A stretch of DNA of 30,477 nt from Bacteroidales bacterium (lineage in GTDB: Bacteria; Bacteroidota; Bacteroidia; Bacteroidales; JAADJA01). Made by a program: the position numbers and the translations under genes. Below, piece by piece: positions 1 to 30,477 of the stretch (position 1 is the stretch's first letter; each line of letters starts with the position of its first letter). The stretch lies in NCBI GenBank assembly GCA_029933495.1, contig JAOZOC010000002.1, positions 1-30,477 on the forward strand, in the 5' to 3' direction. Below the pieces are notes generated by a model. The model did not search any database and was not told the DNA's origin. It saw only the letters and a list, made by a program, of their open reading frames with translations.

Positions 1-1
1 A

Positions 2-295
2 AAGTGAGCCGGCAATGAACATTCCAAGCCCAAGTAAAACACCTGATTTGTATGTAAATCTTTTTATGAACAGTGCTGCAGGCAAAGCCAGCAGGAAATA
101 GGATCCGTAAAAAGCAAGTTGTATCCAGGATGTCTGGAAGTCGGTCATACTCATTATTTTCTTGAATGCTGCCAGAAGAGTATCTGTCATATTGTTTGCC
201 AGCCCCCACATCAGGAAAAGGCTTGTCAATAATATAAAAGGAATAGTGTAATTATTTCCATTAACTTTAAACAACGATACTTTTGCTTTTGTCAT
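2..295 (-). CDS. fucP: L-fucose:H+ symporter permease (MFS), N-terminal part; runs off the left edge
   Basis: Not in ORF track. Manual translation from ATG at 295: MTKAKVSLFKVNGNNYTIPFILLTSLFLMWGLANNMTDTLLAAFKKIMSMTDFQTSWIQLAFYGSYFLLALPAALFIKRFTYKSGVLLGLGMFIAGSL. FucP-type N-terminus (LFLMWG..N..D.L; Q.AFYGSYF), next to a fucosidase and a mutarotase. Confidence 0.9.
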   Translation of the reverse strand, partial: MTKAKVSLFKVNGNNYTIPFILLTSLFLMWGLANNMTDTLLAAFKKIMSMTDFQTSWIQLAFYGSYFLLALPAALFIKRFTYKSGVLLGLGMFIAGSL

Positions 296-299
296 TTCA

Positions 300-941
300 T
301 TAGTTTTTTAATGTAATTTTTCCAAAATACTCACTCCTGTGAAAAGCCGGCTCATCAGCCATTGTACTGCTCCAGCAGGCATATACTGTATCTTCTTTCG
401 TTGATTGCCAATCAGTATCTTCATGTTCTGCTTTTAATATTGTTCTGTAAAAATTCACCCTGTAAACATTAAATGCTTCCTCCCCTGATAATTTTGTGAC
501 TGCCAGCGGTATTTTCAAAAAACCTTTCCACATATCAGCTCCTTTTGTCACATTATGAGAGATGCCTGATTTCTCAGGAGAAAGCAAATCTGCCTTTAAT
601 CCGTTTCCTTTCAAGTCAGGGTTTGTTATTTTTGCAATAAAAACAGCGTTATTAGGATTAATCTCAATTTCAATATAATCAGCCGGAGGTTTACTACCCG
701 AAGCAATGAAGACTTCAAAAACTTCCTGGTGCCATAATTCGGTATTATTTTTTCTATAAGAGTTCAAATCAACAAACCGGTCATCAAGACATTCAAAGTT
801 AGCAATCAGATTCTCACCATCGTACAACAACTCCACAATTGTCATTGCTTTGATTGGTTCTCCTCCGACAGAGTTATAAAACCAGGGTTCGAGTATAACC
901 TTCTTACCTTTTTCCAACACTATTTCAGGAATCTTTGCCAT
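300..941 (-). CDS. Carbohydrate-binding family 9-like (CBM9/DOMON-like) protein, no signal peptide
   Basis: Motifs LW.QEVFEVFI, YIEIEINP.N, W.G.LKIP, YRVNFYR, W....EPAFH...YFG resemble standalone CBM9-like domains. Charged N-terminus with no hydrophobic signal. Confidence 0.7.
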   Translation of the reverse strand: MAKIPEIVLEKGKKVILEPWFYNSVGGEPIKAMTIVELLYDGENLIANFECLDDRFVDLNSYRKNNTELWHQEVFEVFIASGSKPPADYIEIEINPNNAVFIAKITNPDLKGNGLKADLLSPEKSGISHNVTKGADMWKGFLKIPLAVTKLSGEEAFNVYRVNFYRTILKAEHEDTDWQSTKEDTVYACWSSTMADEPAFHRSEYFGKITLKN

Positions 942-952
942 TTATTTCTTCA

Positions 953-1306
953 TTAATAATTTGTTTTCCCTGACAGGTCAAATATTTTATCCATCATCTG
1001 CCATTTTTCATTTGAGGAAGCATCTGGAGAGCTTTTCTGGTATTTCGACACAAACTCTTCCCACTCTGCCTGACGTGGCAATGTCGAAAGTTTTGTCATC
1101 TGTATATCCCAATCAAAATTATCAGGCACATCAACTATCATAAAGAGCCTGTTTCCCAACCTGTAAATTTCCATATTAAGAATTCCAACCTCTTTAATTC
1201 CATGAACAATCTCAGGCCATATATTCTCTGGTTTATGCCAGAAAATGTACTCTTCAATTAGTTTTGGATTATCCTTCAAATCGAGAGTCTGGCAGTATCT
1301 TTTCAT
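953..1306 (-). CDS. L-rhamnose/L-fucose mutarotase family protein
   Basis: LDLKD....IEEY..WH....WPEI...IKE.GI.NMEIY..GNRLFM...W matches the RhaM-type fold. Context suggests fucose as substrate. Confidence 0.85.
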   Translation of the reverse strand: MKRYCQTLDLKDNPKLIEEYIFWHKPENIWPEIVHGIKEVGILNMEIYRLGNRLFMIVDVPDNFDWDIQMTKLSTLPRQAEWEEFVSKYQKSSPDASSNEKWQMMDKIFDLSGKTNY

Positions 1307-1367
1307 TTTGTATTACTTTGTTAGAATTTATTTTACATTTAACCATTCTTACTTTCAAATAATCTGC

Positions 1368-1419
1368 AAGGTTGGCTAAAACCTTCCGGGATTCCAATAT
1401 TCCAGTTTTCCACCATTCC
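1368..1419. repeat. 6-bp hairpin AAGGTT-N6-AACCTT followed by an 8-nt periodic ATTCCANN tract
   Basis: AAGGTT 1368-1373 pairs with AACCTT 1380-1385. ATTCCAAT/ATTCCAGT/TTTCCACC/ATTCC at 1391-1419. Confidence 0.6.
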
Positions 1420-1423
1420 TCTC

Positions 1424-1484
1424 CTTAGTCAACGGATGACTTTCCGTCGCTCAGACCTTCTCTTAGTCATCAGTTGACTTTCCG
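1424..1484. repeat. Two 23-bp direct repeats, each an AGTCA-N5-TGACT palindrome (REP-like or operator)
   Basis: CTTAGTCAACGGATGACTTTCCG (1424-1446) and CTTAGTCATCAGTTGACTTTCCG (1462-1484); 20/23 identical. Confidence 0.85.
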
Positions 1485-1486
1485 CA

Positions 1487-2860
1487 CTAATCATTCAAAT
1501 ACAGTTCTATAACCGGTATTTCAACATTTGGCTTCACAACCGGCAGAATCAGAATAACATCCTGATCGGCTAGTTTCTCCTGATAAGTAACATTATGGCG
1601 TGGCTTCCCGAATTTTATCTCCGAAGCGTCGTGTAGAAACTGTGCATATTTAACTTTTCCTCCAAATCCTTTCAATGTCAGACGCTTTATTGGATAGTCA
1701 AGCAGATGAATGTATAGTCTATTTGTCTCCGGATTGTAGGTTAGCAAGCAGTTATCCGGTTTGGGGAAGTCGTCAGGAGCTTCTGTACAACTATATATTG
1801 AACGGTTATTATATTTCATCCATTTTCCCATTGATTCCAGTCTGTCAACAGCACGATAATCAAAAGTTCCTCTTGCGGTCGGGCCTACATTCAAAAGAAG
1901 ATTACCACCTTTACTTACAGATTCGATAAGCAGAACCAAAAGTTGCTTTGTATCTTTCCAGGTCATCTCATCACGATAATAACCCCACGAGCCAGAGAAT
2001 GTCTGGCAGGTTTCCCAGGGTACTCTTTTACCGTCTCTTTCAGGCCATTTCGATACTTTATACTGCTCAGGTGTCGTAAAATCCCAGCCTCCCTCCTTAT
2101 CCAAAAGATCAAGCCTGTCGTTTACAATAATACCGGGCTGAAGTTCCCGAACCATCTTAAGCAAATTTTCCGAATCCCAGTCATCCCGCCCTTTTCCGTG
2201 GTTTCCACCTGGGAAAGAGTAATCAAGCCAGATGATATCAATCTTCCCATAATTAGTCAGCAATTCACCAACCTGATCTTTAATATACTGTCGATAGTTA
2301 CTCATATCCCTTCCCTTATTCAGCTTGTCATATTCCTCGTCAGAAGAAGCACTTTGCGGATGATTTCTGTCGATAGTATAATCAGGATGATGCCAATCCA
2401 GCAAAGAATAGTAGAACCCAACTCCCAGGCCCTCCTCTCTGAAAGCCTCAACCCATTGTTTAATAATATCTTTTCCGTATGGAGTATTAGTTACATTGTA
2501 ATCAGTATATTTTGAATCAAACATACAGAAACCCTCATGGTGCTTGGTTGTGATGACAGCATATTTCATTCCTGCCTCTTTTGCCATTTTTGCCCATTCG
2601 TGCGGATCGAACATATCGGGATTGAAAAGCGGAAAATACTTTTCATATTCGTCATTTGTTTTTCTTTCGTACCGCTTAACCCATTCATGACGGGCCGGCA
2701 GGGCATAAAGTCCCCAGTGAATAAACATCCCGAAACGGGCATCTGTCCACCATTTCATTCTTTCAGCTTTATGTTCAGGTGACTCCACTGGCAACTGAGC
2801 TCTAATTAGAGATGAACTAATCACTGTAAAAATAAAGGCAAAAAGGATAAATTTTCTCAT
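1487..2860 (-). CDS. Alpha-L-fucosidase (GH29), secreted
   Basis: Sec signal peptide; WWTDARFGMFIHWG, KHHEGF..FDS, GFYYSLLDW, nucleophile region IIWLDYS, IVNDRL, WETCQT, SKGGNLLLNVGP. Confidence 0.95.
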   Translation of the reverse strand: MRKFILFAFIFTVISSSLIRAQLPVESPEHKAERMKWWTDARFGMFIHWGLYALPARHEWVKRYERKTNDEYEKYFPLFNPDMFDPHEWAKMAKEAGMKYAVITTKHHEGFCMFDSKYTDYNVTNTPYGKDIIKQWVEAFREEGLGVGFYYSLLDWHHPDYTIDRNHPQSASSDEEYDKLNKGRDMSNYRQYIKDQVGELLTNYGKIDIIWLDYSFPGGNHGKGRDDWDSENLLKMVRELQPGIIVNDRLDLLDKEGGWDFTTPEQYKVSKWPERDGKRVPWETCQTFSGSWGYYRDEMTWKDTKQLLVLLIESVSKGGNLLLNVGPTARGTFDYRAVDRLESMGKWMKYNNRSIYSCTEAPDDFPKPDNCLLTYNPETNRLYIHLLDYPIKRLTLKGFGGKVKYAQFLHDASEIKFGKPRHNVTYQEKLADQDVILILPVVKPNVEIPVIELYLND

Positions 2861-2932
2861 TTGTGTGTTTTTTTGAGTTTAAATAAATGTTCATTATGTT
2901 GACAAAAAAGCAGCTATGGGGGGTGTAAATAG

Positions 2933-2947
2933 TATTACAACGTAATA
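2933..2947. promoter_or_regulatory. Candidate operator TATTAC-AAC-GTAATA for the fucose operon
   Basis: Perfect 6-bp inverted repeat just downstream of the minus-strand -7 box at 2966-2973. Confidence 0.4.
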
Positions 2948-2965
2948 ATTCCTTCGCCAACGCAG

Positions 2966-2973
2966 CAAAAATA
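2966..2973 (-). promoter_or_regulatory. Bacteroidota -7 promoter element (TATTTTTG) for the fucose operon
   Basis: Matches TAnnTTTG on the minus strand about 105 nt upstream of the GH29 start. Confidence 0.6.
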
Positions 2974-3025
2974 GCAAAAAAAAGAAATCCAGTAAGAATA
3001 AAACCAAATATTCCCAGATTCAAAT

Positions 3026-3925
3026 TTAAAACTCACCAAGTATCAATTGGCCTTCCACAATATCCTTTACAAAACAGCTTATTTTCCCTGATGAAATATC
3101 TGATTTACTAACAAGCTTTTTACTAATAGGGATATCTTTACCAAAATCATTTCTTAACAGTAATGCATCTTCTTTTAACTCAGGATATTTGTAAATAACT
3201 GTCTCTTCAAGAATATCAAATTCATAAATTTTCCCGGTTTTATAATACGGATGCTCCGGCTCCAGATAGTATCCGGTTTTTGTATTTTTGAATGTGCAAC
3301 TAATACTATTGCCGATACTTATTCCATATTTTTCATAAAACTTTTCCCTAAGTAAAAACTCCCTACCCTTCTCATCTTTAATTACAAAAAACTGATACTT
3401 ATCCGAATACCGCTTTATTCGTATGACTTTGAAATGATATTTTTCGTCAGGAATAAAGCCCGTATAATCTGCTTCCGGTAAATTGGCCGGAAAAATAAAT
3501 GGTTTACCTTTTTTAATATTAATAACTTTATACTTCACTACTTCACCCACACTTAACTCATCGGAAAGGTCTTCCTTTGGAATCAATATTTCATTTCCCA
3601 GAGCATCCTGAACAATTGCACTCTCAAAAACCTCTAAACCTTCAATTCGTTTTGTGAAGCCTGATATTGTAAAATCATAAATATTGTTAAGTTTGTAAAA
3701 AGGATGTTCCGGTTCAATAAATATCCTTCCATTACAATTTATCTTATCAATGTGGCAGATTATTGTTTCTCCTGTTTTTAAATCATATTTCTTATACCAT
3801 TGTGTTTTCAGCAGATGCTTCACACCGTTGGGATCGGCAAGCTTAAAAAATTCCTCGCCATCAACACCTTCCACTATTCCTAAAATTAAAAACGGATAAA
3901 ATTTACCTTCCTCAATATTTATCAT
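3026..3925 (-). CDS. Hypothetical protein with four tandem S1/OB-fold-like modules (internal duplication)
   Basis: Two homologous halves (EPEHPFYK..IYDF.I vs EPEHPYYK..IYEF.I). Four recurring Y.F.I...D..G...(L/I)...G..I.C.V..I..G modules reminiscent of CvfB-type S1 repeats. Confidence 0.6.
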   Translation of the reverse strand: MINIEEGKFYPFLILGIVEGVDGEEFFKLADPNGVKHLLKTQWYKKYDLKTGETIICHIDKINCNGRIFIEPEHPFYKLNNIYDFTISGFTKRIEGLEVFESAIVQDALGNEILIPKEDLSDELSVGEVVKYKVINIKKGKPFIFPANLPEADYTGFIPDEKYHFKVIRIKRYSDKYQFFVIKDEKGREFLLREKFYEKYGISIGNSISCTFKNTKTGYYLEPEHPYYKTGKIYEFDILEETVIYKYPELKEDALLLRNDFGKDIPISKKLVSKSDISSGKISCFVKDIVEGQLILGEF

Positions 3926-3936
3926 ATTTTCACATT

Positions 3937-6138
3937 CTATTCATTCTCTTCTGCCAGACTACTTAATCTGATTGCTTTCTTCACCCCGTTTACTTTTAAA
4001 ATCTTATGAATCAAAGCATTCAAATGCCCAATATCTCTAACGCGGAGTTTAAATCTGCCATCAAAATTACTATCACCTTTTGACTCAATATTCACTGATA
4101 CCATATTTACTTTCAAGTCATTAGAGATAATCTGTGTTATATGACTCAAAATGCCCATTCTATCTTCACCTGTAACCCGGAGAGTAGTAAGATATGTTTT
4201 GTTTTCATCTGATTTACGCCATTTCACATCAATAATTCTGTAATTGTATTTTGACTGCAACTGAGCTGCATTAGGGCAATTTTTACGGTGGATTGTTATC
4301 CCCTTTCCAACAGTAATAAACCCAAAGACAGCATCTCCTGAAATCGGGTTGCAGCATTTGCCAAGTTCATAGTTCAGATTACCAATATCATCGCCAATAA
4401 CCATTGAATCAGCCTCATTAGTGCTAACAGGTCTAATACCCTTTTGCTCCTTTTCGGGCTCCTGCTGTTGTTCCCCAGTATCAGCCTCCTCAAGAATTTT
4501 TCTAATATCAGAAATATCAATTTTTTCAATCGCAATCAAATAATAGAGATCTATTGAAGATTTAAGTTCGTAATGTTTAATAAGCCTGTCGATAACAGAA
4601 TCGGTAAACGCTATTTTTCTATTTCTCAATTTTCTACGCAAAATCTCTTTACCTAATTCTGCTTCCTGATATTTTTCCTCTTTTAAAGAGCGTTTTATTT
4701 TGGCTTTTGCCTTATTGGTAACCACAAAGTTAAGCCAGTCGAGTTTAGGCTTCTGAGTTTTAGAGGTAATAATTTCAACCTTGTCTCCATTTTGCAATTC
4801 GTATCTAATCGGAACAATCCTATTATTAACCTTTGCTCCACTGCACATATCTCCAACACTTGTATGAATATCATAAGCAAAATCAAGCACTGTTGCTCCA
4901 GCGGGTAATTTCTTCAGGTCACCTTCCGGAGTAAAGACAAATATTTTATTCTGGTAAAGTTCAATTTTTGCCAAATCAGCTTTATCCAGTGTTTTTTGAG
5001 AAGGATTATCAATAACCGCCCTGATAGTATTCATCCACTCTTCCTGTTCCTTTTTCTCACCACCCTCTTTGTAACGCCAGTGAGCAGCAAGCCCTTGTTC
5101 AGCAATTTCGTCCATTCTCTTTGAACGAATCTGCACCTCAACCCATTTCCCGTTTGGCCCCATAACAGTAGTGTGCAATGATTCATACCCACTGGCTTTT
5201 GGAGTTGTTATCCAATCACGCAAACGTTTGGGATTTGGTTGATAACTATTGGTCACAATAGAATAGACCTTCCAACAATCTGACTTCTCATTCTTTTTGT
5301 TAGTATCAATAATTACCCTTACAGCAAAAAGATCATACACCTGGTCAAAAGGCACATTCTGCTTTTTCATCTTTTTCCAGATAGAATATATTGACTTGGG
5401 CCTTCCTTTAATATTAATTTCAAAACCATTTTTTATCAACTCCTTTTCTAAAGGATTAATAAAATCCTCAATATAAACAAGTTGTTTTTTCTTTGATTCA
5501 CGAATTTTTATTGCAATTGAAGAATAAATATCTGGATTCGTATTCTTAAGCCACAGCCCCTCCAGCTCAGCCTTAATATGGTATAAACCAAGCCTGTGCG
5601 CAATAGGAATATAAATGTGATTAACTTCGTTTATATACCTCTTTTTTTTTGCTTCAGACAATTGCTCAAAATCACGCATATCATACAATCTGTGCGCAAG
5701 TTTAATAAGAATAACCCTTATATCTTTAACAAGTGAAAGATATAACTCTCTGAAATTATTTGAATGGACCGAAATTTTTTCAGTTTGGATTAGGGACAAT
5801 CTTGTATATCCTTCCACAATAACAGCTATCTCATCTCCAAACCTGTCCCTGATGGTTTTCACGGTTACATTTTCCCCGTCAACAACATTATGAAGCAGAG
5901 AACAGATAACAGTGGTAGTCCCAAGGTTTAGCTCCTGTAAAGCAATTTTTGCAACTTCTATTGAATGATAAAGATACTCCTCTCCTGTTTCTTCCCAGTC
6001 CTGCTTATGAAAATCAAGCACAAACATAAAGGCATCACGTAATTTAGGAAGCTCCCTCTTTTTCAGGAAGGGTCTGCAAAGGCGCAGTATCTCCGAATAA
6101 TTCGATCTTATCTTCCTATTTGTTTCAGATTGTGACAT
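3937..6138 (-). CDS. relA: Long RelA/SpoT homologue ((p)ppGpp synthetase) with degenerate HD hydrolase domain; TGS, Cys-rich and ACT domains
   Basis: Synthetase motifs GRPKSIYSIWKKM, YDLFAVR, PKASGYESLHT, EVQIR, AHWRYKEG. TGS FVFTP.GD..LP.GAT.LDFAY.IH. CCNP..GD and IHR.NC. Hydrolase motifs altered (HNVVDG, KLAHRLYDMR). Confidence 0.93.
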   Translation of the reverse strand: MSQSETNRKIRSNYSEILRLCRPFLKKRELPKLRDAFMFVLDFHKQDWEETGEEYLYHSIEVAKIALQELNLGTTTVICSLLHNVVDGENVTVKTIRDRFGDEIAVIVEGYTRLSLIQTEKISVHSNNFRELYLSLVKDIRVILIKLAHRLYDMRDFEQLSEAKKKRYINEVNHIYIPIAHRLGLYHIKAELEGLWLKNTNPDIYSSIAIKIRESKKKQLVYIEDFINPLEKELIKNGFEINIKGRPKSIYSIWKKMKKQNVPFDQVYDLFAVRVIIDTNKKNEKSDCWKVYSIVTNSYQPNPKRLRDWITTPKASGYESLHTTVMGPNGKWVEVQIRSKRMDEIAEQGLAAHWRYKEGGEKKEQEEWMNTIRAVIDNPSQKTLDKADLAKIELYQNKIFVFTPEGDLKKLPAGATVLDFAYDIHTSVGDMCSGAKVNNRIVPIRYELQNGDKVEIITSKTQKPKLDWLNFVVTNKAKAKIKRSLKEEKYQEAELGKEILRRKLRNRKIAFTDSVIDRLIKHYELKSSIDLYYLIAIEKIDISDIRKILEEADTGEQQQEPEKEQKGIRPVSTNEADSMVIGDDIGNLNYELGKCCNPISGDAVFGFITVGKGITIHRKNCPNAAQLQSKYNYRIIDVKWRKSDENKTYLTTLRVTGEDRMGILSHITQIISNDLKVNMVSVNIESKGDSNFDGRFKLRVRDIGHLNALIHKILKVNGVKKAIRLSSLAEENE

Positions 6139-6156
6139 CTATAATTCTTTCGGGTG

Positions 6157-6186
6157 CAAAAATAGCTCATTTATAATGTAAACAAA
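6157..6186 (-). promoter_or_regulatory. Bacteroidota promoter for relA (-7 TATTTTTG at 6157-6164; -33 TTTG at 6183-6186)
   Basis: Both elements present with an 18-nt spacer, about 20 nt upstream of the ATG. Confidence 0.7.
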
Positions 6187-6323
6187 TAATTTTACAGAAA
6201 AGTATGAGATAACATTGAAGTGTGTTGCAAATAATCTCTGCATTAATGAATTCCAACCTTACAATTGAAGTATTACGATTAATCCCTGTTGAGTTAACAT
6301 CATCAACAAAAAAAACAACATAT

Positions 6324-6356
6324 AAAAAGCCGGGCACCACAGGAACCCGGCTTTTT
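6324..6356. terminator. Intrinsic terminator (potentially bidirectional) downstream of floA
   Basis: AAAAAGCCGGG-N11-CCCGGCTTTTT, perfect 11-bp inverted repeat with A/T tails, 19 nt after the floA stop. Confidence 0.9.
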
Positions 6357-6375
6357 AACACAAAAACGCAATTAT

Positions 6376-7380
6376 CTACTTCTTGTTATCCTTTGAACCA
6401 CCTTTAGTGGTTGTAGGAGGTTGTGCAATAGAATCTCTCATATTTGTATCTGCCTGTATGTTTTTAAATTTGTAATAATCCATAATTCCAAGATTTCCGC
6501 TCCTAAAAGCATCTGCTATAGCAAGCGGCACTTCTGCCTCAGCCTGGATTACATTTGCTCTTGCTTCCTGGGCTTTTGCTTTCATCTCCTGTTCTGTAGC
6601 AACAGCCATAGCCCTTCTTTCCTCCGCTTTAGCCTGAGCAATATTTTTATCGGCATTTGCCTGATCCATTTGTAAAGCAGCACCAATATTTTTACCAATA
6701 TCAATGTCGGCAATATCAATTGAAAGAATTTCAAAAGCAGTTCCGGAGTCAAGTCCCTTTTCCAAGACCACTCTTGAAATTGAATCAGGATTTTCAAGAA
6801 CAGATTTATGTGAATCGGCAGAACCTATGGAGGATACAACCCCTTCTCCTACTCTTGCCAGCACCGTTTCTTCTCCTGCACCACCAACAAGTTGTTTAAT
6901 ATTAGCTCTTACAGTTACTCTTGCTTTTGAAATAAGCTGAATACCATCTTTTGCCACAGCAGTAACCGGTGGAGTATCAATAACCTTTGGGTTTACCGAC
7001 ATCTGTACGGCTTCAAGTACATCACGACCAGCAAGGTCGATAGCAGTTGCAGTTTTAAAATCAAGTGCAATATTTGCCTTATCGGCAGATATCAAAGCAC
7101 TAATTACCGACCCTACATTTCCCCCTGCAAGATAATGAGCTTCCATCTCATCCCTGTTAACAGTCAGACCGGCTTTAGTAGCTGCGATCATATTCCTGAC
7201 AATTACCTGTGGTGGCACTTTCCGCCAACGCATCAGAACTAATTGGAGTAATGATATTCTTACACCAGACAACAAGGCTGTAAACCAAAGTCCTACCGGA
7301 ATAAAATAAAAAATAACCCATAGCCCAAACAAAGAGGCTATTCCAATTGCTATTACAACAAAAACACTTGCATTTTCCAT
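6376..7380 (-). CDS. floA: Flotillin-like protein FloA (YqfA family)
   Basis: N-terminal TM helix; [11 protein letters not shown]-like motif, [63 protein letters not shown]. Confidence 0.95.
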
Positions 7381-7384
7381 ATTA

Positions 7385-7855
7385 TTATTTTTTTAAACGT
7401 TTAACTAATATTTTATTATGATTAATTTTAATTATTTCAATTTCAGTGCCCTGATCAATAAACTCCCCATCAGAACTTACCTCAATATATACACCATTTA
7501 CATAAGCCTTTCCCATTGGAGCAAGCCTTGAAATTGTTTTTCCTGTATCTCCTGGCTTTACCTTATTTTTATCAACAACATTAACTTTGCTTCTTATTTC
7601 AGATTTCAAAGAAACCCGTTTCCAGGTTTTTGCCTGAAGAGAATAATACAATAAAATAGCTGATACTACAACTGTCGCAATAAGTGTAATGGTACCTGCT
7701 TTTCCACCATATACTGCATAAGCCTGCCAAACACCAACTATAAGTAAAACAAAACCAATAATTCCAGCTACATTTGTTCCGGGCAGCACCAGAATTTCAA
7801 GCAACAGGAATACAAAACCAACTATTATTAAAACTGCTATTATTGTCCAGGTCAT
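7385..7855 (-). CDS. Short NfeD-family membrane protein (TM helices plus C-terminal OB domain)
   Basis: LLEILVLPG...[19 protein letters not shown]...EV.S.GEFI..G..I; directly upstream of floA. Confidence 0.88.
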
Positions 7856-7873
7856 TTTATCTTTGTTAAATTA

Positions 7874-8146
7874 TCATTTAATACTCACTGTCAACTTTCT
7901 GGCTATCATCTCATTTTTCACAGGTTTCAGTTCTAAAAGCGTTCCTGACATAACACCACACTTCCCCTTATAATGAGCTATAAATGTACATTGCTCGGCC
8001 TGAACAGGATCGTGCCCGCAGACATTAATAAGTGTTTCAATTACATAATCAAAGGTGTTTACTTCATCGTTATAAAGTATCAACTCCCTGATTTTTTCTT
8101 TTACGACTTCATTTTTTATGATTGGATTTTCTTCATGTACTGGCAT
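7874..8146 (-). CDS. clpS: ATP-dependent Clp protease adaptor ClpS
   Basis: LILYNDEVNTFDYVI..L..VC.H...QAEQC...AHYKGKC.V, the Bacteroidota-type ClpS pattern. Confidence 0.9.
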   Translation of the reverse strand: MPVHEENPIIKNEVVKEKIRELILYNDEVNTFDYVIETLINVCGHDPVQAEQCTFIAHYKGKCGVMSGTLLELKPVKNEMIARKLTVSIK

Positions 8147-8290
8147 ATCAGCCTGTTTAAAATTAAGGTCTAAAATTAGATAATTATTCTGAATTTGAAT
8201 AGATATTTTTTAAAAAATAAATCAAATCCGGTTATTTTCTAACAAACCCCTTTAAACATTAGTGTTTGTGTGTGCGAAAATTAGGAAATA

Positions 8291-10477
8291 TTATTTTATA
8301 AACAACAGCTCCCGGTACTTTGGCAGAGGCCACAGTTCATCATCTATCATAAGTTCAAGCTTATCAACGTGCTTTCTGACAATGTCGAGATATGGTAAAA
8401 CATTCCTGTTATAGGCCAGGGCCTTTTCTGCCTGATCTTCCAGCCCGTTTGCTCTTTTTCTCTCATCAAGCATAAGTGATACCTGGGTCTTTATCTCCTC
8501 AACATGCTCTGAGATTTCTTTGATGGTCTGCATCTGATTTCGTGAAAGCTTCACAAATGTTTTAGAATCAAGTACATCCTTTAAGCCCTTCACATTCTCA
8601 ATTAAGGTATTCTGATATCTGATAGCAATTGGGATAATGTGATTCTTGGCAAGGTCACCAAGCACCCGTGATTCAATCTGAATCTTCTTTGTGTAATTTT
8701 CAAGCTGGATTATATACCTGGCTTCAAGTTCTCTACTAGTTAGTATCTTGCAGTCTTCGAATAGTTTAACTGTGCTTTCTAAAACCAAAGCTTTAAGTGC
8801 CTCCGGTGTATTCTTAATATTTGGCAAACCACGCTTTTCAGCTTCCCTAGTCCATTCATCACCATAATTATTTCCCTCAAATCTTATCTTTTTTGATTCC
8901 TGAATATACCTTTTGACAACCTGGAAAATTGCCTCATCTTTTCTCACACTTTTATTAATCAGCTCATCCACATCTTTTTTAAATTGTTTTAACTGGCTGG
9001 CAACTATTGTATTCAGAGCCATCATAGGACCTGCACAATTTGCTGATGAACCAACTGCCCTGAATTCAAACTTATTTCCGGTAAATGCAAATGGCGACGT
9101 ACGATTACGGTCTGTATTATCAAGTAAAATCTCCGGAATTTTGGGAATATTAAGATTAAGATTGAATCCGTTAGCATCCACCTTTCCCTTTTTTGTCTGT
9201 TTTTCGATCAGATTAAGTGTCTCGGTTAACTGAGTACCAATAAATGCAGATATTATTGCCGGTGGGGCTTCGTGAGCTCCAAGTCTGTGGTCGTTACCTG
9301 ATGAAGCAATATGTGCTCTCAAAATATCAGAATGATAATAGAGTGCCTTTAGAACATTTGCCAGAAAGACAAGAAACCTGAAGTTAGATGTTGATGTCTT
9401 ACCCGGTGAAAGAAGATTTATTCCTGTATTTGTTGCCAAAGACCAGTTATTATGCTTTCCCGAACCATTAACGTCCTTATAGGGCTTCTCGTGTATAAGC
9501 ACCTGAAAATCATGCTTCCTGGCAATTTTCTCCATCAGATGCATAAGAAGTTGGTTATGGTCAACAGAAATATTCGTCTCCTCATAGACGGGAGCACATT
9601 CAAACTGATTTGGAGCAACCTCATTATGTCTTGTTTTAATTGGAATTCCAAGCTTGTGTGATTCATACTCCAGTTCCTGCATAAAGACAAGAGCTCTTTC
9701 ATGAATAGCTCCAAAGTAATGATCTGAAAGCTGTTGATCTTTGGCAGAGGCATGCCCAAAAACAGTTCTACCTGTCAGTGACAAGTCAGGCCGTGCTTTA
9801 AACAGGGCAGCATCAACAAGGAAATACTCTTGTTCCCAACCTAATGTTGGATACACCTTAGTTATATTTTTATCAAAATATTTACAAACGGCAGTTGCTG
9901 CTTTGTCTAATGATGCAATTGATTTCAACAATGGTGTTTTGTAATCAAGAGCATCACCTGTGTATGAAACAAAAATCGTTGGAATACACAAAGTACTTTC
10001 CATAATAAAAGCGTAGGAAGTAGGATCCCAGGCAGTATATCCGCGAGCTTCAAAAGTATTTCTGATTCCCCCACTTGGGAAACTGGAAGCGTCAGGCTCC
10101 TGCTGAATAAGTTCATTACCCTGAAAGGCTTCGATTGCTCTTCCCCCATCAACCGGGACAATAAAAGCATCGTGCTTTTCTGCAGATGTTCCTGTTAATG
10201 GATGAAACCAGTGTGTGTAATGAGTTGCCCCCTTGCTTATTGCCCACGATTTAATACCGGCAGCAATCTGGTCAGCTATCTTACGCTCTATGGTTTCCCC
10301 TTTTTCAATTGTATTTATCAATTTTTGATAAGCTTCCCGTGTCAGGTATTCCTGCATAGCCTCACGGTTAAAAGTCATCTCACCAAAATATTCTGAAACT
10401 TTTTTTTCAGTAACCTTAAATTCGCTTCTTTGACGCGCCATGGTTACCTCCAGGGCTTTAAATCTAATGTTTGACAT
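8291..10477 (-). CDS. glnA: Glutamine synthetase type III
   Basis: 728 aa; HYTHWFHPLTG.SAEKHDAF, EPDASSFPSGGIR.TFEARGYTAWD, WEQEYF, HNEVAPNQFE, NGSGKHNNWS, RLGAHEAPP, DRNRTSPFAFTGNKFEFRAVG. Confidence 0.96.
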   Translation of the reverse strand: MSNIRFKALEVTMARQRSEFKVTEKKVSEYFGEMTFNREAMQEYLTREAYQKLINTIEKGETIERKIADQIAAGIKSWAISKGATHYTHWFHPLTGTSAEKHDAFIVPVDGGRAIEAFQGNELIQQEPDASSFPSGGIRNTFEARGYTAWDPTSYAFIMESTLCIPTIFVSYTGDALDYKTPLLKSIASLDKAATAVCKYFDKNITKVYPTLGWEQEYFLVDAALFKARPDLSLTGRTVFGHASAKDQQLSDHYFGAIHERALVFMQELEYESHKLGIPIKTRHNEVAPNQFECAPVYEETNISVDHNQLLMHLMEKIARKHDFQVLIHEKPYKDVNGSGKHNNWSLATNTGINLLSPGKTSTSNFRFLVFLANVLKALYYHSDILRAHIASSGNDHRLGAHEAPPAIISAFIGTQLTETLNLIEKQTKKGKVDANGFNLNLNIPKIPEILLDNTDRNRTSPFAFTGNKFEFRAVGSSANCAGPMMALNTIVASQLKQFKKDVDELINKSVRKDEAIFQVVKRYIQESKKIRFEGNNYGDEWTREAEKRGLPNIKNTPEALKALVLESTVKLFEDCKILTSRELEARYIIQLENYTKKIQIESRVLGDLAKNHIIPIAIRYQNTLIENVKGLKDVLDSKTFVKLSRNQMQTIKEISEHVEEIKTQVSLMLDERKRANGLEDQAEKALAYNRNVLPYLDIVRKHVDKLELMIDDELWPLPKYRELLFIK

Positions 10478-10521
10478 TGCTATGTAATTTTATTTCGAGT
10501 AATGTTTAAGTATAAAAAGCA

Positions 10522-10529
10522 CAAAAATA
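10522..10529 (-). promoter_or_regulatory. Bacteroidota -7 element (TATTTTTG) for glnA
   Basis: TAnnTTTG about 45 nt upstream of the ATG. Confidence 0.6.
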
Positions 10530-10825
10530 ATCACAATGCAGTGAATCAATTAAATGAAAATGTTATTATTTTTTAACAATTGAGATATTGACACTTAATG
10601 ATATTCTTATACTTAAGACAAATAATAATACAGAGGCTTCGATGCGAAAGTGCTACTTGTATTAATTCCATATCTCTCTTTTTCGGCTTACCATTCCCAA
10701 TCGTATCACTATTGTATCCAATGAAGTTAATTGGCCAAAGTTTTAATAAACAAAGTAAACAATAAATATGGGGCTCTATTTCATTAATGTTAAATTTTCT
10801 ACTTCCGGATATTTTGTTTTTCCAT

Positions 10826-12277
10826 TCAAGACTTCTTTCTCCTGATGAAATAAAATCCGATAAAAGTAATAAGACCGTTAACCACAAGCAGTTCAAAGCC
10901 AAATTTATATCCACCAAAAAGCTGTTCGGAGAACAAACTGAGAAAATAACAAATTACCGGAGAAACCAATGCAACTATTGGAACAAATTTGTCCTTCACC
11001 TTATATTTTGTGAAAAGCCCGAACGAAAACATACCAAGCAACGGTCCGTAAGTATATCCTGCAATGGTGAATAATTTCGCAATTACAGCCTGATCGTTTA
11101 TTTCCCGAAACAGTATCACAGTAAAAAGCACAATTAAAGAAATGCCAATATGAACATATGTCCGGGTTCTTATCTTATCTTTTTCTGAAACATTTTTTCT
11201 CCTCTCTATTCCCAGGAAGTCAACACTAAAGGATGTGGTTAAAGCAGTAAGAGCGCTATCTGCACTGGAATAGGCCGCAGCTATTAATCCTATAATGAAT
11301 GTCATTCCTGCAAAGGTTCCTAGATATTTAATTGATATCATCGGAAACAGATCATCAGTTAGTACGGGAATTGATATTCCGGAGCTGCTGGCATAAATAT
11401 ACAATGACGCTCCAAGGAAAAGAAAAATCAGATTTACCGGAACGAGTATCCAGCTAAGTGTGATTACATTTTTCTGCGAATCTTTTAATGTACGGCAACT
11501 CAGGTTTTTCTGCATCATATCCTGATCAAGTCCAGTCATAACAATAGCAATGAATGCCCCGCTGACAAATTGCTTTCCAAAAAAAAGCTTACTGTGCCAA
11601 TCAGAATAAACAATCTTAGAATAGCTGCTATCAGCTACCATATCTATAAGAGCTCCTAAATCAACATTTAAAGCTTTAACAATAAGGTAAATGGACACGA
11701 CAACTGATAAAAGCATAAAAGTCGTTTGCAATGTATCTGTCCAAACAATCGTTTTTATCCCCCCTTTGAAAGTATATAGCCATATTAAAAATATAAAGAG
11801 GCTGATAGTAACAGCAAAAGGTATATTCCATGCATCGAATACAAAAATCTGAAGAACATTTACGACAAGAAACATCCTGAAGGAAGCACCAATAATACGT
11901 GATACCAGGAAATAAAAGGAACCTGTTTTGTATGACCAGAATCCAAATCGTGTATTAAGGTATGAATATATTGATGTTAGCTTCAATTTATAATATAGAG
12001 GAAGGAGAATGTATGCGATAGCGTAATATCCCACAATATAGCCAAATACGACCATCATATAAGATAACTGTGTTTTCCCAACCCATCCCGGAATAGAGAT
12101 AAATGTAACGCCTGACAATGAGGCTCCTATCATACCATATGCTACTACAAACCAGGGAGATTTTTTATTTCCAACGAAAAAGGACTGGTTGTCAGCCTTG
12201 CGCGATGTTACGAATGACACCACAAACAGGAGTGCTGTGTATGACAGAAAAACCAGAAGGATTAATTGAGGAGACAC
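10826..12277 (-). CDS. Sodium:solute symporter (SSS/SLC5) family transporter, GTG start
   Basis: About 13 hydrophobic segments; FFVGNKKSPW, GASLSGVTFIS.PG, GGIKTIVWTDTLQ, GLDQDMMQKNL, AAAYSSADSAL.AL. Confidence 0.92.
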   Translation of the reverse strand: MSPQLILLVFLSYTALLFVVSFVTSRKADNQSFFVGNKKSPWFVVAYGMIGASLSGVTFISIPGWVGKTQLSYMMVVFGYIVGYYAIAYILLPLYYKLKLTSIYSYLNTRFGFWSYKTGSFYFLVSRIIGASFRMFLVVNVLQIFVFDAWNIPFAVTISLFIFLIWLYTFKGGIKTIVWTDTLQTTFMLLSVVVSIYLIVKALNVDLGALIDMVADSSYSKIVYSDWHSKLFFGKQFVSGAFIAIVMTGLDQDMMQKNLSCRTLKDSQKNVITLSWILVPVNLIFLFLGASLYIYASSSGISIPVLTDDLFPMISIKYLGTFAGMTFIIGLIAAAYSSADSALTALTTSFSVDFLGIERRKNVSEKDKIRTRTYVHIGISLIVLFTVILFREINDQAVIAKLFTIAGYTYGPLLGMFSFGLFTKYKVKDKFVPIVALVSPVICYFLSLFSEQLFGGYKFGFELLVVNGLITFIGFYFIRRKKS

Positions 12278-12284
12278 TTATTTT

Positions 12285-12309
12285 GATTTACGATTTACGA
12301 TTTACGATT
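12285..12309. repeat. Heptamer tandem repeat (GATTTAC)3 + GATT
   Basis: Read directly from sequence; overlaps the gmhB stop codon and fills the gap before the symporter. Confidence 0.9.
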
Positions 12310-12868
12310 CACTTATCAGCATTTCTGCAAAACTCTGCAAATCAGGGAAAACAAAATCAATCAAGTCCATATTTTGTTCAATTATTTGTTTATCATCATT
12401 GATAAATACTGTTGTCATTCCAACATTTTTCCCAAATTGCATATCGCTTATAGAATCACCTGCCATTATTGATTTATTAAATTCAATCGAAGGAAAGTCA
12501 ATTTTTGCTTTACGTGCCAAACCGGGGTTTGGTTTACGAAAAACACTCTTTTCTTCGGCCTTATAAGGCGAATGATATATTTTATTAATTCTGCCGCCTT
12601 TATAACCAATCTCCTCGATCATCTTATTGTGAATACCTTCAAGGTCCATTTCGGTCATAAGCCCCTTCCCTATTCCCTGCTGGTTTGTCACAACGAAAAT
12701 CTTCCCAAAGATAGCGGTAAAAATTTTGATGGCATCAAGAACACCAGGAAGGAACTCAAACTCATCCCACTTTTTTATATAATCACCAACAATTCTTTTA
12801 TTAATCACTCCATCCCGATCGAGAAACAGTGACCACTCTTCACTAATGTTCAAATTCTGTAAAGTCAT
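12302..12868 (-). CDS. gmhB: D-glycero-D-manno-heptose-1,7-bisphosphate phosphatase (HAD IIIA)
   Basis: LFLDRDGVIN, VVTNQQGIG.G, RKPNPG, S.MAGDS.SD. Likely start is ATG 12868 (MTLQNL), overlapping the upstream gene by 26 nt, rather than the track start at 12907. Confidence 0.85.
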   Translation of the reverse strand: MTLQNLNISEEWSLFLDRDGVINKRIVGDYIKKWDEFEFLPGVLDAIKIFTAIFGKIFVVTNQQGIGKGLMTEMDLEGIHNKMIEEIGYKGGRINKIYHSPYKAEEKSVFRKPNPGLARKAKIDFPSIEFNKSIMAGDSISDMQFGKNVGMTTVFINDDKQIIEQNMDLIDFVFPDLQSFAEMLISES

Positions 12869-13553
12869 CCTGTGCTTTTTTAAAATCTCCGGGTATGCCA
12901 ATATCAAGAAAATACTGATTGCATACCATACCGTGAAAATTGTAATTTATAAAATACTTTTCCAGAAAATCCTTTTCAAATGAGAATTTTTCAGGAAAGT
13001 CAAACGATTCAAAAAATGCCTTATTAATATAATAAACACCACCATTAATAAACCCTTTCCCTTTCAAGCTTCCTTTTTCCGAAAAACCAGTAACTTTCCC
13101 ATTGTAATCTATCGTCACAGTTCCATATCTTTCAACATTCTGCATCTCTTTCAAAATCAGCATAATCTTTGATTTCTTAATCTGATAAATCATAAGAAGC
13201 TTATCAAAGCTAACCCTGAAATATGTGTCGCCATTTAATACAAGAGCATTGCGTGCTGTAACAAATTGCAATGATTTTTTAATTGCACCACCAGTCCCCA
13301 AAGGCTCATCTTCAATAGCATAACTAATTTTTAAATCTTTGAAGTAACTACCGAAGTAGTCCATAATCATCTCCTTTTTATATCCAACAGAAAGCACAAC
13401 ATTTCTAATTCCCCAATATGAAAGAAAAGTCAGTTGGTATTCAAGAAATGGGATTTCGTTTATTGGCGCCATTGCCTTGGGCACATCACTAACAACATCC
13501 TGGAGTCGTGTTCCAAATCCTCCTGCAAGTATTATAGCATCTTTTATAAACAT
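12843..13553 (-). CDS. hddC: Sugar-phosphate nucleotidyltransferase, HddC-like (heptose-1-phosphate guanylyltransferase family)
   Basis: ILAGGFGTRL...DVPK.MAPI...PFLEY, EDEPLGTGGAI, LNGDT, INGGVY, FSFEKDFL, YFLDIG.P.DF; adjacent to gmhB. Confidence 0.75.
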   Translation of the reverse strand: MFIKDAIILAGGFGTRLQDVVSDVPKAMAPINEIPFLEYQLTFLSYWGIRNVVLSVGYKKEMIMDYFGSYFKDLKISYAIEDEPLGTGGAIKKSLQFVTARNALVLNGDTYFRVSFDKLLMIYQIKKSKIMLILKEMQNVERYGTVTIDYNGKVTGFSEKGSLKGKGFINGGVYYINKAFFESFDFPEKFSFEKDFLEKYFINYNFHGMVCNQYFLDIGIPGDFKKAQDDFTEFEH

Positions 13554-13610
13554 AAGCTTATTTTAATGAGTCAAATATAAAACCTATTTGGCAAACATAG
13601 AGAAAAGTAT

Positions 13611-13865
13611 TTATAAAAGTATAAATTTTATTTTAACAGTTGCTAATGTGTATACACTGTCTGAAATGCCGGCAAATGAATTTTCATCGAATATAACACT
13701 ACTTGCTTCACCCGGGACTATACTTGCCGGGGGGCCTCCACTTTCAAGCGACCAATGAGCAGGATTATTCCAGAAACCACTGCCTTCTACCCAAAATAAA
13801 TTATCCTGTGATGAAACTGAGCTTATAAAAAGGGATGAAAACAGAAGGATATACAGGTATTTCAT
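13611..13865 (-). pseudogene. 5' fragment of a large secreted/surface protein gene (signal peptide plus N-terminal W-rich motif), truncated at 84 aa
   Basis: MKYLYILLFSSLFISSVSSQ signal, then FWVEGSGFWNNPAHWSLESGGP...VP....VIFDENSF. This motif normally opens very large Bacteroidota T9SS cargos. Here the ORF stops shortly after it. Confidence 0.65.
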
Positions 13866-13893
13866 TTATAATGGATTAATCTTAAAACTATTA

Positions 13894-13901
13894 CAAAGAT
13901 A
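13894..13901 (-). promoter_or_regulatory. Bacteroidota -7 element (TATCTTTG) upstream of the truncated gene
   Basis: TAnnTTTG about 29 nt upstream of the ATG at 13865. Confidence 0.55.
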
Positions 13902-14041
13902 GTATTAATTACGAGAAATAGGTCAACGACAAATTTATACTTTACTAAAACACTTTTCTACATTTATACTAAGCCGTGATAGAATTCATAACCCCGAAAA
14001 TTCTGAACTTAAAAAGATACATTATCTTAACATGTTTTTAT

Positions 14042-14049
14042 TAATTTTG
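14042..14049 (+). promoter_or_regulatory. Bacteroidota -7 element (TAATTTTG) for the dipeptidase
   Basis: TAnnTTTG 37 nt upstream of the ATG at 14087. Confidence 0.55.
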
Positions 14050-14086
14050 AGGATTTTATAAAACACTTTCATTAAAGCAAGAAACT

Positions 14087-15727
14087 ATGTTACAAAAACT
14101 TTTATTATTTCTAATTATACTGACATTTGGAGTTCAGTACAGCGCTCAGTCATGCACAATTATTGCCGTTGGCAAAAAAGCTTCGGCTGATGGTTCAAAT
14201 ATTATTTCGCATACTGATACCGGACCCGATTCAAGAATATTTGTTGTCCCTGCCCAAACATTCAAACCAGGAGATAATGCTGCTGTTTACTGGGGAATCC
14301 AGGATGCAGACAGACTTATCGATGATGATGGAATCATTCTCGGCTATATTCCACAGGCTGAAAGTACATATAAATATTTCCAGTCAGCTTATTCGCACGT
14401 AAACGAATATCAGCTCGGAATTGGCGAAAGTACAACTGCACAACGGGATGAGCTTGCTTGTACCCGTGAGAACGGTGAACAAATAATGACCATTGAGCAG
14501 GCTCAGATTTTCGCTTTGCAACGCTATAAGAATGCCAGGGAGGCGGTTCAGTTTATTGGTGACTTAATGATAAAGTATGGTTTTTTGCCTTCGAGTGGTG
14601 ATGGTTCCGAAACTTTGGTTATTGCAGACACAGAAGAAATATGGGTATTTGAAGTTTTTGGCGTTGGTCCCGGATGGACTGCCGAAAGCGGAAAGCCCGG
14701 AGCAATATGGGCTGCTCAACGATTGCCCGAAGATGAGGCTACCATAATCCCGAATTGGAGCATAATTAAGCAAATCAATAAAAAGGATAAGGAAAATTTT
14801 ATGGTTTCTGATAATTACAAACAGGAAGCGATTGATCGCGGTTGGTACGATCCTGATTCAGGGAAACCGTTTATCTGGCAGGAAGCCTATTCGCCCTTAC
14901 CTGTAGAATATGCAACAAGCAGGTTCTGGCTTTTCCATCAGACTTTTGTCCCCAATTACAGAGAGTGGCCTGATCGCTTTATGACAGAAGCTAATTACTA
15001 CAAAGGGATAAGCCCCTATTTTCAAATTGTTGAACCACTGTCAATCTATCCGTTTTCAGTAAAGCCTGAGGATAAAATTTCAGTACGGGACTTAATTGCT
15101 TTCCAGCGTTCAACTTTTGAAGGTACTATTTATGATATGACAGCAGGCCCCGAATGGTTGGTTCCTGATGGAAATGGCGGCTATGAAAAAAGTTCGTTGG
15201 CTACCCCGTTTCCAAGTAGTGATTTACGAAAATTATTAAAAATGACCTATCGCCGTCCGGTTGCTCGACATCGTGGACATTACGGTATGATTCTGCAACT
15301 TCGTGACTGGCTGCCAAACGAAATAGGTGGCGTTTATTGGGTTTATCTTGACAACCCTTATTTTAGCCCGTATGTTCCTATTTATACAGGAAATTTATCG
15401 GTTGCCGAAACTTATAAAACCTACGATCCTGACAAGTACGATGAAAAATCGGCTCGTTGGGCAATCGACTTTGTTGATAACCTGGCAAACCTGAGTTTTC
15501 AAAAAATTGCAGAAGATGTGAGAGAGGTCAGGACTCCTTTTGAAGATGAAATATTTAATAATCAACAGGCGATTGAAGAAGAAGCCCTGAAACTGTATAA
15601 GCAAGCCCCCGAATCTGCGCAGGAATTTTTAACAAACTATTCAAATGGCTTAATGGATAATGTTACGAAAATGTTCATTGGTTTAAGGAACGAAATAATA
15701 ACAAAATACACGAATAATCATGAATAG
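14087..15727 (+). CDS. Peptidase family C69 dipeptidase (Ntn hydrolase), secreted
   Basis: Signal peptide then SCTIIAVGKKASADGS..ISH.D (N-terminal Cys nucleophile), HVNEYQLGIGEST, GE.L.IAD.EE.W.FE, WAAQRLP, PYVPIY.G. Confidence 0.9.
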   Translation: MLQKLLLFLIILTFGVQYSAQSCTIIAVGKKASADGSNIISHTDTGPDSRIFVVPAQTFKPGDNAAVYWGIQDADRLIDDDGIILGYIPQAESTYKYFQSAYSHVNEYQLGIGESTTAQRDELACTRENGEQIMTIEQAQIFALQRYKNAREAVQFIGDLMIKYGFLPSSGDGSETLVIADTEEIWVFEVFGVGPGWTAESGKPGAIWAAQRLPEDEATIIPNWSIIKQINKKDKENFMVSDNYKQEAIDRGWYDPDSGKPFIWQEAYSPLPVEYATSRFWLFHQTFVPNYREWPDRFMTEANYYKGISPYFQIVEPLSIYPFSVKPEDKISVRDLIAFQRSTFEGTIYDMTAGPEWLVPDGNGGYEKSSLATPFPSSDLRKLLKMTYRRPVARHRGHYGMILQLRDWLPNEIGGVYWVYLDNPYFSPYVPIYTGNLSVAETYKTYDPDKYDEKSARWAIDFVDNLANLSFQKIAEDVREVRTPFEDEIFNNQQAIEEEALKLYKQAPESAQEFLTNYSNGLMDNVTKMFIGLRNEIITKYTNNHE

Positions 15728-16009
15728 AGCTTGAAACCTTAATCTCAAAAGTTTTCATTTTTTTTTCAAAGGTATATAATTATAGCTTTTTCAAGAATAT
15801 CAATCGAATAAATTACTGAAATTTCGCAGATACAAGAGTATAATAAACTTTAGCACTTCCAAAACAATATTTGACTTTGACTATATTGCATAATGCATAT
15901 TTACAATTTCTTACATAGATACTTTCAAATACAACATTTAAGCTGCACTTCATATCCCGTTTTTATATGTGTTTATTAGCATGCGTATTTAAAAAAAAAT
16001 TATTTATTG

Positions 16010-16038
16010 AGTTTCGGGCTATTGGTAACTGCGAAACT
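16010..16038 (-). terminator. Candidate terminator hairpin downstream of the antiporter
   Basis: AGTTTCG...CGAAACT outer stem plus an inner GUUA/UAGC stem on the minus strand; a U9 run follows after an approximately 10-nt A/U spacer. Confidence 0.4.
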
Positions 16039-16088
16039 TGAGATAATTTGTTTTAAAACAGCCAAATTCTCTTATATTACACCACCTT

Positions 16089-17069
16089 CTATGTCAAAAC
16101 GAAAAACATATATGCAATATAAATAAATATCATAAAGGCTCCTTCAAGTCTGTCAATCTTTCTTCCTTTGCGGGTAAATACAAAAACAAATACTATAATA
16201 GTTGCAAAAAGATTGACAAGCATATCAAGGTTTGTCGCACTGACAAATGATGTCAGACTACTTGATTCATTTGAAACAGGAATAGGATTGATAGTACTAC
16301 TCAGCCCAAGAATCAGAAACGTATTAAAAATATTGGAACCTATAATATTCCCTATTGAGATATCGGAATTTTTTTTCAGTGCTGCAATAACAGACGTTGA
16401 GAGCTCAGGAAGTGATGTTCCCAGCGAAAGCACTGTGAGTCCCATAATTCTGTCGGAAATGCCATAATCCACTCCAAACTTCTCAGCAAAATATACTATC
16501 ATCTGGCCACCACCTGTTAAAAGGAGCATACCTGTTATTACTAAAAAGACTGACTTACCCATTCCAATCTCTTTAACCTCAACATGAGTTTCTCCATCTT
16601 TTTTCTTCATCGCAAAGAATGAATAATAAATAAAAATCAGGAAGAACATTAACAAAATAAGGCCGTCAGTACGGTTTATAATTGATTGCGGAGAGCCATC
16701 AAGGATGGTATCATTAGCCAGAATAATCAGAACAGCAGCCGAAAGCAGACAAAGGGGTATTTCAATCCAAACTGTTGGTGACTTGACCGCTACCGGATAT
16801 ATCATTGCAGATATACCCAGGATCACCAAAATATTTACAATATTGCTACCCACAACATTTCCGAAACTAAATCCTGAGTTTCCTTCAACGGCAGAGATAA
16901 CATTGATTACAAGCTCTGGAGCTGATGTGCCGAAAGCTACAATTGTGAGGCCTATGACAAGATTCGAAATGTTTTTCTTGTGAGCAATAGCTGATGCGCC
17001 ATCGACCAACCATTTAGCACCAAAAATCAATGGCACAAATCCTGTAACCGATAATAGGAGATTGAACAT
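16089..17069 (-). CDS. Calcium/sodium antiporter (CaCA, YrbG-like)
   Basis: Two alpha-repeats, GLTIVAFGTSAPEL...GNVVGSNIVN and GLTVLSLGTSLPEL...GNIIGSNIFN. Confidence 0.95.
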   Translation of the reverse strand: MFNLLLSVTGFVPLIFGAKWLVDGASAIAHKKNISNLVIGLTIVAFGTSAPELVINVISAVEGNSGFSFGNVVGSNIVNILVILGISAMIYPVAVKSPTVWIEIPLCLLSAAVLIILANDTILDGSPQSIINRTDGLILLMFFLIFIYYSFFAMKKKDGETHVEVKEIGMGKSVFLVITGMLLLTGGGQMIVYFAEKFGVDYGISDRIMGLTVLSLGTSLPELSTSVIAALKKNSDISIGNIIGSNIFNTFLILGLSSTINPIPVSNESSSLTSFVSATNLDMLVNLFATIIVFVFVFTRKGRKIDRLEGAFMIFIYIAYMFFVLT

Positions 17070-17097
17070 TCAGATTTATTGTTTGTTTTTAAGGATA

Positions 17098-17126
17098 CAA
17101 AAGTATAAATATAAAGAATATATTTG
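17098..17126. promoter_or_regulatory. Divergent Bacteroidota -7 elements (TACTTTTG minus, 17098-17105; TATATTTG plus, 17119-17126)
   Basis: Back-to-back TAnnTTTG boxes in the 80-bp gap between divergent genes. Confidence 0.6.
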
Positions 17127-17149
17127 CAATTTGCAAAATATCTAATAAT

Positions 17150-20080
17150 ATGAAAAATACAAATACTCTTATAACACTTGCTATCACAACACTTTTTTTA
17201 ACAACAGCAATATCATTCGGCCAACAATACGACCGGATAAAAGGTTTTTCCATTCAAAAAGCAAAGGTAAGCTTTAAAAGTATGCAGGAATTTGACAAAC
17301 TTCAGCCCCCAAAATCACCTAAGAAGAAAAGGCCCAATAAAGAAAGAATATTTCCCGAATTTGCTTCTGATAAAAAGCAAATCCTCTATATGGATAAATC
17401 CGATGTCACTTCACAAACTCAGTACAAAGGTATCGCTGAGGACTCTCCCCTCCCCGACCTTGACTTTTTAGGGCTTGGTGACAATAACAACTCCATACCA
17501 CCCGATGTGAATGGTGCAGCAGGCCCAAATCACCTTATGGTCACTCTTAACACGGGGTTCAGGATTATGGATAAACAGGGAAGTGTTATTTCCGACATCG
17601 GTAGTGGCAGTTTCTGGTTTCCAATGATCGGTAGTGGCGACACTTTCGACCCAAAAATAAAGTACGACCCATACGAACATCGATGGATTATTGTTATGCC
17701 AAGTAGTTCGAATATTAACAGTTCGCAACTTTTTGTCGCTGTGAGCGAAAACAGCGATCCAACAGGAAACTGGTTTATGTATTCATTCGATGCTGATCCG
17801 GCTGATCAGTATTGGTTCGATTATCCAAATTACGGATTTAATAAAAAATGGATAACCATTTCAGGCAATATGTTTGGAGCAGGCTTTGGATACAGCGTCC
17901 TTTTTGTTTTAAACAAAGCTGATCTTTATAATAATGAACCTGAGGCTGGATATTCCAGATTTGCTATTTATGACGGATTTACAATTGTCCCGGCAGAAAC
18001 CTTCGATGAAGAATTAGAGGATATGTATATGATTTCAAATGCTGGCGGTAATAGTAATGGTAGTGGATATCTTAACCTTTGGAAAGTTAGTGGAGAGATT
18101 GGAAATGAAATAGTTGACAATATGGGGCTTATTGGAATACCGGAACCATGGTCGAACTGGGCTGGGAATTATGGCAATCTTGCACCACAATTGGGAAGTG
18201 AACAGCGAATTAATTCAGGAGACGGAAGAATCCAGAATACTGTTTACAGAAACGGAAAACTCTGGTGTGCTCATCATATATTCCTGCCGGCAGATAATCC
18301 CGATCATTCGGCCATTCAGTGGTGGGAGCTGGCAACTGATGGCGCTATTTTACAACGAGGAAGGATAGAAGATACCACAGGCTTTTTTCATTTTACATTC
18401 CCTACTATTGCAGTTAACTCAAAAGAGGATATAATGATTGGCTATGGTAGTTTTTCTTTGGAACAATACGCTTCAAGCAGTTATTCCTTTAGATTTGCAG
18501 ATGACCCGCCAAATACATTACGCAACCGTTACCAGTTTAGAGAAGGTGTGGCTCCATATTACAAAACTTACGGCGGCGACAGAAACAGATGGGGAGATTA
18601 TACAGCGACCTGTATTGACCCCTCTGATGATCTTGATTTCTGGACTTTGCAGGAGTATGCCGAACTTCCGGCTGGCGGATACGACAGTTGGGGAACCTGG
18701 TGGGCTTATATAAATCTAGATGCAATCCCGGCTCCCGGTTTTGAGGCAAATATCACGACTGTCCCGACAGGAAGCGGAGTTAACTTCACAGACCTGACAA
18801 AATATGACCCTGAATCCTGGCTATGGATATTTGAGGAAGGAACACCATCAACTTCAACAGAGCAGAATCCTCAGAACATTGTTTATGAAAATTCGGGAAG
18901 TTACAATGTCACCCTGATAGCAACAAACTATCTCGGCTCGGACACCCTGATAATTGAAAACTATATCAGTGCAAATACTACCATCCTGCCGGAAGTTAAA
19001 TTTGCAGTTAACTACACTATACCACGAACAACAGATACCGTTATATTCAATGATTTCTCTGTTTACAATCCCATTGGATGGCAATGGGAATTTGAGCCTG
19101 ATAATGTCAGTTTCGTAAATGGCACGAGCCAGGCATCACAAAACCCTGAAGTTATCTTCACAGCACCAGGAATATACTCTGTAACTCTTACAGCTACAAA
19201 CTTAAATGGCAGTAATTCGCTCCAAAAGGAAAAGTTAGTTTATTCAGGAGGCCTGCCAATGCCTTTCTATGAAGATTTTGAGACAAAATCGTTAGAATCG
19301 AAATCATGGATGATAAACAACCCTGATAATGATAAAACCTGGGAGCTTTCACACTCGGAAGGAACTTCTCCTGGTGACAAGGCTGCAAACATTGAATTCA
19401 GGTATTATGGAAACTTCGGTGAGCGCGATGAGCTTGTCTCACCATTAATAAACCTTACAACTTTTCAGTCTGCTTTCCTGGAATTTGAATACTCCTATGC
19501 TCAGCGGACAGCTCAATATACAGACTCATTAATAGTTTACATATCCGATGATTATCCCGTTTCTAAAACCAGAATACTGGTACTCGGACAGGATACCACA
19601 GAAAATTTTGCGACTGTTCCCCCGGTTATGTCAGAGTTTGTTCCTTCTTCAGCCAGCGACTGGTGTGGTGTAGATAACCTTGTAGAATGCAAAACCGTTG
19701 ATCTTTCTGAATGGTCGGGCAAGCCGGATATCAGAATTATATTTGAATCTTATAACGGATTTGGCAATAATCTTTTCATTGATAATGTTTCGGTTGCGAG
19801 TCCGGAGGCTGTTGATGAAGGATTTTTGGGGTCATCTTACGTTTCGATATTTCCAAACCCTGCAACAGGTAAATTCACCATTGATATCAGAAATGAAGCA
19901 TCCGTGAATAATATCAAAGTAATAAATCTCACGGGGCAGTCGGTTTACAATAAAGACATCACCAATACCGCTTCAACGAATAGTTTTGAGATTGACCTGA
20001 GTAACCAGCCAAAGGGCATTTATCTTGTAAAGGTTACAGGAGAGGGCGTTGTGATGGTTGGAAAGGTGGTTTTGAGGTAA
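17150..20080 (+). CDS. T9SS type-A cargo: signal peptide, uncharacterised approximately 430-aa domain, two PKD domains, adhesin/MAM-like domain, C-terminal sorting domain
   Basis: PKD patterns (VNFTDL....W.W.F..GTP.TS..QNP...Y..SG.YNVTL.ATN; VIF.D.S...W.W.F...NP.V.F...G.YSVTLTATN). EDFE...W....LVSPLINL...L.FEYSY. CTD IFPNPA.G.FTI...GIYLVKV....KVVLR. Confidence 0.88.
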   Translation: MKNTNTLITLAITTLFLTTAISFGQQYDRIKGFSIQKAKVSFKSMQEFDKLQPPKSPKKKRPNKERIFPEFASDKKQILYMDKSDVTSQTQYKGIAEDSPLPDLDFLGLGDNNNSIPPDVNGAAGPNHLMVTLNTGFRIMDKQGSVISDIGSGSFWFPMIGSGDTFDPKIKYDPYEHRWIIVMPSSSNINSSQLFVAVSENSDPTGNWFMYSFDADPADQYWFDYPNYGFNKKWITISGNMFGAGFGYSVLFVLNKADLYNNEPEAGYSRFAIYDGFTIVPAETFDEELEDMYMISNAGGNSNGSGYLNLWKVSGEIGNEIVDNMGLIGIPEPWSNWAGNYGNLAPQLGSEQRINSGDGRIQNTVYRNGKLWCAHHIFLPADNPDHSAIQWWELATDGAILQRGRIEDTTGFFHFTFPTIAVNSKEDIMIGYGSFSLEQYASSSYSFRFADDPPNTLRNRYQFREGVAPYYKTYGGDRNRWGDYTATCIDPSDDLDFWTLQEYAELPAGGYDSWGTWWAYINLDAIPAPGFEANITTVPTGSGVNFTDLTKYDPESWLWIFEEGTPSTSTEQNPQNIVYENSGSYNVTLIATNYLGSDTLIIENYISANTTILPEVKFAVNYTIPRTTDTVIFNDFSVYNPIGWQWEFEPDNVSFVNGTSQASQNPEVIFTAPGIYSVTLTATNLNGSNSLQKEKLVYSGGLPMPFYEDFETKSLESKSWMINNPDNDKTWELSHSEGTSPGDKAANIEFRYYGNFGERDELVSPLINLTTFQSAFLEFEYSYAQRTAQYTDSLIVYISDDYPVSKTRILVLGQDTTENFATVPPVMSEFVPSSASDWCGVDNLVECKTVDLSEWSGKPDIRIIFESYNGFGNNLFIDNVSVASPEAVDEGFLGSSYVSIFPNPATGKFTIDIRNEASVNNIKVINLTGQSVYNKDITNTASTNSFEIDLSNQPKGIYLVKVTGEGVVMVGKVVLR

Positions 20081-20103
20081 AGAGAAGCCAGTAACAAAAT
20101 AAA

Positions 20104-20190
20104 TTTGTATATTCAAAAAATGATTGGATAAACAGGCAAAGAATTACTCCATTTTATCAAAATATAATTCAAGAAGGTATAATGATATGA
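20104..20190 (+). pseudogene. 3' remnant of a minimal nucleotidyltransferase (MNT) antitoxin gene
   Basis: Not in track. Translates FVYSKNDWINRQRITPFYQNIIQEGIMI*, the typical MNT C-terminus (..W...TPFY.NI..EGI). In-frame TAA at 20092-20094 and no start codon. Confidence 0.7.
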
Positions 20191-20234
20191 ATATTGAAGA
20201 AAGAAACGAGTATATAAAATACAGAATAGAAACA
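20187..20234 (+). pseudogene. 5' remnant of a HEPN-domain toxin gene
   Basis: ATG overlaps the MNT TGA (ATGA). Translates MNIEERNEYIKYRIET, a typical HEPN (UPF0332-like) N-terminus. Homology ends at the stop codon of the convergent nuclease gene. Confidence 0.65.
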
Positions 20235-21071
20235 CTAATTTCCAACAAGCTCCCTTACTTCTGTAATTGCCTTATTGATTCTTCGCTCTGAGACATTGAT
20301 ATCTCTCAGGATATTAGGACTCAGATTACGGCAGAGTACAATACCCATATCAAGAATTTGTTGTTTCTCTGCTTTTTTCAAACTTTGCAAAGCAGTTACC
20401 GGATGCAGTCCGGAAGCATCTATCCTGTCGCGCAGGCTACCTTTACGCGGATAATCCCACGACATAAGCTGTAAGCCGGCACATCTTCCAAAATTAATAG
20501 CATCTTGTGTAAATCTTGTATTCGTCACAACCCAACCCTGATAAAAATCAATTTCATCTCCGTATTCCTTTTCCCATTGACTTTTAACATCATAAAAACG
20601 GGAACTTATATACATAGGCACCTTCACATCGCTTTTTCGGCTTGTGTCGCTATGAAACTTGCATTCCATCATCAACTGCTTTTTACCTTTCCTTGCTATC
20701 ACATCCACTTCGTGCGTAACACACTTGCCCGGTACGACAACGCCAACCTGTACATCATATCCCTGATGTTTGAAAAGTTCACCAACAAACTTCTCAAAAG
20801 GAAAACCTGTAGGACCAAGTTCAAGGATAGCTTTTTTAAGACGATACCTGCCTGCCACCTTGTTTGATCGCTTTCTTAGTAATGAATATGCAATTTGATA
20901 AAGCTTCCGTGTTGACATTCCATCAACGATCTTCTCTCTAACCTGACCGATAATATATTCAATATCTTCTGTCCCGGCACCTGATCGTTCAAGTGATTGC
21001 TTCAGTTTAGAAGAATCGAAGACTACCCTCTCACCTGACTTTTTTACAATTTCAATGTTTTCATTAACCAT
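20235..21071 (-). CDS. ATP-cone domain fused to an Mrr-like PD-(D/E)XK endonuclease domain
   Basis: N-terminal IVKKSGERVVFDSSKL..SL.RSG (ATP cone). GFPFEKFVGELF...GY, EVDVIA...MECKFH (PD-ExK), GWVVTNTRFT.DA. Likely start ATG 21071; the track start at 21077 is TTG. Confidence 0.85.
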   Translation of the reverse strand: MVNENIEIVKKSGERVVFDSSKLKQSLERSGAGTEDIEYIIGQVREKIVDGMSTRKLYQIAYSLLRKRSNKVAGRYRLKKAILELGPTGFPFEKFVGELFKHQGYDVQVGVVVPGKCVTHEVDVIARKGKKQLMMECKFHSDTSRKSDVKVPMYISSRFYDVKSQWEKEYGDEIDFYQGWVVTNTRFTQDAINFGRCAGLQLMSWDYPRKGSLRDRIDASGLHPVTALQSLKKAEKQQILDMGIVLCRNLSPNILRDINVSERRINKAITEVRELVGN

Positions 21072-21173
21072 TATCAAACTTTTTTTCAGATTGTAAAAAT
21101 AGGCAAAATACTGTTACTTCAACCGCTACAACGAACTTTTGGCGCATAACAAATTTCCATTAATTTATATTTC

Positions 21174-21187
21174 GTCCCTAACGGGAC
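21174..21187. repeat. REP-like hairpin GTCCC-TAAC-GGGAC
   Basis: Perfect 5-bp GC-rich stem with a 4-nt loop in an intergenic region. Confidence 0.65.
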
Positions 21188-21201
21188 TTTTTCCCGGATC
21201 C

Positions 21202-21248
21202 AACCTTTCAAGACTCATGCGCACTAACCTGCTTCGACTTGAAAGGTT
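21202..21248. repeat. Perfect 11-bp inverted repeat AACCTTTCAAG-N25-CTTGAAAGGTT
   Basis: Arms at 21202-21212 and 21238-21248. On the minus strand the loop can form a further GCA/UGC stem. Confidence 0.85.
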
Positions 21249-21304
21249 TACTTCTTAACCTTAAACAAAACCGCATTTGTCACAAAAAAGCAAAACCAAA
21301 TTCA

Positions 21305-21347
21305 CACAAATCATTTGTGAAACCTTTGTGACTTAGAGCCTTAGTGG
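21305..21347. repeat. CACAAAT-C-ATTTGTG palindrome followed by an 8-nt periodic CTTTGTGA/CTTAGAGC/CTTAGTGG tract
   Basis: Read directly from sequence (21305-21319 and 21324-21347). Confidence 0.7.
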
Positions 21348-21511
21348 CTTTTTTATTTCAAGCTACAAGGAAAAAAGTATAAAATAAGGGCATATTTTCT
21401 TTTAAACATACAAAGCCGATATGCATCGGGCAATATTTCTTAACAATACTGTTATACGTTAGGAGTTAAAAGTTCTCTGTAGAGATGAAAGAATAGTACA
21501 AACCATCACCG

Positions 21512-21531
21512 CATAACGCATAACTTTTAAC
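21512..21531. repeat. Copy of the CATAACGCATAACTTTTAAC motif also found twice at 27191-27233
   Basis: 19-nt exact match CGCATAACGCATAACTTTT between 21510-21528 and 27211-27229. Confidence 0.85.
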
Positions 21532-21601
21532 AATATCACGATGCTATTTTTAACAAAATTCAACACAAACAGCATATTGGTTAATTTTGCCAAATAAGCG
21601 C

Positions 21602-22993
21602 CTAACTCCTGACAATATCCCTGATATCATCAATTATCTTATTTGCGAGATGTATAGCCGTTGTTTCCGATTCACTTTCCGAATAGATTCGGATTATGGG
21701 TTCAGTGTTGGATTTGCGAAGATGCACCCACTCATTTTCAAAATCAATTTTGACTCCGTCTATTGTATTGACATTATGATTTTTATATTTTTCGGCCATC
21801 TGCTTTAAAATATCATCAACATCCATTCCGGGTGAAAGCTCAATTTTATTCTTTGAGATAAAATATGAAGGATAGGTTGCTCTCAGGGCAGAGCATGAAA
21901 TACCTTTTTTAGCAAGATTTGTCAGAAAAAGTGCTATCCCTACAAGGGAATCACGTCCGTAATGCAGTTCGGGATAAATAACGCCGCCGTTACCTTCACC
22001 ACCGATAACGGCATTCACGGCCTTCATCTTTTCAACAACATTAACTTCCCCAACCGCTGATGCAAAGTACTCACCTCCTGCTTTTTCAGTAACATCTCTT
22101 AAAGCCCTGGTTGAAGACAGGTTTGAGACGGTATTTCCCTTTTGATTTTGCAAAACCCAATCACTCACAGCTACCAAAGTATATTCCTCTCCAAACATTT
22201 CTCCATCTTCTGAAATGATAGCCAGCCTGTCAACGTCAGGATCAACAACAAATCCAACATCGGAATTTGTTTTCTTTACAACCTCTGATATTTCACCAAG
22301 ATTTTCAGGCAATGGTTCGGGATTATGCGGAAATTTGCCGGTAGGTTCTGTATATAATTCCTCAACTTTCTTAACTCCCAAAGCTTTTAACAGAGGTGGC
22401 AACGCAATACCACCTGTAGAATTAACACAATCGATGGCAACCTTAAATCCGGCTTTCTTGATTGCAGCCACATCAACAAGTGGCAATTCCAGAATTTTTC
22501 GAATATGCTTTTCAATAAATGAATCATCAGTTCTATATGTACCAAGCTTTTTAACATCCGAATAGAAAAAATCGCCACTTTCAATAATTTCAAGAAGTTC
22601 CACACCATCAGCAGCCGAAAGAAACTCGCCCTTTTTATTCAGTAACTTAAGGGCATTCCAGTTCTCCGGATTATGACTTGCAGTAAGTATAATCCCACCA
22701 TCCGCATTTTCTTCTGTAACAGCCATTTCAACAGTTGGTGTAGTTGAAAGTCCGACATCCACAACATCTGCCCCCATTCCGAGTAATGTTCCGGTAACCA
22801 GCCGGTTAACCATTTCTCCTGATATCCGGGCATCCCTCCCGATAACAATTTTTATTTTATCCGCACCAACACTTTTTCTAATGAAGGTAGCAAAAGCAGT
22901 GGCAAATTTCACAATGTCAACAGGAGACAACACATCACCAGGTTTCCCACCAATTGTACCACGTATTCCAGAAATTGATTTTATTAACGTCAT
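21602..22993 (-). CDS. glmM: Phosphoglucosamine mutase
   Basis: SISGIRG, GRDAR.SG, TTPT, phosphoserine loop TASHNP, DPDVDRL, GGEGNGG, RKSNTEPIIRIY.E. Confidence 0.93.
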   Translation of the reverse strand: MTLIKSISGIRGTIGGKPGDVLSPVDIVKFATAFATFIRKSVGADKIKIVIGRDARISGEMVNRLVTGTLLGMGADVVDVGLSTTPTVEMAVTEENADGGIILTASHNPENWNALKLLNKKGEFLSAADGVELLEIIESGDFFYSDVKKLGTYRTDDSFIEKHIRKILELPLVDVAAIKKAGFKVAIDCVNSTGGIALPPLLKALGVKKVEELYTEPTGKFPHNPEPLPENLGEISEVVKKTNSDVGFVVDPDVDRLAIISEDGEMFGEEYTLVAVSDWVLQNQKGNTVSNLSSTRALRDVTEKAGGEYFASAVGEVNVVEKMKAVNAVIGGEGNGGVIYPELHYGRDSLVGIALFLTNLAKKGISCSALRATYPSYFISKNKIELSPGMDVDDILKQMAEKYKNHNVNTIDGVKIDFENEWVHLRKSNTEPIIRIYSESESETTAIHLANKIIDDIRDIVRS

Positions 22994-23017
22994 AATCCAG
23001 TTTTAAATTAGGAGCTG

Positions 23018-23077
23018 CAAATTTATAAAATAGAATTAACAATTATCTTTTTTCCTCACTTTCTTTTACTATTTTTG
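23018..23077. promoter_or_regulatory. Divergent Bacteroidota -7 elements (TAAATTTG minus, 23018-23025; TATTTTTG plus, 23070-23077)
   Basis: TAnnTTTG boxes about 25-30 nt from the glmM and TPR starts. Confidence 0.65.
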
Positions 23078-23106
23078 TCGAATTATTTTTAACGCAGGTT
23101 TTGCAG

Positions 23107-24510
23107 ATGGAAGAAATGAGTAAACAAGAGAGGGAGTATCAGATTGAACTCGTCTCGAAATTCGACATAATGCTAAAGAATGGTCACAGCTATTTCTTTG
23201 ACGTTGATGAGTTTGAGGTGATTATTGACTATTATCTTGAGAACAGTATCCTAAACAAAGCAAACCATGCCATAGAAGCTGCCATTGAACAACACCCACG
23301 AACAACAGCATTTAATCTCAGGAAAGCTCAGTATTATGTTTCTTCAAACCGAGTCAACAAGGCACTAGACCTTTTGATAAAAATTGAGCAACTGGAACCT
23401 GAAAATCCAGATATCTTTTTGTCAAAAGCTTCCATTTACAGTCAGTTAAAGCGATACGAAAAGGCCATTGAAGAGTATCACAAAGCCCTGAAAGATGCTG
23501 AAAACATCGAAGAGGTTTATACTAATATTGCTTTTGAGTATGAAAACCTTGGCACCTACGACAAAGCCATAGAATATTTAAAAAAAGTCCTGGAATTAAA
23601 TCCTGACAATGATGCTGTTATCTATGAATTGTCATTTTGCTATGAAATTTCAGGACAGTCAGAAAATGCTATTAAGTTTTTTAAACAGTTTCTTAACAAA
23701 GAGCCATATTCAAAAGCATCCTGGTTTAATTTAGGCATTGCTTATAATAATACTGAAAATTTCAAGAAAGCTATTGATGCTTATGATTTTGCCGTTGCTA
23801 TTGACGAATCATTTGCATCTGCTTATTTCAATAAAGCAAACTCATTTGCCAATCTCAACCTGTATGAAAAGGCGATAGACACATACAAGGAGACTTTTGA
23901 ATACGAGGATCCGGATGCTATGACTTTCTACTATATTGGCGAATGTCATGAAAATTTATCTCAAACTGAAGGCGCACTTGATTATTACAATAAAGCCATA
24001 AAGGTTGATCCGCTTCTATCGGATGCATGGATTGGAATAGGTATGCTTTATGAAGAAAAAGGTGAGCTTGAAATTGCAATAAAACATATTGACAAAGCAC
24101 TGAATATTGAGCCATCAAATTCCGACTTCTGGTATATGATGGGAGACATCCTTTATAAGGCAGAGAAGTATGATGAGGCCCTAAAATCATATATCAATGT
24201 GGCAAGCCTCGACCCCAAACACCCTGAAATATGGCTGGACTACTCTCATATTTATGCTCTTGATGTTGATTATTCTAAGGCAATTGAGATTATTGATGAC
24301 GGAATTGCAGAACAACCGAAGAACGCTGATTTTTATTACCGTAAGTTCGTCTATTTACACAGAATGCAGTTACATAAGGAGGCTTACGACATTTTGGAGG
24401 AGGCTTTAACAATGGATTTCAAAAAGCATAAGGCCATAATTGATTATGATCCTGACCTTCTGAAAGATGACAATCTCCTTAGGATTATTGAAATATACAA
24501 AATCAAATAA
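23107..24510 (+). CDS. Tetratricopeptide repeat protein
   Basis: About 10 consecutive 34-aa TPR units (A...Y..A...P). N-terminal FE.ML......FFD.DEFE.IIDYY pattern. Likely start ATG 23107 or 23116; the track start at 23101 is TTG. Confidence 0.9.
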   Translation: MEEMSKQEREYQIELVSKFDIMLKNGHSYFFDVDEFEVIIDYYLENSILNKANHAIEAAIEQHPRTTAFNLRKAQYYVSSNRVNKALDLLIKIEQLEPENPDIFLSKASIYSQLKRYEKAIEEYHKALKDAENIEEVYTNIAFEYENLGTYDKAIEYLKKVLELNPDNDAVIYELSFCYEISGQSENAIKFFKQFLNKEPYSKASWFNLGIAYNNTENFKKAIDAYDFAVAIDESFASAYFNKANSFANLNLYEKAIDTYKETFEYEDPDAMTFYYIGECHENLSQTEGALDYYNKAIKVDPLLSDAWIGIGMLYEEKGELEIAIKHIDKALNIEPSNSDFWYMMGDILYKAEKYDEALKSYINVASLDPKHPEIWLDYSHIYALDVDYSKAIEIIDDGIAEQPKNADFYYRKFVYLHRMQLHKEAYDILEEALTMDFKKHKAIIDYDPDLLKDDNLLRIIEIYKIK

Positions 24511-24521
24511 CTCTTAATAAT

Positions 24522-25298
24522 ATGTTAAATTACAAATTACCGTTTCTCCCTGAAAGGCCTGACAAGCCAAGAGAAACAGGACTGGCAATGGTTATGGACA
24601 AAGGTTTGAGCGTTGAAGATGCTAAAAACCTTGTGTCAGTATCTGGTCACCTTATCGATTTTATGAAACTTGGGTTTGGCACCTCTGTCATCACCAATAA
24701 CCTGAAAGAGAAAATCAGGGTTTACCGCGATGCTGGTATTGATGTCTATTTTGGCGGGACTCTTTTTGAAGCATTTGTTATCAGAAATATTTTTGATGAT
24801 TATAAAAAATACATGTCTGATTTCGGTGTAAATGCAGTGGAAGTATCAGATGGCTCAATGTTGATGAATCACGATAAAAAATGTGAATATATCAATGAGC
24901 TGGCAAAAGACTATCTTGTTGTTTCTGAAGTAGGCTCAAAGGATGCAGACATTAATATTTCAAATGACGAGTGGATATCGCAAATGGATACGGAATTGCA
25001 GGCAGGCTCATTCAAAGTTATTGCTGAAGCCAGGGAAAGCGGAACGGTTGGAATATTCTTACCTGATGGAAAAGTTAACACTTCATTAATTTCTGATATT
25101 TCGCAAAGAGTTCCTTTAGATAAAATAATTTGGGAGGCCCCATTGAAGACTCAACAGGTATGGTTCATCAAACACTTTGGAGCAAATGTGAATATCGGGA
25201 ACGTTGCACCGAACGAAATAATATCACTTGAAACTTTAAGGCTTGGTTTAAGAGGAGATACCTTTATGGAGTTTCTTCCTGATAATTTGAAGGATTAG
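24522..25298 (+). CDS. Phosphosulfolactate synthase (ComA)-family TIM-barrel protein
   Basis: MVMDKGL, DFMKLGFGTS, GGTLFE, VEVSDGS, SEVGSK, VIAEARESG, IIWEAP...Q.WFI..FG.NVN.GN, LETLRLGLRGDT. Confidence 0.88.
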   Translation: MLNYKLPFLPERPDKPRETGLAMVMDKGLSVEDAKNLVSVSGHLIDFMKLGFGTSVITNNLKEKIRVYRDAGIDVYFGGTLFEAFVIRNIFDDYKKYMSDFGVNAVEVSDGSMLMNHDKKCEYINELAKDYLVVSEVGSKDADINISNDEWISQMDTELQAGSFKVIAEARESGTVGIFLPDGKVNTSLISDISQRVPLDKIIWEAPLKTQQVWFIKHFGANVNIGNVAPNEIISLETLRLGLRGDTFMEFLPDNLKD

Positions 25299-25355
25299 GA
25301 CGAATTGCAGGCCAGATGCATAACCATCAGCCTGACAGATTATTTAACTTGACAT

Positions 25356-26279
25356 ATGAAACAGTATTTACACACACTTTTTAAAGGAATTGCTATGGGT
25401 GCGGCAAACGTTGTACCAGGTGTTTCCGGTGGAACGATTGCTCTTATTACAGGTATTTTTGAAAGGCTTATTGATGCAATTAAGTCTTTCAATCTAAAAG
25501 CTGCAAAACTTCTTCTATCATTTAAATTCAAGGAATTTGCCGAGTACACTGATCTTTATTTCCTTGTTGCACTTTTCTCAGGTATTTTTATTGCAATTAT
25601 AACTCTGGCAAAGCTGTTTGATTTCCTTTTTACAAATTACCCTGTTTATATTTGGTCTTACTTTTTCGGACTTGTGCTGGCATCGGTTTATTTTGTGGGA
25701 AAGACTATAAGGAAATGGAGCTGGAGCGTTATTCTGACTTTTTTAGTTGGTACTTCAATTGCAATTATCATTTCAGTACTAAATCCTGCAAAAGAGGATA
25801 ACGGTTTTATATACCTGATGCTTTGCGGAGTAGTTGCTATGTGCAGTATGATTCTTCCGGGATTATCAGGCTCATTTGTGTTGATCTTAATGGGAAATTA
25901 CCAGTTGGTAATGATAGATGCTGTTAATAATATGGATTTTGGCATTCTGATTCCTGTTGTTATAGGTGCAGTGGTTGGATTGATTGCTTTTTCGCACATT
26001 CTTTCCTGGGTTTTCAAAAGGTACAGAGACCAGACAATATCGTTACTTACAGGATTTATACTTGGATCTGTATCAATATTATGGCCCTGGCAAAAAGCAA
26101 TCTATCTTAAAGATGCAGCTGGAGAACTAATCTTGAAGAAAGGTGAACCCATTGTTGAACATTACAGCCGCTTCTTACCTGAATCTTTTGACCAACAGGT
26201 TATTTTTGCTATTGTTTTTGCCATCTTAGGAATTGTAACAATCTGGGGAGTTGAAAAAGCTGCTGAAAAAACAGATTAA
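25356..26279 (+). CDS. DUF368 family membrane protein (PopT-type undecaprenyl-phosphate translocase family)
   Basis: Two repeats, KG.AMGAANVVPGVSGGTIALITGIFERLI and CG.VAMCSMILPGLSGSFVL.LMG.Y; multiple TM helices. Confidence 0.9.
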   Translation: MKQYLHTLFKGIAMGAANVVPGVSGGTIALITGIFERLIDAIKSFNLKAAKLLLSFKFKEFAEYTDLYFLVALFSGIFIAIITLAKLFDFLFTNYPVYIWSYFFGLVLASVYFVGKTIRKWSWSVILTFLVGTSIAIIISVLNPAKEDNGFIYLMLCGVVAMCSMILPGLSGSFVLILMGNYQLVMIDAVNNMDFGILIPVVIGAVVGLIAFSHILSWVFKRYRDQTISLLTGFILGSVSILWPWQKAIYLKDAAGELILKKGEPIVEHYSRFLPESFDQQVIFAIVFAILGIVTIWGVEKAAEKTD

Positions 26280-26283
26280 CTCT

Positions 26284-27039
26284 ATGAAACAATACGGCAT
26301 AATAGGTTATCCACTAGGACATTCGTTTTCAGGTAAATACTTTACTGAGAAGTTCAGAAGGGAAAATCTTGTTGATTGCAGATTTGAAAATTTCGAAATT
26401 GAAAATGAAAGCCGGTTCAAAAGCATTATTTCAGAAAACGTTGAATTAAAAGGGCTTAGTGTCACTATTCCCTACAAAAGGTCGATTATGAGTTTCCTGG
26501 ATTCGATTAATGCTGAAGCAAAAAAAATTGATGCTGTTAATTGCATTAAGATTGATAAAAAAGGTGAAAATAAAATCCTTACCGGATATAACACAGACAT
26601 TTACGGCTTTGAACACTCTTTTGCACCTCTTTTAAAACCTCATAACAAAAAAGCTTTAATACTTGGAAGCGGTGGTGCATCCAAGGCCGTTGTTTATGTC
26701 CTTGAAAAACTGAACATTGATTATCTGATAGTGACTCGTTCCCCACACGGCTGTAAGCATATTCGTTACGGTGTTTTACACGAAGAGATAATGAAGGAGC
26801 ATAACATCATAATTAACACAACCCCTCTTGGTATGTGTCCTGATGTTAACAGTTGTCCCGATATCCCTTATGAGTTTATTTCAAAAGATTCCCTTTTTTT
26901 CGACCTTGTGTATAATCCGGAAACTACTTTATTCTTAAAAAAGGGTTTAGAAGGTGGCGCCACAATTAAAAACGGACTTGAGATGCTTCATCTTCAGGCT
27001 GAGAAGGCCTGGGAAATTTGGAATAATCCTAACTCCTGA
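26284..27039 (+). CDS. aroE: Shikimate dehydrogenase
   Basis: GIIGYPLGHSFS, GLSVTIPYK, AVNCI, GYNTD, LGSGGASKAV, INTTPLGM, DLVYNP.ET.FL, NGLEML.LQAE.AW. Start at ATG 26284 (MKQYGII). Confidence 0.95.
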   Translation: MKQYGIIGYPLGHSFSGKYFTEKFRRENLVDCRFENFEIENESRFKSIISENVELKGLSVTIPYKRSIMSFLDSINAEAKKIDAVNCIKIDKKGENKILTGYNTDIYGFEHSFAPLLKPHNKKALILGSGGASKAVVYVLEKLNIDYLIVTRSPHGCKHIRYGVLHEEIMKEHNIIINTTPLGMCPDVNSCPDIPYEFISKDSLFFDLVYNPETTLFLKKGLEGGATIKNGLEMLHLQAEKAWEIWNNPNS

Positions 27040-27155
27040 TTTACAACTACATTCCAAATGATCTATTCAGATTAGTCACATTTATAATCAGCCGTATATT
27101 TCAATAAATCCCATAGATTCCATTTTAAAAAGTTACAAATTTCCAGTGGAATATG

Positions 27156-27163
27156 TATTTTTG
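27156..27163 (+). promoter_or_regulatory. Bacteroidota -7 element (TATTTTTG, followed by CAC) for the MTH1187 operon
   Basis: TAnnTTTG 80 nt upstream of the ATG at 27244. Confidence 0.65.
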
Positions 27164-27190
27164 CACAAAGCTTTTAAGTTATGAATGATA

Positions 27191-27240
27191 CATAACGCAT
27201 AACTCTTTAACGCATAACGCATAACTTTTTAACACATAAC
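27191..27240. repeat. Tandem 21-bp repeats built from CATAAC(G/A) heptamers in the 5' leader
   Basis: CATAACGCATAACTCTTTAAC (27191-27211) and CATAACGCATAACTTTTTAAC (27213-27233), plus ACATAAC. Confidence 0.9.
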
Positions 27241-27243
27241 ACT

Positions 27244-27555
27244 ATGTCCATTTTACTTGAATTTGCAATGTTCCCCACCGACAAAGGGGAAAGCGTAAGC
27301 AGCTACGTAAGCAGAATAATAAAAATGATAAGAGAAAGCGGAGTATCATATCAACTTACGCCTATGGGAACTATAATTGAGACTGAAACAGTGCAGGAAG
27401 CTCTTAATATCGTCATGAAATCATACGAACAACTGGAACCCGACTGCGACAGGATATATTCGGGACTGACCTTTGACATCCGTAAAGGTGAAGGTGGCCG
27501 GATATCTAAAAAGATTAAATCCATTGAATCAAAAATCGGAGAGGTTAATAAATAA
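27244..27555 (+). CDS. MTH1187/YkoF-like thiamine-binding protein family
   Basis: LEFAMFP......SVS.YV...I..I..SG..YQLTPMGTIIE.......L...........R.Y......R. Confidence 0.85.
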   Translation: MSILLEFAMFPTDKGESVSSYVSRIIKMIRESGVSYQLTPMGTIIETETVQEALNIVMKSYEQLEPDCDRIYSGLTFDIRKGEGGRISKKIKSIESKIGEVNK

Positions 27556-28556
27556 TGGATCAGGTCTCAGTAAATGATACTCAATGCAGAGATATTGGCC
27601 TGATATTAGAAAAGAACAGTATCAGACCTTCTTTTTACGATCGGGAATTTTTATCCTTCAAGGCTGACAGGGAAACAAAACTGCGTGTCTATCTATTTTC
27701 GGCAGCTATTTGTCATCAAACCTATTCTCTTGCCAGCACAGGAAAAAATCTTTACGGCTGGGATTTTATGGAGTACGGATTTCTTCAGATGGTAAAGACA
27801 GGTTCATTTCTGTTTGATAATCTGAACACTGTGGATTGCCGTGCTGAAAAGATACGGAAGCAACTTGCGGTCGTCTTTTCTGAAAATGGTGATTCAAAAA
27901 CCTGCACTCTCGACAATCTTGACGAACGCTCGGAGATGTTGGAGGAGATTTGCAATGTCGCAAAAACAAATTTTGAAGGCAGTATTTCCGGATTGCTCGA
28001 CCAAAGCGGAGGAAATCTTTATAACTCTGGCAAAGGCATCTATGAAATACTGGGGAAGTTTAAGGGTTTTAATGACCCTCTGAAAAAGAAGATTACTTTT
28101 TTTCTGAAACTGGCGACCGATGCCGGTGTTTTTAAAGTTAACGATCCGGCAAACGTAGTACCGATAATGGATTACCATATGCAAAGAGTCCTGATGCGAA
28201 TGGGTTGCGTTGAGATTAACGACAAACAGCTTCATTCGGATTTAATTTCCAGGAAACCGCTTGATTCCGATAGCATTATAAGGGAATCCTGTATTGAAGC
28301 AATTAAGACAATTGCAGAAGTATCAGGTCATGGCATCCTGAAAATGAATGATTTCTTCTGGCCGCTGGGCAGAAGTTGCTGCAACGAAAATCCTTTGTGT
28401 GTAAGCAATAGCTGCGAAAAGTCTCCTTGTACATTTTTCACCATGGTGGATTTAAAATCTCACGAAAGCTGCATTTTTGAGAAGGTCTGCAAAGGAAGTA
28501 CGGATGAGTATTACAGAAAGCTGTGGCAACCTGTTGTGGAGACAAATTTTTATTGA
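27555..28556 (+). CDS. Uncharacterised HhH-GPD-superfamily N-glycosylase-like protein with a Cys-rich Fe-S-type C-terminus
   Basis: F.DPLKKK..FFL, DYHMQRVLMRMG (EndoIII-like D.H..RV..R.G), D.FFWPLGR, then C-x6-C...C-x5-C. TAATG overlap with the upstream gene. Confidence 0.6.
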   Translation: MDQVSVNDTQCRDIGLILEKNSIRPSFYDREFLSFKADRETKLRVYLFSAAICHQTYSLASTGKNLYGWDFMEYGFLQMVKTGSFLFDNLNTVDCRAEKIRKQLAVVFSENGDSKTCTLDNLDERSEMLEEICNVAKTNFEGSISGLLDQSGGNLYNSGKGIYEILGKFKGFNDPLKKKITFFLKLATDAGVFKVNDPANVVPIMDYHMQRVLMRMGCVEINDKQLHSDLISRKPLDSDSIIRESCIEAIKTIAEVSGHGILKMNDFFWPLGRSCCNENPLCVSNSCEKSPCTFFTMVDLKSHESCIFEKVCKGSTDEYYRKLWQPVVETNFY

Positions 28557-28598
28557 TATTTAGATTTTTTATATCTTTACAACCAAATTGCAAGAATA

Positions 28599-28856
28599 AT
28601 GCCTGAAATATGTAGGTTTTACGGGATAAATATATTTATGTTTTTTAATGAACATAATCCACCTCATTTTCATGCGCAATATGGAGAATATAGAATAACG
28701 ATTAATATAAATGATGAAATAGTAAAAGGATTTATGCCAAAACGTGCACTTAAATTAATCTTTGAATGGATGGAATTGCATAAAATTGAATTACTTGACA
28801 ATTGGCAAACATTACAATCAGGAGGTATTCCGAAAAGTATTGAACCTTTAAAATAA
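28599..28856 (+). CDS. DUF4160 domain protein (putative toxin-antitoxin component)
   Basis: MPEI.RFYGI.I.MFFNEHNPPHFHA.YG.....I.I....G..P....LI.EW...H..EL..NW. Own promoter-like TATCTTTA at 28572-28579. Confidence 0.88.
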   Translation: MPEICRFYGINIFMFFNEHNPPHFHAQYGEYRITININDEIVKGFMPKRALKLIFEWMELHKIELLDNWQTLQSGGIPKSIEPLK

Positions 28857-28861
28857 AAGCA

Positions 28862-29131
28862 ATGGATTTAGTTTGGGTTACAAAAGCAAAATATATTTCA
28901 GATTATAAGATTGAGCTGACATTTAACAATGGTATAAACGGCTGTGTGGATTTAAAAGAAAAACTCACCCTACCTGTTTATGAACCGTTAAAGGATAAAA
29001 ACTATTTTAAAGATTTTCATTTGAATTCCTGGACAATAGAATGGAAAAACGGCGCCGATTTTGCCCCAGAATTTTTGTTTAGCCTAATAACCAAGCAACA
29101 GCACAGAGAAGCTGATAAAACACTGGTGTAA
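28862..29131 (+). CDS. DUF2442 domain protein (putative partner of DUF4160)
   Basis: V..AKY..DYKI.LTFNNG..G.VDL..........L.D...F..F.L..WTIEW.NGADFAPEFL. Confidence 0.88.
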   Translation: MDLVWVTKAKYISDYKIELTFNNGINGCVDLKEKLTLPVYEPLKDKNYFKDFHLNSWTIEWKNGADFAPEFLFSLITKQQHREADKTLV

Positions 29132-29186
29132 TTAGCAATTATTTGTTTGCTTTTTTTTCACAAACAAAATTTCGGGATTTCAAGTA

Positions 29187-30477
29187 ATGCATAAGAAACT
29201 TAACACAGACCGCCAGACACTCCAGGAACTGGAAATAATTCACTCTGATGACAGAAGGATGAGCGTATTCTCTATCCTAAATAAAACCGTCACTACAGGT
29301 GGAAAAGACAAGCTAAGAAAGATTTTTCTTAATCCTGAATATGATATTGAAACCATAAGAGAGAGGCAGGAAGCAGTCAACTACATAACATCAAACCCCA
29401 TTGGCTGGAAATTCCAGTTTCCAAAAAAATTAATGGACCAGCTTGAGTTTTACTACTTCCTTAATATCGATCCCGTTGTTAGCAAATATGATTTTGTCAA
29501 CTTCTTTGAAGGACTGCGATACTGGACACTTTACAACTCATATTATAAAACCTTCAGGGAGGGTGTTAAGAATGTTTTTAAATTTTTCAGAGTTTTGAAT
29601 TCCTTTTATTTCAGAAATAAATCGGACTCAATGCCTGCTCTTTTACAGAAAATTTTCATTGAAATGGAAAATGTGCTGAATATCGATTTTGTAAAAGAGA
29701 TACTCGGAAAAGGTGAGAAAGGAGGTCCTGATTTTATAGAAATTTTCTCAATGGACAGAGATTTCAGAAAGGAATTTAAAGAAGAGATGGCAATCATTAT
29801 TGATAAAGTTTATGAGCTGGATGTCTTGATTTCAATGGCAAAGGCAACGCAGGAATATAACCTCGTTTTCCCTGAATTTATTGAAAATGACAATGCTCAT
29901 GTCGAGATAAAAGCCCTGAGGCATCTCTTTGTAAAGGAGTGCAAGCCCAATGATTTTTTAATGAAGGACGGCAGCTTTTTTATGTTTCTAACAGGCCCTA
30001 ATATGGCCGGCAAAACAACTTATCTTAAAGCTGCCGGTGTTGCCCTGTTTCTTGCACATTTGGGATTCGGGGTTCCTGCAGAAAGCATGAAACTGACATC
30101 TTTTAATAACTTGTACAGCAGTATAAACACAACCGATAATCTTTACAAAGGCTACAGCTATTTTTACAGTGAGGTGCTAAGGGTTAAGGATGCGGCACTA
30201 TTGCTCAAAAAACACAATCGTTCATTTATGATATTTGATGAGCTTTTCAGAGGCACAAACGTTAAAGATGCTTTTGACGGTTCACTTCTCGTAATCAAAG
30301 GATTGCTTAACTGGCCGGGTTCTGTCTTCCTCTTGTCATCGCATCTGCTTGAGCTGGCAAAGGAAGTCTCTACATTAAAAGGTATTCAGTTTAACTATTT
30401 CGACTCTGATGTAATAAACGGAAAACCGAAATTTAACTTTGAACTAAAACCCGGAGTATCTGACGAACGTCTTGGAT
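29187..30477 (+). CDS. MutS-related protein (ATPase domain V, no mismatch-recognition domain); runs off the right edge
   Basis: Not in track. Open frame from ATG 29187: MHKKLNTDRQTLQELEII...LN.T.T.GG...L...F.NP; Walker A LTGPNMAGKTT; AHLGFGVPA; SYFYSEV.RVK; Walker B MIFDELFRGTN; LSSH; F.F.LKPGVS..RLG. Confidence 0.9.
   Translation, partial: MHKKLNTDRQTLQELEIIHSDDRRMSVFSILNKTVTTGGKDKLRKIFLNPEYDIETIRERQEAVNYITSNPIGWKFQFPKKLMDQLEFYYFLNIDPVVSKYDFVNFFEGLRYWTLYNSYYKTFREGVKNVFKFFRVLNSFYFRNKSDSMPALLQKIFIEMENVLNIDFVKEILGKGEKGGPDFIEIFSMDRDFRKEFKEEMAIIIDKVYELDVLISMAKATQEYNLVFPEFIENDNAHVEIKALRHLFVKECKPNDFLMKDGSFFMFLTGPNMAGKTTYLKAAGVALFLAHLGFGVPAESMKLTSFNNLYSSINTTDNLYKGYSYFYSEVLRVKDAALLLKKHNRSFMIFDELFRGTNVKDAFDGSLLVIKGLLNWPGSVFLLSSHLLELAKEVSTLKGIQFNYFDSDVINGKPKFNFELKPGVSDERLG

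Follow-up and report, generated by a model that had tools for sequence, protein, structure and literature searches.

The window (the whole stretch of DNA analysed, 30,477 nucleotides) is the entire 30.5-kb contig C11 of genome G000, a fragmented MAG (820 contigs, 82% completeness, 4.8% contamination). Two convergent genes, encoding a T9SS cargo protein and a nuclease, are separated in it by 154 bp between their stop codons. The region is organized as follows.

17150-20080, plus strand: intact gene of a secreted 976-aa protein (the cargo, left neighbour) with PKD domains and a T9SS C-terminal sorting domain; stop codon at 20078-20080.
20081-20103, no strand: 23-bp spacer between the cargo stop codon and the remnant; a TAA at 20092-20094 lies in frame before the MNT piece.
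20104-20190, plus strand: pseudogene piece of a minimal nucleotidyltransferase (MNT) gene, consisting of the final 28 codons and TGA, with no start codon (tblastn 3.3e-11, 71%; HMMER E 3.6e-9; aligned with 18 intact MNTs).
20187-20234, plus strand: HEPN pseudogene piece, consisting of the first 16 codons from the ATG, with a 4-bp ATGA overlap with the MNT stop codon (14/16 identical to the G014 HEPN).
20187-20291, plus strand: residual 34-codon open frame, made of the 16 HEPN codons and 18 codons running antisense over the nuclease 3' end; stop codon at 20289-20291.
20235-21077, minus strand: intact gene of a 280-aa nuclease (right neighbour) with ATP-cone, Mrr-type (PD-(D/E)XK) and AF1548-like C-terminal domains (Pfam ATP-cone, Mrr_cat and AF1548-like_C).
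21078-21601, no strand: 524-bp spacer between the nuclease gene and the PGM-family gene, built of dispersed repeats.
21602-22993, minus strand: phosphoglucosamine/phosphoglucomutase/phosphomannomutase-family (PGM) gene (Pfam PGM_PMM I-IV), which is linked to the nuclease gene also in G020 and G043.

The cargo protein matched the Pfam families PKD (2.8e-16) and Por_Secre_tail (6.7e-15, over residues 900-974), and its orthologues in G007, G020 and G043 were 80-85% identical. The C-terminus of the nuclease was normal in length, neither clipped nor extended, when compared with 10 homologues. In window coordinates, the nuclease stop codon starts at base 20235, and CTA at 20235-20237 is its TAG on the minus strand, as the initial annotation had claimed for the convergent ATP-cone nuclease; it was seen as such in the 280-aa minus-strand ORF.

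Plus-strand translation of 20104-20190 gave FVYSKNDWINRQRITPFYQNIIQEGIMI, followed by the TGA stop codon. The ATG at 20187 overlaps this stop codon (ATGA, 20187-20190) and opens the HEPN piece, MNIEERNEYIKYRIET. When 20081-20240 was compared by blastn with 41 related genomes, matches appeared in 12 genomes besides G000. Among the congeners, matches running across the MNT/HEPN junction were obtained in G018 (E 1.6e-20), in G021 and G001 (~3e-13), and also in G035 and G029. The match site in G021 contains an intact 105-aa MNT gene ending ...FVYSKNDWHSKQRITPFYHNVIEEGIRL, which overlaps by 4 bp an intact 132-aa HEPN gene starting (V)KQDERQEYIKYRIAS. Pfam assigned the two genes to NTP_transf_2 (3.1e-12) and HEPN PF05168 (3.3e-12). 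With the G021 MNT as the query, HMMER retrieved the MNT piece of the window at the E value given above (per genome), in an alignment to residues 70-104 of the 105-aa protein. The MNT tail was identical at 20 of 28 residues to G021 and at 21 of 28 to other Bacteroidales copies.

The HEPN head was aligned with 20 intact congener HEPNs as well. An intact 134-aa HEPN of G014 begins MNIEERNTYIKFRIET and is identical to the head at 14 of its 16 residues, while the next-best match to five intact HEPN heads, among ~61,000 16-residue segments from a six-frame translation of the contig, reached 8/16. The order of MNT followed by HEPN with a 4-bp overlap was found in the intact pairs of G021, G001, G014, G008, G029 and others, and an ATGA or GTGA overlap, as in the window, was present at loci L005, L041, L008, L007, L004 and L042. 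As judged from these alignments, the match of the remnant to MNT-HEPN is far above chance. The initial annotation had described the gap as about 28 MNT codons joined by ATGA to 16 HEPN codons, and the translation and the homologue alignments agreed with it to the base. The homology search that it called for likewise matched MNT C-termini and HEPN N-termini in adjacent full-length pairs that share the order and the 4-bp overlap of the remnant.

To place the limits of the remnant, we used a scan of one genome per species. It yielded 73 loci with the HEPN family of the remnant, 49 of which aligned to the remnant as DNA. The best alignment (78.6%) covered exactly 20104-20234. At these 49 independent loci, all from other genomes, the alignments started at 20103 or 20104 and ended at 20222-20234, with one reaching 20238. 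The homology may therefore start at 20103, giving 131 (or 132) bases, and its right edge meets the nuclease stop codon, within alignment resolution. Thus, the module was confirmed to be cut at either end and to adjoin the nuclease stop codon, the alignments being confined to the remnant except for the one that reached 20238. On the other side, the homology of the G020 and G007 cargo loci to the window ended at 20075-20081.

We also considered whether G000 holds a second copy of the remnant. The only other DNA match in this genome (C615, 78% over 50 bp; L002 1343-2059, minus strand) falls within an ORF that resembles a type I restriction S subunit (...KIEERKQKIKDRIAK...) and was rejected as a chance A-rich similarity. 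At the protein level, G000 contained only two other MNT matches, C696 (paired with a HEPN) and C572, and both were distant.

The MNT-HEPN family was present in 16 of 28 congeners, at 0-7 copies per genome. Intact relatives of the remnant consist of an MNT of ~105 aa and a HEPN of ~132 aa. For the copies closest to the remnant, the surrounding genes change from genome to genome, being pgk/cvpA in G021 and G001 and different ones in the others. MNT-HEPN modules have been described as mobile, predicted TA-like two-gene units (Makarova, Wolf and Koonin 2009, PMC2701414), and the multi-copy, non-syntenic distribution fits a mobile cassette of this kind. The 131 bp are very probably the dead remnant of one copy of such a cassette (NTP_transf_2 plus HEPN PF05168).

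Decay was also seen in other copies of the subfamily. In G018 (contig C36; L004, ~1584-1605) the MNT gene is whole and the HEPN gene is cut after 6 codons. In G020 (C28; L028, 5400-5600) the MNT gene is again whole, with the HEPN head fused to the HEPN tail by an internal deletion, and in G035 (C114; L007, 1585-1983) a whole MNT gene is followed by a HEPN gene with an in-frame stop codon. Four further copies gave only fragmentary HEPN matches, as search results alone. Loss of HEPN first, with retention of MNT, appears to be recurrent in the subfamily. This pattern fits HEPN being the harmful partner, for which it is indirect support. The window copy is simply a further step of decay, in which both genes are gone except for their inner junction.

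Conserved in all 20 intact congener HEPNs (L005:1584-1979, L041:418-819 and 18 others) were the block NRLYY and the motif R-x2-GDY, in which tyrosine takes the place of the histidine of the canonical Rx4-6H RNase motif. The subfamily therefore combines HEPN-first loss, which fits a harmful HEPN, with the absence of the canonical catalytic histidine. This HEPN subfamily is widespread in Bacteroidota, where its role as a toxin is predicted.

We compared the remnant and its intact relatives with known systems. The relatives resemble COG1708/COG2250-type modules in that they are small, have MNT before HEPN with a stop/start overlap, are patchy, multi-copy and non-syntenic, and contain both Pfam families. 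On this basis, the remnant derives from a PF01909 plus PF05168 (COG1708/COG2250-type) pair, although, unlike such modules, the window retains only 44 of ~237 codons and no catalytic part. The HEPN motif of the genus also departs from that type in lacking the histidine of Rx4-6H, and the TA activity of the subtype is a prediction. In the type VII HepT/MntA system, MntA AMPylates the HepT RNase (PMC7641770, PMC11586414). The family shares with this system the pairing of a nucleotidyltransferase gene with a HEPN-fold gene, and the decayed HEPN beside an intact MNT in several congeners is the pattern expected if HEPN is harmful. However, the intact MNT of L005 scored 35.2 bits against the NCBIfam equivalog NF047752, below its cut-off of 60 for MntA. 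Unlike HepT, the HEPN partner matched only PF05168 in Pfam and lacks the catalytic His. NCBIfam, which would include any HepT model, returned no family at E 0.001 for the intact HEPN partner. These scores place the family of the remnant, by sequence, outside the experimentally characterized type VII HepT/MntA systems. Thus, the identification of the gap as an MNT-HEPN toxin-antitoxin module held for the MNT-HEPN homology; the type is PF05168/COG2250 rather than HepT/MntA, and "toxin" and "antitoxin" are predictions for this subfamily.

We then examined the locus in related genomes. The nuclease gene was found in 13 of the 28 congeners searched, at 57-86% identity, and adjoins the PGM gene only in G000, G020 (86% identical) and G043 (85%). 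The sequence following the cargo gene was as follows.

G000 (the window): the 23-bp spacer, the 131-bp remnant and the nuclease stop codon.
G043 (contig C178): the cargo stop codon TAG, 20 bp and the CTA of the nuclease gene; MNT/HEPN sequence is absent.
G020: an unrelated lipoprotein gene and housekeeping genes; the contig carrying the nuclease gene ends 2 codons before the nuclease stop codon.
G007: ~460 bp, followed by a transporter gene.
G014, G018 and G042 (the more distant congeners inspected): a cargo paralogue.

The 20-bp spacer of G043 and the 23-bp spacer of the window have only GAAG...GTAA in common, which is very short. Because G043 has the same convergent genes without the remnant, the remnant is dispensable. 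In the near-complete genome G014, the cargo and PGM genes are ~480 kb apart. The gene after PGM showed at least eight different arrangements across the genus, and gene order was poorly conserved in general. The cargo-nuclease junction is thus a synteny breakpoint, in a genus that conserves little of its gene order. The comparison of the locus that had been proposed with the initial annotation therefore gave a variable junction, with an empty 20-bp gap in G043 and other neighbours in G020 and G007. Its description as a variable defence or TA slot held in the weak sense that the neighbours differ; nothing specific marked it as a defence slot, given the poor gene order throughout the genus. An intact cassette at the exact site of the window was found in no relative, so the ancestral state had to be inferred. 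A metagenome scan with the nuclease protein returned three distant relatives only (44-47% identity) and no closer version of the locus.

Several contigs of the related MAGs break inside the nuclease gene or its repeat spacer, or right at their borders, namely the ends of G020:C98 (L027 6058-6891), G016:C137 (L026 4680-4836), and G043:C216 and C178. These breaks in three MAGs hint at strain heterogeneity or repeats at the junctions.

The fragmentation and the contamination of G000, together with such breaks in related MAGs (G020:C98 stops 2 codons before the nuclease stop codon), are what would be expected if the assembler had inserted a piece of a genuine MNT-HEPN locus between two unrelated contig ends. 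This origin would require two mis-joins 131 bp apart, which is less than one short read, so k-mers over both junctions must exist in the reads. In addition, G000 has no intact copy of the subfamily that could have served as the donor, and the convergent cargo-nuclease neighbourhood was confirmed by the independent assembly G043. On these indirect grounds an assembly chimera is very unlikely, and we treat the remnant of the cassette as a genuine part of the genome.

The remnant of a mobile cassette may have formed as follows. The cassette would once have occupied the small interval where the cargo and nuclease genes converge, and deletion or illegitimate recombination would then have eroded it from both sides, with its outer limits set by selection on both flanking genes. 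The right edge may lie at the nuclease stop codon because selection removed deletions or breakpoints that cut into either neighbour. Its exact fit to the base would then reflect selection plus a coincidence of modest size; the coincidence is only modest because the empty gap, as seen in G043, is just 20 bp.

Two orders of events are compatible with this scheme, and we consider them about equally likely. In the first, the cargo and nuclease genes would already have been convergent, as in G043, and the cassette would have landed in the gap and been trimmed on both sides. In the second, the cassette would have stood after the cargo gene until an incoming nuclease-PGM block broke HEPN at codon 16, with the leftover later lost in G043.

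The second order can be stated as a specific sequence of events within the remnant reading, and is compatible with it: an intact MNT-HEPN module followed the cargo gene until a single rearrangement introduced the nuclease-PGM block, severing HEPN exactly at the nuclease stop codon, and G043 later deleted what was left. We give this version somewhat less than an even chance. It agrees with the homology edge at 20234 in many alignments, directly before the nuclease stop codon at 20235, and with the patchy distribution of the nuclease gene (13/28 genomes), which lies at other loci elsewhere. The distance of ~480 kb between cargo and PGM in G014 also indicates that their juxtaposition is derived. 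Against it, 20 bp separate cargo from nuclease in G043, the most distant member of the close group, and nothing of the cassette is seen there; the cassette follows the cargo or the nuclease gene in no congener; and the far side of the nuclease gene lacks the C-terminal part of HEPN. This last point also bears on insertion of the nuclease gene into the HEPN gene, which was rejected: tblastn with an intact HEPN found no C-terminal part in 18581-22577 of the window, and the far side of the nuclease gene is dispersed-repeat spacer rather than a HEPN tail. The proposal that the nuclease gene had replaced, or come to abut, the module thus stands for abutment, since the stop codon touches the remnant, but not for replacement, given the G043 junction without a remnant and the absence of a HEPN tail beyond the nuclease gene.

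The base-exact edge could also be explained if the cargo-nuclease gap were a preferred landing and excision point for small cassettes, with exchange edges at stop codons. This idea draws on that edge, on the variety of genes adjoining the site in the four closest genomes, on contig breaks located at identical points in two other MAGs and on the repeat-built spacer beyond the nuclease gene. If true, it would mean recombination aimed at gene ends instead of random deletion trimmed by selection; we think it highly improbable.

The remnant resembles gene-fragment scars such as orphan antitoxins and truncated TA genes in its two-sided truncation, the retained inner operon junction, the intact flanks, the location at a synteny breakpoint and the empty version in a relative. 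The sole unusual detail, when compared with such scars, is the right edge, which coincides to the base with the stop codon of a neighbour. It is of an already known kind, an ordinary scar of a mobile cassette, and the locus is one more example of small TA-type cassettes that come, go and leave fragments at synteny breakpoints.

The state of the two pieces bears on function. From the MNT gene, ~77 N-terminal codons are gone, including the nucleotidyltransferase motif (GSxxRGD...SDWD). From the HEPN gene, ~116 of ~132 codons are gone, comprising everything after helix 1, with the conserved R-x2-GDY region among the losses. Only the relatives had complete frames that carry the MNT catalytic motif and the HEPN core. 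Since both catalytic cores and the MNT start codon have been lost, neither product can be made in working form. The two pieces alone had no match in a Pfam scan, being too short. In line with the initial annotation, which saw no terminator between the genes, no terminator-like site was found in 20081-20234. Rfam gave no match in the window, and the gap folded as RNA no better than shuffled sequences on either strand (z 0.02, -0.61). Because the catalytic cores and the MNT start are missing and there is neither a terminator nor an RNA fold beyond chance, we read the remnant as a non-functional pseudogene and ordinary genomic debris. The 44 retained codons are free of stops and frameshifts and keep residues conserved in the family, which is compatible with a recent event but leaves slight room for some constraint.

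Under an alternative reading, the remnant would have been co-opted, so that the 34-codon frame, or an antisense transcript running from the AT-rich remnant into the nuclease 3' end, modulates the nuclease. The ATG and the open frame do persist, and a sigma-70-like match lies at 20154-20183, just upstream of the HEPN ATG. Promoter-like matches, however, numbered 7, with 6.1 expected from shuffles, and the scanned consensus is not of the Bacteroidota type. The 18 added codons are simply the nuclease gene read on its opposite strand, the chimeric frame showed no homologue, and the nuclease is retained in G043 without the remnant. Co-option is therefore very doubtful. As a non-functional pseudogene, the remnant means that the "empty" 154-bp gap merits annotation as an MNT/HEPN pseudogene remnant and has little significance otherwise.

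Some further observations concern the surroundings and the wider family. In PADLOC the nuclease had only weak matches, in which its nuclease domain resembled ZorD and a CARF-PD-(D/E)XK protein, and none of the neighbouring genes inspected was identified as a methyltransferase gene. Between nuclease and PGM, G043 and G020 have only ~40-90 bp where the window has its 524-bp spacer. Within this spacer, a repeat unit of ~55 bp (~21194-21251) was found on at least eight other G000 contigs, and a unit of ~160-190 bp (~21413-21600) also occurs on C778, C23 and C245, with a partial copy at 27211-27254 of the window. G016 has the PGM-proximal 115 bp of the spacer in common with the window, and its contig ends there. 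Bacteroidota-type HEPN copies with 64-77% identity were also found on contigs binned as Promethearchaeia archaeon and Chlorobiota (L121, JAWOCD010000043.1; L088; L101), reflecting either horizontal transfer or binning contamination.
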